Shown: positions 1 through 64,000 of the stretch, piece after piece
Layout: each line of letters begins with the position of its first letter
Position numbering within the stretch: position 1 is the stretch's first letter
Assembly (NCBI RefSeq): GCF_003018255.1
Contig: NZ_CP027440.1
From: Escherichia coli
GTDB taxonomy: Bacteria > Pseudomonadota > Gammaproteobacteria > Enterobacterales > Enterobacteriaceae
DNA: 64,000 bases
Strand: one strand, 5' to 3'
The notes under the pieces: generated by a model
What the model was told of the DNA's origin: nothing
What the model saw: the letters and a program-made list of their open reading frames with translations, nothing else
Databases searched by the model: none
Made by a program: the position numbers and the translations under genes

Positions 1-773
1 TCGCCCAGCGGCAGCAATAATTTTTCACGGGTGTTACGCGCAGGATTGAGATCAAACCGTCCGGTGTAGACCAGATCCGCCATCTGCAGCAGTTTATCTG
101 ACTGCCAGTTCGCCAGCGAATTGCGGTATTCCCACTGGCTAATGAAAGCGGGCAGTGATTCTGGTTTCACACGGAAGAAGTTAACATCGACATTGTTAAC
201 GTTAAGCGCCATTACCGGCAGCCCTTCAACGACCTTACCAGGAAGCAACGAACCACGACTGGCAAAACCGACGCTGGGTTGGATATCGCGGGTAGTTATA
301 GTTTTTTCGTCATCTTTACTAAAGGTTGCGTTATTGAGCGCTTTGACCTCCTTGCCAATAGTGACGATCAAATCACGTTTCGGTTCGAGGTGGCGTAAAC
401 GCAGCTCTTTAAGATTATCTGACAGCTCCCAGGCACCATCCACTTTGCCGCTTTTTTTATCGACGACATGAATAACGCGTGAGAAATCCTGATCCGGGTC
501 GAGAGGGATGGAGAACGTCAGCACCAGCGTGGCTGCGCCATCGAGTTGAACTTCAGAGAGATCCAGCAATGTCAGCGCCTTACCGGCACTCTGTTGGGCC
601 AGTTTTTGTCGCTCCGGCGCGGAAAGTTTTGCTGAACTCACGTTTTCTGAAGAGGCCGCTTTAGTAACTTCAGAAGGCGCATCTTTTTTCACCGCTGTTG
701 GCGCGTTATCGTTGTTGTCGCACCCTGCCAGCGCCAGCATTAGCATGCAGGCGGCTACGCGTAACTTTTTCAT
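1..773 (-). CDS. yfhM: alpha-2-macroglobulin family lipoprotein YfhM, N-terminal part (gene continues past window start)
   Basis: Minus-strand ATG at 771-773 gives MKKLRVAACMLMLALAGCDNNDN... (signal peptide plus lipobox LAGC); reading frame open to position 1. Recognised as the YfhM N-terminus. Confidence 0.85.
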   Translation of the reverse strand, partial: MKKLRVAACMLMLALAGCDNNDNAPTAVKKDAPSEVTKAASSENVSSAKLSAPERQKLAQQSAGKALTLLDLSEVQLDGAATLVLTFSIPLDPDQDFSRVIHVVDKKSGKVDGAWELSDNLKELRLRHLEPKRDLIVTIGKEVKALNNATFSKDDEKTITTRDIQPSVGFASRGSLLPGKVVEGLPVMALNVNNVDVNFFRVKPESLPAFISQWEYRNSLANWQSDKLLQMADLVYTGRFDLNPARNTREKLLLPLG

Positions 774-979
774 TTTTCATCCCTGCCACAATGGCCCGTT
801 AGCAACGTCGAATAATTATTATGCGTGAGAATTTACGTTATGTAATTCAGTATCACGCCCATACAATCCGAATTTTAGTGAGAATTGTGGCTCAGACAGC
901 CAAATCAGCCTCTTTTGCTTGTCGCTTTTCACTAAACATCCGACAATTTAGCCTAACCCCGGCAAAAATGGAGATGCCT

Positions 980-1825
980 ATGTCCACGACATGGTTTGTA
1001 GGAGCCGACTGGCTCGCCGAACATATTGATGACCCGGAAATTCAGATTATCGATGCCCGCATGGCGTCGCCTGGACAGGAAGATCGTAACGTTGCTCAGG
1101 AGTATCTGAATGGACATATTCCCGGCGCAGTGTTTTTTGATATCGAAGCGCTTTCTGATCACACTTCTCCGCTTCCGCACATGCTGCCGCGCCCGGAAAC
1201 GTTCGCCGTGGCGATGTGTGAATTAGGCGTTAACCAGGATAAGCACCTGATTGTCTATGACGAAGGTAATCTTTTCTCAGCCCCACGAGCATGGTGGATG
1301 CTGCGCACCTTTGGTGTAGAGAAAGTGTCGATTCTGGGTGGTGGACTTGCAGGCTGGCAGCGTGATGATCTGCTATTAGAAGAAGGCGCAGTAGAGCTGC
1401 CGGAAGGAGAGTTTAACGCCGCGTTTAATCCTGAAGCCGTGGTGAAAGTAACCGATGTGTTATTGGCAAGCCATGAAAATACGGCGCAAATTATCGATGC
1501 CCGCCCGGCTGCACGTTTTAACGCAGAAGTTGATGAACCTCGCCCAGGTTTACGTCGCGGACATATTCCCGGTGCACTAAATGTTCCGTGGACGGAACTG
1601 GTGCGCGAAGGTGAACTAAAAACGACCGATGAACTGGATGCGATATTTTTTGGTCGCGGCGTAAGTTATGACAAACCTATTATCGTCAGCTGCGGCTCTG
1701 GTGTAACGGCAGCCGTGGTTTTGTTGGCACTCGCGACACTTGATGTGCCAAACGTGAAACTGTACGACGGCGCATGGAGTGAATGGGGCGCACGAGCAGA
1801 TTTACCAGTTGAGCCAGAGAAATAA
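980..1825 (+). CDS. sseA: 3-mercaptopyruvate sulfurtransferase (tandem rhodanese domains)
   Basis: ORF track 821..1825; true start taken at internal ATG 980 (MSTTWFVGADWLAEH...), giving 281 aa. The track start at 821 is an in-frame upstream extension. Confidence 0.93.
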   Translation: MSTTWFVGADWLAEHIDDPEIQIIDARMASPGQEDRNVAQEYLNGHIPGAVFFDIEALSDHTSPLPHMLPRPETFAVAMCELGVNQDKHLIVYDEGNLFSAPRAWWMLRTFGVEKVSILGGGLAGWQRDDLLLEEGAVELPEGEFNAAFNPEAVVKVTDVLLASHENTAQIIDARPAARFNAEVDEPRPGLRRGHIPGALNVPWTELVREGELKTTDELDAIFFGRGVSYDKPIIVSCGSGVTAAVVLLALATLDVPNVKLYDGAWSEWGARADLPVEPEK

Positions 1826-1841
1826 GCTTTTAACAGGCAAT

Positions 1842-1870
1842 AAAAAACCGCCGAATCTGGCGGTTTTTTA
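1842..1870. terminator. bidirectional rho-independent terminator after sseA
   Basis: A-tract, GC stem aaccgcc/ggcggtt with loop gaatct, then T-tract (aaaaaaccgccgaatctggcggtttttta). Symmetric, so it can terminate either strand. Confidence 0.75.
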
Positions 1871-2034
1871 TTGCTGGTCTGGTTCGCGGCCTTTCCAGCA
1901 GATTGGCTTGTGTTGCATGAGCAACGCAGGTGCTTCACAGCAAAGCAATACTCGCCAGTAACTCTCTTTTTGTCAAGCGAAAGAGAGTAATCATTGTTTA
2001 TTTAGCGTATTATCGACACCGGCCCTTTCCGCCG
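1871..2034. repeat. tandem repeat unit 1 (degenerate copy of the ryfA upstream module)
   Basis: Blocks ttgctggtctggttcgcggcctttccagcagattg (1871-1905) and caatactcgccagtaactctctttttgtcaag (1946-1977) plus downstream ...gtattatc...cctttccgccgt recur almost identically in unit 2, about 322 bp away. Confidence 0.8.
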
Positions 2035-2154
2035 TGTTCGGTAATAAAATAACCTAGCTTATTAGTCCGAATTCAGACAAATATAAACAAATCCTGCTCA
2101 AAATTAAAAATACTAACCGGTAAAAGATATTACTTAAACATGTAAATTCACTTT

Positions 2155-2198
2155 CCTTTAAAAAACAAAAAACCGCCAAAATCAGGCGGTTATTTGTT
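2155..2198. terminator. bidirectional rho-independent terminator inside the sseA-sseB intergenic region
   Basis: aaaaaacaaaaaa-accgcc-aaaatca-ggcggt-tatttgttg. The minus-strand T-tract (TTTTTTGTTTTTT) is stronger than the plus-strand one. Confidence 0.65.
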
Positions 2199-2265
2199 GC
2201 TGGTTTGGTTCGCGGCCTTTCCAGCAGATTGTATTACCGTAGTAATGCAAGCGCGTCTCAGCGGA
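2160..2265 (-). ncRNA. candidate divergent antisense sRNA (antitoxin-like) to the ryfA small-ORF mRNA
   Basis: Inferred. Minus-strand -35-like TTGACA (complement of 2293-2298) and strong minus-strand terminator at 2155-2198. Sequence 2247-2263 (gcaagcgcgtctcagcg) is identical to 2407-2423, so a minus-strand RNA across 2247-2263 would pair perfectly over 17 nt with the plus-strand ryfA transcript. Ends are approximate. Confidence 0.35.
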
Positions 2266-2357
2266 CACAATACTCGCCAGTAACTCTCTTTTTGTCAAGT
2301 AAAAGAGAGTTATTATTGTTCTGTTAGTGTATTATCCACTGCGGACCTTTCCGCCGT
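2196..2357. repeat. tandem repeat unit 2 (upstream module of ryfA)
   Basis: Near-identical to unit 1 in the two conserved blocks (2196-2230 and 2268-2299). The segment between the blocks differs between units and carries the 17-nt match to the ryfA body. Confidence 0.8.
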
Positions 2358-2646
2358 CTCGCAAGCGGGCGCTGGCTTAAGGAAAGGATGTTCCGCGACC
2401 GTTAGAGCAAGCGCGTCTCAGCGCTTGCTATCGCGGCAATATCGCCAGTGGTGCTGTCGTGATGCGGTCTTCGCATGGACCGCACAATGAAGATACGGTG
2501 CTTTTGTATCGTACTTATTGTTTCTGGTGCGCTGTTAAGCGAGGTAAATAATAACCGGAGTCTCTCCGGCAACAATTTACTGGCGGTTAACAACCTTCAG
2601 AGCAGCAAGTAAGCCCGAATGCCGCCCTTTGGGGCGGCATATTTTA
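2343..2646 (+). ncRNA. ryfA: RyfA-like RNA (likely mRNA for a small hydrophobic protein)
   Basis: Position between sseA and sseB; -10-like TATTAT at 2330-2335; strong terminator at 2619-2647; predicted length about 304 nt fits the RyfA size I recall. Boundaries inferred, not measured. Confidence 0.45.
2487..2612 (+). CDS. small hydrophobic protein, 41 aa (type I toxin-like, TimP-like candidate)
   Basis: Hand-translated ATG..TAA ORF: MKIRCFCIVLIVSGALLSEVNNNRSLSGNNLLAVNNLQSSK. Hydrophobic N-terminal stretch about 15 aa, polar N/S-rich tail. Sits inside the putative ryfA transcript just before its terminator. Weak Shine-Dalgarno; below the 60-aa cutoff of the ORF track. Confidence 0.4.
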   Translation: MKIRCFCIVLIVSGALLSEVNNNRSLSGNNLLAVNNLQSSK

Positions 2647-2647
2647 G
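2619..2647 (+). terminator. rho-independent terminator of the ryfA transcript (overlaps sseB stop codon)
   Basis: Stem atgccgccc/gggcggcat (9 bp), loop tttg, followed by attttag on the plus strand. Confidence 0.7.
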
Positions 2648-3420
2648 ATTATCCGGTTCTGTTTAAAGTCACGCAAAAAACCACCCCAGCGACGTTCATA
2701 GAATGGCGCAATATGTTCGGTAATAAAGTGGCTAATTCCTTTTTCCCCTTTTTTCACCTGACAAATATCGATGGGTTCATCGCCAGGTAATGTATCGGTC
2801 GCTACACTTCCCGCCGCCTGAATAATTTCTTCGATATCACCATCGGCTTCAATGCCAATAAGTAAATTAGGCTGTGCCTCTTCGTTCTCTTTAATTGAAC
2901 AAATAAAAGCACGCTTCACCGGCTTAATAGTTTTAAATAAGGTGGTGAGTGAATCAATCATTTGTGCTGGTGGCTCTGCGACTTCCGATAATATCAGCGA
3001 TTCACCGCCTTCCAGTACTTCCTGGCTGCTCAGCGGATTTCCTTCTTCACCAATCAGCAAACTGATTTCACGCGGCATAAATTCTTTACCGGTTGGCAGT
3101 TTGGCATTAAGGAAGAGCGTTTCGCCAAGGGTCATCTCAAACAATGTGCGAACGGGCATTACGACAAATGCCTGTTCGTCTTCAACCGCCTGTTGAAGTG
3201 CTTCTAACGAGGTAAAAAAAGGAATGACGCTGGTGCCGTCTTCTTTTTCCCAGTGCTGTAAATCAAGCGCGCTATCTTCAACCACAGCCTCGCCCTGCGC
3301 CGCCGTACCCGGCACCCAGACGGTGGATTCCAGTAGAGTACGGAAAAAGGCCGGGCGGTGCGCCGGTTCGGTTGCTGCTTTTTCCAGCAGGTCTTCAAGT
3401 TCGTTTTTTGTTTCGGACAT
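2644..3420 (-). CDS. sseB: rhodanese-enhancing protein SseB
   Basis: ORF track 2644..3429 begins with a GTG; start moved to ATG at 3418-3420 (MSETKNELEDLL...), giving 258 aa. Confidence 0.9.
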   Translation of the reverse strand: MSETKNELEDLLEKAATEPAHRPAFFRTLLESTVWVPGTAAQGEAVVEDSALDLQHWEKEDGTSVIPFFTSLEALQQAVEDEQAFVVMPVRTLFEMTLGETLFLNAKLPTGKEFMPREISLLIGEEGNPLSSQEVLEGGESLILSEVAEPPAQMIDSLTTLFKTIKPVKRAFICSIKENEEAQPNLLIGIEADGDIEEIIQAAGSVATDTLPGDEPIDICQVKKGEKGISHFITEHIAPFYERRWGGFLRDFKQNRII

Positions 3421-3456
3421 AAGAACCACAATTCATTCAACGTTCGGGGCACAAGT

Positions 3457-3485
3457 GCCTGATGCGCTACGCTTATCAGGCCTAC
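3457..3485. repeat. REP (repetitive extragenic palindrome) element
   Basis: gcctgatgcgctacgcttatcaggcctac, a canonical REP-type imperfect palindrome, in the sseB-pepB intergenic region. Confidence 0.7.
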
Positions 3486-3538
3486 AAGGGAATCTCAATC
3501 TATTGGATTTTCGCAATTTTGTAGGCCAAATAAGACGT

Positions 3539-4822
3539 TTACGCCGTTAACAGATTAGCAATCGTGCGCACACCTAGCCCGGTCGCGCCCGCAGACCACT
3601 GTTCAACCGGCGCTTTACGGTAAGTCGCCGAGCAGTCGATATGCAGCCAGCCTTGCTGATAGTTCTCAACAAAGTGCGACAGGAAGCCCGCCGCCGTGCT
3701 TGCACCTGCCGGATACGCCGCGCTTCCGGTATTGTTCAGTTCGGCAAAGTTAGACGGCAGCTGGCTGCGGTGGAACTCCGCCAGCGGCAGACGCCAGAAT
3801 GGTTCATTCTCCTGCGCGGCACTCGCCAGCAAGCGAGCGGCAAGCGCATCGTCAAAACTGAACAGCGCGTGATAATCATTACCCAGCGCGGTTTTCGCCG
3901 CCCCGGTGAGGGTCGCCGCATCAATGATCAGTTCCGGTTTCTGCGCACTGGCATCAATCAGGCCATCGGCCAGCACCAGACGCCCTTCCGCATCGGTGTT
4001 CATCACTTCAACTTTTTTACCGTTGCGATAGGTAATGATATCGCCCAGCTTGAACGCATTGCCGCTGATCAGGTTATCCGCACAGCAGAGGAACAGCTTC
4101 ACGCGCTTGTTCAGTCCGCGCGTAATGGCAAACGCCAGCGCTCCGGTAACCGTTGCCGCGCCGCCCATGTCCGACTTCATCGAGTCCATAAATGCGGTCT
4201 GTTTGATACTGTAGCCGCCGGAATCAAAGGTGATGCCTTTACCAACCAGGCACGCGTACACTGGCGCTTCTTTATCGCCTGTTGGGTTGTAATCCAGCGC
4301 CAGCAATACCGGGGAACGTTCTGAACCGCGCCCGACCGTGTGCAGCCCCATATAACCTTGATCACGCAGATCTTCGCCTTTGGTGATCCGGTAAGTCACA
4401 CGATCGCCCGCGACGTTGCTGATCAGATCAACAGCACGCTGTGCCAGTTGCGATGGCCCCAGTTCTTCCGCCGGTGCGTTGATGGTGTCACGCACCCAGT
4501 CGATGATCATCAGGCGGTTATCCAGTTCCTGCCGTTGGGCATCGTCCAGATCCGGCCACTCCACTTTACGTGTGCCTTTCGGGGCTTTGTAACCTTGCCA
4601 GAATGCCCAGCAGCGATCCGCATCCCAGTCTTCACCGCTTAACTGAACATGCTTGATGCCCAGACCGTCAATCTTGCGCGCCGCACGCTGGATCAGCCCC
4701 AGATCGTCTGTCCCGTTCAAATGCAGGGTAATGCCATCATTATTAATGCTGTAAGTCGCTTTTTCTCCCCAGCGCGCGTCGGCAGGTTGGGTAGAAAGGG
4801 TAATTTTCATCGCTTCTGTCAT
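3539..4822 (-). CDS. pepB: aminopeptidase B (M17 family)
   Basis: ORF track, 427 aa, [21 protein letters not shown]...; contains the M17 NTDAEGRL motif. Confidence 0.95.
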
Positions 4823-4842
4823 TTTAGTTATCCTTATTCGTT

Positions 4843-4876
4843 TAACAGCAAAACGGGCTACCCCCAGGCAGCCCGT
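4843..4876 (-). terminator. rho-independent terminator downstream of iscX (end of isc operon)
   Basis: Minus-strand stem acgggct/agcccgt with 10-nt loop, followed by TTTTGCTGTT on the minus strand. Confidence 0.6.
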
Positions 4877-4880
4877 TCAT

Positions 4881-5081
4881 TCACTCGGCTTCGTCCAGCC
4901 AGACCAACAAAATCGCTTCGAGGATTTTCTCGTTCGATGCCTGCGGGTCGTCGTCGAAATCTTCCAGATCGCAAATCCACTGATGCATATCGGTGAATCG
5001 AACCGTTTTCGGATCAAGATCGGGATACGCATCGTACAGTGCTTCGCCAATTTCGCGGCTATCGGTCCACTTAAGTCCCAT
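4881..5081 (-). CDS. iscX: Fe-S cluster assembly protein IscX
   Basis: ORF track, 66 aa, [24 protein letters not shown]... Confidence 0.95.
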
Positions 5082-5092
5082 ACTAACCTCTG

Positions 5093-5428
5093 TTAATGCT
5101 CACGCGCATGGTTGATAGTGTAACGCGGGATTTCGACCACTAAATCTTCGTCGGTAACGCGCGCCTGGCAGCTTAAACGGCTTTCCGGCTCCAGTCCCCA
5201 GGCTTTGTCCAGCATGTCGTCTTCCTGCTCTGAGCTTTCCGGCAGCGAGTCAAAACCTTCGCGAACGATGCAGTGGCAGGTGGTGCAAGCACAGGATTTT
5301 TCACAGGCGTGTTCAATCTCGATACCGTTACGCAGCGCAACGTCGAGAATGGTTTCACCACTATTCGCTTCCAGAACAGCGCCATCAGGGCAGAGATCCT
5401 GATGAGGCAAAATAACAATCTTTGGCAT
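5093..5428 (-). CDS. fdx: [2Fe-2S] ferredoxin of the isc operon
   Basis: ORF track, 111 aa, [18 protein letters not shown]...; cysteine motif [12 protein letters not shown]. Confidence 0.95.
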
Positions 5429-5429
5429 A

Positions 5430-7280
5430 TTAAACCTCGTCCACGGAATGGCCTTTCAGCGCACGACGAACCGACTGGTCCATGCGGCGAGCGGCGAAAT
5501 CCTGGGTTTGTTTGTCTACGTTTTTAATCGCTTGTTCGATGGCGTCAACATCATCGCCCTGCGCCACTTCACTCAGGTGAGCGGCAGCATCGTCAATGAC
5601 CTGACGCTCTGCGGTGCTTAACAGCGCGGCATCAGCAGCCAGCGCGCCGTGCAAACTTTCCAGCACACGCGCCGCTTCTACTTTTTGTTCTGCCAGCATA
5701 CGGGCTTTTACGTCCTGCTCGGCATAGCTCATTGAGTCTTTGATCATCGAGGCGATTTCGCTGTCGGTCAGACCGTAGGACGGTTTGACCTGAATAGATG
5801 CCTCAACGCCGGTGGATTTCTCCATCGCCGTCACGCTCAAAAGACCGTCGGCATCGACCTGGAACGTCACGCGAATATGCGCGCCGCCAGCCGGTAACGC
5901 CGGAATACCACGCAGCGCAAAACGCGCCAGCGAGCGGCAGTCCTGCACCAGTTCGCGCTCACCCTGCATTACATGGATAGACATCGCCGTCTGACCATCT
6001 TTAAAGGTGGTGAAATCCTGAGCGCGCGCCACCGGAATAGTGGTATTACGCGGAATCACTTTCTCCACCAGGCCGCCCATCGTTTCGAGGCCCAGCGACA
6101 GCGGGATCACATCCAGCAACAGCATTTCGCTGTCCGGCTTGTTACCCACCAGAATATCCGCCTGAATCGCCGCGCCAATAGCGACGACTTTATCCGGGTC
6201 GATAGAAGTCAGCGGTGGACGACCGAAAAATTCGCCTACTCGTTCACGCACTAGCGGCACGCGAGTAGAACCGCCAACCATCACCACTTCCAGCACTTCA
6301 TCAGCTTCTACGCCAGCGTCTTTCAGCGCGCGACGACAAGCCAGCAAGGTTCGTTTTACCAGTGGCGCGATCAGTTCGTTGAATTGTTCACGGCTGATTT
6401 CGCCCTGCCAGCCCGCAACATTCACAGTCACGGAGTCCGCATCGCTCAGCGCGATTTTGGCTGCAATGGCGGCATCCAGCAGTTCACGCTGAACGCGGTT
6501 ATCGCTACGATCAGGAATGCCCGCCTGCTCGCGAATGTAATCCGCCAGCAGATGGTCGAAATCATCGCCGCCGAGCGCGGAATCACCGCCGGTCGCCAGC
6601 ACTTCAAACACGCCGCGACTTAAGCGCAGAATGGAAATATCAAACGTCCCGCCGCCGAGGTCATAAACGGCGATCACGCCTTCCTGACCGGAATCCAGCC
6701 CGTAGGCGATAGCCGCAGCGGTCGGTTCGTTAAGTAAGCGCAGAACATGCAACCCCGCCAGACGCGCCGCGTCTTTGGTGCCCTGACGCTGGGCATCGTC
6801 AAAGTACGCCGGAACGGTGATAACTACACCATCCAGCTCGCCTGCCAGGGCTTCAGTTGCCCGCGCCGCCAGTGCTTTGAGGATGTCCGCAGAAACGCGC
6901 ACCGGGTTCAGCAGCCCCGCCGCCGTTTCAATCATCGGCAGGCCGTTTTCGCTGGCCTGGAATTGATAAGGCAGATGTGGATAGCGTTGCTGGATATCAG
7001 CCAGCGAGCGCCCCATCAGGCGTTTAACAGAACTAATGGTGTTGGCGGTATCGAGCGCTGCGTTAGTACGCGCATCATAACCCACCGAATGCCCTTGCTG
7101 TTGATAGTGAACAACAGACGGCAGCAGGTGACGGCCTTCATGGTCGGCTAACGTTTCGGCCTGACCGCTGCGCACTGTCGCCACCAGCGAGTTGGTTGTG
7201 CCAAGGTCGATACCGGCCGCCAGACGACGCTGATGCGGCGCAGCACTCAAACCAGGTTCACTAATTTGTAATAAGGCCAT
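5430..7280 (-). CDS. hscA: Fe-S cluster assembly chaperone HscA (Hsp70 family)
   Basis: ORF track 5430..7334; start moved to ATG at 7278-7280 ([10 protein letters not shown]...), 616 aa; Hsp70 motif IDLGTTNS. Confidence 0.95.
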
Positions 7281-7296
7281 GTTTAGCTTCCAGAAA

Positions 7297-7812
7297 TTAA
7301 AAATCGAGCAGTTTTTCTTCGAGTTGTTCGGCACTGCTTCGCAGTTTATCGAGAAAACGCAGCTTACGCACGGTATCCGCCGCCGCGTCCCACGTCTCGT
7401 TGTCTAACTGTTCAACCATCAACTGATGGCGGGTATCAAACATCTTTTTCACACGTTTGATAAAGCTTTCCAGCCGCGCTTCATCTTTCGCCTGTTCGAT
7501 CTCGTCCAGCTCTTCGCGCAGTTCCAGCTGTTCCATCAGGAACGCGGTGTCGCGCACAGTATGCTGCTCGCTGGCAAGATCAAAACCGTGCAAAGAAAGC
7601 AAATATTCCGCGCGCATTAACGGATGACGCAGCGTTTGCCAGGCCTGGTTAATGGTTGCAGATTGCTGTACGGCGGCGAGTTGTTCCGCCTGGCTTCCGC
7701 TGGCGAATTTATCAGGATGATACTGACGTTGTAGATCCTGAAAACGCAGGCTCAGCGCCTGGGTATCGAGTTGATAACAGGCAGGCAAGCCAAAGAGGGT
7801 GAAGTAATCCAT
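7297..7812 (-). CDS. hscB: Fe-S cluster co-chaperone HscB (J-domain)
   Basis: ORF track, 171 aa, [18 protein letters not shown]...; HPD motif present. Confidence 0.95.
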
Positions 7813-7907
7813 AACATTCTCAGGGCTGCGATCCGCCGCGATAACGGCGAATCAGGTAAAACAAACCCCACGCGCAGGCGACCACGGTGGGGTTATCGGT
7901 ATGCGCA

Positions 7908-8231
7908 TCAAACGTGGAAGCTTTCGCCGCAACCACACTCATCTTTGACGTTCGGGTTGGTGAATTTAAACCCTTCGTTCAGGCCTTCTTTTACGAAGTC
8001 CAGCTGCGTACCGTCCAGAAATTGCAGGCTTTTGCCATCGACCACGACTTTCACGCCTTTGTCTTCAAACACGATGTCTTCCGGCGTCGGTTCGTCAACA
8101 AATTCCAGTACATAAGCCATACCTGAACATCCGGAGGTTCTCACGCCCAGACGCAGGCCAAACCCTTTGCCGCGGTTAGCCAGAAAGGTATTTACTCGCG
8201 CTGCTGCACTGTCGCTCAGTGTAATCGACAT
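7908..8231 (-). CDS. iscA: Fe-S cluster assembly protein IscA (A-type carrier)
   Basis: ORF track 7908..8237; start taken at [13 protein letters not shown]..., 107 aa; C-terminal CGCGESF motif. Confidence 0.93.
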
Positions 8232-8247
8232 AACCAAACCTCAACTC

Positions 8248-8634
8248 TTATTTTGCTTCACGTTTGCTTTTATAGTCCGCAATGGCGGCTTTGATCGCGT
8301 CTTCTGCCAGAATAGAACAGTGAATTTTCACCGGCGGCAGTTCAAGTTCTTCAGCAATATCGGTGTTTTTGATCGCCTGCGCTTCGTCGAGAGACTTCCC
8401 TTTCACCCATTCGGTGACCAGGGAGCTGGAAGCGATAGCAGAACCGCAGCCGTAAGTTTTAAAACGCGCGTCTTCAATGATACCTTCATCGTTGACTTTA
8501 ATCTGCAACTTCATCACGTCGCCACAGGCCGGTGCACCCACCATGCCGCTGCCGACGTTCTCGTCGTTGTTGTCAAAGGAACCCACGTTACGCGGATTCT
8601 CGTAATGGTCGATAACTTTTTCGCTGTAAGCCAT
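8248..8634 (-). CDS. iscU: Fe-S cluster scaffold IscU
   Basis: ORF track, 128 aa, MAYSEKVIDHYENPRNVGSF...; LPPVK motif. Confidence 0.96.
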   Translation of the reverse strand: MAYSEKVIDHYENPRNVGSFDNNDENVGSGMVGAPACGDVMKLQIKVNDEGIIEDARFKTYGCGSAIASSSLVTEWVKGKSLDEAQAIKNTDIAEELELPPVKIHCSILAEDAIKAAIADYKSKREAK

Positions 8635-8661
8635 TATAAATTCTCCTGATTCCGATACCGA

Positions 8662-9876
8662 TTAATGATGAGCCCATTCGATGCTGTTCAGATCCACGCC
8701 CTGCTTGTACATTTCCCACAGCGGAGAAAGGTCACGCAGACGACCGATGGATTTACGAACTAACTCGATGGTGTAGTCGATCTCTTCTTCAGTAGTAAAA
8801 CGACCTAAAGAGAAACGGATAGAGCTATGTGCCAGCTCGTCGTTCAGCCCCAGCGCGCGCAGCACGTAGGACGGTTCGAGGCTTGCTGACGTACAGGCGG
8901 AACCTGAAGAAACCGCGAGGTCTTTCAGCGCCATAATCAGCGACTCACCTTCAACGTAGTTGAAGCTGACGTTGAGAATGTTCGGCGCACCGTGTTCCAG
9001 GTCACCGTTCAGGTAAACTTCTTCGATATCTTTGATGCCGTTCCACAGACGGTTACGCAGGCCGCGCAGACGTTCCATCTCGGTCGCCATCTCTTCTTTT
9101 GCGATGCGATAGGCTTCGCCCATACCGACGATCTGGTGAACAGGCAGAGTGCCGGAACGCATACCGCGCTCGTGACCGCCGCCATGCATTTGTGCTTCGA
9201 TACGTACGCGCGGTTTACGACGCACATACAGCGCACCAATACCTTTCGGGCCATAGATTTTGTGACCGGAGAAAGACATCAGGTCAACTTTCAACTGGCT
9301 CAGATCGATAGGCAGTTTGCCCACGCTCTGGGTTGCATCAACGTGATAGATAATGCCACGAGCACGGCACATTTCGCCGATAGCCGCGATATCCTGCACC
9401 ACGCCGATTTCGTTATTTACGTGCATGATGGAAACAAGGATGGTGTCGTCACGCATCGCTGCTTCGAGTTCTTTCAGGTCGATAATGCCATTACGCTGCG
9501 GTGCCAGGTAAGTGACTTCAAAACCTTCGCGCTCCAGCTGACGGCAGGTATCCAGTACCGCTTTATGTTCGGTTTTACTGGTGATGATGTGCTTGCCTTT
9601 TTTCTGATAAAAGTTGGCTGCACCTTTGATCGCCAGGTTGTCAGATTCGGTTGCACCAGAGGTAAAGACGATTTCACGCGGGTCAGCGCCGACCAGATCG
9701 GCAATCTGATTACGGGCGATATCAACCGCTTCTTCAGCCTGCCAGCCGAAACGGTGAGAACGGGAGGCCGGGTTACCAAAGGTTCCGTCCATCGTCATAA
9801 ACTGCATCATTTTCTCGGCAACACGCGGGTCCACCGGCGTGGTTGCGGAGTAGTCGAGATAAATCGGTAATTTCAT
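8662..9876 (-). CDS. iscS: cysteine desulfurase IscS (PLP-dependent)
   Basis: ORF track 8662..9900; start moved to [14 protein letters not shown]..., 404 aa; [15 protein letters not shown]-lysine motif. Confidence 0.96.
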
Positions 9877-9987
9877 TGCTCTATAAACTCCGTACATCAC
9901 TCAATGCAAGGAACCAGGCTACCGGCTGGATGTACGACCGTGTTTACGGAGTGTTTAGCACTCCGGCCTGATTCTGAATTCTTTTTA

Positions 9988-10476
9988 TTAAGCGCGTAAC
10001 TTAACGTCGATCGCGTCTTGTGTGCGGGTGCGTGGCGCGTCGTGAGTATGCTGACGACCAGACACATCCAGCACTTCCTGGTTATTAACCAGTTCGCCTA
10101 AAGTAATGTTATTGAGAAAACCGGTAAGACGGTCGCTCAAATCACGCCACAGCGCGTGGGTCAGGCATTTATCGCCGCCCTGGCAGCCGCCTTTACCCTG
10201 ACAACGGGTGGCATCTACAGATTCGTCAACGGCGCTAATCACTTCGCCAACGGCGATGCTGCTGGCATCTTTGCCTAACAGATAACCACCGCCTGGTCCA
10301 CGTACGCTGGAAACCAGACCATTTTTACGCAGACGGGAAAACAGTTGTTCCAGATAAGAAAGGGAAATTCCCTGACGTTCGGAAATATCAGCCAACGGTA
10401 CCGGGCCCGCTTCAGAGTTGAGCGCAACGTCAAGCATTGCGGTCACGGCATAGCGCCCTTTAGATGTCAGTCTCAT
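9988..10476 (-). CDS. iscR: Fe-S-cluster-containing transcriptional regulator IscR (Rrf2 family)
   Basis: ORF track, 162 aa, [20 protein letters not shown]... Confidence 0.96.
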
Positions 10477-10499
10477 GTCTTACTTCACCTCAAACTCGC

Positions 10500-10610
10500 C
10501 CCTGCCCGGGGTTTTTTATTGTAAAAGTGGGGGTATTGCATAGCAGGGTCAAGTCTGACATTCCCGAGTAAATTGGTCAACTATTTACTTGACTGATTTA
10601 GTCGGGTATT
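10500..10610 (-). promoter_or_regulatory. iscR promoter region with IscR type-1 operator sites
   Basis: Minus-strand sequence ATACCCGACTAAATCAGTCAAGTAAAT (10583-10610) matches the type-1 IscR site as I recall it; an adjacent second half-palindromic site at 10561-10583; -35-like TTGACC nearby. Confidence 0.6.
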
Positions 10611-10654
10611 TAACCTTCAGTGCCATTTTTTTATCGTGGCGTTTGTACCTGTTG

Positions 10655-10736
10655 TCGGATGCGACGTGAACGCCTTATCCGCCCAGGGGCTCTGTGCACT
10701 GCAGGCCTGATAAGACGCGTTAAGCGTCGCATCAGG
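10655..10736. repeat. BIME: two REP elements in inverted orientation
   Basis: tcggatgcgacgtgaacgccttatccg and gcctgataagacgcgttaagcgtcgcatcaggc between the trmJ stop and the iscR promoter. Confidence 0.75.
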
Positions 10737-10745
10737 CAACCACTA

Positions 10746-11486
10746 TTATTCGGCCTTGTTACCTTTATTCTGCTGCTCTATAGAAGCCAGAATCCCGCGC
10801 AGGATATTCAATTCCTGGCTTTCCGGGCGCGCACGGGTAAACAGACGGCGCAATTTATTCATCACCTGCCCCGGATGGTTTTCACGAATAAAACCGGTTG
10901 CCAGCAGCGTTTGTTCCAGATGACCATAAAAACGCTCCAGATCATCGACCAGCGGATACGGCGTCTCTTCATGCTCGACCTGCTCGCCATTTTCCTGAGT
11001 TGCCAGCCAGGCCATGCGCACTTCATAGGCAATAACCTGAACCGCCATCGCCAGGTTCAGCGAACTGTATTCCGGGTTAGCCGCAATCGCGACATGATAA
11101 TGGCATTTCTGCAGCTCTTCATTGGTCAAGCCGACGCGCTCGCGACCAAACACCAGTGCCACCGGGGTATTTGCCGCTTCAGCGACGCTTTTCAGACCGC
11201 ATTCGCGCGGGTCGAGCATCGGCCACGGCAGCGTGCGGGAGCGTGCGCTGGTGCCCACCACCAGGCTACAACCGGCTAACGCTTCGTCGAGCGTATCGAC
11301 GATGTGAGCATTACCAATCACATCGCTGGCCCCTGCTGCCAGGGCAATCGCCTGGGAGTCAGGTTTCACCAGTGGATTAACCAGCCACAGATTGGTTAAT
11401 CCCATTGTTTTCATGGCACGGGCAACAGACCCCATATTGCCGGTGTGTGACGTCTCCACCAGCACAATTCGAATATTTTGCAGCAT
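10746..11486 (-). CDS. trmJ: tRNA (cytidine/uridine-2'-O)-methyltransferase TrmJ (SPOUT family)
   Basis: ORF track, 246 aa, [20 protein letters not shown]... Confidence 0.93.
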
Positions 11487-11604
11487 TGTCTTTCTTCATC
11501 TAAAGATTATTCACGCATCTTATCATAAAACGAAGACAGATGCCGATCTCGCTGCTATACTCTGCGCCGTTTTCCCGTTCTTTAACATCCAGTGAGAGAG
11601 ACCG

Positions 11605-12408
11605 ATGCATCCGATGCTGAACATCGCCGTGCGCGCAGCGCGCAAGGCGGGTAATTTAATTGCCAAAAACTATGAAACCCCGGACGCTGTAGAAGCGAGC
11701 CAGAAAGGCAGTAACGACTTCGTGACCAACGTAGATAAAGCTGCCGAAGCGGTGATTATCGACACGATTCGTAAATCTTACCCACAGCACACCATCATCA
11801 CCGAAGAAAGCGGTGAACTTGAAGGTACTGATCAGGATGTTCAATGGGTTATCGATCCACTGGATGGCACTACCAACTTTATCAAACGTCTGCCGCACTT
11901 CGCGGTATCTATCGCCGTTCGTATCAAAGGCCGCACTGAAGTTGCTGTGGTTTACGATCCTATGCGTAACGAACTGTTCACCGCCACTCGCGGTCAGGGC
12001 GCACAGCTGAACGGCTACCGTCTGCGCGGCAGCACCGCTCGCGATCTCGACGGTACTATTCTGGCGACCGGCTTCCCGTTCAAAGCAAAACAGTACGCCA
12101 CTACCTACATCAACATCGTCGGCAAACTGTTCAACGAATGTGCAGACTTCCGTCGTACCGGTTCTGCGGCGCTGGATCTGGCTTACGTTGCTGCGGGTCG
12201 CGTTGACGGTTTCTTTGAAATCGGTCTGCGTCCGTGGGATTTCGCGGCAGGCGAGCTGCTGGTTCGTGAAGCGGGCGGCATCGTCAGCGACTTCACCGGT
12301 GGTCATAACTACATGCTGACCGGTAACATCGTTGCTGGTAACCCGCGCGTTGTTAAAGCCATGCTGGCGAACATGCGTGACGAGTTAAGCGACGCCCTGA
12401 AGCGTTAA
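11605..12408 (+). CDS. suhB: inositol monophosphatase SuhB
   Basis: ORF track, 267 aa, MHPMLNIAVRAARKAGN...; IMPase motifs DPLDGT and WDFAAG. Confidence 0.96.
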   Translation: MHPMLNIAVRAARKAGNLIAKNYETPDAVEASQKGSNDFVTNVDKAAEAVIIDTIRKSYPQHTIITEESGELEGTDQDVQWVIDPLDGTTNFIKRLPHFAVSIAVRIKGRTEVAVVYDPMRNELFTATRGQGAQLNGYRLRGSTARDLDGTILATGFPFKAKQYATTYINIVGKLFNECADFRRTGSAALDLAYVAAGRVDGFFEIGLRPWDFAAGELLVREAGGIVSDFTGGHNYMLTGNIVAGNPRVVKAMLANMRDELSDALKR

Positions 12409-12415
12409 TGACTCT

Positions 12416-12450
12416 GGCGGGTGATGTCACTCACCCGCCCTCGCCTTTCA
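12416..12450 (+). terminator. candidate terminator after suhB
   Basis: Stem ggcgggtga/tcacccgcc (9 bp) with 6-nt loop, followed by ctcgcctttca (moderate U-tract). Confidence 0.4.
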
Positions 12451-12552
12451 GGCGCTATTCCGAAATACTTCCTCACCGCTTTACTTTCTTTCGCCACTCT
12501 CCCACCATCTTTCCCCGATTAATGGATGATAAAGAAGTCGCAAGGAAAGGTT

Positions 12553-13407
12553 ATGGCGCTGCCAGTGAACAAACGCGTTCTCAAAATTCTGTTTATTCTC
12601 TTTGTTGTTGCCTTCTGCATTTATTTAATACCGCGCATCGCCATCAATTTTTTCTATTACCCTGACGACAAAATCTACGGCCCCGATCCCTGGTCAGCCG
12701 AATCAGTAGAATTCACCGCTAAAGATGGCACTCGCCTACATGGTTGGTTTATCCCTTCTGCAACTGGCCCCGCTGAAAAGGCCATTGCCACCATTATTCA
12801 TGCTCACGGCAATGCCGGAAATATGTCCGCCCACTGGCCGCTGGTCAGTTGGTTACCCGAGCGTAATTTCAACGTTTTTATGTTTGATTATCGCGGGTTT
12901 GGTAAATCAAAAGGCACGCCGTCCCAGGCCGGATTGCTGGACGATACGCAAAGTGCCATCAATGTGGTGCGCCATCGCAGTGATGTAAACCCACAACGGC
13001 TGGTGCTGTTCGGGCAGAGTATTGGCGGGGCGAATATTTTGGATGTTATTGGTCAGGGTGATCGTGAAGGCATACGTGCGGTGATCCTCGACTCCACATT
13101 TGCCTCTTATGCGACCATCGCCAACCAGATGATCCCCGGCAGTGGCTACTTACTTGATGAGAGTTACAGCGGCGAAAATTACATCGCCAGCGTCAGCCCG
13201 ATCCCGCTTTTACTGATTCACGGTAAAGCTGATCACGTTATCCCATGGCAGCACAGCGAAAAGTTGTATAGCCTGGCAAAAGAGCCAAAACGGTTGATCC
13301 TAATCCCGGATGGCGAACACATTGATGCTTTTTCCGATCGTCACGGCGATGTTTATCGCGAACAGATGGTGGATTTTATCCTTAGCGCGTTGAATCCGCA
13401 GAACTAA
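12553..13407 (+). CDS. yfhR: predicted alpha/beta-hydrolase (membrane-anchored, S9 peptidase-like)
   Basis: ORF track 12526..13407; start preferred at ATG 12553 (MALPVNKRVLKILF...) behind an AAGGAAAGG Shine-Dalgarno, 284 aa; N-terminal TM helix; GQSIGG nucleophile-elbow motif. Confidence 0.85.
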   Translation: MALPVNKRVLKILFILFVVAFCIYLIPRIAINFFYYPDDKIYGPDPWSAESVEFTAKDGTRLHGWFIPSATGPAEKAIATIIHAHGNAGNMSAHWPLVSWLPERNFNVFMFDYRGFGKSKGTPSQAGLLDDTQSAINVVRHRSDVNPQRLVLFGQSIGGANILDVIGQGDREGIRAVILDSTFASYATIANQMIPGSGYLLDESYSGENYIASVSPIPLLLIHGKADHVIPWQHSEKLYSLAKEPKRLILIPDGEHIDAFSDRHGDVYREQMVDFILSALNPQN

Positions 13408-13597
13408 CCCATGATCGCTAGCACGATAATCATTCACAAAACCACCTTAAGACATGCTAATCCACTGGTCAGAACAGTTTAAGATGAGAAAAATTCTGTG
13501 ACGCTTGCCAACATTTCTGATGATTAGCATTCCCTTCGCCATTTCCCTGAGCAAACTTTAGCTATTCTTATCAATTATGCTTATGGGAGATCTACAG

Positions 13598-14878
13598 ATG
13601 ATGCCTACGCTTGCTCCACCATCTGTCCTTTCGGCTCCCCAGCGCCGCTGCCAGATCTTGCTGACGCTCTTTCAGCCGGGGTTGACCGCCACCACGGCAA
13701 CTTTCAGCGAGCTTAATGGTGTGGATGATGATATTGCCAGTCTTGATATCAGCGAAACAGGACGGGAGATCCTGCGCTATCATCAACTCACACTGACTAC
13801 TGGTTATGACGGTAGCTACCGGGTTGAAGGTACAGTGCTTAACCAACGTTTGTGTTTATTTCACTGGCTACGACGTGGTTTCCGTCTGTGTCCGTCATTT
13901 ATTACCAGCCATTTCACCCCCGCCCTGAAGAGTGAACTGAAGCGGCGCGGAATTGCGCGTAACTTTTACGACGATACCAATCTACAAGCGTTAGTGAATC
14001 TCTGCTCCCGACGGCTGCAAAAACGCTTTGAAACGCGCGATATTCATTTCCTGTGTCTGTATCTGCAATATTGTTTGCTGCAACACCACGCTGGAATTAC
14101 GCCTCAGTTTAATCCGCTCCAACGTCGCTGGGCGGAATCCTGCCTTGAATTTCAGGTAGCGCAGGAAATTGGACGCCACTGGCAGCGTCGGGCGCTCCAG
14201 CCTGTACCGCCTGATGAGCCACTGTTTATGGCATTACTTTTTTCCATGTTGCGGGTTCCCGATCCACTGCGGGATGCGCATCAGCGGGACAGACAACTGC
14301 GTAAGTCTATCAAACGTCTGGTAAACCATTTTCGTGAGCTGGGAAATGTTCGTTTTTATGATGAACAGGGGTTATGCGATCAGCTTTATACCCACCTCGC
14401 CCAGGCGTTAAATCGCAGTTTGTTTGCCATCGGTATTGATAACACCCTGCCGGAAGAGTTCGCCCGCCTGTATCCACGCCTGGTGCGCACCACCCGCGCG
14501 GCGCTGGCCGGATTTGAAAGTGAATACGGCGTCCATCTTTCTGATGAGGAAAGCGGTCTGGTCGCGGTGATTTTTGGTGCCTGGCTAATGCAGGAAAACG
14601 ACCTGCATGAGAAACAGATTATTCTACTGACCGGGAATGATAGCGAGCGAGAAGCGCAGATTGAGCAGCAGCTACGCGAACTAACGTTACTGCCGCTCAA
14701 TATTAAACATATGTCGGTAAAGGCATTTTTGCAGACAGGCGCTCCGCGCAGCGCGGCACTGATTATTGCTCCTTATACCATGCCGTTACCGCTCTTTTCA
14801 CCACCGCTGATCTATACGGACCTGACGTTGACAACACATCAACAGGAGCAGATCCGCAAAATGCTCGAATCAGCATGA
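13598..14878 (+). CDS. csiE: stationary-phase-inducible protein CsiE
   Basis: ORF track 13577..14878; start moved to MMPTLAPPSVLSAPQRR..., 426 aa. Confidence 0.88.
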   Translation: MMPTLAPPSVLSAPQRRCQILLTLFQPGLTATTATFSELNGVDDDIASLDISETGREILRYHQLTLTTGYDGSYRVEGTVLNQRLCLFHWLRRGFRLCPSFITSHFTPALKSELKRRGIARNFYDDTNLQALVNLCSRRLQKRFETRDIHFLCLYLQYCLLQHHAGITPQFNPLQRRWAESCLEFQVAQEIGRHWQRRALQPVPPDEPLFMALLFSMLRVPDPLRDAHQRDRQLRKSIKRLVNHFRELGNVRFYDEQGLCDQLYTHLAQALNRSLFAIGIDNTLPEEFARLYPRLVRTTRAALAGFESEYGVHLSDEESGLVAVIFGAWLMQENDLHEKQIILLTGNDSEREAQIEQQLRELTLLPLNIKHMSVKAFLQTGAPRSAALIIAPYTMPLPLFSPPLIYTDLTLTTHQQEQIRKMLESA

Positions 14879-16009
14879 GGGAACAACTTTCGGGCGCAAA
14901 AACATTGCCGGAAGCGCCACCAGCGCCATCACCCAGAACACGCCGTGGCCCAGATATTGATACAGGAAACCGGCGAAAACGGTCATGATCGCAATACTGC
15001 CGCCCATCGCGACGGCAGAGTAAACCGCCTGTAAACGGATGACTTCGCTACCCTGGCGAGCGGCAATATAGCGCATGGCGGCCAGGTGGCAGACCGTGAA
15101 GGTGCCACAATGCAGAATTTGCACCACTATCAACCACGGCAACGCCGTAGTTGCTCCCATAATGCCCCAGCGCACTACGCCGCAAATCGCTGAGATCAAC
15201 AGCATATCGCGTGCACTACAACGGCGGAAAAGTTTATTACTCAGCGCAAAGATAATGACTTCCGCCACCACGCCCAGCGACCACAAATAGCCCACCGCCG
15301 AGGCCGAGTAGCCAGCAGCCTGCCAGTAAATGGCGCTAAAACCGTAATAGGCCGCATGCGCCCCCTGCAATAAACAAACGCAGGCCAGAAAGCGCCAGTT
15401 CTGGCGAACCAACGCCAACCACGCAGACCAACCGGTGCTCTCCTGCTGGCGGCTTGCCCCTTGTGGCTGAATCGTCGGACGGATGAGAAAGCCGAGCAGC
15501 ATGGATGCCACGCCCAACGTCAACAGCGCGAGGATCACCCGATAATCAAACATAGTGACCAGTTTGCCCGTCAGCGACGAGCCAATGACAAACGCCACCG
15601 AGCCCCACAATCGCACTTTGCCGTAATCAAGCGGGAACTGCTTTTGCCACGTATTCGCCAGTGCATCGGTCAACGGTACCAGCGGTGAGAAAAAGAGGTT
15701 AAAGCCAATCATCACCAGCATCAGCCACGCTACGTGCGCCCCCGCCCAGAAGGCGACAGCAAAGAGAAGTGTCAGCAGTGCCAGCACGCGCAAGGCGGAA
15801 ATCAGGCGAGAAGGATCGCTGACGCGGGGCGCGATGAGCAAGCTCCCGAGAAAACGGGCAACCAGACCTGCCCCCAATAACAGGCCGATGGTTTCTGGCG
15901 TTAAACCAATCCCCTTAAGCCAAACGCTCCAGAAAGGTAGAAAAATGCCGTAACTAAAAAAGTATGTGAAATAGCCGAGCGCCAACCAGCGCGTGGATTG
16001 CAAAACCAT
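14870..16009 (-). CDS. hcaT: MFS transporter HcaT (putative 3-phenylpropionate transporter)
   Basis: ORF track, 379 aa, polytopic membrane protein MVLQSTRWLALGYFTYFFSYG...; 9-bp convergent overlap with csiE. Confidence 0.92.
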   Translation of the reverse strand: MVLQSTRWLALGYFTYFFSYGIFLPFWSVWLKGIGLTPETIGLLLGAGLVARFLGSLLIAPRVSDPSRLISALRVLALLTLLFAVAFWAGAHVAWLMLVMIGFNLFFSPLVPLTDALANTWQKQFPLDYGKVRLWGSVAFVIGSSLTGKLVTMFDYRVILALLTLGVASMLLGFLIRPTIQPQGASRQQESTGWSAWLALVRQNWRFLACVCLLQGAHAAYYGFSAIYWQAAGYSASAVGYLWSLGVVAEVIIFALSNKLFRRCSARDMLLISAICGVVRWGIMGATTALPWLIVVQILHCGTFTVCHLAAMRYIAARQGSEVIRLQAVYSAVAMGGSIAIMTVFAGFLYQYLGHGVFWVMALVALPAMFLRPKVVPSC

Positions 16010-16168
16010 GAGTCCCTCCCGTCAGGAGGCGTTAGTCTGGGGTTAATCGAATGTTGGTGCAAGTTGAAAAATAAGAATATTCGAGCCTGCTTCCCGATGT
16101 CTGTAACGCCAGTTCACAAGCACTAAAAAACTGCGATCCGCGACGCGTTTTGCAAAAATAATGCGTAA

Positions 16169-17059
16169 TTATGCCGTTACGCTTGCCAAACGTTCCTGCA
16201 CAATGGCGATGAAATCGCGTAATGCCGGCTTCATCTCCCCTTTCTTCCACGCCATCAGTAAAGCAATGGCAGGCACATTTCCGGCAATGGGTCGAAATAC
16301 CACCTGGCCGGTATTAAAATTATTCATATAACCGGGTATCAAAGTGACGCCCAGCCCCATCCCCACCAGATTCATGGTCACCAGAATATTCGTTGCCACC
16401 TGGACGATATTTGGCTGGCTGTTTTCTTGCGCAAACCACGCTTTAACGATCGGCGCAAGCGAACCGGAATACGCTGGATCAGTACTGACGAAATTCACGC
16501 CATCCAGTTGCGCGGCAGTGATCTCTTTTTCATGTGCTAAAGGGTGATCAACCGGTAACACCACCACTAATGGTTCGTCAAAAAGCTCCAGATAATCAAT
16601 CTCCGGGCTATAAACAGGATGGCGCATTAAGCCGACGTCGAGTTCACCACGGCGAATTTTTTCTTCCTGTTCCGTGGTGATTAAACTCACCAGCTCAATT
16701 AAGGTGTCTGGCTGTCTGAGACGAAACATCGGTAATACTTTTGGCAGTAAATTCACTTCCGCCGATGGCACAAAGCCAATGGTTAATTGTCTGTCTTCCT
16801 GAACAATTTTCCGCGCCCGTAATTTGGCATTTTCCGCTTGTTCGAGGATTGCCAGCGCGTCCTGGAGAAAACATTCTCCCGCCGCCGTCAACGCGACTTT
16901 GCGCTTATCCCTCACCAGCAACGGAACACCGACACAGTTTTCAAGATCGCGGATCTGGCTGCTTAACGAAGGCTGTGAGGTATGCAGTTTTTCCGCCGCA
17001 CGGGTAAAGTTCAGTGCCTGCGCCACTGCGACGAAATAGCGTAAATGCCGTAGTTCCAT
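16169..17059 (-). CDS. hcaR: LysR-type transcriptional activator of the hca operon
   Basis: ORF track 16169..17152; start moved to ATG at 17057-17059 (MELRHLRYFVAVAQ...), 296 aa; divergent from hcaE. Confidence 0.93.
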   Translation of the reverse strand: MELRHLRYFVAVAQALNFTRAAEKLHTSQPSLSSQIRDLENCVGVPLLVRDKRKVALTAAGECFLQDALAILEQAENAKLRARKIVQEDRQLTIGFVPSAEVNLLPKVLPMFRLRQPDTLIELVSLITTEQEEKIRRGELDVGLMRHPVYSPEIDYLELFDEPLVVVLPVDHPLAHEKEITAAQLDGVNFVSTDPAYSGSLAPIVKAWFAQENSQPNIVQVATNILVTMNLVGMGLGVTLIPGYMNNFNTGQVVFRPIAGNVPAIALLMAWKKGEMKPALRDFIAIVQERLASVTA

Positions 17060-17158
17060 CACCTTCCCCTTGTTATCGAAAAAACGTCTCAGCTGGTAGA
17101 AATTAACTATTTCACATATCAGCAACCAACCAGCAACATCCTTATGGCACAAAAATAG

Positions 17159-19070
<1,912 letters not shown>

Positions 19071-19071
<1 letters not shown>

Positions 19072-19391
19072 TGAATCGAATTTATGCGTGTCCCGTTGCG
19101 GATGTGCCGGAGGGTGAGGCTCTCCGGATCGATACCTCGCCCGTCATCGCCCTGTTCAACGTAGGCGGCGAGTTTTATGCCATTAACGATCGTTGCAGCC
19201 ATGGTAATGCGTCGATGTCAGAAGGGTATCTGGAAGATGACGCCACGGTGGAGTGCCCGCTGCACGCCGCCAGTTTTTGCCTGAAAACGGGGAAAGCGTT
19301 ATGCCTGCCCGCCACCGATCCGCTAACCACTTATCCAGTACACGTTGAAGGTGGTGACATCTTCATCGACTTACCGGAGGCGCAGCCATGA
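19071..19391 (+). CDS. hcaC: Rieske-type ferredoxin of 3-phenylpropionate dioxygenase
   Basis: ORF track, 106 aa; Rieske motif CSHGNASM...CPLHAASF. Confidence 0.94.
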
Positions 19392-20200
19392 GCGATCTGC
19401 ATAACGAGTCCATCTTTATTACCGGCGGCGGATCGGGATTAGGCCTGGCGCTGGCCGAGCGATTTATCGAAGAAGGCGCGCAGGTTGCCACGCTGGAACT
19501 GTCGGCGGCAAAAGTCGCCAGTCTGCGTCAGCGATTTGGCGAACATATTCTGGCGGTGGAAGGTAACGTGACCTGCTATGCCGATTATCAACGCGCGGTT
19601 AATCAGATCCTGACTCGTTCTGGCAAGCTGGATTGTTTTATCGGCAATGCGGGCATCTGGGATCACAATGCCTCACTGGTTAACACTCCCGCAGAGACGC
19701 TCGAAACCGGCTTCCACGAGCTGTTTAATGTCAACGTACTCGGTTACCTGCTGGGCGCAAAAGCCTGCGCTCCGGCGTTAATCGCCAGTGAAGGCAGCAT
19801 GATTTTCACACTGTCAAACGCCGCCTGGTATCCCGGCGGCGGTGGCCCGCTGTACACCGCCAGTAAACATGCCGCAACCGGACTTATTCGCCAACTGGCT
19901 TATGAACTGGCACCGAAAGTGCGGGTGAATGGCGTCGGCCCGTGTGGTATGGCCAGCGACCTGCGCGGCCCACAGGCGCTCGGGCAAAGTGAAACCTCGA
20001 TAATGCAGTCTCTGACGCCGGAGAAAATTGCCGCCATTTTACCGCTGCAATTTTTCCCGCAACCGGCGGATTTTACGGGTCCGTATGTGATGTTGGCATC
20101 GCGGCGCAATAATCGCGCATTAAGCGGTGTGATGATCAACGCTGATGCGGGTTTAGCGATTCGCGGCATTCGCCACGTAGCGGCTGGGCTGGATCTTTAA
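19388..20200 (+). CDS. hcaB: cis-dihydrodiol dehydrogenase (SDR family)
   Basis: ORF track, 270 aa; glycine-rich TGGGSGLG nucleotide-binding motif. Confidence 0.94.
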
Positions 20201-21412
<1,212 letters not shown>

Positions 21413-21508
21413 CCAGGATAATTAGCGAATATCTCAATGCCAGGGGCGTGGCGAGGTGCAAGAGTGTGTATTACGTTTAAATCACATTATCTTGCAAAGG
21501 GATTGGTT

Positions 21509-21931
21509 ATGAACTCACTACGTTATTTTGATTTTGGTGCTGCACGCCCCGTTTTGTTATTAATTGCCCGTATCGCCGTGGTCTTAATTTTCATTATTTT
21601 TGGTTTTCCCAAAATGATGGGCTTTGACGGTACGGTCCAATATATGGCCTCGCTGGGCGCGCCGATGCCGATGCTGGCAGCGATTATTGCGGTAGTTATG
21701 GAAGTGCCCGCCGCGATATTAATCGTGCTTGGCTTTTTCACCCGTCCGCTGGCGGTGCTGTTTATTTTCTACACGCTGGGTACGGCGGTGATTGGTCACC
21801 ATTACTGGGATATGACCGGCGATGCGGTTGGGCCAAATATGATTAATTTCTGGAAGAATGTCAGTATCGCTGGCGCATTCCTGCTGTTGGCAATTACCGG
21901 GCCGGGGGCGATTTCTCTCGATCGGCGTTAG
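21509..21931 (+). CDS. yphA: DoxX-family inner membrane protein
   Basis: ORF track 21437..21931; start moved to ATG 21509 ([18 protein letters not shown]...), 140 aa, very hydrophobic. Confidence 0.85.
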
Positions 21932-21936
21932 GAAAG

Positions 21937-22070
21937 ATGCCGGATGCGGCGTGAACGCCTTATCCTGCCTACCGTTCCAACACCAATTGTAGGCCTGATA
22001 AGACGCGGCAAGCGTCGCATCAGGCATCGTGCGCCGAGTGCCGGATGCGGTGTGAACGCCTTATCCGGCA
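21937..22070. repeat. BIME cluster: three REP elements
   Basis: gatgccggatgcggcgtgaacgccttatcc, ggcctgataagacgcggcaagcgtcgcatcaggc and tgccggatgcggtgtgaacgccttatccggca between convergent yphA and yphB. Confidence 0.8.
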
Positions 22071-22079
22071 TTTTATAAA

Positions 22080-22952
22080 TTACAGTAACGCAACCCGCAA
22101 CGACATCTCTGAAGTTGTTGATTCCCCTGGTGCAAGCGCAATGAGGTCACCACCTTCCGGGCGATGATGGTCATCTGGCGCATGGCTCATCGGTTCCAGA
22201 CAGAAGAAATCAAACGCATATCCTTTATCAAACGCCGGGTCGGAAACAAAGATGAAATAACACGGTGCAGGTGGCGTCGTTTCTATGATGATGGCATAAC
22301 CCTCCTGCGGCTGCTCGATGCGGGCCTGACCATTCCATCCGGCAAAACCATTGTTCACCCACTGGCGCGGCAACGGCGCGAGCTGGTTAAAATCCAATTC
22401 TTGCGGTAGCTGCTCGCAAAACTCACCCGCCAGCCACTGCTCCCGCTCCAGCCAGTAACCGCTCGCCTGTGCCTGAATCCGCGTTTGCGGCGACAACGGA
22501 AAATAAGGATGCCAGCCGGTACCAAATGGCAGCGTCTCTGCCCCTTGATTGGTGACAGAGAGTGTCACCGTCAGCGTATCCGCCGTTAAATGAAACGTCT
22601 GGCTTACCCGATAGTGATAAACACCGCTGCGATGTTCATACACCAGACACAAGATATCATCATTGCGCGAGACACATTGCCACTGCCCCAGCCAGCCGTC
22701 GCCGTGCAGATAGTGCGCATCCCACTCAACATTCGGTTGCAGTTGATACTCACGCCCCTGCCAGACAAAACGGTTGCCGCTCACCCGGTTTGCAAATGGC
22801 ACCAGCGGAAAACAAGAGGCATCGGTTGCCACACCGTTTTTTTTACCAGGACGTAAGAGCGGCGTCGTATCGCGCCAGAAGCCTTCGATTACGCCGCCCT
22901 GGTCAGAAACGCCCAGCTTTAGCGACCCGTGGGATAAGGTATAGATGGTCAT
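22080..22952 (-). CDS. yphB: aldose 1-epimerase (mutarotase) family protein
   Basis: ORF track, 290 aa, MTIYTLSHGSLKLGVSDQGGVIEGFW... Confidence 0.9.
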   Translation of the reverse strand: MTIYTLSHGSLKLGVSDQGGVIEGFWRDTTPLLRPGKKNGVATDASCFPLVPFANRVSGNRFVWQGREYQLQPNVEWDAHYLHGDGWLGQWQCVSRNDDILCLVYEHRSGVYHYRVSQTFHLTADTLTVTLSVTNQGAETLPFGTGWHPYFPLSPQTRIQAQASGYWLEREQWLAGEFCEQLPQELDFNQLAPLPRQWVNNGFAGWNGQARIEQPQEGYAIIIETTPPAPCYFIFVSDPAFDKGYAFDFFCLEPMSHAPDDHHRPEGGDLIALAPGESTTSEMSLRVALL

Positions 22953-22963
22953 CCGCTAACTCC

Positions 22964-24025
22964 TTAATCCGGGAAGTTAATCACAACTTTCCCGCATTTG
23001 CCGCTTGCCATCAGTGCATAAGCATCTCCCGCCTGTTCCAGCGAGAAGCGGTGGGTAATGGCGTTACGCGGCCACAGTTTCCAGTCCGTTAAATCGTGGG
23101 CGCATTTTTCCATATGGAACAGACTGGTCACCCAGGAGCCGATAATCCGCCGTTGATGGTGCATCAGGTCGGCGCTAACCTCGAACTCGACTTTTCCGGT
23201 TTCACCAATGTAAACCACGCGTCCCCAGTCAGCGGTGGATTGCAGTGCCAGTAAGCGACCTGCGGCATTACCGGAACAATCAAGCGCAACATCCGCGCCG
23301 CCGTGAGTGAGTTCGGCGATTATCTGCGGCAGACCTTCGGTGGTCGCTAAATAGCCGTGATCCATCACTCCTAACTGTTTCGCCATCGCCAGACGTTCCG
23401 GCAGCATATCAACGCCGATGATCCTTTTTGCACCGCGACCTTTCGCCAGCATCATCGCCATCATGCCGACCGGCCCCAGACCGACCACCAGTACGTTATC
23501 ACTGCCGGAAACTTCGCCGCGCAAAATCCCTTCATACGCTGTACCAACGCCGCAACTGATAAACGCACCATCTTCGTAACTCAGTGCATCCGGCAGGAGG
23601 ATCAGATCTTTTTCTTCCGCCAGCAGATATTCGGCATGACCGCCGTCACGCTGCCAGCCGTAAGCCGCTTTTCCTTCGCCAGTACAAGAGATAGGAAAGC
23701 CGCGACGGCAGTTCGGGCAAAAACCACAGCCAGAAATGTGATACACCAGCACACGGTCGCCCTCTTTAAAATGGCGGCAGCCTTGCCCCATCGCCACAAT
23801 CTGCCCGCACGGTTCATGACCGTTGATAAATCCCTGGTATAACGGTTTATCGGGTGCCGCTGCCGTGGCACGGTGTTGATGATAGATATAGTGGACATCG
23901 CTTCCGCAAATCCCGGAGGATTTCATTTTGATCAGTACCTGGTTAATCCCCGGCGTCGGCACCGCAACTTCCCGCAGATCGACGGTCGAATTTCCTGGTA
24001 AATAAGCTGCCAGCATCGTTTTCAT
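22964..24025 (-). CDS. yphC: Zn-dependent alcohol/polyol dehydrogenase (MDR family)
   Basis: ORF track 22964..24058; start moved to MKTMLAAYLPGN..., 353 aa; GICGSDVH zinc motif, GHEPCG and VVGLGPVG Rossmann motif. Confidence 0.9.
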   Translation of the reverse strand: MKTMLAAYLPGNSTVDLREVAVPTPGINQVLIKMKSSGICGSDVHYIYHQHRATAAAPDKPLYQGFINGHEPCGQIVAMGQGCRHFKEGDRVLVYHISGCGFCPNCRRGFPISCTGEGKAAYGWQRDGGHAEYLLAEEKDLILLPDALSYEDGAFISCGVGTAYEGILRGEVSGSDNVLVVGLGPVGMMAMMLAKGRGAKRIIGVDMLPERLAMAKQLGVMDHGYLATTEGLPQIIAELTHGGADVALDCSGNAAGRLLALQSTADWGRVVYIGETGKVEFEVSADLMHHQRRIIGSWVTSLFHMEKCAHDLTDWKLWPRNAITHRFSLEQAGDAYALMASGKCGKVVINFPD

Positions 24026-24090
24026 AAATCCCTCATTAACAATACGATTAATTTTCATCCCTGCCGCACCCGCGCCAGGGGCGTTAAGGT

Positions 24091-25089
24091 TTAGCGTTTC
24101 GCTTTACTGCTACGCTGAGTCAGCAAGATATTCGCCAGCACCGCCACCACGATGATGACGCCGCGCACCACCTGCTGGAAAAAGGAGTTAATCCCGAGCA
24201 GCACCAGACCGTTACCGATTAGCGTAATCACCAGTACGCCAAGCAGCGTACCGAACAACGAGCCGCGACCACCGGAAAGCGCCGTACCGCCAACCACGAC
24301 CGCGGCGATGACGTCAAACTCCAGACCGTTTGCGGCACCTGCGTTACCGGAACCGAGGCGCGCCGCCAACAAAATGCCGGTCACCGCCGCTAATAATCCC
24401 GAAAGGGTAAAGATAAGAATGCGTACCCGACGAACGTTAATACCGCACAACTGTGCTGCAGTGGCATTACCGCCAACGGCAAAAACCGAGCGCCCGAAGG
24501 CGGTTTTGCGGCTGATGAACACAAACAGCGCAAACAATACCATCATGATCAGCGCGGATACCGGCACACCGAGAAATTGTCCCCCCAGCCAGTCCAGCAC
24601 TTCGTTTTCATCAATCGGCACTGGCAAGGCGTTGGTCATAAACAGCCCCATTCCGCGCAGGGCGCTCCATAAACCCAGCGTGGCAACAAAACTTGGCACG
24701 TTAAACACGCCGCGCAGCACCCCGGCGAGCGTTCCCATCAGCGCGCCTAACAGCAACACCAGCAGACACGCCACCGCCAGCGGAACTTCAAATTGCAGCA
24801 AAAATGCCAGGCACACCGAGACAAAAGCCACCATCGGACCAACGCTGACATCAATTTCACCGGAGATAATAATCAGCGTCATCGCCCATGCGGCGATCCC
24901 GATGGTGGCGGCATCGCGCAGCACGTTCATCTGGTTATTCAATGAGATAAAGCCAGGCGCGTTCAGAGAGAAGACCAGATAAAGAATGGCGATCACCACC
25001 AGCAAACCGATCTCATTAATATGGCGACTGACAAATTGTTTGAGCGAGACGCTCTTGCCCTGCGGCAATAGTAATGACGAAGCAGACAT
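24091..25089 (-). CDS. yphD: sugar ABC transporter permease (RbsC/AraH-like)
   Basis: ORF track, 332 aa, polytopic membrane protein. Confidence 0.9.
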   Translation of the reverse strand: MSASSLLLPQGKSVSLKQFVSRHINEIGLLVVIAILYLVFSLNAPGFISLNNQMNVLRDAATIGIAAWAMTLIIISGEIDVSVGPMVAFVSVCLAFLLQFEVPLAVACLLVLLLGALMGTLAGVLRGVFNVPSFVATLGLWSALRGMGLFMTNALPVPIDENEVLDWLGGQFLGVPVSALIMMVLFALFVFISRKTAFGRSVFAVGGNATAAQLCGINVRRVRILIFTLSGLLAAVTGILLAARLGSGNAGAANGLEFDVIAAVVVGGTALSGGRGSLFGTLLGVLVITLIGNGLVLLGINSFFQQVVRGVIIVVAVLANILLTQRSSKAKR

Positions 25090-25113
25090 CTTCAGGTTCC
25101 TCGGTAAAATTCA

Positions 25114-26625
25114 TCAGTGCACAGACAGAATGGCGGACATCAGCTCATCCACATTGACCGGAGCGTGAAACTCCTGCGAGAACGTACCGTGCTGTAACAA
25201 CAGAATGCGGTCGCACACCAGCGGCAACTCCTCCACTTCACTGGAGATAAACACCACGCTTTTTCCTTCGGCAGCCAGCTCGCGGACAATACGGTAAATC
25301 TGCTGTTTGGCTTCGATATCGACGCCACGCGTTGGCTCGTCGAGCAACAAAATCTGGCTGGCGGCATAGACCCAACGACCGATCACCACTTTTTGCTGAT
25401 TGCCGCCAGAAAGCGTGCCGATGGGCGTTTCGCTACTGGCGGCCTTGACCGTCATCCGCTGCATCACCTCTTCGGTCAGGCGGCGGATGGTGGACCATTG
25501 CAGCACACCGTTGGCGCTGATTTTTTGCCGATTGGTCAGCACTGTATTTTCGTCAACGCCCAGCCAGGGAATGATCCCCGCATCTTTGCGGTTTTCTGGC
25601 GTATAGCCAATGCCGCGTTTCAGCATGTCGCCGTAATCGGGGCGAGTGATTTTCTCGCCGTTGATAACAATTTCGCCCTGTTCATACGTCTCCAGCCCAA
25701 CTATGGCTTTCAACAATTCACTGCGCCCTGCCCCCAGCAGGCCAGCAATGCCGAGTACTTCGCCACGACGGAGCGTAAAGCTGATATCCTCCAGCTTGGG
25801 CTTATGGCGTAACGCACGGACTTCCAGCACGGCCTGATCGACAATTTCCTGAGGGGAAACCGGCGCAATATCAACGTGATCGCGCCCGAGCATTAGCGAC
25901 ACAATATGATGCGTGGAGGTGTTTTCGAGCATCACATCGCCCGCCACCTGACCATCGCGCATAACGGTGGCACAGGAGGCAATGCGGCGAATTTCTTCCA
26001 TCCGGTGGCTGACATAAATCACCGCCACGCCCAGTGCCGACATCTTTTTCACCGCGCTGATCACCAGTTCAACCTCCGCACTGGCAAGCGAGCTGGTGGG
26101 TTCATCAAGAATGACCACGCGCGGCTCGCCCTTCATCACCCGCGCAATTTCCACCAGCTGCTTTTGCGCCGGGCTTAGTGTTGAAACAAGTTGTTCAGGA
26201 CTAACGTCAACGCCCAACGCCTGCAAGCAACGTTGGGCGTCCTGCGCCATTTGCAGGTAATCAATCATGCCGTTGCGGCGGGGCCACTGACCGAGGCAGA
26301 GGTTTTCCGCCACTGTCAGCCCTTCCACCAGACTTAACTCCTGATAAACCGCGCGTACCCCCAGTTCAGCGGCACGGCGAGTCAGCGTAGCTTCGTCACC
26401 TTCCAGTCGCGTCTCGCCAATCCAGATATCACCGCTATCCGGACGTTCGCTACCGGTAAGCATTCGAATGAGGGTCGATTTTCCCGCACCGTTTTTGCCT
26501 AACAGCGCACGAACTTCGCCTTTATTGAGCGTGAAGTTAACGTTATCCAGCGCAACGACGCCGGGATAACGCTTATTTCCTGCCACCACTTTTGCTACCG
26601 GGACTGCCTCTGTTGCTGTGAACAT
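25114..26625 (-). CDS. yphE: sugar ABC transporter ATPase with tandem nucleotide-binding domains
   Basis: ORF track, 503 aa; Walker A GKNGAGKST, second Walker A-like GLLGAGRSEL, signature LSGGNQQK. Confidence 0.92.
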   Translation of the reverse strand: MFTATEAVPVAKVVAGNKRYPGVVALDNVNFTLNKGEVRALLGKNGAGKSTLIRMLTGSERPDSGDIWIGETRLEGDEATLTRRAAELGVRAVYQELSLVEGLTVAENLCLGQWPRRNGMIDYLQMAQDAQRCLQALGVDVSPEQLVSTLSPAQKQLVEIARVMKGEPRVVILDEPTSSLASAEVELVISAVKKMSALGVAVIYVSHRMEEIRRIASCATVMRDGQVAGDVMLENTSTHHIVSLMLGRDHVDIAPVSPQEIVDQAVLEVRALRHKPKLEDISFTLRRGEVLGIAGLLGAGRSELLKAIVGLETYEQGEIVINGEKITRPDYGDMLKRGIGYTPENRKDAGIIPWLGVDENTVLTNRQKISANGVLQWSTIRRLTEEVMQRMTVKAASSETPIGTLSGGNQQKVVIGRWVYAASQILLLDEPTRGVDIEAKQQIYRIVRELAAEGKSVVFISSEVEELPLVCDRILLLQHGTFSQEFHAPVNVDELMSAILSVH

Positions 26626-26647
26626 AGGGACCTCTGCGAATCAGCGA

Positions 26648-27631
26648 TTAGGGCAGACCATCAACGTGCGTTGCCAGCCACTGTTTACCGTCTTCCGTTT
26701 TGGTATAGAGATCGATTGGCACCTGAATCACTTTTTCACCGTCGGCTTGTTTATTGATAACCTTCAAAGTTTGCGCGAAAACAGCATTGCCCATTTTCTT
26801 ACCGGAAATATCCACCACCGCTTTCAGCACCTGATTGTTTTCCAGCTCCTGAGCAATTTCAGTGGTCATATCCGAACCGAAAACAGCAATTTTTCCGGCC
26901 TGATTTTGATTACGTACCGCTTTTACCGCGCCGAGTGTCGCACCGCCCGATTCCCCCATAATGGCGTTGAGATCCGGCGTGGAGATAATTAGTTTTTCAC
27001 CAACGGAAATCGCTTTATCTAAAACAGTCCCTTCCTGATTAGCGACTATTTGCGCGCCGGGAACGCGGGATTTTAATACCTCTTCAAATCCTTTACGTCG
27101 CTGCACACAAACTTCAAAGGCTTCGCAATTGATGACGGCAATTTTCGGCTGGTCAATTTTATTGGCAATAAAATAATCGGCGGCAGCGTTACCCAGTTTT
27201 TTACCAAATTCCAGCGGATCGCCGACCAGATACGCCGAGACATATTTATCGACACCTTTTTGATTAATACAGGTGTTGTAGCAAATCACCGGAATACCCG
27301 CTTCACTGGCGCGACGAACGGTACGACTACTGCCATTTTCAGACACTGCCGATAAAATAATGGCATCGACATTACGCGCCACGAGGGTATCAACAAAGGT
27401 ACTTTCTTTCGAAATATCGCCCTGAGCGTTAGTTTCAATTAACTGTACCTGTACTGAAGAATCTTTTGCCGCATCCTGAACGCCCTGACGCACTCCGGCG
27501 TAATATCCCTGGGTATCAAGGTATATTGCGCCAATAGTCATTTCTTTATCCGCAGCCCTGGCAAATAGTGCGCTACCCAATAGCGTAGCCATTAATAATA
27601 AATTACGGGTTCTTGTCATTTTTTTAGGCAT
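26648..27631 (-). CDS. yphF: periplasmic sugar-binding protein of an ABC transporter
   Basis: ORF track, 327 aa; N-terminal signal peptide MPKKMTRTRNLLLMATLLGSALFARA. Confidence 0.9.
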   Translation of the reverse strand: MPKKMTRTRNLLLMATLLGSALFARAADKEMTIGAIYLDTQGYYAGVRQGVQDAAKDSSVQVQLIETNAQGDISKESTFVDTLVARNVDAIILSAVSENGSSRTVRRASEAGIPVICYNTCINQKGVDKYVSAYLVGDPLEFGKKLGNAAADYFIANKIDQPKIAVINCEAFEVCVQRRKGFEEVLKSRVPGAQIVANQEGTVLDKAISVGEKLIISTPDLNAIMGESGGATLGAVKAVRNQNQAGKIAVFGSDMTTEIAQELENNQVLKAVVDISGKKMGNAVFAQTLKVINKQADGEKVIQVPIDLYTKTEDGKQWLATHVDGLP

Positions 27632-27727
27632 AGTGCCTCCTGTAGGGTTTTTATTTACAACGGCTTATTTTAATTATTTGAGCGTGAGCGGCAGCGCGTG
27701 CCGCTCAAATATTACAGTTAATAAGGT

Positions 27728-30700
27728 TTAGTGAACGTAGCTAAAAATAAAAGGCATCACGGTGGTGAATAATGCCGCTTTCGGCCAGGCTGGATTAATC
27801 GCCATCAATTCAGCGCGAGCAGATTCATAGTGCGCAACCTCCCCGAGTCCCGCGGACGCCAGCATCGCCACCATCAGGCATTTTTCTTTATGCTGCTGTT
27901 GTAAATCGCCATACAGCGACAACAGGTCAGGTTGTGAAACAGCAAAGAAATCCGCCTCGATACTGGTTTTCGCCATCTCTTGCGCCCACTGTTTCATTTC
28001 ACTAAACAGTTGCTGTGCGGTGTGTTGTTCGCCCAGCAGTCGCAGCGCCATTCCTTGCCAGAAGAGATAATCAACCGGCTGATCGTTGTAATAACTGTGA
28101 ATGTTAATGGTGCGATCGCCAGTCGCCGCCAGACGTAAACAACGCGTCGCTTCAGTTTCATCGCCCTGCGCGTTGGCGCATATCGCCTGCCAGAACCAGA
28201 TGTCGTTGTCAGTTTGCCCCGGTAAACGGCCTTCGCTTAAATTCTCCGGATAATGCAACGCGGCATGAAGCAGTTCGCTGGCCTGCTGCGGCTCTCTGGC
28301 ATCAAGATGCTGCCAGGCGCGTAATAACTGGTTGAGGATAAACTGACTGGTGATCTTCCCTTCCCCGCCTTCCCACGGGTGGAATTTGCGCGTGGCGAGA
28401 ATGTCCGCCGCTTTGTCTGCCTGACCCGTGAGATGCCACAAATTGAGCAGTTCTGCGGTCATGTCGTCGCGTTTCAGCGCAATTTCCAGATTATTTTCCA
28501 GACGCGCCAGTCGTTTCTCCGGTGTGACACCGCTTAACTTATCCAGCAAATCCCGTTCGAAAAGCAGACGTGCATCCTGCGGCGCAAGCTGATAAGCATT
28601 ATCAAGATAACGCGCGGCCAGCTCATAATCGTGTTGCTTATTCCACGCATGGATCGCTAACCCGCGCCAGCCGTCGGCAAACTCCGGCGACATCTCTACG
28701 CAACGTTGCCATAAAGTAATGGCTTTGTTGTAGCTGCACTTGTTGTAGTAGAAGCAGGCCAGTAAATGACGGGCAAACCAGCACTCTTCAATACTCTCCA
28801 GCGCCGCCACTTCTTCCAGCGTATTCGGGAAACGGACAAACTGTGGGAAGACATCAATGGCTTTTGTGACCAGTTCGCCGCGTTCAGCTTTCGGCAGCAA
28901 GCTGGCTTGCAAGTAAAGCGGCAGCGTGCGCTGGCAGTCCAGTGCGTTCAGCATCTCTGCCGCCAGGGTGGGCATTCCCCAGTTAATCAGTTGCCCGGCG
29001 GTCATCAGGGCGTTAACGTCGCGTCCCTGACACAGACCGCGCCACTGCGCGAGGGCTGATTCGCTACGACCATCGAACCAGTTCAGCCACCACAGAGTGG
29101 CGTTCAGCGGATAATCACGCAGCAGTTTCTCGCGCTGCAAACGCGCGTTGTCCTGACGACCACTTAACACCAGCAGCAGATTATGCAGGCAAAGCACTTC
29201 CTGATTGGTTGGGCAGGCGCGAAGACTTTGTTGGCAAAAATCCAGACCAGCGTCGAAGTGACCATTACGCGCCGCCAGCCGTGCCAGACCATAATAGCCA
29301 CCTGCTTTACTGTTGCCGCTCCAGACCGCCCGCCAGAAATCCTCTTCGGCTTGTTGATATTGCCCCTGACGTTCGTAAGCACTGGCGCGAATCAAACTCG
29401 CCTGTCCGCACTGCGGATTTTTGTTTAGCGCATGTGCGCGTTTCAGCGCCTGAGTGGCATACGCCACCGCTTGCGGGAAATCTGCTCGGTTATATTCCAG
29501 CATCGCCAGCGCCAGGTTACAGCGATAATCCAGCGGATCCAGCGCCACGCCGCGCAGGTAGTAATCGAACGGTGAACGGCTGGCGTGATGATATTGCTCC
29601 AGATGCTGACCGATAAACCAGGCTTCATCTGTACTGGTAATGTCTTGTGCTGCCAGTGGCGCTTTGGCGACGTCCGGCAACGGCAACTCTTGCGGCTGAT
29701 GTTCCTGATAACTCAGTGTGATATTGCCGTCGGCATCGGAGAGTTCAATGGTCAGCCTTTCAGGATTGATACCGTGCAACACGCCCTGGATGGCGGTCGC
29801 TGGTGTCAGGGCCACGGCATCATCGAGCAACGCGTTGCATTTGCCGATTTCGCGGATCGCCAGACGGTATCCTTTCAACGGAGAGATGGCATACAGCCCC
29901 CACTCAATCCCCCGCTCGCTACGCTGGAGTTTAATCACCGCATCGCGGGAGGCGTTTTGCACCATGCCCAAAGAATGGTAAGGCAGGAAATACTGCTCAA
30001 AACGCTTCTCTTCGTAAGCATCAAGCCAGGTAAAATCGGGCTGGTTATCGGCAAAAATACCAGTCATCAGTTCGATATACGGGCCGTTATTGTCGGTCAG
30101 ACTCTTATCCCACGCCTGGCCAAATTCACTGTGTCCCCAGCTCCACTGTTTTTTACCTGGCGCAATATGGTGGTTGGCAACGTGCAGCAAACCGCCATCT
30201 TCATCGTGACACCACGCGCCAACAAAATCGTACTGTGATTTTTCAGCCATATATGAGGTTGGAACGGGCACATTTTTATAGCGAGAAATGTCCACTCCGG
30301 CGGAGTAGTCCACTTTGTAGTAAGTGCCGGTGGCGATGGGGAAAGCGGAGACGGCCCGTTTGCCGTGATCAAACACCGCCGTTACATCCGGCGGGAAGAC
30401 GCTCTGATGCCCTTCACCCCCTTTCACTGCCGGGTTGGCCCACCACAAGAAATGACGCGGCGTGGCGTTGCCGTTATAGACGCGGCTGGCAATTTCCAGT
30501 GCCGCCCGGTCAGGGCGCAGGGTGAAACCTGTCATCACCTGTAAACCGTGCATCGGCTCCGTTTCGCCGACCCACACGGTTTGTGCGCCGTCTTCATGGG
30601 CTTCGAGGGTGAAATCGACGGGCATAAAGGTGGTCGGGCGATGGTGTTGCGGCCAGTTAAACTCAATCCCGCCGGAGATCCACGGCCCCAGCAACCCCAC

Positions 30701-31009
30701 CAGCGCCGGTTTAATGACTTCATTATGATAGACAAAATCGCGCTGTTTCACTTTATCCCACGCGCGATGCACCCGACCGCCCAGCTCCGGCAGGATCATC
30801 ACTTTGATGTAGTCGTTTTCCAGCCACACCGCCTGCCAGGATTTCAGGGTTTTCTGCTCGCTCAGCGTATCGGTCACGCCGTAGGGATAAACCGCGCCGG
30901 ACGATCCCTGATAAACGCGATTTTCCAGGAACATGGGATGTATATCCTGCGGCCCGGTTTCATAGGTCGGGATCTCAACGCGCTCTTGCCACACTTTTAC
31001 TGGAGTCAT
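27728..31009 (-). CDS. yphG: large conserved protein of unknown function: N-terminal domain plus TPR-like helical repeats
   Basis: ORF track 27728..31102; start moved to ATG at 31007-31009 (MTPVKVWQERVEIPTYE...) behind a GAGG Shine-Dalgarno, 1093 aa. No obvious signal peptide. The C-terminal two thirds look like helical TPR repeats by composition; this is an impression, not a domain search. Confidence 0.88.
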   Translation of the reverse strand: MTPVKVWQERVEIPTYETGPQDIHPMFLENRVYQGSSGAVYPYGVTDTLSEQKTLKSWQAVWLENDYIKVMILPELGGRVHRAWDKVKQRDFVYHNEVIKPALVGLLGPWISGGIEFNWPQHHRPTTFMPVDFTLEAHEDGAQTVWVGETEPMHGLQVMTGFTLRPDRAALEIASRVYNGNATPRHFLWWANPAVKGGEGHQSVFPPDVTAVFDHGKRAVSAFPIATGTYYKVDYSAGVDISRYKNVPVPTSYMAEKSQYDFVGAWCHDEDGGLLHVANHHIAPGKKQWSWGHSEFGQAWDKSLTDNNGPYIELMTGIFADNQPDFTWLDAYEEKRFEQYFLPYHSLGMVQNASRDAVIKLQRSERGIEWGLYAISPLKGYRLAIREIGKCNALLDDAVALTPATAIQGVLHGINPERLTIELSDADGNITLSYQEHQPQELPLPDVAKAPLAAQDITSTDEAWFIGQHLEQYHHASRSPFDYYLRGVALDPLDYRCNLALAMLEYNRADFPQAVAYATQALKRAHALNKNPQCGQASLIRASAYERQGQYQQAEEDFWRAVWSGNSKAGGYYGLARLAARNGHFDAGLDFCQQSLRACPTNQEVLCLHNLLLVLSGRQDNARLQREKLLRDYPLNATLWWLNWFDGRSESALAQWRGLCQGRDVNALMTAGQLINWGMPTLAAEMLNALDCQRTLPLYLQASLLPKAERGELVTKAIDVFPQFVRFPNTLEEVAALESIEECWFARHLLACFYYNKCSYNKAITLWQRCVEMSPEFADGWRGLAIHAWNKQHDYELAARYLDNAYQLAPQDARLLFERDLLDKLSGVTPEKRLARLENNLEIALKRDDMTAELLNLWHLTGQADKAADILATRKFHPWEGGEGKITSQFILNQLLRAWQHLDAREPQQASELLHAALHYPENLSEGRLPGQTDNDIWFWQAICANAQGDETEATRCLRLAATGDRTINIHSYYNDQPVDYLFWQGMALRLLGEQHTAQQLFSEMKQWAQEMAKTSIEADFFAVSQPDLLSLYGDLQQQHKEKCLMVAMLASAGLGEVAHYESARAELMAINPAWPKAALFTTVMPFIFSYVH

Positions 31010-31126
31010 GGTGCCCTCAATATTAACAAGACATACTGAATTAAAAGATTTGTGGCAGTGTATTGAACAATCTGGCAATGTTTTCGCGGAATAATCACGC
31101 AATTAACTAAACAAGGTTTAGTGAAG

Positions 31127-32320
31127 ATGAGAGCCTGCATTAATAATCAACAGATTCGCCACCATAACAAATGCGTGATTCTGGAACTGCTGTACCGGCA
31201 AAAGCGCGCCAATAAATCAACGCTGGCCCGGCTGGCGCAAATTTCGATTCCGGCGGTCAGTAATATTTTGCAGGAACTGGAAAGCGAAAAACGGGTGGTG
31301 AATATCGACGATGAAAGCCAGACGCGCGGGCATAGTAGCGGTACATGGCTGATTGCGCCGGAAGGTGACTGGACGTTGTGCCTGAACGTGACGCCCACCA
31401 GTATTGAGTGTCAGGTTGCTAATGCTTGTTTAAGTCCGAAAGGTGAATTTGAGTATTTACAGATTGATGCACCGACGCCGCAGGCGCTGCTGTCCGAAAT
31501 CGAAAAATGCTGGCATCGCCACCGTAAATTGTGGCCGGACCGTACCATCAACCTGGCGCTGGCAATCCACGGTCAGGTTGATCCGGTGACCGGCGTGTCG
31601 CAAACCATGCCGCAAGCGCCGTGGACAACGCCGGTTGAGGTAAAGTATCTGCTGGAAGAGAAGCTCGGCATTCGGGTGATGGTCGATAATGACTGCGTGA
31701 TGCTGGCGCTGGCGGAGAAATGGCAAAATAATTCGCAGGAACGGGATTTCTGCGTGATCAACGTTGATTACGGCATTGGCTCGTCGTTCGTGATTAACGA
31801 GCAAATTTATCGCGGCTGTTTGTATGGTAGCGGACAGATTGGTCACACCATCGTTAATCCGGATGGCGTCGTCTGCGACTGTGGACGTTACGGCTGCCTG
31901 GAAACCGTCGCCTCGTTAAGTGCATTAAAAAAACAGGCGCGGGTATGGCTAAAATCACAACCGGTTAATACTCAGCTTGATCCTGAAAAACTGACAACAG
32001 CGCAGTTAATCGCTGCCTGGCAGAGTGGAGAACCGTGGATCACCAGCTGGGTTGATCGCTCTGCCAATGCCATTGGTTTGAGTCTGTATAACTTCCTCAA
32101 CATCCTCAATATTAATCAGATTTGGTTGTACGGTCGCAGTTGTGCCTTTGGTGAGCACTGGCTTAATACCATTATTCGCCAGACGGGATTTAACCCGTTC
32201 GACCGCGACGAAGGACCGAGCGTGAAAGCGACGAAAATTGGCTTTGGGCAATTAAGCCGCGCACAACAGGTGCTGGGGATTGGCTATTTGTATGTTGAGG
32301 CGCAGTTACGACAGATTTGA
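31127..32320 (+). CDS. yphH: ROK/NagC-family transcriptional regulator
   Basis: ORF track 31121..32320 starts at a GTG; ATG at 31127 preferred (MRACINNQQIRHHNKCVILELL...), 397 aa; N-terminal HTH; ROK zinc motif CDCGRYGCLE. Confidence 0.88.
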   Translation: MRACINNQQIRHHNKCVILELLYRQKRANKSTLARLAQISIPAVSNILQELESEKRVVNIDDESQTRGHSSGTWLIAPEGDWTLCLNVTPTSIECQVANACLSPKGEFEYLQIDAPTPQALLSEIEKCWHRHRKLWPDRTINLALAIHGQVDPVTGVSQTMPQAPWTTPVEVKYLLEEKLGIRVMVDNDCVMLALAEKWQNNSQERDFCVINVDYGIGSSFVINEQIYRGCLYGSGQIGHTIVNPDGVVCDCGRYGCLETVASLSALKKQARVWLKSQPVNTQLDPEKLTTAQLIAAWQSGEPWITSWVDRSANAIGLSLYNFLNILNINQIWLYGRSCAFGEHWLNTIIRQTGFNPFDRDEGPSVKATKIGFGQLSRAQQVLGIGYLYVEAQLRQI

Positions 32321-32382
32321 TGGCGCGATAACGTAGAAAGGCTTCCCGAAGGAAGCCTTTTTCAACAGATTAACCGTTTCGC

Positions 32383-33636
32383 TTATGCGTAAACCGGGTA
32401 ACGTGCACAGATGTCGAGAACTTTACCTTTGATGCGCTCGATAACGGCTTCATCATTGATGCTGTCCAGCACGTCACACATCCAGCCAGCCAGTTCTTTC
32501 GCTTCTGCTTCTTTGAAGCCGCGACGCGTAATCGCCGGAGTACCCACGCGAATACCGGAGGTCACAAACGGGCTCTTCGGATCGTTCGGTACGCTGTTTT
32601 TGTTGACGGTGATGTTAGCACGGCCCAGAGCGGCGTCAGCTTCTTTACCGGTCAGGTTTTTATCAACCAGATCAACCAGGAACAGATGGTTATCAGTGCC
32701 GCCGGAAACCACTTTGTAGCCGCGTTCCAGGAACACTTCTACCATCGCTTTAGCGTTTTTAGCGACCTGCTGCTGGTAAGTTTTGAACTCAGGCTCCATC
32801 GCTTCTTTCAGAGCAACCGCTTTACCGGCGATTACGTGCATCAACGGACCACCCTGACCACCAGGGAAAACCGCAGAGTTCAGTTTTTTGTACAGCTCTT
32901 CGCTACCACCTTTCGCCAGGATCAGGCCGCCGCGCGGACCCGCCAGGGTTTTGTGAGTGGTGGTAGTAACAACGTGAGCATGAGGAACCGGGTTCGGGTA
33001 GACGCCAGCTGCAACCAGGCCCGCAACGTGCGCCATATCAACGAACAGGTAAGCACCGATGCTGTCAGCGATTTCACGCATTTTCGCCCAGTCCACCACG
33101 CCGGAATATGCAGAGAAGCCACCGATAATCATTTTCGGTTTGTGTTCTTTGGCTTGTTTTTCCAGATCGGCGTAGTCGATATGACCGCTAGCATCGATAC
33201 CGTAAGGAACGATGTTGTACAGTTTACCGGAGAAGTTAACCGGAGAACCGTGAGTCAGGTGACCGCCATGCGCCAGGTTCATACCCAGAACGGTATCACC
33301 TGGTTCCAGCAGCGCGGTGTACACCGCAAAGTTAGCCTGGGAGCCGGAGTGCGGCTGGACGTTAGCGTAGTCAGCACCGAACAGTTCTTTCGCACGATCG
33401 ATCGCCAGTTGTTCAACGATATCAACATACTCGCAACCGCCGTAGTAGCGTTTGCCCGGATAACCTTCAGCATATTTGTTGGTCAGCTGAGAACCCTGCG
33501 CCTGCATTACGCGCGGGCTGGTGTAGTTTTCGGAGGCGATCAGTTCGATGTGCTCTTCCTGACGTACTTTTTCCTGCTCCATAGCCTGCCACAGTTCGGC
33601 ATCATAATCGGCAATGTTCATTTCACGCTTTAACAT
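32383..33636 (-). CDS. glyA: serine hydroxymethyltransferase
   Basis: ORF track 32383..33642; start moved to [17 protein letters not shown]..., 417 aa; PLP-lysine motif [14 protein letters not shown]. Confidence 0.97.
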
Positions 33637-33914
33637 CCGCATCTCCTGACTCAGCTAACAATAAAATTTTTGGCCTTTATAGGCGGTCCTGTTGGACAAC
33701 GGCGAACAGTATAACCGAATCATTGTGTGATAACAGGTCTTGACAAAGGAATTTACGCAAACGATTACCTTCAGGCTACGCAAGGCTTTGGAGAATAAAG
33801 AGCTTGCAACCGGAAACGGATTTCTTTTCAGGTTTGTGATGCAAATTTTTCACTTCATCACATTCTTTCTGAAAAACACCAAAGAACCATTTACATTGCA
33901 GGGCTATTTTTTAT

Positions 33915-33937
33915 AAGATGCATTTGAGATACATCAA
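33915..33937. promoter_or_regulatory. NsrR operator overlapping the hmp promoter
   Basis: Inverted repeat aagatgcatttgagatacatcaa just upstream of the hmp Shine-Dalgarno and ATG; matches the NsrR site as I remember it. -35-like TTTACA and -10-like ATAAGA lie immediately upstream. Confidence 0.55.
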
Positions 33938-33964
33938 TTAAGATGCAAAAAAAAGGAAGACCAT

Positions 33965-35155
33965 ATGCTTGACGCTCAAACCATCGCTACAGTAAAAGCC
34001 ACCATCCCTTTACTGGTGGAAACGGGACCAAAGTTAACCGCCCATTTCTACGACCGTATGTTTACTCATAACCCAGAACTCAAAGAAATTTTTAACATGA
34101 GTAACCAGCGCAATGGCGATCAACGTGAAGCCCTGTTTAACGCTATTGCCGCCTACGCCAGTAATATTGAAAACCTGCCTGCGCTGCTGCCAGCGGTAGA
34201 AAAAATCGCGCAGAAGCACACCAGCTTCCAGATCAAACCGGAACAGTACAACATTGTCGGTGAACACCTGTTGGCGACGCTGGACGAAATGTTCAGCCCG
34301 GGCCAGGAAGTGCTGGACGCGTGGGGTAAAGCCTATGGCGTACTGGCTAATGTATTTATCAATCGCGAGGCGGAAATCTATAACGAAAACGCCAGCAAAG
34401 CCGGTGGCTGGGAAGGTACTCGCGATTTCCGCATTGTGGCTAAAACACCGCGCAGCGCGCTTATCACCAGCTTCGAACTGGAGCCGGTCGACGGTGGCGC
34501 AGTGGCAGAATACCGTCCGGGGCAATATCTCGGCGTCTGGCTGAAGCCGGAAGGTTTCCCGCATCAGGAAATTCGTCAGTACTCTTTGACTCGCAAACCG
34601 GATGGCAAAGGCTATCGTATTGCGGTGAAACGCGAAGAGGGTGGGCAGGTATCCAACTGGCTGCACAATCACGCCAATGTTGGCGATGTCGTGAAACTGG
34701 TCGCTCCAGCAGGTGATTTTTTTATGGCTGTCGCAGATGACACACCAGTGACGTTAATCTCTGCCGGTGTCGGTCAAACGCCAATGCTGGCAATGCTCGA
34801 CACACTGGCAAAAGCAGGCCACACAGCACAAGTGAACTGGTTCCATGCGGCAGAAAATGGCGATGTTCACGCCTTTGCTGATGAAGTTAAGGAACTGGGG
34901 CTGTCACTGCCGCGCTTTACCGCGCACACCTGGTATCGTCAGCCGAGCGAAGCCGATCGCGCTAAAGGTCAGTTTGATAGCGAAGGTCTGATGGATTTGA
35001 GCAAACTGGAAGGTGCGTTCAGCGATCCGACAATGCAGTTCTATCTCTGCGGCCCGGTTGGCTTCATGCAGTTTGCCGCGAAACAGTTAGTGGATCTGGG
35101 CGTGAAGCAGGAAAACATTCATTACGAATGCTTTGGCCCGCATAAGGTGCTGTGA
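33965..35155 (+). CDS. hmp: flavohemoglobin (nitric oxide dioxygenase)
   Basis: ORF track, 396 aa, [17 protein letters not shown]...; globin domain followed by FAD/NAD-binding reductase domain. Confidence 0.97.
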
Positions 35156-35199
35156 TTTGATGTTGCCGGATGGAAACATCCGGCAACCCTTGACGCGGT

Positions 35200-35574
<375 letters not shown>

Positions 35575-35598
35575 CTAAACGTAACACATAACGCCAAT

Positions 35599-36933
35599 TC
35601 ATTCCTTGAAATCGTTTGCATCCAGCTCGTGTCGGGAAAGCAGTTTATAAAATTCTGTCCGGTTGCGCCCCGCCATTCTCGCCGCGTGGGTGACGTTGCC
35701 TTTGGTGATTTGCAGCAGCTTACGCAAATAGTTGAGTTCAAAATGATTACGTGCCTCAACAAAGGTTGGCAGCGCCGTGTTTTCGCCCTCCAGCGCCTGC
35801 TCTACTAATGCATCGCTAATCACCGGAGATGAGGTCAGCGCCACGCACTGTTCAATCACGTTGACCAACTGGCGTACATTACCCGGCCAGCTAGCGGTCA
35901 TCAGGCGTTTCATCGCATCGGTGGAGAACGCGCGGACAAACGGTTTATGTCGCTCTGCCGCCTGGCGCAACAGGTGATTTGCCAGTAGCGGAATGTCTTC
36001 TGTGCGCTCTGCCAGAGCCGGAATTTTCAGGCTGACAACGTTGAGGCGGTAATAGAGATCTTCACGGAATTCCCCGCGCGCCATCGCTTTTGGCAGGTCG
36101 CGGTGAGTGGCGGAAATAATCCGCACGTCGATATCAATATCGCGGTTACTGCCCAGCGGGCGCACTTTACGCTCCTGCAACACACGCAGCAGTTTGACCT
36201 GCAACGGTGCAGGCATATCGCCAATCTCATCGAGAAATAGCGTACCGCCTTCCGCCGCCTGGAATAAACCTTCGCGATTGCTGACAGCGCCAGTAAACGC
36301 GCCACGCGCATGACCAAACAGCTCCGACTCCAGCAATTGCTCGGGCAATGCACCACAGTTAATAGCAATAAATGGTTTGCTATTGCGCGGGCTGGCGTTG
36401 TGGATAGCCTGGGCGAAAATCTCTTTCCCGGTGCCGCTCTGACCGTTAATCAAAACGCTAACGTCTGATTGCGCCACCAGCCGCGCCTGTTCCAGCAAAC
36501 GCAGCATCAGCGGGCTGCGGGTGACAATCGCCTCGCGCCAGCGTTCATCGGTGGCTGGCGCGGATTGTTCCAGCGCATCGTCAATTGCCTGATATAGCGC
36601 GTCTTTATCGACAGGCTTGGTGAGGAAACTGAACACTCCCTGCTGTGTTGCAGCAACGGCATCGGGAATAGAACCATGTGCGGTAAGAATAATTACCGGC
36701 ATTCCCGGCTGCACTTTCTGGATTTCAGCAAACAGCTGCATACCATCCATTTCATCCATCCGCAGGTCGCTGATAACTAAATCTACTTTTTCGCGATTCA
36801 GTACCCGTAATCCTTCAGCACCACTTTCCGCCGTGACCACGCTGTAGCCTTCGCTGGTCAGGCGCAGGCCAAGCAGTTTCAGCAATCCCGGATCGTCATC
36901 GACCAGTAATAAATGCGCAGGTTTATGGCTCAT
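35599..36933 (-). CDS. glrR: sigma54-dependent response regulator GlrR
   Basis: ORF track 35599..37035; start moved to ATG at 36931-36933 ([14 protein letters not shown]...), 444 aa; receiver domain, AAA+ sigma54-interaction domain (GESGTGKE-like, GAFTGA), C-terminal HTH. Confidence 0.95.
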
Positions 36934-37636
36934 CAGGAGTGACCTCATCAGTGGATGGCGCGGGCTTTTCACTCTCGTGCGGCGTATCCGGCGAGAAATT
37001 TCCAGCCGGTTTGCGGGTCGAGAGCTGGCGTTCAATATCGGTCAGGTTTTCCAGCTTGCGGGTAGTGAGTTCCAGTTGCTGTTGTAGAACGTGATGTTGC
37101 TGGCGCAAAGTATCCAGCTCGCTGTCGCTGGACTGCTGGAGTTTACTGTAGCGTTGGCGCTCTTCCGCCAGTTGCAGTTGCAGCGCCTGACCGTCGCGCC
37201 AGAGTTGATACAGAGGGCGAACCTGTGCCGGGATCTCGGTACTTAGCGCATCAATGCGCGCGACCAGCTGGCGGCGCTCATACGGCGTAATTTTGGCGTC
37301 GGCGAGCAAAATCCCTTGTTTAAAGGTATTTTGCCAGTTGCCGTCGTCATATTGGCGGGCTTGCTGACGCGACTGCGCAGGCATTAAACGATCAGCACAA
37401 TCCATCGCCCGCAGCCAGTAAAGCGGATTGGTTTCGGTTGATTTACCTTGCAGCGCCCAGATGTCGCTACATTCAGTAGAAAGATAGTCAGCCAGTTGAT
37501 AAACCGGAATTTTTTCTTCTGCTGGCGTATCAATGGCTGGCTTATTGTGACTCTGCACGCAACCCAGCAATGCCAGACATGGCAGCCCTGCCAGCCACAG
37601 CCGTCGGGGCAATAATCGTTGAAAAATGTGTCGCAT
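36923..37636 (-). CDS. qseG: outer-membrane lipoprotein QseG (YfhG)
   Basis: ORF track 36923..37642; start at MRHIFQRLLPRRLWLAGLPCLALLGC (lipobox), 237 aa; 3' end overlaps the glrR start by 11 bp. Confidence 0.88.
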   Translation of the reverse strand: MRHIFQRLLPRRLWLAGLPCLALLGCVQSHNKPAIDTPAEEKIPVYQLADYLSTECSDIWALQGKSTETNPLYWLRAMDCADRLMPAQSRQQARQYDDGNWQNTFKQGILLADAKITPYERRQLVARIDALSTEIPAQVRPLYQLWRDGQALQLQLAEERQRYSKLQQSSDSELDTLRQQHHVLQQQLELTTRKLENLTDIERQLSTRKPAGNFSPDTPHESEKPAPSTDEVTPDEP

Positions 37637-37800
37637 ATTCACCAGACTTAAAGCCTATCCCAGTGGGCGTAATTGTTGCAGGCAGTTTGGACATGGACAG
37701 CGCGGAGAAACCAGAGCGTACATGTCGTACGTGAAGATTTCGAGCACTGCCCGGGGCCGAACTGACAAATAAAATAGCCTGATGGGATGGGCTGTTAGCA

Positions 37801-39228
37801 TTATTTCGTGTTTTTCGACGACGGTAAATCAATGCGGAAACAAACGTCTTGCCCGCTCTCGTCGACCAGATACAGTTCCCCTTGCATACGGCGAATACAA
37901 TCCCTGGCAATGCTTAATCCCAGACCGCTGCCCTTCACCGCCCCTTTTCGCTGGTGGCTTCCCTGAAAAAAGGGTTCGAAGATCATGGCGCGTTCCTCTT
38001 GCGGAATGGGCGTGCCTGTATTGATGACATCAATATAAACCCGCGCACCATGTGAACTGCTGCGAAGGCAAATGTTACCGGATTCAGCCCCGTAGTGCAC
38101 CGCATTGGAGTAAAGATTATCCAGTACGCTCATCAGCAGCATTGGCTCCGCCAGGCAAGCTGTTGCTTTGAGATCGACGTCGGTATGCATCATTTTAGCC
38201 CGTGCGGGCAGGCTATGAGCAGAAACCACTGTCTCCACCAGCGGTGCTAATTCAACATTCTCCAGTTCCACCGCACTGTCCGCCTGTTTACGGTTGTAAT
38301 CAAGCAGTTGTTCGATCAGTTTTTGCAAATTGCGGCTGCTGCTATCAAGAATGCTCACCACCTCTTTTTGCTCTGGCGTAAGCGGCCCGACAACCTGGTC
38401 AGCCAGTAATTCAGTGCCCTCGCGCATACTCGCCAGTGGCGTTTTTAATTCATGAGATAAATGTCTTAAAAATTGATGGCGTTGGGATTCCAGCCATGAC
38501 AGGCGCTCACTTAACCAAAGAATACGTTGCCCAACCGAGCGTAACTCGCTCGGTCCACTGAACGAAACGCTATTGCCCAGAGAACGCCCTTCCCCCAGAC
38601 GGTTGATCATGCGCTCGATATTTTTCACCGGCCCGATAATCATCCGCGTGAAAAGTAGCACCATCACCAGACTCACCAGAAATAGCACCAGCGATTGCCA
38701 ACCAAAATATTGCCCACGTTCGGCGATTTCACGCTGAAGTTGCTGCCCACGAGAGAACACCACTGTGCGCGTGGCCTGCACCATTTCGGTATTGGCACTG
38801 GCAAAGGCTTCAAGACGCGCGGCGGCGGCAGCATCGGGACCACTGTTGTTACACTGAAGTTGGGCCAGATTGTTCAAATCCTGACGCAATGCCTGGTAAA
38901 GTTTATCGTCTGGCAGTACGCCTGCGTGGGCATCGAGCATTTCGCTGTAACGCTTGCGCTGGCTTTGATAAACCTTCGCAAGCGTAGGGTCGTCCAGCAC
39001 GCAATACTGACGGTAGCTACGCTCCATCTCCAGCGCCGCGTTGGTCATCGCTTCACTACGCCGGGCATCAATAAGCGTAGTGCGGTTAACCAGCGCCGCC
39101 TGATCGCTAAGCGCATTCAGGCTTTGCCAGGCTTGCCATGCCAGCACCAACAGGGGCAGCAGAATCAGCAAAAATGCCAGCATTACCAGTTGTCGTAATG
39201 AGCGGGGAAAAACGGGCCAGCGTTTCAA
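37801..39228 (-). CDS. glrK: sensor histidine kinase GlrK
   Basis: ORF track 37801..39291; annotated-length start is a TTG at 39226-39228 (MKRWPVFPRSLRQLVMLAFLL...), 475 aa; HAMP region, H-box HELKTPL, ATPase G-boxes. Confidence 0.9.
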   Translation of the reverse strand: MKRWPVFPRSLRQLVMLAFLLILLPLLVLAWQAWQSLNALSDQAALVNRTTLIDARRSEAMTNAALEMERSYRQYCVLDDPTLAKVYQSQRKRYSEMLDAHAGVLPDDKLYQALRQDLNNLAQLQCNNSGPDAAAAARLEAFASANTEMVQATRTVVFSRGQQLQREIAERGQYFGWQSLVLFLVSLVMVLLFTRMIIGPVKNIERMINRLGEGRSLGNSVSFSGPSELRSVGQRILWLSERLSWLESQRHQFLRHLSHELKTPLASMREGTELLADQVVGPLTPEQKEVVSILDSSSRNLQKLIEQLLDYNRKQADSAVELENVELAPLVETVVSAHSLPARAKMMHTDVDLKATACLAEPMLLMSVLDNLYSNAVHYGAESGNICLRSSSHGARVYIDVINTGTPIPQEERAMIFEPFFQGSHQRKGAVKGSGLGLSIARDCIRRMQGELYLVDESGQDVCFRIDLPSSKNTK

Positions 39229-39284
39229 GGTGTTACTCTCGTCAGACGCGAATAGCCTGATGCTAACCGAGGGGAAGTTCAGAT

Positions 39285-39470
39285 ACAACAAAGCCGGGAA
39301 TTACCCGGCTTTGTTATGGAATAAGGCGGTGCCTAACTCGACGTTTCGCCCGATGGTTGATATAGCTACGCTGATATCAGAAGTTGGACGGCAGGCACCT
39401 TGTTGTGCGTCATTCGTATTTTATGTAGCACGTCCCGAAGGGGCTGACATAAGTCGGTGAATGAGCCACT
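39285..39470 (-). ncRNA. glmY: GlmY small RNA
   Basis: Minus-strand sequence from AGTGGCTCATTCACCGACTTATGTCAGCCCCTTCGGGACG... to a terminator hairpin (aacaaagccggg/cccggctttgtt) plus U-tract; about 185 nt; matches the GlmY sequence and its position upstream of glrK as I recall them. Confidence 0.8.
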
Positions 39471-39481
39471 GGTTACTATTA

Positions 39482-39497
39482 TGCAGTAACTGTGCCA
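39482..39497 (-). promoter_or_regulatory. sigma54 (-24/-12) promoter of glmY
   Basis: Minus-strand TGGCACAGTTACTGCA (consensus TGGCACG-N4-TTGCA) about 12 nt upstream of the predicted glmY 5' end. Confidence 0.75.
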
Positions 39498-39586
39498 ATA
39501 AAGAAAATAGTTTGGTAACGTACTGATTGTACGCTGTTTTGAAGGGGTTATGGCTTCTTCGCTATTTGGCTGTAAATCAGCCACTG

Positions 39587-39700
39587 TGTCGCTAAAAAGA
39601 GACAACTTAAGATAAACTTATTAGATGCCATTAAAATCAATTAGTTAAGTGTCGCCAGAAAGCGACGCGGTAAACCACCCATTGTCGTGATTTACAGACA
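39587..39700. promoter_or_regulatory. three GlrR binding sites (TGTC-N10-GACA) upstream of glmY
   Basis: TGTCgctaaaaagaGACA (39587-39604), TGTCgccagaaagcGACG (39650-39667, one mismatch) and TGTCgtgatttacaGACA (39683-39700), at roughly -115 to -230 from the glmY start, as expected for an enhancer-binding protein. Confidence 0.7.
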
Positions 39701-39727
39701 CAAAAAAGCTCCCGAAGTTGGGAGCTT
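39699..39727 (-). terminator. rho-independent terminator of purL
   Basis: Minus-strand stem aagctccc/gggagctt with loop aacttc, followed by TTTTTTGTGT. Confidence 0.75.
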
Positions 39728-39784
39728 ATAATAGTAGTTGGTGCTTAATGCCTCATCCGGCTGCAAAACCAATGGGTTGACGGC

Positions 39785-42700
39785 TTACCCCAACTGCTTA
39801 CGTGCATTGCGGAAAATACGCATCCACGGCCCATCCTCGCCCCAGTTTTCCGGATGCCAGGAGTTGCTGACAGTACGGAAAACACGTTCCGGGTGCGGCA
39901 TCATAATGGTGACTCGACCACTTTCAGTCGTGACTGCCGTAATACCATTCGGAGAACCGTTCGGGTTAGCCGGGTAGGTTTCAGTGACTTTGCCGAAGTT
40001 ATCGACATAGCGCAGTGCCACCAGCCCTTTGCTTTCCAGTGCCGCCAGATGCGCCGCATCACGCACTTCCACGCGCCCTTCGCCATGAGAGACAGCAATC
40101 GGCATTTGCGAGCCCACCATCCCCTGCAACAGCAGAGACGGGCTTTGGGTTACTTCAACCAGGCTGAAACGCGCTTCAAAGCGATCGGAGGTATTGCGCA
40201 CAAAACGTGGCCACAACTCACTACCTGGGATCAGTTCGCGTAGGTTAGACATCATCTGGCAACCGTTACATACCCCCAGCGCCAGCGTTTGCGGACGGTG
40301 GAAGAAGGTTGCAAACTCATCGCGTACACGGTCATTGAACAGGATAGACTTCGCCCAGCCTTCACCAGCACCCAGCACGTCACCGTAGGAGAATCCACCG
40401 CACGCTACCAGAGCGTGGAAATCCTCCAGGCCCGTGCGTCCAGCCAGCAGGTCGCTCATATGCACATCGATTGCATCGAAGCCTGCACGGTGGAAAGCTG
40501 CCGCCATTTCAACATGCGAGTTCACCCCCTGCTCACGCAGCACGGCAACTTTCGGACGCGCACCAGTGGCAATATACGGTGCTGCCACATCTTCGTTGAT
40601 ATCGAACGACAGTTTCACATTCAGGCCCGGATCGGCGTCGTTTGATTTCGCCTGGTGCTCCTGATCGGCACACTCCGGGTTGTCACGCAGGCGCTGCATC
40701 TGCCAGGTAGTTTCTGCCCACCAGACACGCAACGTAGTGCGGCTTTCGCTGAATACAGTCTGCCCGTTGGCGGTAATCACAAAACGGTCACCGGAAACCG
40801 CCTGCCCTACATAATGGACGCAATCCGCAAGCCCATGCTGTGCCAGTACCGCTTCAACGGCTTCACGGTCAGCGGCACGAACCTGAATCACCGCACCCAG
40901 TTCTTCGTTAAACAACGCCGCCAGGCGATCGTCACCCAGAGAGGCGATATCCGCGTCAATGCCGCAATGACCAGCAAAGGCCATTTCCGCCAGCGTTACC
41001 AGCAGGCCGCCATCAGAGCGGTCGTGATACGCCAGCAGCTTACGCTGTGCAACCAGCGCCTGAATCGCGTCATAGAAGCCTTTCAGTTGCGCGACATCGC
41101 GTACATCTGCCGGTTTGTCGCCAAGCTGACGATAAACCTGCGCCAGCGCCGTTGCGCCCAGCGCGTTATTGCCTTTGCCCAAATCAATCAGCAGCAGTGC
41201 GTTATCTTCGGTAGAAAGCTGTGGCGTGATGGTGTGACGTACATCTTCCACGCGGGCAAATGCAGAAATCACCAGCGACAGCGGCGACGTCATTTCGCGC
41301 TCTTCGTTACCTTCCTGCCAACGGGTTTTCATCGACATAGAGTCTTTACCCACCGGGATCGTCAGGCCCAGCGCCGGACAAAGTTCTTCACCCACGGCTT
41401 TAACGGCTTCATACAGGCCTGCATCTTCACCAGGGTGGCCTGCCGCCGCCATCCAGTTGGCGGAAAGTTTAATGCGTTTGATATCGCCAATTTGTGTTGC
41501 GGCGATGTTGGTTAACGCTTCACCGACCGCCAGACGGGCAGAAGCGGCGAAATCCAGCAGCGCAACCGGCGCACGCTCGCCAATCGCCATCGCTTCACCG
41601 TAGTAGCTATCGAGGCTGGCGGTAGTGACCGCGCAGTTAGCGACCGGCACCTGCCACGGACCCACCATCTGATCGCGCGCCACCATGCCGGTTACGCTGC
41701 GGTCACCAATGGTCACCAGGAAAGTTTTCTCCGCCACGGTCGGCAGGTGCAGCACGCGTTTCACCGCGTCAGCAATGGTAATCCCTTCACGAACCAGCGC
41801 ATCACCCTTCGCTTTCAGCGTTTGTACTTCGCGGGTCATCTTCGGCGTTTTACCAAGCAGTACGTCCAGCGGCAGATCGATCGGCTGATTATCAAAATGA
41901 CGATCGTGCAAAGAAAGATGCAGTTCTTCGGTCGCTTCACCAATCACCGCGTATGGCGCGCGCTCACGCTTACACAGTTCGTCAAACAGCGGTAACTGAT
42001 CGGCAGCAACTGCCAGCACGTAGCGTTCCTGGGATTCGTTACACCAGATTTCCAGCGGGCTCATGCCCGGTTCGTCGCTCAGGATATCGCGCAGTTCGAA
42101 TTTACCGCCGCGCCCGCCGTCGCTCACCAGTTCCGGCATGGCGTTAGAAAGACCGCCTGCGCCAACGTCGTGGATAAACAGGATTGGGTTGGCATCACCA
42201 AGCTGCCAGCAACGGTCGATCACTTCCTGGCAGCGACGCTCCATCTCCGGGTTGTCGCGCTGTACGGAAGCGAAGTCGAGGTCGGCATCAGACTGACCAG
42301 ACGCCATGGAAGACGCCGCGCCGCCGCCAAGACCGATGTTCATTGCCGGGCCGCCGAGAACGACCAGCTTCGCACCAACGTTGATCTCGCCTTTTTGTAC
42401 GTGATCGGCACGAATGTTGCCGATCCCGCCCGCCAGCATGATCGGTTTGTGATAACCGCGCAGCTCTTCGCCATTGTGGCTGTTCACTTTTTCTTCATAA
42501 GTACGGAAGTAGCCATTCAGTGCCGGACGACCAAATTCGTTGTTAAACGCCGCACCGCCCAGCGGGCCTTCGGTCATGATGTCCAGCGCGGTAACAATGC
42601 GCTCAGGTTTACCGAAATCTTCTTCCCACGGCTGTTCGAAGCCAGGAATTCGCAGGTTGGACACGGAGAAACCGACCAGACCAGCTTTCGGCTTCGCGCC

Positions 42701-43672
42701 GCGCCCGGTGGCACCTTCATCGCGGATTTCACCGCCGGAACCGGTCGCCGCGCCCGGCCACGGAGAAATCGCCGTCGGGTGGTTGTGAGTTTCAACTTTC
42801 ATCAGGATATGCGCAGGTTCCTGATGGAAATCGTAGCGGCCCGTTTCGTGGTCAGCAAAGTAGCGGCCCACTTCAGAACCTTCCATTACGGCGGCGTTAT
42901 CTTTATAAGCAGAGAGAACGTGATCCGGCGTGGTTTCGAAGGTGTTTTTGATCATCTTAAACAGTGATTTCGGCTGCTGTTCACCATCGATAACCCAGTC
43001 GGCGTTAAAAATTTTGTGGCGGCAGTGCTCGGAGTTCGCCTGGGCAAACATATACAGTTCGATGTCGTTCGGGTTACGACCCAGCTTTGTGAAAGCATCC
43101 TGCAAATAGTCAATTTCATCTTCCGCCAGTGCCAGGCCAAGACGCAGGTTAGCGTCGATTAGCGCCTGACGGCCCTGCCCCAGCAAATCAACGCTGGTGA
43201 CCGGAGTCGGTTGATGGTGTGCAAACAGCTGCTCTGCATCATCTAAAGCAAAAAAGACCGTTTCCATCATGCGGTCGTGCAGTTCAGCGGTAACCTGCTG
43301 CCATTGTTCATTGGTCAGCGTACCGGCTTCTACATAGTAAGCAACGCCGCGCTCAAGGCGGTTTACCTGTTGTAGACCGCAATTATGGGCGATATCGGTC
43401 GCTTTCGAAGACCAGGGAGAGATGGTGCCAGGACGCGGGGTCACCAGCAGGAGTTTGCCTTGCGGGGCGTGGCTGGCGAGTGCCGGGCCATATTTCAGCA
43501 GGCGTTCAAGTTGTGCGTGCTCATCATCGTTTAACGGCGCATTGAGGTCAGCAAAATGGACATACTCGGCGTAAATAGTGTGAACCGGGAGCCTGGCAGC
43601 CTGAAAACGTGCCAGCAGTTTGTTGATTCGGAATGCCGACAATGCAGGCGAACCACGCAGAATTTCCATCAT
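39785..43672 (-). CDS. purL: phosphoribosylformylglycinamidine (FGAM) synthase
   Basis: ORF track, 1295 aa, [20 protein letters not shown]... Confidence 0.97.
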
Positions 43673-43748
43673 AAGTCTCTCGTCTTCTAAGCTTTCGGTG
43701 TACCCAAGGGGGGGAAACGGGCGTCATTATAAAGAATCTGATGCGCTG

Positions 43749-43764
43749 ACGAAACCGTTTGCGT
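43749..43764. promoter_or_regulatory. PurR operator (PUR box) upstream of purL
   Basis: acgaaaccgtttgcgt, a 16-bp near-palindrome matching the PurR box pattern ACGCAAAC-GTTTGCGT, about 80 bp upstream of the purL ATG. Confidence 0.6.
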
Positions 43765-43929
43765 GGAAATAAAATCACCATCGTGAATTAGCAACGCGTG
43801 CCGCCAATGGCTGTAATAAGTTGCCAACTGGCGCAGGTTTACGCAAAATGCCGCTCATTTATGAGTAAACCTTTCACTATTATTACGTTTTTTCAAGCTG
43901 GGACGCGCACGACACAGAGAATTAACTAA

Positions 43930-46031
<2,102 letters not shown>

Positions 46032-46043
46032 CTATGCTTTACT

Positions 46044-46679
46044 CTATTCCAGTTGCTGGAGTTCACCGCGCGGGGTTACTCGCCAACGATGCTGACAGAA
46101 ATAAAGCAGCGGATTGTCCTGATTACTGTCGCTATAGCCACTGTACAGCCGCAGCGGCGTGCCGATTTTGCGCTCCAGTTGTGCGACCTTTTCATGTCCC
46201 AGACAACGCATCGTCAATACCCAACCACCATAGCCACGCTGAATTTGGCTGGCGATAAGATTAACCCGCGGCAGCCAGGGCGTATCGAAATAAACCGCTT
46301 CAACCAGCGGCTGCGGAGAGCCGGTAATCAACCAGATATCAGCATCGGAACTTAACAGGTAGGTGGTTAATCGCTCCTGAACCAGCGGAAAGGCGGTAAC
46401 ATTGTCACGAAACCAGCGTACGAAATCGGCCTGCAACGCCTGCAAACGCGCTTCATTGTGACCAAAAGTGCATCCCCACAGAAGCAGACTCATCGGCCAG
46501 CGTGCCGCACGACCTTTTATCAATAACGCAATGGCTATGATCGGCAACAACGGCAGGACAAGTAACGCATTCAGCGGTTGGCGACGCAGTAAATAACGCA
46601 GAAAACTGCCGAACATATCCTGCTGATGCAATGTTCCATCTAAGTCAAAAAACACCACACGACGCTCGTGAGTTGCCAA
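46044..46679 (-). CDS. pgpC: phosphatidylglycerophosphatase C (HAD family)
   Basis: ORF track, 211 aa, MATHERRVVFFDLDGTLHQQD... (HAD DxDGT motif). Confidence 0.9.
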   Translation of the reverse strand: MATHERRVVFFDLDGTLHQQDMFGSFLRYLLRRQPLNALLVLPLLPIIAIALLIKGRAARWPMSLLLWGCTFGHNEARLQALQADFVRWFRDNVTAFPLVQERLTTYLLSSDADIWLITGSPQPLVEAVYFDTPWLPRVNLIASQIQRGYGGWVLTMRCLGHEKVAQLERKIGTPLRLYSGYSDSNQDNPLLYFCQHRWRVTPRGELQQLE

Positions 46680-46887
46680 ACCATACTCCTCTGGACTGAA
46701 ACATCCTGATTAATTTTCGCTACTACATAGCCTAACAGATAGATCATCACTTTTCCGGCAACAATCGAGCGCATCATGGCTAACTGGAATTTTTAATTCA
46801 TGGCAATTAGCGGCAATGGAATATAAAATTCACTCGCGTGTGTCTCATATTGCCTGTTGTCGCCACTATTTCATCGCGAGGAAAGAT

Positions 46888-47736
46888 ATGAACGGCTTAC
46901 TTCGTATCCGTCAGCGTTACCAGGGGCTTGCCCAAAGTGATAAAAAACTGGCGGATTATCTGCTGCTACAACCTGATACGGCGCGCCATTTAAGCTCTCA
47001 GCAACTGGCCAACGAAGCCGGAGTCAGTCAGTCCAGCGTCGTGAAGTTCGCGCAAAAACTCGGCTATAAAGGTTTTCCGGCACTTAAGTTGGCGTTGAGT
47101 GAAGCGCTGGCAAGCCAGCCGGAATCTCCCTCCGTGCCCATTCATAACCAAATCCGCGGTGATGATCCGTTACGGCTGGTCGGCGAAAAACTGATTAAAG
47201 AAAATACTGCCGCTATGTACGCAACGTTAAACGTTAATAGTGAAGAGAAACTGCATGAATGCGTGGCAATGTTGCGCTCTGCGCGGCGGATAATTCTGAC
47301 CGGTATTGGCGCTTCGGGTCTGGTGGCGCAAAACTTTGCCTGGAAGCTGATGAAGATTGGCTTCAATGCTGCCGCAGTGCGCGATATGCATGCGCTACTC
47401 GCTACAGTACAGGCGTCGTCCCCTGACGATCTGTTATTAGCCATTTCCTACACCGGTGTACGACGCGAGTTAAACCTGGCGGCAGATGAGATGCTGCGAG
47501 TGGGCGGAAAAGTGCTGGCGATTACCGGCTTTACTCCCAATGCCCTGCAACAGCGTGCTTCTCATTGCCTGTATACCATTGCCGAAGAACAAGCGACAAA
47601 CAGTGCTTCAATCTCTGCTTGTCACGCGCAGGGAATGTTAACGGATTTGCTGTTCATTGCGCTGATTCAGCAGGATCTGGAACTGGCTCCAGAACGTATT
47701 CGTCACAGTGAAGCGCTGGTGAAAAAACTGGTCTGA
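46888..47736 (+). CDS. yfhH: RpiR/MurR-family transcriptional regulator (HTH plus SIS domain)
   Basis: ORF track 46816..47736; start moved to ATG 46888 (MNGLLRIRQRYQGLAQSDKK...) behind a GAGGAAAG Shine-Dalgarno, 282 aa. Confidence 0.85.
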   Translation: MNGLLRIRQRYQGLAQSDKKLADYLLLQPDTARHLSSQQLANEAGVSQSSVVKFAQKLGYKGFPALKLALSEALASQPESPSVPIHNQIRGDDPLRLVGEKLIKENTAAMYATLNVNSEEKLHECVAMLRSARRIILTGIGASGLVAQNFAWKLMKIGFNAAAVRDMHALLATVQASSPDDLLLAISYTGVRRELNLAADEMLRVGGKVLAITGFTPNALQQRASHCLYTIAEEQATNSASISACHAQGMLTDLLFIALIQQDLELAPERIRHSEALVKKLV

Positions 47737-47755
47737 GTAAAGAATGCGCGTATAA

Positions 47756-48052
<297 letters not shown>

Positions 48053-48245
48053 TATTCTACCCTGGATGTAGAGTGTTAATTATTTTATAGAGAAACCTTA
48101 ACGCTATTATATTTATTTGATTGATGACATTAGCATAATTATTCACTAAGTTAATTTATATAGTATCTGCCCAGACACTTATTTATAGTTATTAAAGGCG
48201 CGTCCGACTGGTTCACCGGACGCACCTTAAGTACGTTTCCTTGTG

Positions 48246-48326
48246 TTATAAGAACAGAAGGATCAGCTGTAAAACAGCAATGATGATTTTGATAATCCGT
48301 TTAATCAGGTATCGGCAATCAGTCAT
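48246..48326 (-). CDS. shoB: type I toxin ShoB (26-aa hydrophobic peptide)
   Basis: Hand-translated minus-strand ORF: MTDCRYLIKRIIKIIIAVLQLILLFL; below the ORF-track size cutoff. Recognised as ShoB. Confidence 0.8.
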   Translation of the reverse strand: MTDCRYLIKRIIKIIIAVLQLILLFL

Positions 48327-48648
48327 TCGTTTTTCCTTAAACAAGGAATGCAGCCGTTCAGATTAGCCCTTACATCACCCCAAAACTGAACGTGCGAGTT
48401 ATTGGAATCGAGTGCTGCACTCCACACCAGAGCTTTGACGACACCACTCGTTTCAATGGGGGAATTCAGTGGCATGGTGTAAAGCACAGCAAAATTGCCA
48501 ATAACGAAACCGATTTTAATGTACTTATCAAAAAGCGGTCACGTTAATCTTTTTATCAATGTCGATTTCTTCGTAAAGGCTCGCGTTTTTTATGTCAGAG
48601 ATTGCAAGTTGCTTGTACAGGATAACGAAATTGATCCATAATCATTTC

Positions 48649-48726
48649 TGTTGGAATCGTGTGCTGCACAAAATTAAAGTTGTAAAGTGAAAACCCCCGT
48701 TCCTTACCAGTTCGGGGGTTTTACTT
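48649..48726 (+). ncRNA. ohsC: OhsC antitoxin sRNA (candidate boundaries)
   Basis: Plus-strand -10-like CATAAT (48637-48642) and terminator hairpin cccccg/cggggg plus TTTTACTT. Its 5' segment ttggaatcgtgtgctgcac (48651-48669) repeats ttggaatcgagtgctgcac (48402-48420) in the shoB 5' UTR region, giving 18 of 19 nt complementarity to the shoB mRNA. Ends inferred. Confidence 0.55.
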
Positions 48727-48747
48727 TATAAAGAGAACGGTATTTTT

Positions 48748-49128
48748 TTAACTTTCAATAATTACCGTGGCACAAGCATAGTGGCGTTCATCTGCCAGCG
48801 TTACATGCATATTTACAACGCCGAGCTTTTCCGCCAGTTTTAATGCCTCACCCCATAGCCGTAGCCGTGGTTTGCCGAGCTCATCATTGAATACTTCAAA
48901 TTGATTAAACGCCAGACCATTGCGGATCCCGGTGCCAAACGCTTTTGCCGCCGCTTCTTTCACAGCAAAACGCTTCGCCAGAAAACGCACCGGCTGGTGG
49001 TGCGTTTTCCAGATTGCCCATTCGTTATCGCTTAATACGCGGCGTGCCAGGCGCTCACCGGATCGGGCGATCACCGCTTCTATGCGAGCGATCTCCACAA
49101 TATCCGTACCTAAACCTAATATTGCCAT
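48748..49128 (-). CDS. acpS: holo-[acyl-carrier-protein] synthase
   Basis: ORF track, 126 aa, [19 protein letters not shown]... Confidence 0.96.
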
Positions 49129-49859
49129 TAGCCACGCGCTTCCAGCATCAGACGCTTCATTTCTGCCACCGCATCTTTCAGTCCGGTCATCACTGCACGA
49201 CCAATAATGGCATGACCGATATTCAGTTCATGCATCTCAGGGATGGCGGCAATAGCTTTCACGTTGTGATAGGTCAGACCGTGACCAGCGTTAACTTTCA
49301 GACCGAGACTAGCGGCAAAGGTCGCGGCTTTGGCGATACGCGCCAGCTCTTGCGCCTGTTCGGCGTCAGTTTTGGCATCAGCATAGCAACCGGTGTGGAT
49401 CTCGATAAACGGTGCGCCAACCTCTGCCGCAGCTTTGATCTGCTCTTCATCGGCGTCGATAAACAGAGAAACCGGGATCCCGGCCTCCGCCAGACGTTTA
49501 CAGGCATCGCGCATTTTGTCACGCTGCCCTGCGACGTCCAGGCCGCCTTCGGTTGTTACTTCCTGACGCTTTTCCGGTACCAGACAGCAAAAATGTGGCT
49601 TCGTCTCAACGGCGATCGCCAGCATCTCTTCGGTCACCGCCATCTCCAGATTCATGCGGGTATCCAGCGTCTGACGCAGGATGCGCACATCGCGGTCAGT
49701 AATGTGGCGGCGATCTTCACGTAAATGCACGGTAATGCCGTCCGCTCCCGCCTGCTCAGCAATAAACGCCGCCTGCACCGGATCCGGGTAAGCAGTACCG
49801 CGTGCGTTACGCAGCGTTGCAATATGGTCAATGTTGACGCCTAACAGTAATTCAGCCAT
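49128..49859 (-). CDS. pdxJ: pyridoxine 5'-phosphate synthase
   Basis: ORF track 49128..49874; start at [21 protein letters not shown]..., 243 aa. Confidence 0.95.
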
Positions 49860-49870
49860 GACAATCCTCA

Positions 49871-50599
49871 TCATTCATAATGTGTTTTCACCGTTCGCTT
49901 AGGCATAAACTGCCGGAACAGTTCCCTGCTCTTTAATGGTTTACCGCCAAGATACGGCTTAAGCGCCATGCGGGTAAAGCGTTTCGCGGCGCGCAGTGTG
50001 TCTGCGTCAGGAAATTCCCGCGCGTTTAACGCTTTTAACTGCCTTCCGGTGAACGTTTTATTGTCGATAACGACGCTTGCGATAAACCCTTTTTCTTCGC
50101 GATAACGATACGTCATGGTGTCATCTACCGGCTCGCCGCTACCCGCACAATGGGTAAAATTGACGCCATAGCCCAGATGCCCGAGCAGTGCCAGTTCAAA
50201 GCGACGCAGCGCGGGTTCTGGCGTACCAGTGGCACCTGCAAGTGACTGAATGCAGTGCAAGTAATCGAAAAAGAGTTCAGAGAAGCGCGTCTCGTATTCC
50301 AGTACGCGGGAGAGAAGTTCGTTGATGTACAGACCGCTGTAAAGCGTGATACCGCTTAATGGCAGCGCCAGCGAGACAGCTTCAGCACTGCGCAGTGTTT
50401 TGACTTCACCACGCCCACCGAAGCGAAGCAAGAGAGGGGTGAAAGGTTGTAATGCACCTTTCAGAGTAGAGCGTTTAGAGCGTGCGCCTTTGGCAACCAG
50501 ACGCACGCGACCCGATTCCTCCGTGAAGACGTCCAGCATCAGGCTGGTTTCGCTCCACGGGCGACTATGCAGGACAAATGCGCGCTGCCAGCCTTCCAT
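49871..50599 (-). CDS. recO: DNA repair protein RecO
   Basis: ORF track, 242 aa, [20 protein letters not shown]... Confidence 0.95.
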
Positions 50600-50610
50600 C
50601 GGAGTTACTC

Positions 50611-52223
<1,613 letters not shown>

Positions 52224-52226
52224 TCA

Positions 52227-52320
52227 GCACACGAAACAGACCTGATATACATGGCTCGGCTAACTGCTTCACTGCAGTTTCAGTTTACCGGTATATGGGG
52301 ACCAACGCTGTTTCGTGTGC
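52227..52320 (-). promoter_or_regulatory. rnc 5' leader long stem-loop (candidate RNase III autoregulatory site)
   Basis: gcacacgaaacag (52227-52239) and ctgtttcgtgtgc (52308-52320) are perfect inverted repeats about 70 nt apart in the rnc leader. Confidence 0.55.
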
Positions 52321-52419
52321 CGTGGCAACCTAGAGGTGCCAACCTTAAACTTCGGGGGAATATTCTATACACAACGACGGGGGATGTCGTTAGCCACGGG
52401 AGATTTATCTCATAAATAA

Positions 52420-52452
52420 TTCACGTTGTCGCCATAACGGCGACAACGTGAA
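52420..52452 (-). terminator. hairpin just downstream of lepB (candidate terminator or attenuator before rnc)
   Basis: Perfect 14-bp stem ttcacgttgtcgcc/ggcgacaacgtgaa with loop ataac; minus strand continues with ATTATTTAT. Confidence 0.5.
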
Positions 52453-52464
52453 CGAAGATGGCTA

Positions 52465-53439
52465 TTAATGGATACCGCCAATGCGACTTAAGCGCACACC
52501 AGTCGGCCATTCGCCTTCTTGCTTATCGAAGCTCATCCAGATAGCCGTTGCCCGACCGACCAGATTCGCTTCAGGCACAAAGCCCCAGTAACGGCTGTCC
52601 GCGCTGTTGTCGCGGTTGTCGCCCATCATGAAGTATTGTCCCGGCGGAACAATCCAGGTTGCCAGTTGTTGCCCTGGCTGCTGGTAATACATCCCCACCT
52701 GGTCCTGCGCAATCGGCACTGTCAGAATGCGGTGCGTCACATCACCCAATGTCTCTTTACGCTCGGAAAGACGAATTCCATTTTCTTTGGTTTCGTTTTT
52801 CGGCACTTCAAAGAATCCGCTGGTCGCTTCCCCACCATTACGGCGTGAGAAGGTCTGAACGAAATCGCTCGGTTCCACGTTGGAGTAAGTGACCGGTAGC
52901 GCGTTTTCGCACGCCTGGCCGGAACTGCATCCCGGTTGAATCGTCAGCTCTTTTGAGACCGGATCATAAGTGACTTTATCGCCCGGCAAACCCACCGCGC
53001 GCTTGATGTAATCAAGCTTTGGATCTTCCGGATATTTAAAGACCACGATATCGCCGCGTTTCGGATGACCGGTTTCGATCAGCGTTTTCTGGTAGATAGG
53101 ATCTTTAATGCCATAAGCAAACTTCTCTACCAGAATAAAATCACCGATTAACAGAGTCGGCATCATCGAACCTGACGGGATCTGGAACGGTTCATAAATA
53201 AACGAACGCACAATCAATACGATAGCCAGCACCGGAAAAACAGAAGCACCGGTTTCCAGCCAGCCAGGCTTCGGCGCAACTTTCTTCAGCGTTGCTTTAT
53301 CCAGTGAGTCACCGGCAGCCGCCTGCGCCGCTGCCTGACGTTCCCGCCGTTTAGGTGCGAAAAAGAATTTATCCACGCACCATAAAATGCCCGTCACCAG
53401 TGTGGCAATCACCAGAATCAGGGCAAACATATTCGCCAT
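52465..53439 (-). CDS. lepB: signal peptidase I (leader peptidase)
   Basis: ORF track, 324 aa, MANMFALILVIATLVTGILW...; catalytic Ser region PSGSMMPTL. Confidence 0.97.
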   Translation of the reverse strand: MANMFALILVIATLVTGILWCVDKFFFAPKRRERQAAAQAAAGDSLDKATLKKVAPKPGWLETGASVFPVLAIVLIVRSFIYEPFQIPSGSMMPTLLIGDFILVEKFAYGIKDPIYQKTLIETGHPKRGDIVVFKYPEDPKLDYIKRAVGLPGDKVTYDPVSKELTIQPGCSSGQACENALPVTYSNVEPSDFVQTFSRRNGGEATSGFFEVPKNETKENGIRLSERKETLGDVTHRILTVPIAQDQVGMYYQQPGQQLATWIVPPGQYFMMGDNRDNSADSRYWGFVPEANLVGRATAIWMSFDKQEGEWPTGVRLSRIGGIH

Positions 53440-53454
53440 GCCAACTCCTAAGGG

Positions 53455-55254
<1,800 letters not shown>

Positions 55255-55451
55255 AAAGTATGATTATTGTGCCTTAATGCCCGGTTAACCAGGCTTTTAG
55301 AAGTCGCTGTTCTGAGCTTAACGTCTGTATTAATAGAAACGCCGCATTCTACACTACAACATTGAGGCGAGGAAATGTTCATACCGTATGGATTGTGGTA
55401 TCTGGAAACGTCCTCGCATTTGTTATGCAAAATGCAACAAAGCCAGTGAAA

Positions 55452-55931
55452 TCACTGGCTCGCGTCTTCCGAAGATGTTTCAAATCGCACAAGGCCAGGC
55501 GGCAAGGCCACGCTTAAGATGATCGGTTGCCATTCAGACCGGGCAGCAAACTTTCGAGAGCAGCCACGTGCAATCAGGAATCCACCAACGCCACCGAGAA
55601 TCGCACCGCATAATGCTGCAATATCTGAAGCAAAGAGTAGCTGAAATAGTGAAGCGATGAGGAATAGTCCCACCAACGGCGACATATAAACCAGTAATGC
55701 GGAGCTAAGCAGGCTGCCTTCGGCGATTCCTAATTCTACTTTTTGCCCCGGCACTAACGGCTCATCACAGGGTACGACAATGGTATGCGTGGTTTGCGGG
55801 CCAAGTTTATTCAACACGCGGCTACCGCAACCGGCACGTGAAGCGCAGCTGCTGCATGAGGCTTTAACATCACAACTAACCAGCGCCTGCCCGTTTTCCC
55901 AGGAGACGACGGTAGCCCACTCTTTGATCAT
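55452..55931 (-). CDS. rseC: sigma-E regulatory protein RseC
   Basis: ORF track, 159 aa, MIKEWATVVSWENGQALV... Confidence 0.93.
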   Translation of the reverse strand: MIKEWATVVSWENGQALVSCDVKASCSSCASRAGCGSRVLNKLGPQTTHTIVVPCDEPLVPGQKVELGIAEGSLLSSALLVYMSPLVGLFLIASLFQLLFASDIAALCGAILGGVGGFLIARGCSRKFAARSEWQPIILSVALPPGLVRFETSSEDASQ

Positions 55932-56884
55932 TGCGCTGCCCCGAACTTAATATTCTCGGCAATGCGTTTCGCCGTTTGCGGCGGCAGTTCACCGACAATG
56001 GTGATTTCGGCGTTATCACGTACGCTTGTACTGACGGTTCTGCGCCCGGTGCGCAACATCTGATCGGTGCTCGATGGCGTAGCGCGGTTAACGTTTACCG
56101 AGAAGCTGAATAATCCGTCGGAATAGAGACGTGATTCGATAGGCATGTTGTCCATCGTCGGTAGCGGACGTCGACTACTGGAAACTTCGCTAAAACCCTG
56201 TGGCAACCAGGTTGGCGTCCAGCTGAATTTAGCTTTTTCACCTACAGGAACAGAAAGCAACGGCGGCAAATTTGCCTTCGCCAGCGTCTGCATACTGCTG
56301 CTGATATCCTGATTGACATTAAAAGCAATCACGCGAAATTGTTCCAGCGTTTCACCATCGCGATCAAGGAGATCAACCCGCATCGGTAATTTCGATTCGG
56401 TGTCCATCCACACGATGTAGCTGTAGCGTGTACCATCTCGGGCAACCACACGAATGACTTCGCAAAGACGATCAGCAATACGCGTGCGCCCGACGGAGAT
56501 AAAGTCGTAGTAAGGAGAAAGGCGTTTGAAATCGGTATAGATGAGCGATGGTAGAGAATCAACAATGTAATCGCCATTAAGCGTGAACGGTTCAAGTCCC
56601 GGTTCAAAATAGCTGATTTCATTGCCGCGCTGTACCACTTCCCGGCGCGGGCCATCCATTTGCAACAATTGTGCAAGAGGACGGTTATCGAGGCGTGCAT
56701 GTCGATAACGCAGAGACTCAACACCCTGTTTATTGATGCTGATGAATGACAGCTCGTAATTCAGTGACTGACTGGCCAGGTTCATCTGCTGTAATAACGC
56801 CCCGGACGCGGGAGTGGCCGAGGCGTTAGCAGAGAATAACAGGCTACCTGTCACTAATGACATGGCAAACCAAAGTTGCTTCAT
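55928..56884 (-). CDS. rseB: sigma-E regulatory protein RseB (periplasmic)
   Basis: ORF track, 318 aa, signal peptide MKQLWFAMSLVTGSLLFSANASA. Confidence 0.95.
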   Translation of the reverse strand: MKQLWFAMSLVTGSLLFSANASATPASGALLQQMNLASQSLNYELSFISINKQGVESLRYRHARLDNRPLAQLLQMDGPRREVVQRGNEISYFEPGLEPFTLNGDYIVDSLPSLIYTDFKRLSPYYDFISVGRTRIADRLCEVIRVVARDGTRYSYIVWMDTESKLPMRVDLLDRDGETLEQFRVIAFNVNQDISSSMQTLAKANLPPLLSVPVGEKAKFSWTPTWLPQGFSEVSSSRRPLPTMDNMPIESRLYSDGLFSFSVNVNRATPSSTDQMLRTGRRTVSTSVRDNAEITIVGELPPQTAKRIAENIKFGAAQ

Positions 56885-57534
56885 TACTGCGATTGCGTTC
56901 CTAAAGTTTGAATTCCTGGCACCTGTACAGCGGCTTGCTGAGTTTGCGCCTGCTCAAACTGAAGCTGTTCAGAGTGGAGTCGGCGTTGCAGTTCGTAATC
57001 CTGCAACATTGCATTAATGCGACGACGCTGCTCCTGTACCTGCTGCTGTTGACCATTGTTTGCGGTCGCTTCAGAAGGTACTCCCAGGCTTACCGGGCTG
57101 GCTTTACCCATCATCGGCAGTGTATTAAATACCGGCGTTTCGGGCTGCTGGGACGTTTCAGATTGTCCATTATAGTGCTGGACGCCAACGATAACTGCAA
57201 GCGATACGCATGCGGCTACGCCCATTTGGGTAAGCTGTGCCGCCCACGGACGTACTTTCTGCCAGAATGGCATTTTCTGCCATTGATGCGGCGCAGGCTG
57301 GGCTTCCGGGATCAATGTCGCCGGTTGACGTACTGGCTCTTCTTCAATGGCGGCCATCACGCGTGAAGAGATATCGAAATGGAGCACCTCGGGAGTATCA
57401 CCCCGCATTGAGTCACGGATTAAGTGATAGCTTTCCCAGGTTTTCTGCATTTCTGGGTTATGAGCCAGTTCGTTAAGCAGCTCACTATCCAGCGTTTCGC
57501 CATCCATTAAAGCGGAAAGTTGTTCTTTCTGCAT
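56884..57534 (-). CDS. rseA: anti-sigma-E factor RseA
   Basis: ORF track 56884..57570; start at MQKEQLSALMDGETLDSELL..., 216 aa; single TM segment. Confidence 0.95.
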   Translation of the reverse strand: MQKEQLSALMDGETLDSELLNELAHNPEMQKTWESYHLIRDSMRGDTPEVLHFDISSRVMAAIEEEPVRQPATLIPEAQPAPHQWQKMPFWQKVRPWAAQLTQMGVAACVSLAVIVGVQHYNGQSETSQQPETPVFNTLPMMGKASPVSLGVPSEATANNGQQQQVQEQRRRINAMLQDYELQRRLHSEQLQFEQAQTQQAAVQVPGIQTLGTQSQ

Positions 57535-57566
57535 GCCTAATACCCTTATCCAGTATCCCGCTATCG

Positions 57567-58142
57567 TCAACGCCTGATAAGCGGTTGAACTTTGTTATCA
57601 ATAGCTTCCCTCGCTCGGAAGATACGTGAACGCACCGTACCTACCGGACAATCCATGATAGCGGCTATCTCTTCATAGCTCAGGCCATCCAGCTCCCGCA
57701 AGGTTATTGCCATGCGTAAATCTTCCGGGAGGGACTCAATAGTTCGGAAAACTATCTGTCTCAGTTCTTCTGACAACATTAAGTTCTCAGGGTTCGAAAT
57801 TTCTTTCAACGCGCCGCCACTTTCGAAGTTTTCAGCTTCAATGGCATCCACATCACTGGAAGGTGGACGACGCCCCTGAGCAACCAGGTAATTTTTCGCT
57901 GTATTTACAGCAATCCGATACAGCCATGTATAAAAAGCGCTATCTCCCCGGAACGAATCCAGCGCACGATAGGCTTTAATAAAAGCTTCTTGTACCACAT
58001 CGGGAACATCACCCGACGGCACATAGCGGGAAACCAGACTCGCCACTTTATGCTGATAGCGCACTACCAGTAAGTTAAAGGCTTTCTGATCTCCCTTCTG
58101 GACCCGTTCAACCAGGACCTGGTCCGTTAACTGCTCGCTCAT
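57567..58142 (-). CDS. rpoE: RNA polymerase sigma-E factor (ECF sigma-24)
   Basis: ORF track 57567..58175; start at MSEQLTDQVLVERVQKGDQKAF..., 191 aa. Confidence 0.96.
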   Translation of the reverse strand: MSEQLTDQVLVERVQKGDQKAFNLLVVRYQHKVASLVSRYVPSGDVPDVVQEAFIKAYRALDSFRGDSAFYTWLYRIAVNTAKNYLVAQGRRPPSSDVDAIEAENFESGGALKEISNPENLMLSEELRQIVFRTIESLPEDLRMAITLRELDGLSYEEIAAIMDCPVGTVRSRIFRAREAIDNKVQPLIRR

Positions 58143-58224
58143 CCGAGGTAAAGTCTCCCCAAACCAAATTTCCACGCGCTATCGAAACGCCACTCCATTA
58201 GCTGCAATTTGAGCAAGCAAAGGG

Positions 58225-58252
58225 TTAGAGTGTCTCGTTTTTGTAAAGTTCC
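58225..58252 (-). promoter_or_regulatory. sigma-E-dependent promoter of rpoE (autoregulated)
   Basis: Minus-strand GGAACTT, 16-nt spacer, TCTAA (cGGAACTTtacaaaaacgagacacTCTAAc), about 80 bp upstream of the rpoE ATG. Confidence 0.7.
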
Positions 58253-58525
58253 GTAACGCATCTGTTTTTGTTTGTCATGCTGTAGACGGATCATTATCTA
58301 TCATTATAAGTCTACAGAATCTGAACATCGCATTATCTGTGTAGAAATGCCCATTTAACTGCCTGAAGAGTAACCCAACGGCCTTTTTATTTCACCACCT
58401 AATCCTCCACCAGCCAGTAACTTCTCTTTTTCTCGCCGCCCTGAGTCAGCGTGTTTAGTCACTGTAACAAATATTAAAATAGCAGGTGTTTAATCGCACA
58501 ACATGATGCTATGCTGACCAAACCA

Positions 58526-60894
<2,369 letters not shown>

Positions 60895-61025
60895 GAAAAT
60901 AAAACCTTGCAGGAAAAACGGCGATAGCACCGGGTGAGAACAATACCCGAGAAGCGATATCCATACAAACAGATGAAGATTGCAGCCGTAACGTCTATAA
61001 TCAGCGCCCCACACAGAGGTAGAAC

Positions 61026-62360
61026 ATGACTGTAACGACTTTTTCCGAACTTGAACTCGACGAAAGCCTGCTGGAAGCCCTCCAGGATAAAGGTTTCACT
61101 CGCCCGACCGCCATTCAGGCTGCCGCCATTCCGCCTGCGCTCGATGGCCGTGATGTACTCGGTTCTGCGCCGACAGGCACCGGTAAAACGGCGGCGTATC
61201 TGCTGCCAGCGTTGCAGCACCTGCTCGATTTCCCACGTAAGAAATCCGGTCCGCCGCGTATTTTGATCCTCACCCCAACTCGCGAGCTGGCGATGCAGGT
61301 GGCCGATCATGCCCGCGAACTGGCGAAACATACGCATCTGGATATTGCCACCATCACCGGCGGCGTAGCCTATATGAACCACGCGGAAGTGTTCAGCGAA
61401 AATCAGGACATCGTGGTCGCCACGACCGGACGTCTGCTGCAATACATAAAAGAAGAGAACTTCGATTGCCGCGCGGTTGAAACGCTGATCCTCGACGAAG
61501 CAGACCGTATGCTGGATATGGGCTTCGCCCAGGATATCGAACATATTGCTGGCGAAACGCGCTGGCGTAAACAGACCCTGCTCTTTTCGGCAACTCTGGA
61601 AGGCGATGCGATTCAGGACTTTGCCGAGCGTCTGCTGGAAGATCCGGTGGAGGTTTCTGCCAATCCGTCCACCCGTGAGCGCAAAAAAATTCATCAGTGG
61701 TATTACCGCGCCGATGATCTTGAGCATAAAACCGCGTTGCTGGTGCATCTGTTAAAACAGCCGGAAGCGACCCGCTCAATTGTGTTTGTGCGTAAGCGTG
61801 AGCGTGTGCATGAGCTGGCAAACTGGCTGCGCGAAGCAGGCATCAACAACTGCTATCTCGAAGGTGAGATGGTACAAGGCAAGCGTAACGAAGCGATTAA
61901 ACGCTTGACCGAAGGCCGCGTAAACGTACTGGTTGCTACCGATGTTGCCGCGCGCGGTATCGACATTCCTGACGTCAGCCACGTCTTTAACTTCGATATG
62001 CCGCGCAGTGGCGATACTTATTTGCACCGTATCGGACGTACCGCGCGCGCCGGTCGTAAAGGCACCGCGATTTCGCTGGTGGAAGCCCATGACCATCTGC
62101 TGCTGGGCAAAGTTGGCCGTTATATTGAAGAGCCAATTAAAGCTCGCGTAATTGATGAGTTACGTCCGAAAACGCGTGCGCCAAGCGAGAAGCAGACCGG
62201 CAAGCCATCGAAGAAAGTGTTGGCTAAACGTGCCGAGAAGAAAAAAGCTAAAGAGAAAGAGAAGCCGCGGGTGAAAAAACGCCATCGCGACACTAAAAAT
62301 ATTGGTAAGCGCCGTAAACCAAGCGGAACGGGCGTGCCACCGCAAACGACAGAAGAGTAA
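61026..62360 (+). CDS. srmB: ATP-dependent DEAD-box RNA helicase SrmB
   Basis: ORF track, 444 aa; Q-motif, Walker [13 protein letters not shown] box (ILDEAD), [11 protein letters not shown]; basic C-terminal tail. Confidence 0.96.
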
Positions 62361-62365
62361 TCTCA

Positions 62366-62395
62366 ATGCCGGGTTTAAGCCCGGCATTGTTTTTA
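62366..62395 (+). terminator. rho-independent terminator of srmB (T-tract overlaps yfiE stop codon)
   Basis: Stem atgccgggttt/aagcccggcat followed by tgttttta. Confidence 0.7.
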
Positions 62396-63274
62396 TCCCG
62401 GCAAAAAACACTCTTCAACACACTGAATAAAAGTGTGCATCGCCGGGCTAACCGCTTTTCCAGCATGGTGTGCGCACATGGCCGTAATGGTCTGCGACTG
62501 TTCGCCAAAAGGCAATTCGATTAATTCGCCACTCGCAAGTTCATTTGCCACTGTAAAGCGCGGCAGGTAACTGACCCCGATATTTGCCGCGACACAACGC
62601 TTGATGCTTTCGATACTTATAAGCTCAATGGTGTTTTCCACCGTGATCCGTCGCTGGCGCAGCGTGCTCTCAAATATCTGCCGGAAGACACATTGTGGTT
62701 CGTTGATAATAAAGCTACAGGCGTTATGTCTTCCCGGCTCAGTAAAATCGACATCTGCAATTTGCGGTGAAGCCACCAGCACCAGCGGTTGTTCACCCAA
62801 CTCTCGTCGGTTCAAAGCATCATCATTCCCTACGCGATAAAAAACCCCGACATCGGCCTCATCATTCAGTAGCGCATCACGGATCACGTAACAGTTCAGC
62901 GACTGCAACGATAAACGCACTTTTGGAGCGCGTTGCCGAAAACGCTGCAACACCTGCGGCATTCGATAAGAGAGCAACGTTTCGCCTGAAATAACGCGTA
63001 GTTCCCCGTCCGGATCCGACTCTTTTTTGGCAGCCTCACGAAGGGTATCCATCACTCTGGTGAGTTCATAAATGTGCGGCAGCAGCTTTTTTCCTTCGCG
63101 GGTAAGGCACATTCGTCGACCAATTTTCTCAAATAACTGGACTGAGAACTCCTGCTCAAGCTGCTGAATATGAAAAGTCACCGTCGATTGTGTGCAGCAC
63201 AATTTTTGCGAAGCTCGCAAAAAGGAACCCTCTTCCACCACGGTTTTAAGTGTAATAAAACGGCGCAGATCCAT
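62393..63274 (-). CDS. yfiE: LysR-family transcriptional regulator
   Basis: ORF track 62393..63319; start moved to ATG at 63272-63274 (MDLRRFITLKTVVEEGSF...), 293 aa; divergent from eamB. Confidence 0.88.
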   Translation of the reverse strand: MDLRRFITLKTVVEEGSFLRASQKLCCTQSTVTFHIQQLEQEFSVQLFEKIGRRMCLTREGKKLLPHIYELTRVMDTLREAAKKESDPDGELRVISGETLLSYRMPQVLQRFRQRAPKVRLSLQSLNCYVIRDALLNDEADVGVFYRVGNDDALNRRELGEQPLVLVASPQIADVDFTEPGRHNACSFIINEPQCVFRQIFESTLRQRRITVENTIELISIESIKRCVAANIGVSYLPRFTVANELASGELIELPFGEQSQTITAMCAHHAGKAVSPAMHTFIQCVEECFLPG

Positions 63275-63376
63275 AACCCCAAACCTATCGAAAATATCGA
63301 ATTTAGAATGTAAAAACATTCATTTTTTTAAATGTTCCGTGTCGGGTACTGTCTACCAAAACAGAGGAGATAACAA

Positions 63377-63964
63377 GTGACACCGACCCTTTTAAGTGCT
63401 TTTTGGACTTACACCCTGATTACCGCCATGACGCCAGGACCGAACAATATTCTCGCCCTTAGCTCAGCCACAACGCACGGATTTCGTCAGAGTACTCGCG
63501 TGCTGGCAGGGATGAGTCTGGGATTTTTAATCGTCATGTTGCTATGCGCGGGAATTTCGTTTTCACTGGCTGTTATCGACCCGGCAGCAGTGCATCTGTT
63601 GAGTTGGGCGGGGGCGGCATATATTGTCTGGCTGGCGTGGAAAATCGCTACCAGTCCAACAAAGGAAGATGGGCTTCAGACAAAACCAATCAGTTTTTGG
63701 GCCAGCTTTGCTTTGCAGTTTGTGAACGTCAAAATCATTTTGTATGGCATTACAGCACTGTCGACGTTTGTCCTGCCGCAAACGCAGGCGCTAAGCTGGA
63801 TAATTGGCGTCAGCGTTTTGCTGGCGATGATTGGGACGTTTGGCAATGTGTGCTGGGCGCTGGCGGGGCACCTGTTTCAGCGATTGTTTCGCCAGTATGG
63901 TCGCCAGTTAAATATCGTGCTCGCGCTGCTGCTGGTCTATTGCGCGGTACGCATTTTCTATTAA
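63377..63964 (+). CDS. eamB: cysteine/O-acetylserine exporter (LysE/RhtB family)
   Basis: ORF track, 195 aa, GTG start behind an AGAGGAGA Shine-Dalgarno (MTPTLLSAFWTYTLITAMTPGPNN...). Confidence 0.9.
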   Translation: MTPTLLSAFWTYTLITAMTPGPNNILALSSATTHGFRQSTRVLAGMSLGFLIVMLLCAGISFSLAVIDPAAVHLLSWAGAAYIVWLAWKIATSPTKEDGLQTKPISFWASFALQFVNVKIILYGITALSTFVLPQTQALSWIIGVSVLLAMIGTFGNVCWALAGHLFQRLFRQYGRQLNIVLALLLVYCAVRIFY

Positions 63965-64000
63965 CGAAAAAAAGCGGAAGAAGTCGCCCTCTTCCGCTTA

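Follow-up and report, generated by a model that had tools for sequence, protein, structure and literature searches.

The interval between sseA and sseB was analysed as part of a window of 64,000 nucleotides of Escherichia coli DNA, the whole stretch under study. It holds two related units, each with a minus-strand gene for a small RNA of the TimR (RyfB) type; unit 2 continues into the toxin gene timP (ryfA), and unit 1 into the beginning of a second timP (Table 1). A repeat search returned two families of direct repeats that are in register with an offset of 322-326 bp, namely 1842-1905 versus 2168-2231 (64 nt, 86% identity, spacing 326) and 1946-2035 versus 2268-2357 (90 nt, 87% identity, spacing 322), which bears out the tandem duplication proposed in the initial annotation of this DNA. 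Diverged cores lie between the repeats (1906-1945 and 2232-2267), and the homology of the two units stops abruptly past CCGCCGT (2035 and 2357).

Table 1. Features of the sseA-sseB interval, in window coordinates.
Feature	Position	Strand	Description
sseA	980..1825	+	3-mercaptopyruvate sulfurtransferase; left flank; mapped from the RefSeq annotation of the 99.9%-identical strain DETEC-S792; ORF end 1825
Terminator T1	1837..1874		Bidirectional; ends sseA (+) and timR-1 (-)
timR-1	1840..1941	-	~102-nt TimR/RyfB-type antitoxin sRNA gene, class X, seed 5'-GCUGUGAAGCACCUGC; paralog of the unit 2 gene
timR-1 promoter	1948..1976	-	-35 TTGACA (1976-1971), 17-nt spacer, -10 GAGTAT (1953-1948)
Rfam IS128 (RF00125) match	2001..2209	+	258.3 bits, gathering score 80; timP-1 promoter, stub, sseB tail, spacer and T2
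timP copy 1 remnant	2008..2035	+	-10 TATTAT (2008-2013), predicted start ~2019, first 17 transcript nt (CCGGCCCTTTCCGCCGT)
Deletion junction and sseB tail	2035..2048		14 nt (TGTTCGGTAATAAA) remaining from the tail of an earlier partial sseB copy; same sequence as sseB 2714-2727
AT-rich spacer	2049..2163		Together with the stub, most of 'IS128'
Terminator T2	2164..2194		Bidirectional; ends timR-2 (-) and any stub/IS128 transcript (+); repeat evidence
timR-2	2165..2264	-	~100-nt TimR antitoxin sRNA, class Y, seed 5'-CCGCUGAGACGCGCUUGC; cognate to the adjoining timP
timR-2 promoter	2270..2298	-	-35 TTGACA (2298-2293), -10 GAGTAT (2275-2270); cross-genus conservation as in unit 1
Palindrome TAACTCTCTTTT/AAAAGAGAGTTA	2281..2312		12-bp arms around the timR -35, between both transcription starts
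timP promoter -10	2330..2335	+	TATTAT; the ryfA model starts 6 nt downstream, at 2341
timP mRNA (RyfA RNA)	2341..2645	+	RF00126, 312.5 bits, model 1-296 of 296; gathering score 80
TimR-binding site, class Y	2407..2423	+	timP 5'UTR, +67 to +83, SL2 loop; predicted by complementarity
TimP ORF	2487..2612	+	41 aa, by translation; NCBIfam NF040796 toxic_TimP, 80.5 bits, cut-off 45
sseB	2644..3420	-	Right flank; RefSeq annotation mapped from genome L001, and ORF; the duplicated fragment derives from its 3' end

The elements that the initial annotation had listed for each unit, a bidirectional terminator at its head, a minus-strand TTGACA and a TATTAT, are all present, with terminator hairpins at 1837-1874 and 2171-2191, and each can be given an identity. 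The 35-nt block corresponds to the conserved stem-loop of TimR and the 32-nt block to the timR promoter, with its -10 and -35; TATTAT serves as the timP -10, and the variable core as the target-recognition seed of TimR. The duplicated regulatory-RNA module was thus rightly recognized, and the duplicated gene is the minus-strand timR (ryfB). The hairpin of 10 bp assigned to the 32-nt block is found as a palindrome of 10-12 bp around TTGACA (at 1959-1988 in unit 1), but it lies between the two divergent transcription starts and is therefore a DNA element that is part of neither RNA. Only Escherichia alleles of classes X and Y have it; alleles of classes Z and W, and the other genera, lack it. 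The cores had been said to differ completely; both retain a short hairpin, and their 16-nt seeds, GCAGGTGCTTCACAGC and GCAAGCGCGTCTCAGC, differ at 4 positions. All sequence 3' of CCGCCGT had likewise been said to differ, and homology does end there, but because the body of timP copy 1 is absent from unit 1 rather than diverged. Small ORFs within the repeat units amount to frame noise, with nothing coding-like common to both.

That a terminator hairpin begins both units, and that the region is intergenic, would suit a generic repeat (REP/BIME, MITE or tandem terminators) that holds no RNA gene. However, the whole 64 kb contain the 21-nt core of the 35-nt block in exactly two places, against 0.01 matches with up to 3 mismatches expected from shuffled sequence, and in E. 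coli genomes the unit is confined to the sseA-sseB locus, at 1-3 places per genome. The unit is also orthologous to the experimentally defined TimR, RyfB and ECS011 RNAs and covaries with timP, and an explanation as a generic repeat can be given almost no weight.

Unit 2, as judged from sequence, is a complete timPR module and the ortholog of Salmonella timP-timR. The initial annotation placed ryfA here, and the Rfam model search recovers it over the full model; ryfA is an mRNA coding for the small, hydrophobic TimP of 41 aa, and so more than a regulatory RNA. A terminator of the timP transcript is called at 2619-2640 by the terminator scan. RefSeq annotates timP at the position of the ORF in a near-identical genome, and at this locus in almost every one of 5,425 E. 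coli genomes. Two-copy ryfA arrangements, also mentioned in the annotation, do exist in Shigella dysenteriae (PMC5333039) and in some E. coli, but this window has one ryfA/timP, with one RF00126 match in positions 1-6000 and one match to the conserved timP core in all 64 kb. The timR-2 seed has 17 nt perfectly complementary to the timP mRNA, such that 2247-2263 is an exact direct repeat of 2407-2423, and the duplex is predicted at -37.0 kcal/mol; the predicted fold of timR-2 itself has -33.2 kcal/mol (z = -3.5). In both units the small RNA gene has a minus-strand TTGACA-17-GAGTAT promoter and a terminator, and is divergent from timP without overlapping it.

Leftward transcription from the TTGACA/GAGTAT promoter would give TimR-2 as an sRNA of ~100 nt that stops at T2, and rightward transcription from 2341 would give the mRNA for TimP, a membrane toxin. 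TimR-2 is predicted to pair through its first 17-18 nt with the SL2 loop of the timP 5'UTR. By the Salmonella precedent, such pairing would block the pseudoknot-dependent conformation needed for translation and keep TimP off. The timR and timP genes are presumably expressed in this strain, and TimR-2 probably represses timP.

Owing to the weakness of the -10 GAGTAT and of the timP -35, neither the timR nor the timP promoters were called by a consensus sigma-70 scan with strict thresholds. They are assigned instead from their conservation between genera and from the 5' end of the K-12 RNA ECS011, which is the ortholog of the unit-2 TimR; this end maps to window position 2264, 6 nt downstream of the timR-2 -10. 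ECS011 has been sequenced (2651730<-2651800) and gives northern bands of ~95 and 100 nt (PMC3175480 supplement). Block conservation between species had been set beforehand as a test, and the timR elements (terminator, invariant SL2 block, SL1, seed, -10 and TTGACA) do align across six genera, Escherichia, Citrobacter, Yersinia, Superficieibacter, Rahnella and Erwinia. Between genera TGTCAAG hardly varies, the timR -10 takes the forms GAnTAT, CAATAT or CAAAAT, and a TATTAT-like -10 stands at the timP-promoter position in most other-genus loci. RNAalifold on 17 TimR sequences predicts a single-stranded seed and three hairpins, with compensatory changes in 7 of 27 pairs, and both window copies fold according to this layout. 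The contig scan behind part of this comparison used a timP pattern, GCGGTCNNNGCANNGACCGCAC, that was too loose (at least 120 matches, mostly in unrelated GC-rich genomes); 15 Enterobacterales loci were used, 14 of them with ryfA, and Salmonella, Shigella and Klebsiella were not among the matches listed.

The terminator scan called T2, at 2171-2191, on both strands but did not list T1, it is suspected because the T-run of T1 falls inside its long stem. The T1 hairpin has 16-nt arms that are 100% complementary, a 6-nt loop, an A-run before and a T-run after, and is conserved across the six genera. The 5' end of timR-1 is provisionally placed by analogy with ECS011. The timR-1 gene differs at one position (1857) from the timR unit of strain Nissle 1917, whose timP has an X site, and its fold of seed, SL1, SL2 and terminator is predicted at -38.5 kcal/mol (z = -4.5). 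Three Rfam matches on unit 1 were rejected, all below the gathering score: AgrB (RF02891; 27.8 bits against a gathering score of 40, E = 0.15) and the rimP leader, for both of which identity is concentrated in the terminator hairpin, and RNAI.

TimR-1 is of class X and the resident timP of class Y; TimR-1 is therefore a timR homolog that is not the cognate antitoxin of this timP, and it is partnerless, with no matching timP within the 64-kb window. It could still be argued that TimR-1 cross-represses the resident timP as a redundant back-up antitoxin, given that the seeds differ at just 4 of 16 positions and that duplexfold gives -20.4 kcal/mol for TimR-1 on this timP. However, the longest contiguous pairing is 6 bp (9 with G-U), as against 17 bp for the cognate RNA. 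Overproduction of RyfB1 in S. dysenteriae lowered RyfA1 but not RyfA2, despite their similar sites (PMC5333039), and a 6-nt seed mutation abolished rescue in Salmonella (PMC7667032). A back-up role is thus quite improbable, and TimR-1 is treated below as non-cognate.

The comparison of alleles and genera suggests how specificity is set. Duplex energies were computed with duplexfold for TimR nt 1-24 against the SL2 region; this seed/SL2 comparison replaced duplexfold on full-length RNAs, which returned a meaningless -60 to -78 kcal/mol for every pair. Cognate TimR/timP duplexes run for 15-19 contiguous bp, at -34 to -37 kcal/mol, whereas non-cognate pairs among E. coli alleles range from -11 to -26 kcal/mol. 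In a 15 x 15 matrix the mean was -36.4 kcal/mol for cognate and -22.5 (sd 5.8) for non-cognate pairs, and the own target ranked first for 12 of the 15. Strain KS-NP019 has the identical C-to-T change in seed and in site. In 11 of 14 loci of other species, the longest direct repeat between the upstream region and ryfA falls at -75..-97 and +66..+73, with a species-specific sequence. The variable core is thus, by sequence, the specificity seed of the antitoxin, and, between alleles and in six genera, it changes together with the timP site.

In the lineage of the window, it is the adjoining timR (timR-2) that matches timP. The arrangement is reversed in K-12-type genomes (~1,569 of 5,426 complete E. 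coli genomes, ~29%; class frequencies are approximate, as counts by identity band), where the timP site is of class X, so that the distal TimR matches and the adjoining copy does not. The matching timR then lies ~480 bp from timP, and the mismatched adjoining timR is ECS011. Strains AST240 and E700025 have an independent architecture in which, again, the distal copy matches and the adjoining copy does not.

The two-copy E. coli genomes L002-L004 suggest the origin of unit 1. Their order is sseA, timR, timP, an 87-bp sseB fragment, an AT-rich spacer, timR, timP and sseB, and alignment with the window exposes a gap at the timP-1 body. The remnant of timP-1, which is 87% identical to the intact timP promoter and 5' end, runs on into a full timP in those genomes, and the 87-bp fragment, annotated by RefSeq as an sseB 3' pseudogene, ends at the sequence found here at 2035-2048. 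In comparison, ~400 bp are absent from the window, from timP +17 into the sseB fragment. K-12 has the same deletion junction, with substitutions only. The allele orders of the sampled two-copy genomes are Z-X and Y-X, versus an X stub followed by Y in the window; allele exchange by recombination is therefore invoked besides deletion. A simple head-to-tail duplication would not account for the ~120-bp spacer, which had no homolog in the loci of other genera, elsewhere in the window or among true plasmids. Of 5,426 complete E. coli genomes, 2,157 contain the segment 2036-2167, chromosomal every time. The sole match in the plasmid search was a 4.9-Mb record.

Taken together, the region is very probably a timPR (ryfA/ryfB) type I toxin-antitoxin locus with a decayed second copy, a reading that draws on the anatomy of the locus, its homology to timPR loci, the complementarity and covariation of seed and site, and the missing timP-1 body. 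Unit 1 (1837-2035) would be the leftover of a second timR-timP module that is still whole in some E. coli. After the loss of ~400 bp, it appears to have kept an intact timR-1 gene and a timP promoter, which would now read into the spacer, stub and spacer together being the 'IS128' of Rfam. TimR-1 and the stub transcript probably lack function. The timPR system and its mechanism are already known; only the arrangement of two timR genes with one timP is modestly new, and it is little described.

The same reading accounts for several names given to this DNA before timPR was recognized: IS128, IS129/ECS011 and C0614 (Shinhara 2011, PMC3175480, and Chen 2002 and Tjaden 2002, as cited) denote fragments of it. 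ECS011/IS129 is the unit-2 TimR, and is explained here as a TimR paralog; C0614 abuts the 5' end of the unit-1 TimR; and IS128 is the timP stub fused to the spacer. Three unexplained K-12 'sRNA' annotations thus become parts of one decayed timPR duplication. A plus-strand IS128 RNA (~2019-2195) could instead be the functional product of unit 1, either as an sRNA or as an antisense or interference transcript that damps TimR-2 when transcription from both sides converges through T2. The 258-bit RF00125 match, a promoter of the timP type that is strong in relatives, the overlap with the timR-2 3' end at 2165-2209 and the differential expression of 'IS128' in one RNA-seq study (PMC4676190) would agree with such a product. 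In K-12, however, strand-specific northern probes detected no IS128 RNA, and it was judged an artefact (PMC3175480); the earlier signal of 90-95 nt came from a double-stranded probe and fits TimR. The IS128 body is AT-rich with weak predicted structure except for the terminator, AST240-type loci have a different left junction of the spacer, and comparison with two-copy genomes makes IS128 a by-product of deletion. Overexpression of IS128 gave no phenotype; that of RyfA slows the growth of K-12 (PMC4606813). A functional IS128 RNA is very improbable indeed.

Less remote is the possibility that unit 1 is a second antitoxin or regulator kept by selection, which would act in trans on other mRNAs, or neutralise incoming timP alleles of class X as a form of 'immunity' and so license the exchange of alleles. 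The timR-1 gene looks intact in promoter, seed, three hairpins and terminator, and loci with two timR genes and one timP are common, as the count of genomes with the spacer suggests. In the ~1,569 genomes with an X-site timP, the distal TimR-X is the only matching antitoxin, and AST240 and E700025 follow the same rule independently. In APEC, a ΔryfA strain is attenuated but a ΔryfA ΔtimR strain is near wild type (PMC13188913), suggesting that a partnerless TimR has effects of its own. However, when the 64-kb window was searched for TimR-1 seed targets, allowing up to 3 mismatches, the one site besides its own gene had 3 mismatches and is consistent with chance, and intactness may merely mean recent origin. 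Genomes of the window type are few (74-84) and nearly identical, so that conservation is uninformative on selection, and neither the C0614 segment nor IS128 had a phenotype when overexpressed in K-12 (PMC4606813). Selective retention of unit 1 is therefore considered somewhat unlikely, and a decayed second copy is preferred.

A still more speculative extension, which we regard as unlikely, is that partnerless TimR copies in general are not mere leftovers but are kept, so that the locus would store a small set of antitoxin specificities (X, Y, Z and W). If so, a spare antitoxin would permit the toxin site to be swapped by recombination while the toxin is never unrepressed, and K-12-type genomes, with a timP that matches the distal timR, would be the outcome. 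A spare TimR acting in trans might also explain why ΔryfA phenotypes vanish upon co-deletion of timR.

In many E. coli, a single timP has beside it two timR genes that differ in specificity, and the short variable core serves as a specificity code that co-evolves with the toxin mRNA. The distal match in K-12-type genomes runs counter to the common presumption that the antitoxin is the sRNA next to the toxin gene. The K-12 match being the distal copy, a 'ΔtimR' made by deletion of the adjoining gene might therefore remove the wrong RNA, and the phenotypes of ryfA/timR deletions may depend on which partnerless TimR is left. The locus offers a natural test bed for the insulation and exchange of type I antitoxin specificity.

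The closest known system is timP-timR of Salmonella Typhimurium (Andresen 2020, PMC7667032; PMC11228461; PMC13000454), at the same locus adjoining sseB. It has in common with the window the RF00126 RNA family, the NF040796 toxin family, a divergent, non-overlapping sRNA gene and a complementarity of 17-18 nt between the sRNA 5' end and the SL2 loop, at the same site position. In Salmonella, the 18-nt TimR/timP pairing was proven by compensatory mutations and in vitro translation (PMC7667032), and the protection of SL2 (G76 is protected) and the pseudoknot mechanism were described (PMC11228461). Toxicity of TimP on overexpression and translational repression by TimR have been demonstrated only in Salmonella (PMC7667032); two studies did not detect a peptide (PMC5333039; cited in PMC13188913). 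The Salmonella locus is described with one timR and one timP, and with STM2534 between sseA and timP, whereas the window has a second timR without a toxin partner and a timP promoter stub, and its function is predicted from sequence.

The same module is tandemly duplicated in S. dysenteriae as Sibling RyfA1/RyfB1 and RyfA2/RyfB2 (Fris 2017, PMC5333039), in a study that took RyfA as a non-coding regulator. RyfB1 and RyfB2, of ~100 nt, are divergent to RyfA1 and RyfA2, and RyfB1 lowers RyfA1 only (PMC5333039). This copy-specific repression is set by a short 'variable region', of which the versions TGTTT, CGCGT and CACCC correspond to X, Y and Z here. The window shares with the S. dysenteriae locus two divergent RyfB/TimR genes with different seeds. 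Two full-length tandem ryfA/timP genes are kept by S. dysenteriae and by L002-L004, but not by the window, where copy 1 has lost its body and only the RyfB-type gene survives.

More distant parallels are dinQ-agrA/agrB, cited as a similar arrangement in PMC7667032, and multi-copy type I systems with copy-specific antitoxins, among which zor-orz is named in PMC7667032 and PMC5333039. The dinQ-agrA/agrB sequence family is unrelated to timPR, and dinQ is SOS-regulated. At this E. coli locus, as reported by Weel-Sneve in 2013, a single gene for a small membrane toxin lies divergent to a tandem pair of homologous sRNA genes, of which reportedly AgrB alone is complementary enough to repress the toxin. 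The zorO-orzO/zorP-orzP and Sib/Ibs systems are tandem or dispersed paralogous toxin/sRNA pairs that are insulated by a few seed nucleotides, and each sRNA reportedly retains its own toxin. The window, in contrast, leaves one sRNA toxinless, and in K-12-type genomes the sRNA that matches the toxin is not the adjoining one.

The ryfA gene, which the initial annotation had suggested for the interval between sseA and sseB, was found at 2341-2645 (Rfam RF00126, 312.5 bits), and a second family, IS128 (RF00125), matches 2001-2209 with 258.3 bits. RefSeq annotates a timP CDS inside ryfA, and a 41-aa ORF at 2487-2612 matches the NCBIfam toxic_TimP model with 80.5 bits (cut-off 45). The ryfA RNA serves as messenger for TimP, a type I toxin. 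In Salmonella, the divergent sRNA TimR blocks translation by pairing its 5' end with an 18-nt stretch of the timP 5'UTR, as compensatory mutations together with in vitro translation proved (PMC7667032). The TimR site is located within the SL2 loop of timP, and binding stops a pseudoknot-dependent active fold (PMC11228461; PMC13000454). The closest genome is E. coli DETEC-S792 (99.9% identity); K-12 is 95.6% identical over 1700-2750.

The partial duplication described earlier was recovered by a repeat search as two direct-repeat matches in register, 1842-1905 with 2168-2231 (64 nt, 86% identity, offset 326 bp) and 1946-2035 with 2268-2357 (90 nt, 87% identity, offset 322 bp). The cores between them (1906-1945 and 2232-2267) diverge and homology stops sharply after CCGCCGT; the hairpins, complementary-strand TTGACA and TATTAT elements were all found. 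In the whole 64-kb window the conserved 21-mer GGTTCGCGGCCTTTCCAGCAG is present at just two places, with 0.01 expected. Both repeat units carry a timR gene, ~100 nt long.

Features of the two timR units and the seed/site classes of E. coli
Feature	Unit 1	Unit 2	Strand	Sequence or detail
timR -35	1976-1971	2298-2293	minus	TTGACA
timR spacer, -35 to -10			minus	17 nt
timR -10	1953-1948	2275-2270	minus	GAGTAT
timR order			minus	variable core, short hairpin SL1, SL2 (the 35-nt block), terminator
timP -10	2008-2013	2330-2335	plus	TATTAT
timP transcript start	2019	2341	plus	
Class X				GCAGGTGCTTCACAGC in timR, GCAGGTGTTTCACAGC in timP
Class Y				GCAAGCGCGTCTCAGC
Class Z				CAGGCACCCCACAG
Class W				GCAAGTGTATCTCGTC

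The K-12 ortholog of unit 2, ECS011, is expressed, with northern bands of ~95 and 100 nt, and has been sequenced (2651730<-2651800, 5'-CCGCUGAGACGCGCUUGC...; PMC3175480); its 5' end corresponds to window position 2264, 6 nt downstream of the proposed timR-2 -10. For both predicted TimR RNAs the fold comprises seed, SL1, SL2 and terminator (z = -4.5 and -3.5 for units 1 and 2). The layout is maintained between species, being alignable in Escherichia, Citrobacter, Yersinia, Superficieibacter, Rahnella and Erwinia; across 17 sequences, RNAalifold finds SL2 invariant and compensatory changes in both SL1 and terminator. The TimR SL2 (CUGGAAAGGCCGC..ACC.GACCAG; 1878-1900 and 2204-2226, minus strand; columns 45-72 of TimR alignment A1) is near-invariant in the six genera while other parts of the RNA vary, suggesting protein binding or another sequence-specific role.

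The sequence GCAAGCGCGTCTCAGCG in the unit 2 core (2247-2263) recurs without a mismatch, in direct orientation, at 2407-2423 of timP (+67 to +83), and therefore TimR-2 is complementary to 17 nt of the SL2 loop with no mismatch. Gene anatomy, complementarity and covariation are established at the level of sequence and comparison, where the variable core is the specificity seed. E. coli has at least four seed/site classes, and the "variable regions" TGTTT, CGCGT and CACCC of Fris et al. (PMC5333039) are classes X, Y and Z. Within each cognate module the seed matches the site; cognate pairs form 15-19 contiguous bp at -34 to -37 kcal/mol, and non-cognate E. coli pairs reach -11 to -26 kcal/mol. 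In a 15 x 15 pairing matrix the means are -36.4 (cognate) versus -22.5 kcal/mol (non-cognate). Strain KS-NP019 carries an identical C-to-T change in seed and site, and 11 of 14 loci from other species have their longest upstream/ryfA repeat at the same two positions, with species-specific sequence. Complementarity across species was noted earlier by Andresen et al. (PMC7667032).

A palindrome with 10-12-bp arms (TAACTCTCTTTT/AAAAGAGAGTTA), also seen in the initial annotation, is centred on the timR -35 at 1959-1988 and 2281-2312. The palindrome sits where neither gene is transcribed, between the start sites of the diverging timR and timP transcripts; it is limited to X and Y alleles of Escherichia, and could be an operator.

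Comparison with two-copy loci identifies unit 1 as a copy that lost its timP body. Two-copy ryfA arrangements do exist, as the initial annotation stated: S. dysenteriae carries the same RNAs in tandem under the names RyfA1/RyfA2 and RyfB1/RyfB2 (PMC5333039), and E. coli DETEC-C31, TB06052 and WP5-S18-ESBL-08 have a full two-copy locus in the order sseA, timR, timP, 87-bp sseB 3' fragment (annotated as a pseudogene), AT-rich ~120-bp spacer, timR, timP, sseB. Alignment with these shows ~400 bp missing from the window: the gap opens at timP +17 and closes within the sseB fragment. The 14 nt that follow (2035-2048) repeat 2714-2727 of sseB exactly, and K-12 shares this junction. Therefore, IS128 is the timP-1 promoter and a 17-nt stub joined to the tail of sseB and to the spacer, with the timR-2 terminator as its end. 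This fits the lack of IS128 RNA in K-12 with strand-specific probes (PMC3175480), the lack of phenotype on overexpression (PMC4606813) and a predicted structure that is slight except for the terminator. The proposed duplicated regulatory-RNA module at ryfA is partly right; unit 1 is what remains of a second timPR copy.

For the AT-rich ~115-bp spacer at the junction of the units (2049-2163), no homolog could be detected beyond the E. coli locus itself, so the original duplication was not a clean head-to-tail event. Sampled two-copy genomes have allele orders Z-X and Y-X and none X-Y, so alleles must have been reshuffled by recombination. In DETEC-C31 (L002, ~1100-1140), a 17-nt tandem duplication (AATAAAAAACCGCCGAA) lies inside the sseA/timR-1 terminator.

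In the window, timR-1 is of class X, and timR-2 and timP are of class Y. The timR-1 unit differs by 1 nt from that of Nissle 1917, whose timP has an X site; TimR-1 therefore has no partner in the window. On the window timP, TimR-1 scores -20.4 versus -37.0 kcal/mol for TimR-2, and a search of the window for TimR-1 targets with at most three mismatches found, beyond its own gene, a single 3-mismatch site, consistent with chance. By analogy with experiments in relatives, in which seed mismatches abolish control of timP, TimR would block timP translation by SL2 pairing. Both timR genes are probably expressed in the window strain, with TimR-2 the likely working antitoxin and TimR-1 and the stub transcript presumable by-products.

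K-12 and B strains share the window-like architecture, but their timP site is of class X; the 12 differences between window and K-12 that cluster at 2396-2418 are this class switch. Their timP is matched by the distal unit-1 TimR-X (-36.2 kcal/mol), encoded ~480 bp upstream (K-12 DH10B, L005 382-960; E. coli B C2566, L008 1528-2100), and mismatched with the adjacent TimR-Y, which is ECS011 (-25.7 kcal/mol). Evidence for TimR-X expression in K-12 is thin, the sole sign being reads on 4 nt of the C0614 overlap. A further architecture occurs in AST240 (L130, 242-760) and E700025 (L132, 509-1030), where the distal timR is W, the adjacent X' and timP W, again a distal match. The distal class-W timR is without SL1 and has another terminator; the same AT-rich spacer follows it with a different left junction, and an IS200 tnpA lies upstream.

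In E. coli 06-00048 (L131, ~1146-1290), Citrobacter amalonaticus (L066) and Yersinia aleksiciae (L119), the timR seed joins timP directly, past the TimR site. This is a deletion between the direct-repeat copies (seed and site), found in three lineages, that takes out both promoters and timP +1 to ~+66; RefSeq still annotates timP in 06-00048. The IS elements ISEcB1 and IS200/IS605 have inserted repeatedly between sseA and timR (L008 111-1468; L131 1-1067; upstream of L130/L132; match H13), in one case, in L131, cutting into the timR terminator. Between sseB and pepB, window 3430-3540 holds the REP-like palindromic sequence gcctgatgcgctacgcttatcaggcctac, with a sub-threshold Rfam match to ES036 (3478-3520, minus strand; 24.3 versus 37.6 bits).

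Approximate counts over the 5,426 complete E. coli genomes put the AT-rich spacer in 2,157, the K-12-type Y-seed/X-site segment in 1,569 and the window-type arrangement in 74-84 (the latter two at >=99% identity). Matches to the timP body occur at 5,602 places in 5,425 genomes (~177 extra copies). An earlier survey found IS128 absent in phylogroups B2+D, E and B1 (PMC3318445).

Neither an account of IS128/ECS011/C0614 as the decayed second copy of timPR, nor partnerless timR genes of another class, nor the mismatch between timP and the adjacent timR in K-12-type genomes was found in the openly searchable literature. In a 2026 APEC study, delta-ryfA phenotypes vanish in delta-ryfA delta-timR (PMC13188913), which makes natural partnerless TimR copies worth testing. 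The system itself, its mechanism, its tandem sibling copies and its cross-species covariation are already published; the initial observation is confirmed and its interpretation partly right, the system being of a known kind and its arrangement little described.

Follow-up and report, generated by a model that had tools for sequence, protein, structure and literature searches.

A probable orphan timR gene beside ryfA/timP in Escherichia coli, apparently left by deletion of its toxin partner

The RNA designated ryfA is the mRNA of TimP, a toxic inner-membrane peptide, and is repressed by TimR, a divergently transcribed small RNA (sRNA) of approximately 100 nt (PMC7667032). In Salmonella, the 5′-terminal 18 or so nucleotides of TimR pair with a hairpin in the timP 5′-UTR and block translation (PMC7667032, PMC11228461); TimR binding destabilizes a pseudoknot that is required for timP translation (PMC11228461). 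Tandem modules, RyfB1-RyfA1 and RyfB2-RyfA2, have been described in Shigella dysenteriae, with specificity set by a 5-nt variable region, for which Fris et al. described the ryfA classes CGCGT, TGTTT and CACCC (PMC5333039).

The DNA analysed here, referred to as the window, is a 64-kb stretch (64,000 nt) that begins in the sseA/ryfA/sseB/pepB region of E. coli and contains the sseA-ryfA/timP-sseB locus, already known to encode a type I toxin-antitoxin system. This locus resembles the timPR locus of Salmonella Typhimurium (PMC7667032, PMC11228461, PMC13000454) in having a divergent sRNA of about 100 nt upstream of ryfA/timP, pairing of the first 18 or so nucleotides of that sRNA with a 5′-UTR hairpin located at roughly nt 65-80 of the mRNA, an intrinsic terminator and a location in the sseA-sseB neighbourhood. 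It differs from the Salmonella locus in that one of its two antitoxin units, unit 1, has had its own toxin gene deleted and faces a single timP with a non-matching site, an allele known by its sequence. The tandem arrangement and the role of the 5-nt variable region are shared with S. dysenteriae (PMC5333039), where neither toxin gene has been lost; in the window, one toxin accompanies two antitoxins. The features flanking unit 1 are as follows (specificity types are defined below).

980-1825, plus strand: sseA
2167-2264, minus strand: timR of type a (unit 2), cognate antitoxin of the window timP, with a perfect 16-bp helix
2341-2645, plus strand: ryfA/timP mRNA (Rfam ryfA, RF00126, 312 bits)
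2406-2422, plus strand: type a TimR site in the timP mRNA, a direct repeat of the unit 2 core
2487-2612, plus strand: timP coding sequence, from the RefSeq annotation of the 100 % identical locus of strain DETEC-S792
2644-3420, minus strand: sseB

The match at 2341-2645 was the only one to ryfA obtained with Rfam in the 64-kb window. Unit 1 (1842-2035) and unit 2 (2168-2357) are 86-87 % identical (86 % between 1842-1905 and 2168-2231; 87 % between 1946-2035 and 2268-2357), and their homology stops at ...CCTTTCCGCCGT (2035/2357). The initial annotation had described unit 1 as a repeat of unit 2 with a variable core that has no match in the region, and both statements hold: the repeat is real, a chance match being excluded, and the 40-nt core (GCTTGTGTTGCATGAGCAACGCAGGTGCTTCACAGCAAAG) occurs once in the window (both strands, up to 3 mismatches; 0 occurrences expected by chance). 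Beyond the window, however, the core does have partners, as it pairs with type b timP 5′-UTRs, including that of E. coli K-12. The terminator, conserved blocks and TATTAT element noted at the same time are present, but the module envisaged from them overlooked an sRNA on the minus strand. The conserved blocks and terminator are a minus-strand sRNA gene with its promoter, and only TATTAT (2008-2013) belongs to the plus strand; each unit is a timR (antitoxin sRNA) gene of approximately 100 nt on the minus strand together with a divergent timP promoter. Conserved block 1 corresponds to the sRNA body, the variable core to stem-loop SL1 plus the 5′ seed, and conserved block 2 to the sRNA promoter. 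The antitoxin half of unit 1 comprises:

1842-1941, minus strand: timR paralogue of specificity type b (the unit 1 sRNA gene), approximately 100 nt, orthologue of K-12 timR b4811 by alignment
1842-1869, both strands: bidirectional intrinsic terminator hairpin AAAAAACCGCC-GAATCT-GGCGGTTTTTT, recognized from sequence and forming the 3′ hairpin in the fold
1924-1941, minus strand: 5′ seed of TimR type b, GCUGUGAAGCACCUGCGU, identified by pairing with K-12 timP mRNA
1948-1976, minus strand: putative sigma-70 promoter of timR type b, from sequence, in the block conserved between units

The hairpin at 1842-1869 is common to sseA (plus strand) and timR type b (minus strand); a scan for consensus promoters and terminators missed it because the maximal stem absorbs the T-run, an artefact of the scan. 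The transcription start at 1941 follows from the annotated 5′ end in K-12, and the predicted sigma-70 promoter consists of TTGACA (1976-1971), a 17-nt spacer and GAGTAT (1953-1948). The 100-nt RNA folds at -36 kcal/mol (z = -3.7) and fits the family consensus of single-stranded 5′ seed, SL1, SL2 and terminator. In both units (1961-1988 and 2279-2314), the TTGACA box of timR lies within an inverted repeat of 10-14 bp, ACTCTCTTTTTGTCAAG.GAAAGAGAGT; the repeat could be an operator for some regulator or mere symmetry of the promoter region. The old K-12 sRNA candidate C0614 (U00096.2 2651474-2651560, minus strand) maps to about 1938-2024 (minus strand) of the window, where it lies over the region of divergent promoters that immediately precedes the start of the unit 1 sRNA, although its array-derived boundaries may be imprecise.

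A search of genome contigs with the ryfA motif returned seven loci, none from Salmonella, and revealed the TimR body and matched seeds in Citrobacter and E. whittamii. Unit 1 shares the conserved body GGTTCGCGGCCTTTCCAGC with these loci, and in each of them, those of Citrobacter included, a core and target specific to the locus match one another. A single-stranded 5′ end, SL1, an invariant SL2 and the terminator recur in all twelve TimR sequences compared (E. coli, E. whittamii and Citrobacter), and their consensus displays compensatory GC to AU (and AU to GC) changes in SL1. Unit 1 shares with TimR/RyfB homology to an annotated TimR, a length of approximately 100 nt, an intrinsic terminator and the conserved fold. 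Rfam release 15 contains no TimR family and gave only sub-threshold, terminator-driven matches (AgrB, RNAI, rimP); identification of unit 1 as AgrB (RF02891, the antitoxin sRNA of dinQ) was rejected, the match (E = 0.15) falling short of the gathering score, with 27.8 bits where 40 are needed, and lying mostly in the terminator. As to ryfA/timP (RF00126), unit 1 gave no covariance-model match, and no timP ORF was found past its promoter. In NZ_CP015229.1 (locus 600-700) and Citrobacter amalonaticus (about 8071-8140), two unrelated genomes, a timR core is fused to a timP 5′-UTR at the seed/target repeat, for example GCAGGCACCCCACAG joined to TGCTTGC, with both promoters deleted; this looks like a recurrent route of decay by recombination between sRNA seed and target. 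An IS3-family element is inserted in the timR terminator of NZ_CP015229.1.

On its plus-strand side, unit 1 is divergent from a timP promoter and a 17-nt timP stub only, and the nearest intact timP lies 400 nt away, behind the second timR. Unit 1 adjoins only this promoter and stub because the body of the timP gene has been deleted. Strains with two or three copies of ryfA were pointed to by approximately 177 extra ryfA matches in 5,425 genomes, and the comparison with such genomes, which had been suggested at the outset, revealed the toxin deletion. In EC488 and 33F4, the order is sseA, timR, timP, sseB′ (an 87-nt 3′ fragment of sseB), AT-rich spacer, timR, timP and sseB. The unit 1 core is identical to that of the timR of the second EC488 module, the adjacent timP of which carries GCAGGTGTTTCACAG. 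The corresponding remnants in the window are:

2008-2035, plus strand: remnant of the deleted toxin gene, namely the -10 box TATTAT (2008-2013) and the first 17 nt of a type b timP mRNA (2019-2035)
2036-2048, no strand assigned: GTTCGGTAATAAA, the terminal 13 nt of the duplicated sseB 3′ fragment (87 nt), forming the right side of the junction
2049-2160, no strand assigned: AT-rich inter-module spacer, recognized by identity to two-module genomes and K-12

The segment 2008-2035 aligns collinearly with the promoter of unit 2 and with the start of ryfA (2341), and is identical to intact b-type modules (EC488, MS15046) up to CCGCCGT, after which those modules continue CTCGCAAACGGG... In the window, CCGCCGT (timP +17) is joined directly to the 13-nt segment, which is identical to authentic sseB (window 2715-2727) and to the last nucleotides of sseB′ in both EC488 and 33F4; K-12 has the same junction. 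The spacer is 92-94 % identical to the inter-module spacers of EC488, 33F4 and TB06052, and 97.6 % identical to that of K-12. From the junction of timP +17 with the sseB fragment it follows that approximately 357 nt are missing: the timP 5′-UTR beyond +17, together with the timP ORF and terminator and 74 nt of sseB′. Judged from these alignments, unit 1 lost its toxin by a single clean deletion of that length. The earlier suggestion of a remnant of a once-duplicated toxin-antitoxin module is borne out by the existence of two-module genomes and by the clean junction. The accompanying term 'degenerating' is not: between 1826 and 2035, which takes in the antitoxin gene, both promoters and the terminator, the window is identical at 209 of 210 positions to MS15046, where timR type b is the sole and cognate antitoxin beside an intact type b timP. 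The antitoxin half is pristine and the toxin half gone, a state that may reflect recency, recombination or selection.

The AT-rich tail, which consists of the junction and spacer just described, had been thought to hold no ORF of more than a few codons. Its composition (27 % G+C at 2050-2199) agrees with that description and no plus-strand ORF of 20 aa or more was found in 2036-2160, but a 41-codon, TTG-initiated ORF crosses it on the minus strand (2054-2179). That ORF is broken in EC488 and 33F4 and has lost its stop codon in K-12; as it is not conserved in relatives, it was rejected as a coding sequence. Also rejected was the view of unit 1 as a gene driven by the plus-strand promoter, for past the 17-nt stub there is nothing ryfA-like (homology ends at 2035) and no ORF.

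The stretch beyond the promoter does, however, have an entry in Rfam, and the functional product of the region might instead be a plus-strand RNA (about 2019-2200) made from the TATTAT promoter.

2001-2209, plus strand: Rfam IS128 (RF00125), full-length match (model positions 1-209) of 258.3 bits, gathering score 80

This match covers the AT-rich stretch. The full-length score of 258 bits, a promoter identical to that of intact type b timP genes and a fold with z = -2.6 all speak for such an RNA. Against it, the sequence is composed of timP stub, sseB remnant and spacer, and the two-module genomes are the reason for regarding the IS128 'family' as a product of the deletion junction and not as an independently evolved RNA gene. 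In K-12, moreover, IS128 was undetected by strand-specific Northern analysis, for which its authors suggested an artefact or condition-specific expression (PMC3175480); a screen of biofilm formation and motility found no effect of overexpressing it (PMC4606813), and it is missing from most E. coli lineages (PMC3318445, and the genome comparison here). A functional IS128 RNA is accordingly considered highly unlikely, and IS128 would be a hypothetical read-through transcript that starts at the orphaned timP promoter and runs as far as the hairpin of unit 2.

Specificity was typed from every timR core and every timP 5′-UTR in the retrieved loci. By this comparison, E. coli has at least three matched seed/target types, named by their variable regions:

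Type a (CGCGT): timR core GCAAGCGCGTCTCAGCG; timP 5′-UTR site of the same sequence; single matched module in FDAARGOS_1302
Type b (TGTTT): timR core GCAGGTGCTTCACAGC; timP 5′-UTR site GCAGGTGTTTCACAGC (one G.U); single matched module in MS15046
Type c (CACCC): timR core GCAGGCACCCCACAG; timP 5′-UTR site the same or with 1 mismatch; single matched module in LH85-a

These types correspond to the ryfA variable-region classes of Fris et al.; the type b target falls in the RyfA2 class and type a in one 'RyfA1-like' class (PMC5333039), so that unit 1, by its variable region, would be the equivalent of RyfB2. A fourth timR core type, ATTGTATTACTGCAAGTGTATCTCGTCTACT, occurs in NZ_CM151352.1 (locus 430-720) in a unit without a timP stub; the architecture there is also that of an orphan, with the fourth-type timR followed by the same AT-rich spacer and then by a matched a/a module.

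Unit 1 is of type b, whereas unit 2 and the window timP site (2406-2422) are of type a. The type b seed pairs with timP alleles that carry GCAGGTGTTTCACAG. Pairing was evaluated with RNAduplex for the 5′ 22 nt of TimR against each timP mRNA, with z computed against 500 shuffles:

TimR type a (nt 1-16) with window timP mRNA +67..+82: 16 bp, perfect; -35.9 kcal/mol; z = -6.7
TimR type b with window timP mRNA: longest helix 9 bp, including 4 G.U; -21.4 kcal/mol; z = -0.7
TimR type b with K-12 timP mRNA +64..+81: 18 bp (2 G.U); -31.5 kcal/mol; z = -5.1

Near the timP start, a possible second site for TimR type b was discarded, being at chance level. The 5′ 16-18 nt of unit 1 do not pair throughout with the window timP 5′-UTR; complementarity of that extent was found with the type b timP of K-12 and EC488. 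Because unit 1 is of type b and the only timP of the strain is of type a, matched by unit 2, the unit 1 RNA has no local partner. The interpretation preferred here, with a probability of roughly 70 %, is that unit 1 is the intact orphan timR of a second timPR module whose toxin was deleted, and that it is probably expressed as a spare antitoxin with no target. We infer that unit 1 is transcribed in this strain and that its RNA has no other target; the anatomy, the deletion, the seed/target types and the population distribution are shown by the sequences.

Were unit 1 instead a redundant second antitoxin, it would repress the type a timP by imperfect pairing, as the -21.4 kcal/mol duplex with the window timP mRNA (+118..+136) might suggest. 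That energy is indistinguishable from those of shuffled seeds (122 of the 500 equal it), RyfB1 of S. dysenteriae leaves RyfA2, a sibling with a different 5-nt variable region, unaffected (PMC5333039), and seed mutations abolish rescue in Salmonella (PMC7667032). Redundancy of this kind is very improbable.

A further alternative is that unit 1 is a trans-acting sRNA which regulates an mRNA elsewhere in the genome. This would account for a gene that is fully intact though it has no local target, although recent origin or recombination explains the intactness equally. The ryfA-deletion phenotypes of avian pathogenic E. coli, which vanish in a ryfA-timR double mutant (PMC13188913), could be taken in the same sense; they were read by their authors as aberrant regulation by unpaired TimR (PMC13188913). 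The 64-kb window contains no second site for the 20-nt seed-sense sequence (up to 4 mismatches), and the sole near match to the 15-nt target pattern, GCAGCTGTTTCACGG at 53619-53633 (plus strand, 2 mismatches), is at chance level (0.34 expected). Across strains and genera, furthermore, the seed co-varies with the adjacent timP 5′-UTR, as expected of a dedicated antitoxin. A trans target is therefore regarded as improbable, and the orphan antitoxin is retained as the better account.

Over 1826-2650, K-12 and the window are 95.6 % identical and share the two units, the spacer and the junction. The K-12 gene timR b4811 ('putative small regulatory RNA TimR' in RefSeq; NC_000913.3 2653356-2653455, minus strand) corresponds to window 1842-1941, and unit 1 aligns with it base for base (197/207 over the unit). 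The differences between K-12 timP and that of the window cluster at 2396-2418, where the K-12 5′-UTR carries a type b site. The antitoxin that matches the K-12 toxin is therefore unit 1, at a distance of 400 nt, while unit 2, the nearer of the two, is the orphan there. The window is the reciprocal state, with unit 2 cognate and unit 1 orphan: scaffold, two timR genes and junction are as in K-12 (b4811 and ECS011/IS129), but the cognate and orphan roles are swapped. The K-12 orphan is expressed, as ECS011 (= IS129; CCGCUGAGACGCGCUUGCAUUACUACGG...), the sequence of which is that of unit 2, was recovered by sequencing and, with a probe specific for the core, was seen on Northern blots at ~95 and ~100 nt (Shinhara et al. 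2011, PMC3175480). In RefSeq, K-12 unit 2 (locus 1676-1855 from NC_000913.3, equivalent to window 2161-2340) carries no ncRNA feature.

Unit 1 might nevertheless be a silent pseudogene, untranscribed or transcribed at negligible levels and awaiting decay. The 229 candidate RNAs that Shinhara et al. 2011 (PMC3175480) listed for K-12 include none from unit 1, and H-NS binding, as well as a constitutive promoter (TTGTCA-16-TATTGT), has been reported in the K-12 sseA-ryfA spacer (PMC3946193), the former being compatible with silence. Nor does unit 1 have a cognate target, either in the window timP or, among the best 60 of 121 window-type genomes, in a type b site. On the other hand, its promoter, seed and terminator are identical to those of strains in which the unit 1 timR is the only antitoxin, and the reciprocal K-12 orphan is clearly expressed (PMC3175480). 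Silence is thus judged unlikely, and the RNA of the orphan timR is probably still made in this strain.

The distribution of the two states was determined with composite queries of 48-50-nt diagnostic pieces (b-core, junction, a-core and one target site), all four of which had to be present. Among 5,426 complete genomes, 121 were of the window type and 1,529 of the K-12 type; most other complete E. coli genomes have a single module. Approximately 30 % of complete E. coli genomes, K-12 included, carry a timR paralogue without a cognate toxin site. The best 60 of the 121 window-type genomes, many of them avian isolates and with NZ_CP116067.1 as the nearest relative, have a single matching place each in the chromosome record; in these 60, no type b timP site was found in the chromosome record, and no match was placed on plasmids.

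To judge from its sequence, the locus is clearly a recombination mosaic: terminator type follows position, core type does not, and unit 1 is closer to MS15046 than to K-12. Mapping of recombination breakpoints against K-12 was uninformative, the divergence being ~2-3 % throughout, from which the direction of the a/b exchange cannot be inferred. The following course of events is proposed. A second timPR module would have had its toxin gene removed by the single deletion of ~357 nt, the left half of the module remaining as unit 1. What survived on the minus strand would be a complete timR-family gene, with its TTGACA-17-GAGTAT promoter, ~100-nt RNA and terminator shared with sseA; the plus strand would have kept the timP promoter, which points the other way, the first 17 nt of timP, a 13-nt remainder of the duplicated sseB fragment and the spacer that normally separates the modules. 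Together with the deletion, an exchange of alleles at the surviving timP would have left the type b TimR without a local partner. Either the deletion preceded the exchange of the target patch, or the reverse.

Both allele states occur on an identical scaffold and junction (a-site in 121 genomes, b-site in 1,529), with the non-cognate timR seed intact in each. It is conceivable, though doubtful, that the two-antitoxin scaffold has been retained as a 'spare key', allowing the timP target allele to be swapped without an unrepressed phase, or neutralizing an incoming type b timP. If so, unit 1 would shape the evolution of toxin-antitoxin specificity in E. coli.

The TimR/TimP (RyfB/RyfA) family, K-12 b4811, IS128, IS129/ECS011 and C0614 are already known. 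In the TimPR/RyfA literature searched, no description was found of a duplicated locus with a deleted toxin that unites IS128, IS129/ECS011, C0614, timR and ryfA, of an orphan timR in K-12-like and window-like strains, or of an orphan/cognate swap between lineages. Recognition of these five as pieces of one duplicated timPR locus tidies the sRNA catalogue. The role of true antitoxin falls to one timR gene or the other depending on the lineage, a matter of consequence when 'timR' is deleted in a given strain. The locus also offers a natural system in which to study the divergence of seed/target specificity in type I antitoxins, although the mechanism is not new in kind. Ibs/Sib and ZorO-OrzO/ZorP-OrzP are multi-copy type I systems with copy-specific antitoxins, and orphan Sok-like antitoxins are known as well. 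The likeness to such systems lies in paralogous sRNAs that tell their own toxin mRNA by a short variable seed, and in the piecemeal decay of loci. Sib RNAs are fully overlapping cis-antisense RNAs, whereas the seed/target pair of the window is non-overlapping; a further difference from the multi-copy systems is that the scaffold here is fixed with two antitoxins while one target allele has been exchanged.

Several other elements were observed in the window. Between sseB and pepB (3440-3540) there is a palindromic, REP-like element, gcctgatgcgctacgcttatcaggcctac, where SNPs relative to K-12 cluster, an indel occurs at ~3536 and there is a weak match to ES036 (24 bits). Rfam matches at gathering level were obtained for the iscRS element (9878-9987), naRNA4 (21992-22070), GlmY (39323-39470), rncO (52139-52353) and AsrC (55136-55967). 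A match to Rfam ohsC (RF02495, 95 bits), which is the sRNA antitoxin in the type I pair shoB-ohsC, was found at 48650-48727 (plus strand), and the window therefore contains a second divergent type I toxin-antitoxin locus. The genes ryfB/ryfC are the shoB/ohsC pair, and the Shigella names 'RyfB1/2' are unrelated. A placement of K-12 ryfB/ryfC in the sseA-ryfA spacer was rejected; K-12 ryfB has been reclassified as a small-protein mRNA (PMC3318445).

Follow-up and report, generated by a model that had tools for sequence, protein, structure and literature searches.

The closest described counterpart of the locus analysed here is timPR of Salmonella and other enterobacteria (formerly STnc2070, or RyfB with RyfA). 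In Salmonella, the 5' end of the small RNA TimR has 18 nt of complementarity to the timP 5' UTR, compensatory mutations restore rescue from toxicity, TimR blocks timP translation in vitro, and TimP is translated and toxic (PMC7667032). The Salmonella timP mRNA is unprocessed, and its translation requires a 7-bp pseudoknot between stem-loops SL1 and SL3; when TimR binds to SL2 of the conformer that contains this pseudoknot, the pseudoknot is destabilised (PMC11228461). A further long-range switch releases the Shine-Dalgarno (SD) sequence from SL4 (PMC13000454). In Shigella dysenteriae, RNA-seq detected divergent RyfB1 and RyfB2 RNAs of ~100 nt, and overproduction of RyfB1 lowered only its cognate RyfA1 (PMC5333039). 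In E. coli, TimR has been detected by northern blot in strains CFT073 and CH138, and deletion of timR in APEC had little phenotype. For E. coli, a peptide-independent action of RyfA has been reported, and it is unproven that the toxin is produced (PMC13188913).

Four other E. coli pairs, zorO-orzO, shoB-ohsC, tisB-istR1 and dinQ-agrB, resemble timPR in several respects. Their genes are divergent and non-overlapping, perfect pairing of ~17-20 nt falls in the toxin 5' UTR far from the RBS, and the toxins are small membrane proteins, but none of the four shares sequence homology with timPR. Moreover, the mRNAs of these four toxins need nucleolytic processing, whereas timP mRNA uses a pseudoknot structural switch instead (PMC11228461, PMC13000454).

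We analysed a 64-kb stretch of E. coli DNA (the window, to which coordinates refer unless another locus is named). An earlier note had read a 17-nt direct repeat in it as the sign of a divergent antisense sRNA of ~100 nt, pairing through its 5' end with the ryfA 5' UTR, and had likened the arrangement to shoB/ohsC and zor/orz, a comparison that PMC7667032 also draws for TimR/timP. The region is the sseA-timP(ryfA)-sseB intergenic region of E. coli, and the minus-strand sRNA and ryfA are the published TimR/timP (RyfB/RyfA) type I toxin-antitoxin system. The reading was therefore correct but already known, as timPR has been described in Salmonella and annotated in E. coli. The K-12 MG1655 annotation lists ryfA (b4440), timP (b4812) and a 100-nt minus-strand "putative small regulatory RNA TimR" (b4811), and in essentially all of the 5,425 matching E. 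coli genomes RefSeq has a timP CDS at the corresponding position. We assign a probability of about 0.93 to the explanation that the repeat belongs to the antitoxin half of the timPR locus, a TimR-type sRNA pairing with timP SL2 and thereby blocking TimP synthesis.

As in Salmonella, the locus adjoins sseA and sseB. The sRNA, mRNA and toxin are homologous, and the sRNA gene is divergent and non-overlapping. Both organisms have the SL1-SL4 architecture and the arms of the pseudoknot, and in both, 17-18 nt at the 5' end of the sRNA pair with SL2 at a site ~80 nt upstream of the ATG. This strain differs from Salmonella in its seed sequence, which co-varies with the target, and in having two tandem TimR-type genes, of which the proximal one is cognate. 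Tandem units are likewise found in S. dysenteriae (RyfB1/RyfA1 and RyfB2/RyfA2), each with a divergent ~100-nt sRNA, and the "variable region" of Shigella RyfA sets specificity and overlaps the pairing site, as here. However, S. dysenteriae has two full ryfA copies, whereas the first copy in this strain consists of the promoter and ~17 nt fused to the IS128 region. This reduction of the first timP copy leaves one sRNA without a cis target.

The timP mRNA and its reading frame

The Rfam ryfA family (RF00126) matched over its full model at 2341-2645, scoring 312.5 bits against a gathering score of 80 (Table 1). Homology to the Salmonella timP T7 template GGCCCTTTCCGCCGTC puts the timP 5' end at 2343, and a terminator scan located the timP terminator at 2619-2640. 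A plus-strand sigma-70 match (TTGTCA-16-TATTGT, 2292-2319) was considered as the timP promoter but was not adopted, because both the Rfam match and the Salmonella template indicate a 5' end at ~2343, which has a TATTAT box upstream of it at 2330-2335.

Table 1. Coordinates of the features of the timPR region in the window
Feature	Position	Strand	Basis
Second TimR-type sRNA gene (unit 1), orthologue of K-12 timR b4811	1836..1941	-	K-12 annotation (L007 457-556), alignment
IS128 RNA region	2001..2209	+	Rfam RF00125, 258.3 bits
TimR-type antitoxin sRNA gene, ~100 nt (repeat unit 2)	2160..2263	-	Homology, predicted fold
sRNA intrinsic terminator, extended hairpin	2165..2197	-	Terminator scan and fold
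Seed, sRNA 5' end 5'-CGCUGAGACGCGCUUGC-3', complementary to timP SL2	2247..2263	-	Exact 17-nt repeat
timR promoter: -35 TTGACA (2298->2293), 17-nt spacer, -10 GAGTAT (2275->2270)	2270..2298	-	Conserved layout
timP mRNA (RyfA RNA)	2343..2645	+	Rfam RF00126, Salmonella template homology
SL1 of timP 5' UTR	2341-2396	+	Fold
Upper SL1 arm CGCUGGC of the putative SL1-SL3 pseudoknot	2370..2376	+	Sequence complementarity
SL2 of timP 5' UTR, holding the TimR target	2406..2429	+	Fold; TimR site placement per PMC11228461
SL3 of timP 5' UTR	2430-2463	+	Fold
SL3 loop arm GCCAGUG of the putative SL1-SL3 pseudoknot	2444..2450	+	In SL3 loop by fold
SL4, sequestering the SD region	2464..2483	+	Fold
timP ORF, 41 aa, MKIRCFCIVLIVSGALLSEVNNNRSLSGNNLLAVNNLQSSK	2487..2612	+	NCBIfam NF040796.1; RefSeq timP at the same place in related genomes

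The minimum-free-energy fold of 2341-2500 contained four stem-loops, SL1-SL4. The TimR target comprises the whole 6-nt loop of SL2 (2415-2420) together with 8 nt from its 5' arm and 3 nt from its 3' arm. The two pseudoknot arms are complementary over 7 bp, six Watson-Crick and one G-U, and by analogy with Salmonella the SL1-SL3 pseudoknot probably forms in the timP mRNA of this strain. Counted from 2343, the SL3 loop arm lies at +102 to +108, with Gs at +102 and +106, in agreement with the pseudoknot positions G103 and G106 of Salmonella. The SL4 loop G at 2473 (+131) agrees with Salmonella G131, and the SL2 3' arm includes a G at +81, in agreement with Salmonella probing data.

The encoded peptide matched NF040796.1 (toxic_TimP, "small toxic inner membrane protein TimP") over residues 1-40 of 41, with 80.5 bits against a cut-off of 45. 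A second in-frame ATG is located at 2475, inside SL4; initiation there would add four residues (MDRT-) and give a 45-aa TimP, the annotated start being 2487.

The state of this reading frame bears on a different account of the E. coli pair, according to which it is mainly an sRNA-sRNA module, with RyfA as a non-coding regulator of stress and virulence and TimR as its antagonist or partner, and not a toxin-antitoxin system. Studies in APEC, UPEC and Shigella have reported ryfA phenotypes with the peptide not detected (PMC13188913, PMC5333039), and deleting ryfA and timR together restored wild-type behaviour, timR deletion alone having little effect. However, this strain has an intact TimP ORF whose score clearly exceeds the NCBIfam cut-off, the elements for regulated translation (SL4, the SD region and the pseudoknot) are conserved, and the Salmonella homologue is a translated, toxic protein (PMC7667032). 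We therefore regard such a module as possible but somewhat unlikely to be the main role of the pair; moreover, it and a toxin-antitoxin role are not mutually exclusive.

The sRNA gene and its pairing with timP

The toxin-antitoxin reading starts from the 17-mer GCAAGCGCGTCTCAGCG, which is present exactly twice on the plus strand, at 2247-2263 and 2407-2423. No further copy was found in the window with up to two mismatches allowed. The chance expectation was 0.04 matches, and two matches occurred in 0 of 100 shuffles. The match is exactly 17 nt long because the neighbouring bases differ on either side. The first copy forms the variable core of repeat unit 2 and the 5' end of the minus-strand sRNA gene. 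The second lies within the Rfam ryfA match, and 63 nt separate it from the TimP ATG at 2487. The coordinates given for the repeat in the earlier note, and its distance to the small ORF, were thus accurate, as was the claim of a minus-strand terminator: the terminator scan found a stem of 7 pairs (2191->2171) followed by a T run, with the tail TTTTGTTTTT. This terminator is bidirectional, because a mirror site exists on the plus strand.

Read on the minus strand, unit 2 consists of the -10 element, ~6-8 nt, the seed CGCUGAGACGCGCUUGC, a body of ~80 nt, and a hairpin with a U-run terminator. The gene and timP are transcribed divergently without overlap, with the gene 80 nt upstream of where timP begins. 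For comparison, the 97-nt Salmonella TimR was reconstructed from T7-template oligonucleotides (PMC7667032, Table S2). It aligned end to end with 2160-2263 of the minus strand, with an identity of 69% overall, 77% in the body and 53% in the seed, which supports the proposed divergent sRNA and its 5'-end pairing with the ryfA 5' UTR. The unit 2 sRNA could also be aligned end to end with K-12 timR b4811; its body is ~80% identical to that of unit 1 and 77% identical to b4811. The minus strand gave no gathering-level Rfam match because Rfam has no TimR family. A match to AgrB on unit 1 (27.8 bits, below the gathering score of 40) was dismissed as terminator-driven.

The promoter position, together with alignments to the Salmonella template and the K-12 annotation, places the probable TimR start at ~2261-2263, where the 17-mer has its edge. 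With such a start, the sRNA would form a duplex of 15-17 bp with timP, beginning at its own 5' terminus. The predicted fold of the unit 2 sRNA, with a z-score of -3.77 relative to shuffled controls, leaves the 5' seed mostly open, followed by two internal hairpins and the terminator. This predicted structure was common to six homologues.

The minus-strand promoter had been described as imperfect. Indeed, its -10 hexamer, GAGTAT, matches the consensus at only 3 of 6 positions, but both E. coli units share the layout TTGAC[AT]-17-[GC]A[GA]TAT, with ~7 nt between the -10 element and the seed. The same layout occurs in Yersinia aldovae, Superficieibacter electus and Citrobacter FP75, despite diverged spacer sequences. 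The "imperfect" promoter is therefore a conserved feature, and its retention in four genera eases the worry about its quality.

Two further repeats were noticed in this region. Between the divergent timR and timP promoters of both E. coli units lies a perfect 12-bp inverted repeat, TAACTCTCTTTT / AAAAGAGAGTTA, at 2281-2312 and 1959-1990, whose 8-nt loop holds the timR -35 hexamer (TTGACA, minus strand). It is absent from the Yersinia, Superficieibacter and Citrobacter loci, and it may be a binding site for a regulator. In addition, a second short direct repeat on the plus strand links GCGGCCTTTCC in the TimR body (2213-2223) with GCGGACCTTTCC at the timP 5' end (2341-2352). Through this repeat, the conserved TimR hairpin sequence GGAAAGGCCGC could imitate the SL1 3' arm and form additional pairs with the base of timP SL1. 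This possible pairing is conserved in most homologues, with variation too low for covariation to be assessed.

On the Salmonella model, a TimR-type sRNA of ~100 nt would be transcribed from the minus strand, starting at ~2261-2263 and ending at the terminator at 2165-2197. Its first 15-17 nt would pair perfectly with the SL2 5' arm and loop region at 2407-2423. By homology with Salmonella, this pairing would open SL2, and the opened SL2 would destabilise the SL1-SL3 pseudoknot, which the ribosome needs. The SD sequence would stay locked in SL4, so that the 41-aa membrane toxin TimP would not be made. The same analogy suggests that the sRNA gene is transcribed in this strain, that timP is repressed at the level of translation, and that repression acts through the pseudoknot.

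Two TimR genes and their cognate targets

The sRNA gene described above lies in the second unit of a tandem duplication. Repeat D2 (1842-1905 vs 2168-2231) is 86% identical between the units and repeat D1 (1946-2035 vs 2268-2357) is 87% identical, whereas the core between D1 and D2 is only 71% identical (1926-1942 vs 2247-2263). The D1 repeat stops 17 nt into timP. Unit 1 has kept the conserved promoter and terminator intact, and its seed, GCUGUGAAGCACCUGC, does not match the timP of this strain. The IS128 RNA starts in the remnant of the first timP copy (promoter and first ~17 nt, 2019-2035), passes through AT-rich filler, and ends at the bidirectional terminator common to the unit 2 sRNA; it therefore looks like a truncated-timP transcript.

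Duplex energies were calculated from the 25-nt 5' ends; prediction with the full-length sRNA and UTR gave unrealistic end-to-end duplexes. With the timP of this strain, the unit 2 seed gave -37.0 kcal/mol and 17 contiguous bp (shuffles, -19.6 +/- 2.9), and the unit 1 seed gave -27.1 kcal/mol with an interrupted duplex. With K-12 timP, the values were -36.0 kcal/mol for the unit 1 seed and -25.7 kcal/mol for the unit 2 seed. Judged by sequence and predicted pairing, the cognate TimR is the proximal unit 2 in this strain and the distal unit 1 in K-12. As another target of the orphan unit 1 seed, the 64-kb window offered only a chance-level match at 61209.

The loci of this strain and K-12 are nearly identical save for a patch of ~25 nt covering the 5' arm and loop of timP SL2, in which 10 positions differ (2396-2419 vs K-12 L007 1011-1034). 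This patch is predicted to switch which of the upstream sRNAs is cognate, and it looks like the product of short-patch recombination or gene conversion.

We also counted both alleles among 5,426 complete E. coli genomes. The A-type timP site, which is that of this strain, was present in 2,992 genomes and the A-type sRNA core (unit 2) in 4,540; the B-type (K-12-type) site and sRNA core were present in 1,975 and 2,096, respectively. Both sRNA types were at least as frequent as their own targets. These counts, which are aggregate totals and not per-genome co-occurrences, are consistent with a situation in which each timP allele is accompanied by a cognate sRNA and many genomes have a further, non-cognate one.

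As K-12 annotates the distal copy alone as timR, and promoter and terminator are the same in both units, unit 1 might be taken as the functional antitoxin in this strain too, with unit 2 as a decaying duplicate. This is very improbable given the interrupted unit 1 duplex beside the perfect one of unit 2, the reversal of these energies in K-12, the restriction of the RyfB1 effect to cognate RyfA1 in Shigella (PMC5333039), and the presence of the unit 2 core in 4,540 of the 5,426 genomes.

A rearranged form of the locus was seen in E. coli 06-00048 (L005 1440-1664 vs L004 1240-1600), where a precise 162-bp deletion lies between the sRNA seed and its timP SL2 copy. The endpoints of the deletion are the two direct repeats, and both promoters and SL1 are lost. 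A chimeric, promoterless timP remains, in which RefSeq still annotates a CDS, and an IS3-family element is inserted just upstream.

Seed-target covariation and orphan antitoxins

Pairing between the proximal unit 2 seed and timP was placed in a wider comparison of seven loci: this strain, K-12, E. coli MLI121, E. coli 1296KP, Y. aldovae, S. electus and Citrobacter FP75. The three loci from outside E. coli came from a search of genome contigs with the pattern GCGGTCN{6,10}GACCGCN{2,5}ATGAA. This pattern was too loose; most of its 120 matches were chance hits in unrelated phyla, and only these three were confirmed as ryfA loci by Rfam. At each locus, the timP SL2 region and its best upstream match were counted as a 20-pair intermolecular helix.

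Every one of the seven loci had a different seed, which matched its own timP at ATG-80 to -84 (17/17 at ATG-80 in this strain). The distance to the upstream seed copy was 154-162 nt in single-unit loci and 440-481 nt in two of the loci with two units. Standard pairs filled 94.3% of the cells, a figure favoured by taking the best upstream match as the partner, although this bias is mitigated because the partners occupy homologous positions in homologous sRNA scaffolds. Changes on both sides were found in 13 of the 20 pairs (27 cells), and none of 500 shuffles reached the observed values. When the partner was slid by 1-3 columns, pairing fell to 26-52%. Covariation of the 17-nt match in related genomes, on which the earlier note had made its proposal depend, was thus found across seven loci from four genera. 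That the repeat was passively left behind by the tandem duplication, or matches by chance, and has no RNA-RNA function is scarcely credible: a duplication does exist in the region, but the two 17-mers lie in non-homologous contexts (the sRNA gene and timP SL2) whose flanks do not align, the chance expectation is 0.04, and the covariation of seven different seed-target pairs contradicts it.

E. coli MLI121 (L002 639-1097, 1244-1267 and 1684-1707) carries a third seed-target allele, TGCAAGTGTATCTCGTC, with a 17/17 match. There the cognate sRNA copy is 440 nt upstream and the non-cognate unit is proximal. MLI121 also has an IS200/IS605 transposase inserted between sseA and its timPR locus.

In roughly 2,000 genomes, both the promoter and the terminator of the orphan, non-cognate sRNA are intact. 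We nevertheless consider it rather doubtful that orphan antitoxins are kept by selection and are not slow-decaying relics. If they were selected, they might give immunity to incoming timP alleles or have other targets in trans, and allele switching through short-patch recombination would amount to an ongoing diversification of seed-target pairs.

Beyond the literature consulted, this analysis adds only the exchange of proximal and distal cognates and the retention of orphan sRNAs, both modest points. For annotation, they mean that this strain, like about half of the searched E. coli genomes, has its cognate TimR directly upstream of timP. This proximal copy is unannotated in the records examined and differs from the copy called timR in K-12; therefore, experiments or annotation derived from K-12 could choose the wrong sRNA. 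The published timPR model is unchanged, and the present case confirms that reading a sequence alone can recover a genuine type I toxin-antitoxin pairing.

Follow-up and report, generated by a model that had tools for sequence, protein, structure and literature searches.

A probable timPR toxin-antitoxin locus at the ryfA region of Escherichia coli

Introduction

The E. coli transcript historically called the ryfA sRNA raises a question: is it a non-coding RNA, or is it the messenger for a small membrane toxin? The stretch of E. coli DNA analysed here (the window, 64,000 nucleotides) carries a ryfA transcript with a small open reading frame inside it, which a first-pass annotation made from the sequence alone had proposed to encode a homologue of the Salmonella protein TimP.

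The timPR system has been described in three papers (Andresen et al. 2020, PMC7667032; Eleftheraki & Holmqvist 2024, PMC11228461; Eleftheraki et al. 2026, PMC13000454). Salmonella TimP inserts into the inner membrane, with which it fractionates, and makes it leaky on overproduction, as judged by the entry of propidium iodide; mutation of its start codon abolishes both protein and toxicity (PMC7667032). E. coli hosts are also killed by Salmonella TimP (PMC13000454). Translation of the Salmonella mRNA is turned on and off by a pseudoknot and a structural switch, without RNA processing (PMC11228461, PMC13000454). The timP gene was formerly known as ryfA in E. coli K-12, and every member of the Rfam ryfA family retains the ORF (PMC7667032).

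The reading favoured here, with a probability of about 0.88, is that window positions 2160-2646 form the E. coli timPR type I toxin-antitoxin locus at its conserved sseA-sseB position, and that the ORF encodes TimP. Homology, anatomy, complementarity and the conservation of every pairing were established in the present analysis. The features of the locus are collected in Table 1.

Table 1. Features of the timPR region, in window coordinates
Feature	Position	Strand	Basis or remarks
Second TimR-like gene, type B seed	1837..1948	-	plus-strand complement GCAGGTGCTTCACAGCA at 1926-1942; direct repeats D1, D2
IS128 RNA (Rfam RF00125)	2001..2209	+	258 bits; ends at bidirectional timR terminator
timR (type A), sRNA of ~100 nt, divergent from timP	2160..2263	-	5' seed 2263-2247 complementary to SL2
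Putative timR promoter	2270..2298	-	sequence: -35 TTGACA (2298-2293), 17-nt spacer, -10 GAGTAT (2275-2270)
timP (ryfA) promoter, -10 box TATTAT	2330..2335	+	sequence; 7 nt upstream of +1 (2343)
timP mRNA (= ryfA RNA), ~304 nt	2343..2646	+	Rfam RF00126 match
SL1 (transcript 4-45)	2346..2387	+	pair counts; holds pseudoknot site 1, CGCUGGC, at 2370-2376
Site 2, GACCGU (transcript 55-60)	2397..2402	+	pair counts; pairs with SL4 5' arm (site 4)
SL2 (transcript 64-87)	2406..2429	+	17-nt complement to TimR 5' end; TimR-binding site 2407-2423 (GCAAGCGCGUCUCAGCG, 'type A')
SL3 (transcript 88-121)	2430..2463	+	pair counts; loop with pseudoknot site 3, GCCAGUG, at 2444-2450
SL4 (transcript 122-141)	2464..2483	+	centroid fold; helix 6 100% paired; sequesters SD GGA at 2477-2479
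timP CDS	2487..2612	+	41 codons + TAA; NF040796 match; RefSeq timP at identical coordinates
Intrinsic terminator of timP mRNA	2619..2646	+	stem 2619-2640, 9 pairs (7 G-C), then T run; Rfam terminal hairpin

The timP ORF and its product

Both the sequence and the ORF list bear out the ORF as first annotated: it runs on the plus strand from ATG 2487 to TAA 2610-2612 and encodes MKIRCFCIVLIVSGALLSEVNNNRSLSGNNLLAVNNLQSSK (41 aa). Comparison of the peptide with TimP, which the first-pass annotation had suggested as one way to check its proposal, gave a full-length match to the NCBIfam profile NF040796, 'small toxic inner membrane protein TimP' (toxic_TimP), at 80.5 bits (E 7.5e-23; curated cutoff 45 bits). 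The alignment is end to end, with protein residues 1-40 on profile positions 1-40 of 40, beginning at M1 of the 41-aa form; judged by its score, the match is far beyond chance. The closest database proteins likewise carry the name TimP, in a word-indexed protein search that recovered Escherichia and Shigella proteins only.

Genome annotation agrees. The RefSeq/PGAP timP CDS of strain DETEC-S792 maps exactly onto window positions 2487-2612, and in strain 104 a 304-nt stretch that is 100% identical is annotated timP. The gene is annotated in 59 of 60 E. coli genomes taken as an even sample down the ranking, as well as in K-12 MG1655, and ryfA is present in 5425 of the 5426 complete E. coli genomes. 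The profile match, the RefSeq annotation and the published work (PMC7667032) together support the proposal that the ryfA RNA is an mRNA for a TimP homologue.

The peptide has the layout of the TimP family, which consists of a basic N-terminus, a Sec-signal-like hydrophobic segment and a less conserved polar C-terminus. Here a hydrophobic core at residues 5-17 (13 aa, Kyte-Doolittle mean 2.86) comes after the basic MKIR and is followed by an Asn/Ser-rich tail (mean -0.79); the TimP alignment shows invariant columns at the N-terminus and variation along the tail. The first description of a hydrophobic stretch followed by a polar tail was right in layout, but the stretch is of 13 residues rather than roughly 15. 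Its 'usual shape of type I toxins' is imprecise for this protein, whose N-terminus looks like an uncleaved Sec signal, unlike the helix of a classic type I toxin. For a 45-aa form, a signal prediction has been reported in a study of uropathogenic E. coli (UPEC).

Two further ORFs overlap timP, and neither has a protein-family match: a 63-aa antisense ORF with a TTG start (2402-2593, minus strand), which is probably spurious, and a 30-aa ORF in the +1 frame (2459-2551), which was dismissed.

The ryfA transcript and its regulatory folds

The location of the ORF inside a ryfA transcript, proposed at first pass, is upheld by a full-length match to Rfam family RF00126 at 2341-2645 (312.5 bits, E 6e-87, model positions 1-296 of 296), for which the gathering score is 80 bits. 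The RNA folds with a minimum free energy of -130.8 kcal/mol (z = -5.65 against shuffles). Its start at 2343 was placed from the Rfam start together with the position of the ATG at +145, as in Salmonella (PMC7667032). The promoter box and strong terminator that had been seen to flank the ORF were also correctly identified: among 11 loci from several genera, nine have TATTAT at an equal distance ahead of ryfA and two have a one-base variant of it, and the 9-bp terminator stem contains 7 G-C pairs. The -35 element of the timP promoter is weak. A promoter-scan hit at 2292-2319 (TTGTCA-16-TATTGT) was rejected as the timP promoter, being incompatible with the transcript start.

The order sseA-timP-sseB-pepB is found here and in other genera. 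In the window sseA ends at 1825 and the convergent sseB occupies 2644-3429 on the minus strand, such that the end of the terminator T run overlaps the end of the sseB stop codon.

Folding and pair counts indicate that SL1-SL4, sequestration of the Shine-Dalgarno (SD) sequence, the pseudoknot and the pairing of site 2 with site 4 are all kept here in silico. In an alignment of 15 sequences, helices 1-2 of SL1 are 99-100% paired with compensatory changes, and helix 5 of SL3 is 98% paired with three compensatory pairs. The SL1-SL3 pseudoknot (helix 3; 2370-2376 with 2444-2450) has 7 of 7 pairs and is 100% paired, with G-U, A-U and G-C alternating at one position. Site 2-4 (2397-2402 with 2464-2469) has 6 of 6 pairs, with 100% of cells paired in the 15 sequences and one A/G-U change. 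Over all switch helices, 96% of cells are paired, compared with 35-50% in slid controls, and seven pairs are changed on both sides. Duplex energies are -13.8 kcal/mol for site 1-3, -10.1 for site 2-4 and -9.9 for the inhibitory site 1-2 alternative. In Salmonella timP, C57, C58 and G59 form a loss-of-function cluster (PMC13000454), and SL2 is the site to which TimR binds (PMC11228461).

The TimR antitoxin

A 17-nt sequence, GCAAGCGCGTCTCAGCG, occurs twice on the plus strand, at 2247-2263 and at 2407-2423. As a result, the 5' end of a divergent minus-strand RNA is a 17/17 Watson-Crick complement to positions +65..+81 of the timP 5'UTR, for which the chance at such lengths was estimated by the author at ~2e-6. 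The complement was taken as the longest exact match, as the long duplexes that RNAduplex predicted for the complete RNAs made no physical sense. The 5' end of this RNA was inferred from promoter geometry, and its terminator lies at 2191-2171 on the minus strand. The putative promoter scores below the promoter-scan threshold; its motifs GTCAAG and AATACTC are conserved in other genera. No Rfam family covers the RNA, even at E <= 1.

The same arrangement was found at 11 loci, from Escherichia, Citrobacter, a Salmonella-like genome and others, each with a divergent complement of +62..+83 located 91-108 nt upstream. SL2 and the TimR seed differ between taxa yet co-vary, toxin with antitoxin, across these loci. 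On this evidence the predicted minus-strand RNA from ~2263 to ~2160 is TimR (RyfB). The first-pass annotation did not notice the antitoxin, the element by which the locus qualifies as a toxin-antitoxin system. Salmonella TimR binds to stem-loop 2 and prevents TimP from being translated, as demonstrated by compensatory mutants, which restore rescue, and by in vitro translation (PMC7667032, PMC11228461).

A palindrome with perfect 12-bp arms, TAACTCTCTTTT-N8-AAAAGAGAGTTA, lies between the promoters of the divergent timR and timP genes and overlaps the timR -35 element (2281-2312, and 1959-1988 in the second module). Both modules and K-12 have it; O157-type strains and other genera do not. The palindrome could bind a regulator or could simply result from the divergent promoters; as it is not conserved beyond A- and B-type E. 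coli modules, it was set aside as an operator candidate.

A second TimR-like gene and polymorphism of the locus

The direct repeats D1 and D2 of the distal module are 86-87% identical to the proximal module. The two timR genes have core, terminator and promoter in common and differ in their 5' seed. The second gene has at most 7-9 nt of complementarity to timP, and no other complementary target was found for it in the 64-kb window. Thus, it is an orphan antitoxin here. Its cognate, timP-B, is found in strain HCM-24C-3 and in K-12.

IS128 begins with a duplicate of the timP promoter and the first ~35 nt of the transcript (repeat D1, 1946-2035 against 2268-2357), after which its body is AT-rich. 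From its sequence, IS128 is probably the remnant of a second timP, a decapitated paralogue. In strain HCM-24C-3 (L009) the two modules are both complete, and between them lie a fragment of sseB and the body of IS128. In K-12 MG1655 (L016 436-1047 against window 1881-2430) the order TimR-B, IS128, TimR-A is as found here, and SL2 of timP is of type B. The adjacent TimR-A of K-12 is non-cognate (2 mismatches and 3 G-U pairs), opposite to the window, where timP-A lies beside TimR-A. Being of type B, K-12 timP is matched instead by the distal antitoxin gene, ~460 nt away.

Three types of SL2 and TimR seed were counted in complete E. coli genomes by means of type-specific 50-mers (window 2392-2441; L016 947-996; L017 947-996): type A, that of the window, in 2992; type B, that of K-12, in 1975; and type C, that of O157:H7, in 527. 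The locus is polymorphic exactly at the site of toxin-antitoxin recognition. It may be speculated that this is a polymorphic 'lock-and-key' system, with three mutually mismatched types and an extra non-cognate TimR that is kept in many strains, in which the orphan TimR-B is functional; this is an unlikely proposal as matters stand. If it were true, TimR-B could provide immunity, or counter addiction, by neutralising an incoming recombined timP-B allele. Alternatively, it could have acquired other targets, and the ORF independence of ryfA and timR phenotypes in pathogenic E. coli would then be explained. Diversifying selection, in place of relaxed selection, might likewise account for the rapid evolution of the TimP tail, whose pN/pS is ~1.5 within Escherichia.

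Two further loci depart from this arrangement. In Citrobacter amalonaticus (L008 8069-8340) the 5' end of ryfA, including SL1 and both promoters, is missing, and the plus-strand complement of the TimR core runs into SL2, as expected from a deletion between two direct seed/SL2 copies. The recognition repeat itself may therefore be a recombination substrate. At another locus (L012 1353-1652), a ryfA/timP homologue of 39 aa and a 20-nt TimR-like complement lie outside sseA-sseB, beside hha-like and umuC-like genes, which suggests that this copy is on a mobile or horizontally acquired region.

Coding constraint and integrity of timP alleles

Cross-genus loci were gathered by profile search of protein representatives and by exact-protein look-ups. 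An exact-pattern scan with the SL4-plus-start motif was too strict, returning seven loci, of which one was a chance match in a MAG of no relation (L005) and the others were in Escherichia and Citrobacter.

The 41-codon ORF is intact in 10/10 Escherichia alleles, and in 10 of the 11 cross-genus loci an ORF of 38-41 codons closes just ahead of the terminator. The conservation of the reading frame on which the first-pass annotation had staked its proposal is borne out to that extent; it is qualified by truncated or IS-interrupted timP alleles, which exist in some E. coli and Shigella. Differences in ORF length between genera amount to whole codons, and the other two frames carry early stops. For codons 1-16, cross-genus pN/pS is 0.36-0.41, compared with 0.7-1.07 in the other frames, which at the level of sequence points to coding constraint across genera on the N-terminus. 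Codon-level purifying selection was not seen within Escherichia, where a small sample of 21 variable sites gives a pN/pS of ~1.1 for the whole ORF and 1.5 for the tail, values in which RNA structure may constrain the synonymous sites. The 21 sites are distributed 9/8/4 by codon position, with no enrichment at the third.

Some E. coli and Shigella TimP entries end after 23-28 residues or run into the foreign sequence GNDSNLLIVFYVQIMPDDFVMQ at a contig end (P0012, P0049, P0052, P0056-P0058; L021 1801-1938), which suggests an IS insertion after about codon 24. This foreign sequence may correspond to an end of IS1. In E. coli P276M (L020 1501-1666), the sole sampled genome in which timP is not annotated, the first 166 nt of ryfA are left and the 3' half is lost; the neighbouring sseB is a frameshifted pseudogene.

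Regulatory RNA or toxin messenger?

The most serious alternative is that ryfA acts in E. coli mainly as a regulatory RNA, partnered by TimR and bound by ProQ, with the TimP ORF retained but contributing little; the transcript would then be at most a dual-function RNA, and its known phenotypes would be due to the RNA. In UPEC, three ryfA alleles in which the ORF is destroyed fully restore fimbriae, motility, resistance to oxidative stress and survival in macrophages. In avian pathogenic E. coli (APEC), a ryfA deletion is attenuated, while deletion of timR, alone or together with ryfA, leaves the strain much like the wild type; the authors of that study state that the E. coli peptide remains to be demonstrated. 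RyfA is bound by ProQ, and both the within-Escherichia pN/pS of ~1.1 and the tolerance of truncated alleles fit an RNA role. Searches of the literature gave no direct evidence for the production or toxicity of E. coli TimP and, with ryfA combined with ribosome profiling or initiation mapping as terms, no E. coli ribosome-profiling report that names the ORF. The ORF-independent phenotypes in UPEC, the minimal effects of timR deletion in APEC and the failure to detect a protein in Shigella dysenteriae keep a dual-function RNA a live alternative. On the other side, all ten Escherichia alleles, and those of other genera, retain the ORF with an invariant start codon and a sequestered SD, the indels being of whole codons, and the conserved SD-unmasking switch is sensible only if translation matters. 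No base-pairing target of RyfA besides TimR has been defined in the literature examined. A predominantly regulatory role is accordingly a possibility that merits attention yet is well short of an even chance, and it is compatible with, rather than exclusive of, the toxin reading.

It is far less probable that the protein starts upstream, at the in-frame ATG 2475, to give the 45-aa product (MDRTMKIR...) drawn for UPEC CFT073. This start, 12 nt upstream of ATG 2487, gives the longest ORF and is the one at which the ORF list opens (MDRT-MKIR...); the 45-aa product is annotated in the CFT073 paper, and some database entries begin at the equivalent Met (P0007, P0060). Against this, ATG 2475 sits in the loop and 3' arm of SL4, where it overlaps the SD and has no SD of its own. 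In the 15-sequence alignment ATG 2487 is invariant, while the 2475 codon is not conserved, being AAG in two other loci, one of them Salmonella-like. The TimP profile starts at the second Met and not at the 2475 Met, and the start that was mutated experimentally in Salmonella, at +145, is equivalent to 2487 here (PMC7667032).

Least probable of all is that the ORF is a never-translated by-product of structured non-coding RNA conservation, as its place in a heavily structured RNA, the lack of third-position enrichment within Escherichia and the failed protein detection in Shigella might suggest, since the Salmonella orthologue is translated and toxic in a start-codon-dependent manner (PMC7667032), the annotated frame has the lowest cross-genus pN/pS, the tails diverge beyond recognition and still stay open for 38-41 codons to stop just before the terminator in 10/11 loci, and the NCBIfam match has an E value of 7.5e-23.

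How the system would work, and what it means

On the timPR reading, the plus-strand transcript from 2343 to 2646 would be the mRNA for a TimP that has a basic N-terminus, a 13-residue hydrophobic core resembling a Sec signal and a polar, Asn/Ser-rich tail. In the default state translation would be off, with the SD GGA (2477-2479) locked in SL4. SL4 would open only in the active fold of the 5'UTR, in which the SL1-SL3 pseudoknot has formed and site 2 (2397-2402) is paired to the 5' arm of SL4 (2464-2469). Pairing of the TimR 5' end with SL2 (2407-2423) would then destabilise the active fold and block initiation. For the present E. coli allele, translation, membrane targeting, toxicity and repression by TimR are all predicted by analogy with the Salmonella experiments.

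The finding of timP within ryfA is correct yet already known: the gene was published in 2020, its switch was dissected in 2024-2026, and PGAP annotates it routinely in E. coli. As it has been both published and annotated, it is not new. Nevertheless, it illustrates that a small toxin ORF within a supposedly non-coding RNA can be recognised correctly from raw sequence, and the whole system of toxin, antitoxin and switch elements has now been placed on window coordinates. It also raises the question of whether E. coli produces TimP and is poisoned by it, and of what role the extra non-cognate TimR copies play.

Comparison with known systems

The closest likeness is to timPR of Salmonella enterica Typhimurium. 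Both loci have the same Rfam RNA family, the same sseA-sseB position and an ORF at +145, and the N-terminus MK[IV]RCFC[IV]VL[IL]VSG is conserved. In both, a divergent sRNA is complementary at its 5' end to SL2, and SL1-SL4, the pseudoknot and the site 2-4 pairing are preserved. There are differences in detail. TimP is of 41 aa here and 38 aa in Salmonella; the residues after the core and the whole tail differ (SEVNNNRSLSGNN... here, LHAD... in Salmonella), the E. coli tail (NNNRSLSGNN...) being unrelated in sequence to those of Salmonella and Citrobacter; and the sequences of the TimR seed and SL2 are not the same. The interval between sseA and timP contains an extra gene, STM2534, in Salmonella, whereas here it holds the second TimR-like gene and IS128. 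Toxicity and translation are experimental results in Salmonella, and for the E. coli allele they are assigned by homology.

In Shigella dysenteriae, RyfA1/RyfA2 and RyfB1/RyfB2 are encoded by tandem ryfB-ryfA modules (Fris et al. 2017, PMC5333039), and modules of this type account for the two TimR-like genes found here. There, ryfB (= TimR) is a divergent RNA of ~100 nt, complementary to the variable region of its own ryfA. Unlike S. dysenteriae, the window has one intact ryfA/timP copy, the other being reduced to IS128. In the S. dysenteriae study both RNAs were interpreted as non-coding and no protein was detected from RyfA1 (PMC5333039).

Among other E. coli systems, tisB/istR-1, shoB/ohsC, zorO/orzO and dinQ/agrB similarly combine a small hydrophobic toxin ORF with a divergent adjacent sRNA that is complementary to a short part of the toxin 5'UTR, a long way ahead of a structured ribosome binding site. 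In contrast to systems of the tisB/istR-1 type, the timP mRNA is activated by a purely structural switch, without nucleolytic processing, and the toxin has a Sec-signal-like N-terminus rather than a full transmembrane helix. Nor does TimP resemble toxins of the Hok, TisB, Ldr, Ibs and ShoB type, which have a single transmembrane helix of ~20 residues, no signal sequence and mRNA processing, whereas the hydrophobic run of TimP is 13 residues long and follows a basic n-region. The authors who described timP likewise noted the absence of mRNA processing and stressed that a Sec signal sets TimP apart from other type I toxins (PMC7667032). By every feature that can be tested in silico the locus is a member of timPR, a system that acts like a type I toxin-antitoxin pair and has an atypical toxin.

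Follow-up and report, generated by a model that had tools for sequence, protein, structure and literature searches.

Autoregulatory operators and conserved hairpins of the iscRSUA-hscBA-fdx-iscX locus in an Escherichia coli genome

Introduction

Is the isc gene cluster of Escherichia coli one transcription unit or two, and which elements in its DNA and RNA would govern the expression of its parts? The isc operon, its autoregulation by IscR through type-1 sites and its differential decay under RyhB control belong to the established biology of E. coli and are already known. We addressed the question in a 64,000-nt stretch of E. coli DNA (the window), for which an initial annotation had described a complete isc operon preceded by IscR operators and followed by a terminator.

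Results

We conclude that positions 4881-10476 of the window, on the minus strand, are the canonical E. coli ISC iron-sulfur cluster assembly locus, iscRSUA-hscBA-fdx-iscX, and we put the probability of this reading at about 0.96; no observation spoke against it. The initial annotation had claimed an intact, tightly packed iscR-iscS-iscU-iscA-hscB-hscA-fdx-iscX series on the minus strand. Eight open reading frames with full-length products do follow one another in that order, with spacers of 111, 27, 16, 95, 16, 1 and 11 nt from iscR to iscX. The open reading frames, together with the RefSeq annotation of an identical strain and of K-12, which lists iscR through iscX in both, place the eight genes on one strand in canonical order, flanked by trmJ and pepB. 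Annotated E. coli genomes contain the locus at 100% identity, and 5423 of 5426 complete genomes gave a full-length match.

All eight products exceeded NCBIfam cut-offs at the equivalog level, HscA doing so for both the subfamily model NF003520 and the equivalog TIGR01991. On the minus strand, iscR (9988-10476; so annotated in the 100%-identical strain JNE23-011) encodes a [2Fe-2S] Rrf2-family repressor of 162 aa (NF008110 equivalog, 344.7 bits against a cut-off of 275), iscS (8662-9876) a cysteine desulfurase of 404 aa (NF010611, 817 against 548), iscU (8248-8634) a scaffold protein of 128 aa (TIGR01999, 237.9 against 192.4) and iscA (7908-8231) an A-type carrier of 107 aa (NF007049, 231.8 against 181). 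These are followed by hscB (7297-7812), encoding a J-type co-chaperone of 171 aa (NF003449, 289.7 against 189), hscA (5430-7280), encoding an Hsp70-type chaperone of 616 aa (NF003520, 1087 against 620), fdx (5093-5428), encoding the ISC [2Fe-2S] ferredoxin of 111 aa (TIGR02007, 209 against 132.1), and iscX (4881-5081), encoding a 66-aa protein (TIGR03412, 110.8 against 40.4). The true start of hscA is the ATG at 7280 rather than the upstream GTG of the mechanical open reading frame, and the coordinates given here follow the annotation.

The same eight genes, in the same order and with the same spacers, make up iscRSUA-hscBA-fdx-iscX of K-12 MG1655 (b2531-b2524). Positions 4885-10740 aligned to K-12 without gaps at 98.4%, the strain being ~1.6% diverged at the DNA level. 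IscR, IscS, IscU, IscA and IscX are identical to their K-12 counterparts, whereas HscB (R12C), HscA (A556T) and Fdx (A30V) differ by one residue each. The promoter/operator region and the iscA-hscB spacer match K-12 base for base. By contrast, the iscX-pepB spacer is 58 nt long in the window and 177 nt in K-12, where an ERIC-like insert absent from the window is present and the hairpin found in this spacer has diverged. The trmJ-iscR spacer likewise measures 269 nt against 451 nt in K-12, with one REP pair upstream of iscR rather than three tandem copies. This single pair (BIME; 10653-10737), which gave sub-threshold matches to the REP-derived naRNA4 family, lies between trmJ and the iscR operators and forms the upstream boundary of the locus.

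Two adjacent type-1-like sites had been placed upstream of iscR at 10561-10610; both are present, one nucleotide away from that position, at 10560-10609. We compared them with the 25-bp type-1 consensus ATASYYGACTRWWWYAGTCRRSTAT, which is the published one (PMC6599224, PMC3899308), and the assignment stood up to this alignment, which the initial annotation had named as its test, with 1 and 3 mismatches. The distal site A, ATACCCGACTAAATCAGTCAAGTAA (10585-10609, minus strand), has 1 mismatch to the consensus and is identical to its K-12 counterpart, and the proximal site B, ATAGTTGACCAATTTACTCGGGAAT (10560-10584, minus strand), has 3 mismatches and holds the -35 hexamer. The two sites, of 25 bp each, abut.

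We judge the probability negligible that these sites match by chance or serve a different regulator. None of 100 shuffled sequences yielded an operator-grade match, and elsewhere in the 64 kb window no 25-mer came closer than 6 mismatches. Moreover, both sites are the same in K-12, whose promoter is described in the literature as having type-1 sites, and their conservation ahead of iscR extends from Escherichia to Pseudomonas; chance matching is effectively refuted by the shuffles, the mismatch gap and the conservation. A scan of species-representative genomes (GTDB) yielded 61 loci, a biased sample since they were picked by the site B core, ATAGTTGACCnnnTTACTCGG; in 52 of these 61 core-matching loci, from Escherichia to Pseudomonas, the core lies directly upstream of iscR, which starts 36-109 nt downstream of it. 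In Enterobacterales, site A is retained next to site B, which it abuts, and has 1-6 mismatches. K-12 has been reported to have a third, weak IscR site; the best consensus candidate for it had 10 mismatches and was indistinguishable from background.

The iscR promoter core probably occupies 10544-10580 on the minus strand, with -35 TTGACC (10575-10580), a 17-nt spacer, -10 CAGACT (10552-10557) and a transcription start near 10544. We infer this core from the sequence, from homology to the primer-extension-mapped promoter of Pseudomonas aeruginosa and from the K-12 site B, which we take to span -40 to -16. A promoter consensus scan made no call here, since the -10 CAGACT matches the consensus at only three of six positions. 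The overlap of operators and promoter claimed initially is nevertheless upheld, in that the TTGACC lies inside site B, the region equals that of K-12 and the layout is that of the mapped P. aeruginosa promoter.

In P. aeruginosa, too, two abutting 25-bp footprinted type-1 sites lie upstream of iscR (PMC6599224, PMC3899308). Site B of the window differs little from its footprinted P. aeruginosa counterpart (PMC6599224), both having ATAGTTGACCnnnTTACTCGG with a TTGACC -35. However, the distal site has 7 mismatches in Pseudomonas against 1 here, and the -10 is CATAAT in the primer-extension-mapped TTGACC/CATAAT promoter (PMC3899308) against CAGACT here. IscR binding is reported to be sequential or cooperative in P. 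aeruginosa and independent in E. coli, with no third IscR site in the P. aeruginosa promoter (PMC6599224).

Transcription would thus begin at a promoter whose -35 TTGACC lies within the proximal of two abutting IscR operators. With sufficient Fe-S supply, [2Fe-2S]-IscR would occupy both sites and block RNA polymerase; higher demand or oxidation of the cluster would lift the repression, giving negative feedback. In K-12, the type-1 sites of PiscR are reported to be bound preferentially by [2Fe-2S]-IscR and to mediate repression in vivo (PMC12594620). The feedback architecture expected by the initial annotation fits this characterised locus, whose promoter region is the same to the base.

The spacer between iscR and iscS contains the iscR stability element (9878-9987, minus strand), a full-length match to Rfam RF01517 (model positions 1-110; 136.5 bits against a gathering threshold of 40, E = 2e-36) with a predicted minimum free energy of -33 kcal/mol (z -2.6). 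Its two substitutions relative to K-12, at 9914 and 9953, preserve both base pairs, one turning A-U into G-U and the other G-U into G-C. The element was absent from the initial annotation, although that had anticipated differential decay downstream of iscR. RyhB regulates iscRSUA, and both a stability role of the iscR-iscS element and a RyhB site at the hscA Shine-Dalgarno have been described (PMC12533949). The structured spacer would let the iscR part of the mRNA outlast RyhB-triggered decay of iscSUA.

A region predicted to be complementary to the RyhB core lies upstream of the iscS start (9884-9918, minus strand), with a duplex to RyhB nt 31-61 of -22.9 kcal/mol. Because this duplex ranks only sixth among distinct sites in the operon, it agrees with the published target without being evidence in its own right. 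The hscA Shine-Dalgarno CUGGAAGC (7285-7292, minus strand) is the exact complement of GCUUCCAG in the K-12 RyhB sequence and agrees with the validated RyhB binding site 2 (PMC12533949); it would serve as a RyhB pairing site. The initial annotation did not mention this complementarity.

A GC-rich hairpin between iscA and hscB had been mentioned at about 7870-7900 without interpretation. The hairpin exists, at 7864-7893. This structure (hairpin 1; 7855-7893 with its tail, minus strand) consists of the stem AACCCCAC/GTGGGGTT and an inner stem, followed by UUUGUUUUA (7855-7863), which is U-rich but interrupted. The predicted fold (-18.9 kcal/mol, z = -1.5) is no more stable than those of shuffled sequences and is thus thermodynamically unremarkable. 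The hairpin was, however, found in every enterobacterial iscA-hscB spacer examined, and RNAalifold of 12 enterobacterial sequences gave 12 pairs, 7 of them with compensatory changes. A T-rich run directly follows the stem in Escherichia, Salmonella, Klebsiella, Pseudocitrobacter and Trabulsiella, whereas the U-tract is weak or missing in Cedecea and Buttiauxella. A simple terminator scan did not call hairpin 1.

The same spacer contains a further hairpin, GAUUCGCCGU/GCGGCGGAUC (hairpin 2; 7830-7853, minus strand), just upstream of the hscB ribosome-binding site and absent from the initial annotation. It folds in the K-12 copy of the spacer, which is base-for-base identical to that of the window, and in E. 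albertii several stem positions differ from E. coli while the full 10-pair stem still folds. Among the spacers examined it was not found in other genera and is Escherichia-only.

At the other end of the locus, a terminator had been placed at 4843-4876. A hairpin is indeed present, at 4851-4878 with its tail reaching 4844, and calling it a terminator is reasonable, although its U-tract is interrupted. This terminator-like structure (4844-4878, minus strand), GAACGGGCUGCC-UGGG-GGUAGCCCGUUU with tail UGCUGUU, lies 22 nt before the pepB start. Its predicted fold has a free energy of -21.1 kcal/mol (z -4.06), and none of 200 shuffled sequences was equally stable. The tail UUUUGCUGUU is short and interrupted, and the AA at the base of the stem can pair with its first U residues. 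A homologous hairpin adjoins the pepB ribosome-binding site in Pluralibacter, Cedecea, Enterobacter, Buttiauxella, Trabulsiella and Salmonella. The simple terminator scan made no call at this hairpin either, and the curated K-12 Term-seq tables (PMC7815308), which hold the strongest ends only and come from a strain that differs after iscX, contain no 3′ end after iscA or iscX, or at the matching K-12 coordinates.

Discussion

We infer a terminator function for both hairpins, after iscA and after iscX. The conserved hairpin after iscX would end, or attenuate, the unit ahead of pepB. It is a substantial though minority possibility that transcription instead reads through into pepB, the hairpin only attenuating or stabilising the transcript: the tail is short and interrupted, the pepB start is close and its ribosome-binding site follows the hairpin directly, this juxtaposition is kept across genera, and the scan made no call. 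The strength of the stem argues against such read-through, as do the clean U5-U6 tracts at the homologous hairpin in relatives such as Buttiauxella and Cedecea.

As for hairpin 1, it is most likely a leaky intrinsic terminator that is also a 3′ protective structure of iscRSUA, and as such it would set the ratio of iscRSUA to hscBA-fdx-iscX. If it were instead a full terminator, with hscBA-fdx-iscX transcribed from its own promoter in the iscA-hscB spacer, there would be two independent units. The literature and databases do keep iscRSUA and hscBA-fdx-iscX apart (PMC12533949; PMC6049941), an hscB promoter is credited, in the citing papers, to Lelivelt and Kawula 1995 (PMC12533949; PMC6049941), and the spacer of 95 nt is the second largest in the cluster. 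However, we found no sigma-70-like -35/-10 pair upstream of hscB, and the hscB 5′ end, which we reconstructed from published numbering at ~7868, appears to fall within the 3′ arm of hairpin 1, a place at which reverse transcriptase would be expected to stop or the RNA to be processed. Furthermore, PMC12533949 names the whole cluster one 'three-part operon', and the interrupted U-tract suggests leaky termination. We regard two independent units as unlikely. We are similarly doubtful that hairpin 1 is mainly an element of mRNA stability or processing rather than a terminator, one that shields iscRSUA from 3′ exonucleases or at which an RNase enters or stops, thereby making the hscB 5′ end. The compensatory changes in a stem that lacks a strong U-tract in Cedecea and Buttiauxella would fit such a role, as would the lack of a 3′ end there in the curated K-12 Term-seq data and the coincidence of the reported hscB 5′ end with the stem. 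On the other hand, the T-rich run that follows the stem in five genera is like that of an intrinsic terminator, and the terminator and stability roles are mutually compatible.

Beyond quality control, it is of little significance that the complete operon and its operators were recognisable from raw sequence at the first stage. Of mild use is the finding, from sequence comparison, that the RNA hairpins following iscA and iscX are both conserved across Enterobacteriaceae. More speculatively, hairpin 1, as a leaky and possibly regulated attenuator, could be the real determinant of the split between iscRSUA and hscBA-fdx-iscX, the cited hscB 5′ end not being a promoter. In that case the 5′ end would reflect stopping of reverse transcriptase or processing of the RNA, and expression of hscBA-fdx-iscX would depend wholly on read-through from PiscR plus RyhB. 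The historical hscB transcription start, coinciding as it does with a stable hairpin, may merit re-examination.

An intact isc operon closely matching K-12

Eight successive ORFs on the minus strand (window 4881-10476) make up the iron-sulfur cluster assembly operon iscR-iscS-iscU-iscA-hscB-hscA-fdx-iscX. We scored each product in an NCBIfam scan against the curated cut-off of its specific ISC family, and all eight scored above it: IscR (NF008110; 344.7 bits, cut-off 275), IscS (NF010611; 817, cut-off 548), IscU (TIGR01999; 237.9, cut-off 192.4), IscA (NF007049; 231.8, cut-off 181), HscB (NF003449; 289.7, cut-off 189), HscA (NF003520; 1087, cut-off 620), Fdx (TIGR02007; 209, cut-off 132.1) and IscX (TIGR03412; 110.8, cut-off 40.4). 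The spacers measure, in operon order, 111, 27, 16, 95, 16, 1 and 11 nt; two are clearly larger (111 and 95 nt), and each of these carries RNA structures. The ORFs, family scores and spacer lengths thus bear out the description of the operon, in the initial annotation, as intact and tightly packed. The RefSeq annotation names the same genes, with trmJ/suhB to one side and pepB/sseB to the other. The 6.1-kb isc region is matched at 100% identity by two complete E. coli genomes, and full-length copies occur in 5423 of 5426.

K-12 MG1655 aligns to window 4885-10740 without gaps, at 98.4% identity (96 substitutions). Five of the proteins are identical, and HscB (R12C), HscA (A556T) and Fdx (A30V) each differ by one residue, all three changes being conservative. 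From the iscR start codon to position 10663 there are no differences at all. Further upstream, the trmJ-iscR spacer is 269 nt long and has one REP pair (BIME; 10653-10737), whereas the K-12 spacer is 451 nt long and has three tandem copies of ~91 bp (9300-9590 of the K-12 locus, L002). This REP region also gives sub-threshold matches to the REP-derived naRNA4 family. Elsewhere in the window, matches above the Rfam gathering score (2001-2645, 21992-22070, 39323-39470, 48650-48727, 52139-52353 and 55136-55967) are all to known E. coli RNAs, namely IS128 and ryfA (timP/timR region beside sseB), naRNA4, GlmY, ohsC, the rncO leader and AsrC.

Two abutting IscR operators overlap the iscR promoter

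We searched both strands of the whole window for the published type-1 consensus, ATASYYGACTRWWWYAGTCRRSTAT (PMC6599224, PMC3899308), allowing up to three mismatches, with 100 shuffles as a control. There were exactly two matches in the window and none in the shuffles: the distal site A (10585-10609; ATACCCGACTAAATCAGTCAAGTAA), with one mismatch, and the proximal site B (10560-10584; ATAGTTGACCAATTTACTCGGGAAT), with three. The best remaining 25-mer in the 64 kb has six mismatches. The two sites abut with zero gap. Alignment to the type-1 motif, the check proposed in the initial annotation, therefore upholds its claim of two adjacent type-1-like sites, with the coordinates corrected by one base. 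Type-1 sites at PiscR are bound by [2Fe-2S]-IscR and mediate autorepression (PMC12594620). Given that the promoter region is identical to that of K-12, we conclude that the operators are the type-1 sites of PiscR described in the literature; a full-text literature search with the two operator sequences returned no match.

Site B contains TTGACC (10575-10580), with CAGACT (10552-10557) 17 bases downstream. This arrangement parallels that of the P. aeruginosa iscR promoter, mapped by primer extension, in which TTGACC is paired with CATAAT and site B spans -42 to -18 (PMC6599224, PMC3899308). A generic promoter scan did not call the iscR promoter, due to its weak -10 element; the consensus promoter and terminator scan of the window returned fewer sites than shuffles and missed all real elements, and is uninformative here. 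We take the K-12 operator numbering to be -65 to -41 and, for site B, -40 to -16. With this numbering and the P. aeruginosa geometry, we infer that iscR transcription would start near 10544 and that the leader would be 68 nt long. Within this leader is a small hairpin (10498-10512; CCCC-gggca-GGGG), which on the plus strand resembles a terminator stem with T6 after it. The leader also includes the 3' end of a published Rho-termination region, at K-12 2,662,135(-), which corresponds to window 10480 and is 4 nt from the iscR ATG on its upstream side (PMC7815308).

A third IscR site in E. coli has been described as a "minor, nonconserved site C" (PMC6599224). The best candidate downstream of the promoter, at 10511-10535, has ten mismatches, on a par with 766 other 25-mers in the window, and we do not claim it. 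In the promoter region we also rejected an IscR type-2 motif, the best match having eight mismatches. The window's best match to the type-2 consensus is at 41801-41826, with four mismatches of 26, and may be due to chance.

The site B core, ATAGTTGACCnnnTTACTCGG, occurs at 61 loci in an exact-pattern scan of GTDB release 220 (one genome per species), and at 52 of these an IscR homologue starts 36-109 nt downstream. Among the hosts are Escherichia, Salmonella, Klebsiella, Pantoea, Buttiauxella, Pseudomonas, Halieaceae, Alcanivorax and some Betaproteobacteria. In Enterobacterales, the site B core is abutted, just as in the window, by another type-1-like site with 1-6 mismatches. Despite a sample biased toward site B, by which the loci were chosen, the comparison shows the two-site operator architecture to be old and stable.

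The iscR stability element and RyhB pairing

The iscR-iscS spacer (9878-9987) is a full-length match to the Rfam family RF01517, "iscR stability element", scoring 136.5 bits against a gathering score of 40. It differs from K-12 by two substitutions, both at paired positions and both preserving the pair (A-U to G-U and G-U to G-C). With this element, iscR mRNA accumulates while RyhB triggers decay of iscSUA (PMC12533949); this is the differential decay downstream of iscR to which the initial annotation had pointed.

The Shine-Dalgarno region of hscA (7285-7292) reads CUGGAAGC, the exact complement of RyhB GCUUCCAG, and matches the validated RyhB binding site 2 (PMC12533949). We do not count RNAduplex predictions as independent evidence of RyhB pairing: full-length sequences were uninformative, and the RyhB core ranked the known iscS site only sixth in the operon. 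The strongest complementarity to the RyhB core in the operon is within the hscA coding region (6256-6295; UGCUGGAAGUGGUGAUGG..., -29.9 kcal/mol), and is probably a chance match, since the method failed to discriminate known sites.

The 3' end of the operon

A 12-pair hairpin (4851-4878; GAACGGGCUGCC-UGGG-GGUAGCCCGUUU) follows the iscX stop codon at a distance of three nt, and none of 200 shuffles equalled its predicted stability of -21.1 kcal/mol (z -4.06). The tail is UGCUGUU or, counted from the 9-bp GC core, UUUUGCUGUU, and the pepB start codon is 22 nt beyond. Homologous hairpins (ACGGGCUGCC...GGYGGCCCGU) directly precede the pepB ribosome-binding site in Pluralibacter, Cedecea, Enterobacter, Buttiauxella, Trabulsiella and Salmonella, some followed by clean U5-U6 tracts. 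The hairpin after iscX, which the initial annotation calls a terminator, is stable and conserved, but its tail, although terminator-like in sequence, is interrupted, and a simple terminator scan did not call it. It may stop transcription completely or allow read-through into pepB.

The iscX-pepB spacer (window 4823-4880; 3360-3536 of the K-12 locus, L002) is 58 nt here. K-12 and E. albertii have 177 nt, because in both an ERIC-like element separates iscX from a diverged hairpin copy. The short form is a common polymorphism, occurring in 2136 of the 5426 complete E. coli genomes and, judging from the other genera, probably represents the ancestral state. The strain differences from K-12 (no ERIC-like insert, fewer REP pairs and the residue changes) are ordinary polymorphisms.

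The iscA-hscB spacer and the cited hscB 5' end

The GC-rich hairpin noted between hscB and iscA is present at 7864-7893 (hairpin 1), beginning 14 nt past the iscA stop codon. It consists of an outer stem, AACCCCAC/GTGGGGTT, and a 5-bp inner stem, and is followed on its 3' side by UUUGUUUUA. Hairpin 1 is thermodynamically unremarkable (z -1.5). A hairpin is found at the same position in every enterobacterial iscA-hscB spacer extracted, and the RNAalifold consensus of 12 sequences has 12 pairs, seven with compensatory double changes. In Salmonella diarizonae, Klebsiella indica and an Enterobacter sp., ERIC-like insertions between the iscA stop codon and the hairpin expand the spacer to 200-285 nt, and the hairpin is kept beside hscB. 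A second hairpin (7830-7853; 10 pairs, GAUUCGCCGU/GCGGCGGAUC), a short way upstream of the hscB ribosome-binding site, is confined to Escherichia; E. coli and E. albertii differ at several positions of the stem, yet the full 10 pairs form in both.

We infer that hairpin 1 is probably both a leaky intrinsic terminator and a 3' protective structure. Such a role would explain why the genes are usually split into iscRSUA and hscBA-fdx-iscX units. In the curated K-12 Term-seq tables, which cover the strongest ends only, neither iscA nor iscX is followed by a 3' end (PMC7815308), an absence that is weak evidence either way. The only entries there are Rho-termination regions, the one in the iscR leader and another inside hscB, at K-12 2,659,283(-), equivalent to window 7628 (PMC7815308). 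The latter adjoins a weak terminator-like hairpin from the consensus scan (7607-7624). The Cappable-seq and SMRT-Cappable-seq supplements have no entries for the isc region.

One published study gives its hscBA probe as "+486 to +685 from the hscB promoter", the promoter being that of Lelivelt and Kawula 1995, and places RyhB site 2 at probe +92 to +99 (PMC12533949). Reconstructed from this numbering, anchored on CUGGAAGC, the cited hscB 5' end appears to fall at about 7868, in the 3' arm of hairpin 1 (7864-7871). We found no sigma-70-like hexamers at the right distance upstream of this position. Stops at the foot of a GC-rich stem are a classic primer-extension artefact, and the cited "promoter" may instead mark a reverse transcriptase stop or a processing site.

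Overall, the features described in the initial annotation are confirmed, with coordinates shifted by 1-7 nt, and their interpretation is supported. Work on E. coli K-12 has already established everything essential at the isc locus, and the cited hscB 5' end is the only part of it where something might still be learned.

Follow-up and report, generated by a model that had tools for sequence, protein, structure and literature searches.

The yph locus of Escherichia coli combines two evolutionary modules, yphG and yphFEDCB, and our tentative reading (probability about 0.4) is that it forms a YphH-controlled operon for the uptake and cytoplasmic conversion of a galacto-configured carbohydrate of monosaccharide size, with YphG acting on the same sugar. 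The likely substrate class, judged from gene context, would be a D-galactose-like sugar or a close derivative or alditol. Two independent lines of such context, one around yphG and one around yphFEDCB, point to a galacto-configured sugar. Of the two modules, yphFEDCB is a separate, horizontally mobile unit, while YphG is a member of an enzyme family that is widespread but uncharacterised.

All seven genes lie at the coordinates and on the strands first given for them within the analysed window, i.e., the whole stretch of 64,000 nucleotides (Table 1); this follows from the list of open reading frames, and the gene names are those that RefSeq gives in an E. coli genome of 100% identity, in which the block is flanked by hca/yphA and glyA/hmpA. 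The open reading frame of yphG (27728-31102) gives a protein of 1124 aa if translation begins at a TTG codon and of 1093 aa if it begins with the ATG at 31009. Almost every complete E. coli genome carries the block (5425 of 5426), and 5370 of the 5426 retain it at 80% of its length or more. Because the reading frames are long and their homologue families deep, a chance pattern is excluded. None of the seven proteins reached an NCBIfam equivalog cutoff. The statement of the initial annotation that no substrate had been shown still stands, as NCBIfam (June 2026), Pfam, and the PDB assign none, and full-text searches of the literature available without subscription found neither a functional assignment for the yph genes nor a published substrate and pathway. 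YphH was termed “uncharacterized” in the literature of 2014 and 2022; for yphFED, the label used in 2023 was “putative ABC transporter, sugar”.

Table 1. Features of the yph locus (positions refer to the window).
Feature	Position	Strand	Description
yphB	22080..22952	-	290 aa; cytoplasmic aldose 1-epimerase (mutarotase) family
yphC	22964..24058	-	364 aa; Zn-dependent MDR dehydrogenase, probably NAD+-linked
yphD	24091..25089	-	332 aa; CUT2-type (ribose-type) ABC permease
yphE	25114..26625	-	503 aa; tandem-NBD sugar ABC ATPase
yphF	26648..27631	-	327 aa; periplasmic RbsB-type sugar-binding protein, signal peptide
yphG	27728..31009	-	1093 aa, cytoplasmic; DUF5107 + TPR
intergenic element	31095..31126		conserved palindrome, candidate YphH operator
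yphH	31127..32320	+	397 aa, RefSeq start; ROK-family transcription factor, divergent from yphG

The family calls made at the outset (mutarotase, zinc dehydrogenase, permease, tandem-NBD ATPase, and binding protein) agree with profile, PDB, and motif evidence. YphF carries a signal peptide (MPKK...FARA/AD) and a periplasmic RbsB fold (Peripla_BP_4), matches ribose-, galactose-, and allose-binding proteins in the PDB, and has homologues on which PF13407 and PF00532 are recorded; those in the informative operons of Serratia, Aquitalea, Rhizobium, and Agrobacterium are 57-72% identical to it. The permease YphD aligns with RbsC and AraH as a BPD_transp_2 protein and has its best NCBIfam matches among ribose, arabinose, and galactofuranose permeases, all under cutoff. 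YphE can be aligned over its whole length with AraG, XylG, AlsA, and MglA (again the best NCBIfam matches, under cutoff) and shows Walker A at residue 43, Walker B, and LSGG at 405, giving with YphD the single-chain two-NBD ATPase plus permease that defines CUT2 systems. Since the best matches of these CUT2 components are to ribose, arabinose, allose, and galactose systems, we argue for a substrate of monosaccharide size. The locus had been described as an uptake and catabolism system for a sugar or glycoside; the sugar system is supported, and the transporter types favour a monosaccharide-size substrate over a larger glycoside.

YphB is a member of the aldose 1-epimerase family with predicted activity and sugar specificity: it has the fold and the complete His/His/Glu motifs of mutarotases (HGDGW83, GWHPYF146, and CLEP251), and PDB entry 3NRE, “aldose 1-epimerase” (E 1.7e-201), is YphB itself. 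YphC shows the motifs of a zinc-dependent MDR dehydrogenase (GICGSD49, GHE80, the Cys4 structural zinc site C111-x2-C-x2-C-x7-C125, and GLGPVG193) and has 107 PDB relatives at E<=1e-20. An acidic residue after its second strand suggests that it is probably NAD+-linked. It is the most conserved gene product of the yphFEDCB module, with 83% identity to its Aquitalea and 80% to its Serratia homologue. Both NCBIfam and the PDB group it with threonine/polyol dehydrogenases, though no equivalog is passed, and its nearest families are xylitol, sorbitol, and L-iditol dehydrogenases, galactitol-1-P dehydrogenase, and Tdh. We count it against our reading that these are not known aldose 1-dehydrogenases.

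The domain search of YphG that had been proposed earlier found DUF5107 (Pfam PF17128, E 3.1e-55, residues 39-324), a family without described function, followed by TPR repeats. Residues 1-445 (nt 29675-31009) have a galactose-mutarotase-like supersandwich fold, while a TPR solenoid of ca. 630 residues with invariant non-TPR loops occupies residues 460-1092 (nt 27734-29632); in this solenoid, helix-turn-helix pairs build a superhelix and not a closed (alpha/alpha)6 catalytic toroid. Between the E. coli protein and its counterparts as far away as Bacteroidota and Firmicutes, identity amounts to ca. 40% over the full length and ca. 55% in the N-terminal domain, and invariant Asp, Glu, and His residues are numerous. 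The strongest fold matches are enzymes acting on free sugars, and no nucleotide- or cofactor-binding domain is recognisable in the protein, whose homologues bear the sole name “DUF5107 domain-containing protein”. At the profile level, the N-terminal domain showed no similarity to mutarotases (hhalign probabilities 0.1-6.7%); the best of these alignments, weak at 6.7%, places the invariant Asn192 at the position of the second catalytic mutarotase His. This Asn and the low confidence with which the most conserved loops were modelled also count against our reading.

The genome-neighbourhood comparison, likewise proposed at the outset, revealed both galactose-linked contexts; its statistics were drawn from related genomes and are not independent samples. 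The gene stands almost always beside a monosaccharide-type transporter and a regulator, and often beside beta- or alpha-galactosidases, GalM, or galK. An XylE-like sugar-porter MFS protein passing TIGR00879 adjoins YphG homologues in 57 of the 79 loci, and a GH2 enzyme with signal peptide, similar to the exo-beta-1,4-galactosidase BT4151, is a neighbour in 28 loci. Further neighbours are a GH97 retaining alpha-galactosidase and GH36, GH27, GH35-like, and GH95-like enzymes. The regulators are sugar sensors, namely ROK proteins in Gammaproteobacteria and elsewhere AraC-type proteins with an AraC_binding cupin, for which E. coli AraC is the best match.

Around yphFEDCB, the second context involves D-galactonate. 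Rhizobium and Agrobacterium encode a GntR regulator with an operon for a binding protein (57-60% identical to YphF), ATPase, permease, YphB-like mutarotase (44% identity, in Rhizobium), GMC oxidoreductase, and D-galactonate dehydratase (dgoD; 724.7 bits against a cutoff of 311). In Aquitalea, yphFEDCB abuts dgoD, dgoA, an SGL lactonase, and an SDR of the glucose-1-dehydrogenase (aldose-dehydrogenase) type. Such a separate SDR sits with dgoD in both Aquitalea and Agrobacterium and could be a galactose dehydrogenase, in which case YphC may act on an alditol or other precursor. The two modules have been joined repeatedly across lineages, e.g., as ROK followed by yphG-MFS-yphFEDCB in Serratia and as AraC followed by yphG-yphFEDCB in a metagenomic lineage, and the MFS gene of the yphG locus has been lost in E. 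coli.

As first annotated, YphH is a ROK protein with the CxCGxxGCxE motif, located as CDCGRYGCLE at residues 250-259 (nt 31874-31903) behind an N-terminal winged helix-turn-helix (HTH_24 is recorded on homologues) and with the ROK sugar-binding domain. NagC and Mlc are its best NCBIfam matches, aligned over residues 9-343 at 110 bits against cutoffs of 530-650. The literature lists it as an uncharacterised third ROK repressor; in a published analysis it has a long branch of its own and an atypical linker. Of 20 gammaproteobacterial loci, 16 have yphH adjoining yphG. An inverted-repeat search of the region between them revealed the palindrome ACTAAAC-AAG-GTTTAGT (31106-31122), which has one exact match in the 64 kb against 0.1 expected, and the element overlaps the ribosome-binding region of yphH. 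By phylogenetic footprinting, the block TTCACTAAAC..GTTTACTGTATTGCGTGA is kept in 14 intergenic regions of Enterobacterales and Aeromonas. We consider this element a candidate operator to which YphH may bind.

In our favoured reading, YphF would capture the sugar in the periplasm for import via YphD/YphE, YphB would interconvert its anomers, and the NAD+-type zinc dehydrogenase YphC would oxidise the sugar or its precursor to a product that enters the galactose or D-galactonate pathways, whose genes lie elsewhere in the E. coli genome. The ancient core module would be yphG, encoding a cytoplasmic enzyme whose mutarotase-type sugar cleft is probably completed by the invariant loops of the solenoid and which may act on the same sugar at its anomeric centre or an adjacent position; an isomerisation based on ring opening, or a conversion of the free sugar that is specific for one anomer, would be most likely. 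Via the palindrome, YphH would probably keep both divergent promoters repressed until it binds the sugar. E. coli already handles plain D-galactose by GalP/Mgl and the Leloir pathway; a dedicated extra galactose system is therefore not obviously needed, and the actual substrate may be a less common related sugar.

We further regard it as conceivable, though somewhat doubtful, that YphG founds a new class of carbohydrate-active enzymes in which a mutarotase-fold catalytic domain is capped by TPR-solenoid loops and performs, with no recognisable cofactor-binding domain, an undescribed reaction on free or minimally substituted galacto-configured sugars. Free galactose might, for example, be isomerised or epimerised in an anomer-specific manner, or glycosides might be hydrolysed by a new mechanism. 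If true, this would give E. coli and over a thousand lineages of bacteria an unrecognised entry into galactose metabolism.

Four rival explanations were also weighed. YphG might be a cytoplasmic enzyme that founds a new family of glycoside hydrolases (or lyases/phosphorylases) and cleaves an imported small galactoside, with YphB anomerising the released galactose and YphC oxidising galactose or the aglycone. A glycosidase-like activity is favoured by distant DUF5107 clades that are secreted and set among glycoside hydrolases and by the Firmicutes arrangement of a divergent AraC and a single gene, which is typical of cytoplasmic glycosidases. However, both transporter types, CUT2 ABC and sugar-porter MFS, are monosaccharide-type, YphF homologues (57-69% identity) occur in operons without a hydrolase candidate, the periplasmic exo-acting GH2 in the Bacteroidota yphG operon suggests import of a monosaccharide, and the strongest fold matches are to enzymes of free sugars; we hold this explanation to be rather unlikely. 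Somewhat less probable still is the import of a hexitol such as galactitol, which YphC (or the GMC oxidoreductase in rhizobia) would oxidise to the sugar before anomerisation by YphB and further conversion by YphG. The polyol/secondary-alcohol dehydrogenases nearest to YphC would suit it, alcohols are typical substrates of GMC and MDR enzymes alike, and the separate SDR found with dgoD leaves an upstream role to YphC or the GMC enzyme; moreover, Agrobacterium has RbsB-type binding proteins for galactitol and D-altritol that are coupled to a zinc dehydrogenase. Against this, most yphG loci lack any dehydrogenase, the rhizobial mutarotase directly after the permease fits an imported aldose, and our analysis found no hexitol-specific feature.

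It is improbable that YphG is merely an oversized galactose (or L-arabinose) mutarotase supplying the anomer for galactokinase, even though it has a mutarotase fold, the GH2-MFS-yphG operon resembles the logic of beta-galactosidase, permease, and mutarotase, galK adjoins yphG in locus L084, and GalM is missing from all 27 GH2-containing loci. Many loci encode a canonical mutarotase (YphB, GalM, or the “mut16” family) beside yphG in the same cluster, profile-level similarity to mutarotases is lacking and one catalytic His position may be Asn, and some 630 conserved residues with invariant loops would be left unexplained. Least of all do we expect a non-catalytic sugar sensor or scaffold, i.e., a TPR platform modulating transporter or regulator. 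TPR solenoids are usually protein-interaction modules and the conserved loops of YphG are poorly modelled, but the regulators that accompany YphG are of unrelated types (ROK or AraC), as are the transporters (MFS or ABC), and ca. 55% identity across phyla with many invariant Asp/Glu/His residues is typical of an enzyme.

Among solved structures, YphG has a single relative, the unannotated structural-genomics entry 5CD6 (BDI_1685 of Parabacteroides distasonis, “TPR-domain containing protein”), which has 580 aa, half the length of YphG, and belongs to a distant clade; having no assigned function itself, it offers none for transfer. GalM, YeaD, and YihR (PDB 1L7J, 3MWX, and 3NRE) share no profile-level sequence similarity with YphG which, unlike aldose 1-epimerases, is fused to the conserved solenoid and co-encoded with bona fide mutarotases. 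Components of the De Ley-Doudoroff pathway (galactose dehydrogenase, lactonase, DgoD, DgoK, and DgoA) are operonic with or adjacent to homologues of yphFED plus yphB or of yphFEDCB in Rhizobium, Agrobacterium, and Aquitalea. The link of dgoD and dgoA to the yph module is confined to these genera and thus indicates association, not membership in the pathway, in which YphG has no counterpart. The E. coli locus has no dgo genes, with YphC, as candidate dehydrogenase, its only pathway component; the dgo operon of E. coli lies elsewhere in the genome.

With the CUT2 operons of E. coli (rbs, als, mgl, ara, xyl, ytfQRT-yjfF, and lsr), yph has in common the RbsB-fold protein, tandem-NBD ATPase, and BPD_transp_2 permease as well as the linkage of the transporter to a sugar-specific regulator and cytoplasmic sugar-converting enzymes. 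It differs from them in reaching the equivalog cutoff of none of these systems, in having no kinase gene, and in its partner enzymes, as a zinc dehydrogenase, a YphB-type mutarotase, and a DUF5107-TPR protein are absent from those operons. The sequence proposed as its operator, ACTAAAC-N3-GTTTAGT, does not resemble the sites of NagC or Mlc, but YphH shares the N-terminal helix-turn-helix, ROK domain, and zinc motif with NagC, Mlc, and XylR and, like them, is divergently transcribed from its presumed target operon.

All seven ORFs that the initial annotation had placed at the yph locus are recovered in the ORF list of the window, and its family calls for the seven proteins agree with NCBIfam, Pfam, PDB and motif evidence (see table). 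In a RefSeq E. coli genome that is identical to this stretch (100%), yphB, yphC, yphD, yphE, yphF and yphG share a strand, yphH occupies the opposite one, and hcaD/yphA and glyA/hmpA bound the locus. The 1093-residue form of YphG given initially is the correct one because homologues from three phyla align with it from residue 1-4 and its ATG is preceded by a GAGGG Shine-Dalgarno sequence, whereas the mechanically called ORF opens with a TTG. The product of yphA counts 164 residues from the first ATG compared with 140 for the shorter RefSeq product.

Features of the yph locus and sites discussed with it (positions in the window)
Feature	Position	Assignment	Detail
yph locus	22080-32320	yphBCDEFG (- strand), yphH (+ strand)	
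yphA	21437-21931	DoxX family	
YphB		aldose 1-epimerase	same protein as PDB 3NRE
YphC	22964-24058	zinc MDR dehydrogenase	
YphD		CUT2-type permease	
YphE		tandem ATPase, CUT2-type	
YphF		RbsB-fold binding protein, CUT2-type	
YphG		DUF5107 + TPR	
yphG, mechanical ORF	27728-31102		TTG start, 1124 aa
yphG, ATG start	31009		1093 aa
YphH		ROK protein	zinc motif CDCGRYGCLE
yphG-yphH intergenic block	31095-31126	candidate YphH operator	perfect palindrome
Near-match to the palindrome	58517-58533	probably coincidental	rpoE-nadB intergenic region

All but one of 5426 complete E. coli genomes carry the yph block (5425), which is chromosomal in every case, and no foreign-DNA signature was found in the base composition. 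Just 3 of these 5425 genomes reach 99% identity to the locus of the window, and two of the three are Japanese human isolates with 100%. The remainder match at 95-99%, so the window stems from a sparsely sampled E. coli lineage.

The operon had initially been described as a likely uptake and catabolism system for a sugar or glycoside with no demonstrated substrate or function, and within the open literature and the 2026 databases this statement stands: full-text searches returned no substrate or function, and functional data were not found in open-literature full text for the yph genes (also in connection with galactose), for DUF5107 or for YphH in ChIP-exo work. No NCBIfam equivalog cutoff is reached by any of the seven Yph proteins. 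The literature lists yphFED as "putative ABC transporter, sugar" and describes YphH as "a third uncharacterized ROK repressor" or as a transcription factor without assigned function. Proteomics showed YphF to be upregulated during growth on levoglucosan, alongside MalE, XylF, UgpB, YtfQ and MglA. Since many other sugar transporters were derepressed too, we rejected this as evidence for a levoglucosan substrate, and the rise looks like general catabolite derepression. A Klebsiella "yphG" found in the literature serves solely as a PCR marker and was likewise discarded as functional evidence. Relatives of YphG carry the sole name "DUF5107 domain-containing protein", and the only solved one (PDB 5CD6) is a structural-genomics entry with no function annotated; Pfam, NCBIfam, the PDB and the searchable literature contain no family member that has been characterised. 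Few large and universally conserved E. coli operons are still without any function, and the yph genes belong to these.

A full-length AlphaFold2 model of YphG built on 52 homologues (pLDDT 85, pTM 0.86) places ca. 34 helices in residues 460-1092, which resemble TPR superhelices such as those of OGT or APC subunits rather than the closed (alpha/alpha)6 toroid seen in glycosidases. Between E. coli and Bacteroidota, Paenibacillus or Clostridia, YphG is ca. 40% identical over 1,090 residues and ca. 55% identical in its N-domain, and about 200 positions are invariant in the homologue alignment. These include GGIEFNWPQHHRP, DHGKR and YIELMTG..DNQPDF in the N-domain as well as non-TPR loops of the helical half, e.g., F876-HPWEGGEGK, YP..GEG, YNDQ and FAVSLP. 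Model confidence is lowest in the most conserved loops, as would be expected if these depend on a ligand or on each other. At profile level, YphG could not be aligned significantly with the mutarotases GalM and YphB; in the best but weak alignment, one catalytic-histidine position of mutarotases corresponds to the invariant Asn192 of YphG. A signal peptide is present in 0 of 79 YphG homologues. From the fold, the conservation, the weak mutarotase alignment and the lack of signal peptides, we conclude that YphG is a cytoplasmic enzyme of mutarotase-fold descent and probably not a plain mutarotase.

Searching the PDB with a YphG profile returned 5CD6 and TPR noise but nothing else, while Foldseek matches in AFDB50 were swamped by TPR proteins. 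The family comprises at least 1247 clusters at 50% identity (E<=1e-30; 3257 at E<=1e-10) and ranges over Proteobacteria, Bacteroidota (including gut Bacteroidaceae, Parabacteroides and Prevotella) and Firmicutes. An apparent fusion of a YphG homologue with an F5/8 type C domain (P0084) was rejected as meaningful. In this metagenomic case (L086:5795-7918 and 14785-16227), the homologue stops after its first TPRs, where the F5/8 type C domain is attached, and the rest of the TPR half stands on the opposite strand ca. 7 kb off, so that a local rearrangement, seemingly an inversion, is the better reading. Signal peptides or lipoprotein boxes occur in distant DUF5107-TPR clades (L095:10001-13390, P0280, P0284, P0329, P0338, P0348, P0366 and P0380) and one distant clade sits amid GH10, GH28, GH3 and carboxylesterase genes; the wider family thus probably includes secreted carbohydrate-active proteins.

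Scanning one genome per species for yphG homologues gave 80 loci in which ORFs were called and clustered and recurrent families annotated. A sugar-porter MFS gene adjoins yphG in 57 of 79 loci. The gammaproteobacterial unit, found in Citrobacter, Cedecea, Hafnia, Budvicia, Rahnella, Aeromonas and Photobacterium, combines yphH (ROK) divergent from yphG with a sugar-porter MFS gene and a YphB-family mutarotase. In two enterobacterial assemblies (L002 and L083), this yphH-yphG-MFS-yphB unit is split into many short ORFs and neighbours such as glyA are also broken, so that uncorrected frameshifts from long-read sequencing seem likelier than pseudogenes. Typical Bacteroidota loci have an AraC gene divergent from MFS-yphG plus a GH2 with signal peptide that resembles the BT4151 exo-beta-1,4-galactosidase (28 loci; 864 bits, below the equivalog cutoff). 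Alternatively, they encode GalM together with a retaining alpha-galactosidase of GH97 or with GH36 or GH27, and one Bacteroidota locus runs on into galK. In Firmicutes, an AraC gene is divergent from yphG, at times followed by a small mutarotase-like gene, with GH2, GH35 or GH36 nearby.

Among the 59 non-gammaproteobacterial loci (L023-L082), GalM is present in 8 of 15 with alpha-galactosidase-type genes vs 2 of 44 others, and in 0 of 27 with GH2 vs 10 of 32 without, differences whose significance is overstated because the loci are phylogenetically related and one counted family, fam24, has no Pfam match. This pattern hints at anomer specificity of some step or regulator and would fit a beta-anomer-specific consumer or regulator. 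The fam24 genes (L032, L035, L054 and L069; e.g., L032 gene 6) encode secreted proteins of ca. 750 residues and lie directly upstream of MFS-yphG at Mucilaginibacter-type loci. For lack of any Pfam or NCBIfam match in the 751-residue protein, fam24 does not qualify as an alpha-galactosidase, although it may represent a glycoside hydrolase not yet recognised.

Linkage of yphG to the ABC genes, to yphC and to a yphB of E. coli type is confined to Escherichia, Enterobacter, Budvicia diplopodorum, Serratia and one metagenomic lineage, which shares the E. coli order yphG-F-E-D-C-B and has an AraC regulator. All or part of yphFEDCB occurs without yphG in Rhizobium, Agrobacterium and Aquitalea. The GntR-controlled operon of Rhizobium and Agrobacterium encodes a binding protein (57-60% to YphF), ATPase, permease and YphB homologue (44%, E 7e-91), followed by a GMC oxidoreductase and a D-galactonate dehydratase (724.7 bits, cutoff 311) and, in Agrobacterium, an SDR. 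In Aquitalea, yphFEDCB stands tail to tail with dgoD, dgoA, an SDR of the Agrobacterium type that passes the glucose-1-dehydrogenase subfamily model and an SGL-family lactonase, and a second CUT2 transporter comes after these genes. The dgo linkage thus points, independently and for a second time, to a galacto-configured sugar, routed to D-galactonate in some bacteria. No other protein of the module is as conserved as YphC: the E. coli protein and that of the betaproteobacterium Aquitalea (L091:12576-13640) share 83% identity compared with 56-69% for YphB, YphE and YphF, which indicates that YphC is under unusually strong constraint and that the yphFEDCB module was transferred laterally. The families closest to YphC are polyol and threonine dehydrogenases; YphC could be an aldose 1-dehydrogenase analogous to the GMC enzyme, or it could act before a separate galactose dehydrogenase by oxidising a precursor, e.g., a hexitol.

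Our preferred reading, to which we give a probability of roughly 0.4, is that YphH would keep the locus silent until a galacto-configured carbohydrate of monosaccharide size is present. This compound would be imported via YphFED, its anomers would be equilibrated by YphB, and YphC would oxidise the sugar or its precursor toward galactose or D-galactonate routes encoded elsewhere. YphG would work on the anomeric region of the same sugar via a mutarotase-type cleft. Folds, conservation, cellular location and gene linkage are what the analysis observed, and the chemistry of all these steps is inferred.

The main competing explanation, that YphG is a cytoplasmic glycosidase of a new family acting on a small galactoside, draws on the secreted DUF5107 clades among glycosidase and esterase genes and on the Firmicutes arrangement of AraC plus a single gene, but monosaccharide-type transporters and operons of YphF homologues without a hydrolase count against it and leave it somewhat unlikely. 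Less probable still is a hexitol substrate: the polyol dehydrogenases among the families closest to YphC speak for it, while the mutarotase gene directly behind the permease gene in rhizobia fits an imported aldose. That YphG is simply a giant mutarotase seems improbable to us considering that one catalytic-histidine position may be Asn192, even with a fold of mutarotase descent, and a non-catalytic scaffold, as its TPR superhelix might suggest, would be quite unexpected with so many invariant Asp, Glu and His residues. A lactonase role for YphG was rejected because most yphG loci encode no dehydrogenase.

Control of the locus under the preferred reading may involve the yphG-yphH intergenic region, where a block from TTCACTAAAC to GTTTACTGTATTGCGTGA is conserved from E. 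coli to Aeromonas and strongly kept across Enterobacterales. This block overlaps the translation start region of yphH and holds the perfect palindrome ACTAAAC-AAG-GTTTAGT, with 1 exact match in the 64-kb window vs 0.1 expected. The palindrome is the obvious candidate for a YphH operator, and binding of YphH there would imply autoregulation. Promoter scanning did not outperform shuffled controls. With one mismatch, the palindrome recurs as ACCAAACCATGTTTAGT ca. 30 bp upstream of nadB, where it resembles the NadR box (TGTTTA...TAAACA); this second match is probably coincidental.

The "unknown sugar" of the yph system is thereby narrowed to galactose, D-fucose, L-arabinose, galactitol, tagatose and small galactosides as candidate ligands, and with this short list and the candidate operator, a gap of long standing in the best-studied bacterium becomes open to direct tests. 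Despite its exceptional conservation, YphG has no curated family function (NCBIfam, Pfam) or literature entry within the searches made. It could found a new family of enzymes with the mutarotase fold, and its reaction, once assigned, would give names to thousands of genes and extend the carbohydrate metabolism of gut and soil bacteria by a step. In outline, the finding is not surprising. Known superfamilies accommodate the transporter, regulator, dehydrogenase and YphB as ordinary members, each with its specificity unassigned, and the operon overall is a sugar-utilisation locus of a familiar kind, whose unfamiliar part is its constant component, YphG.
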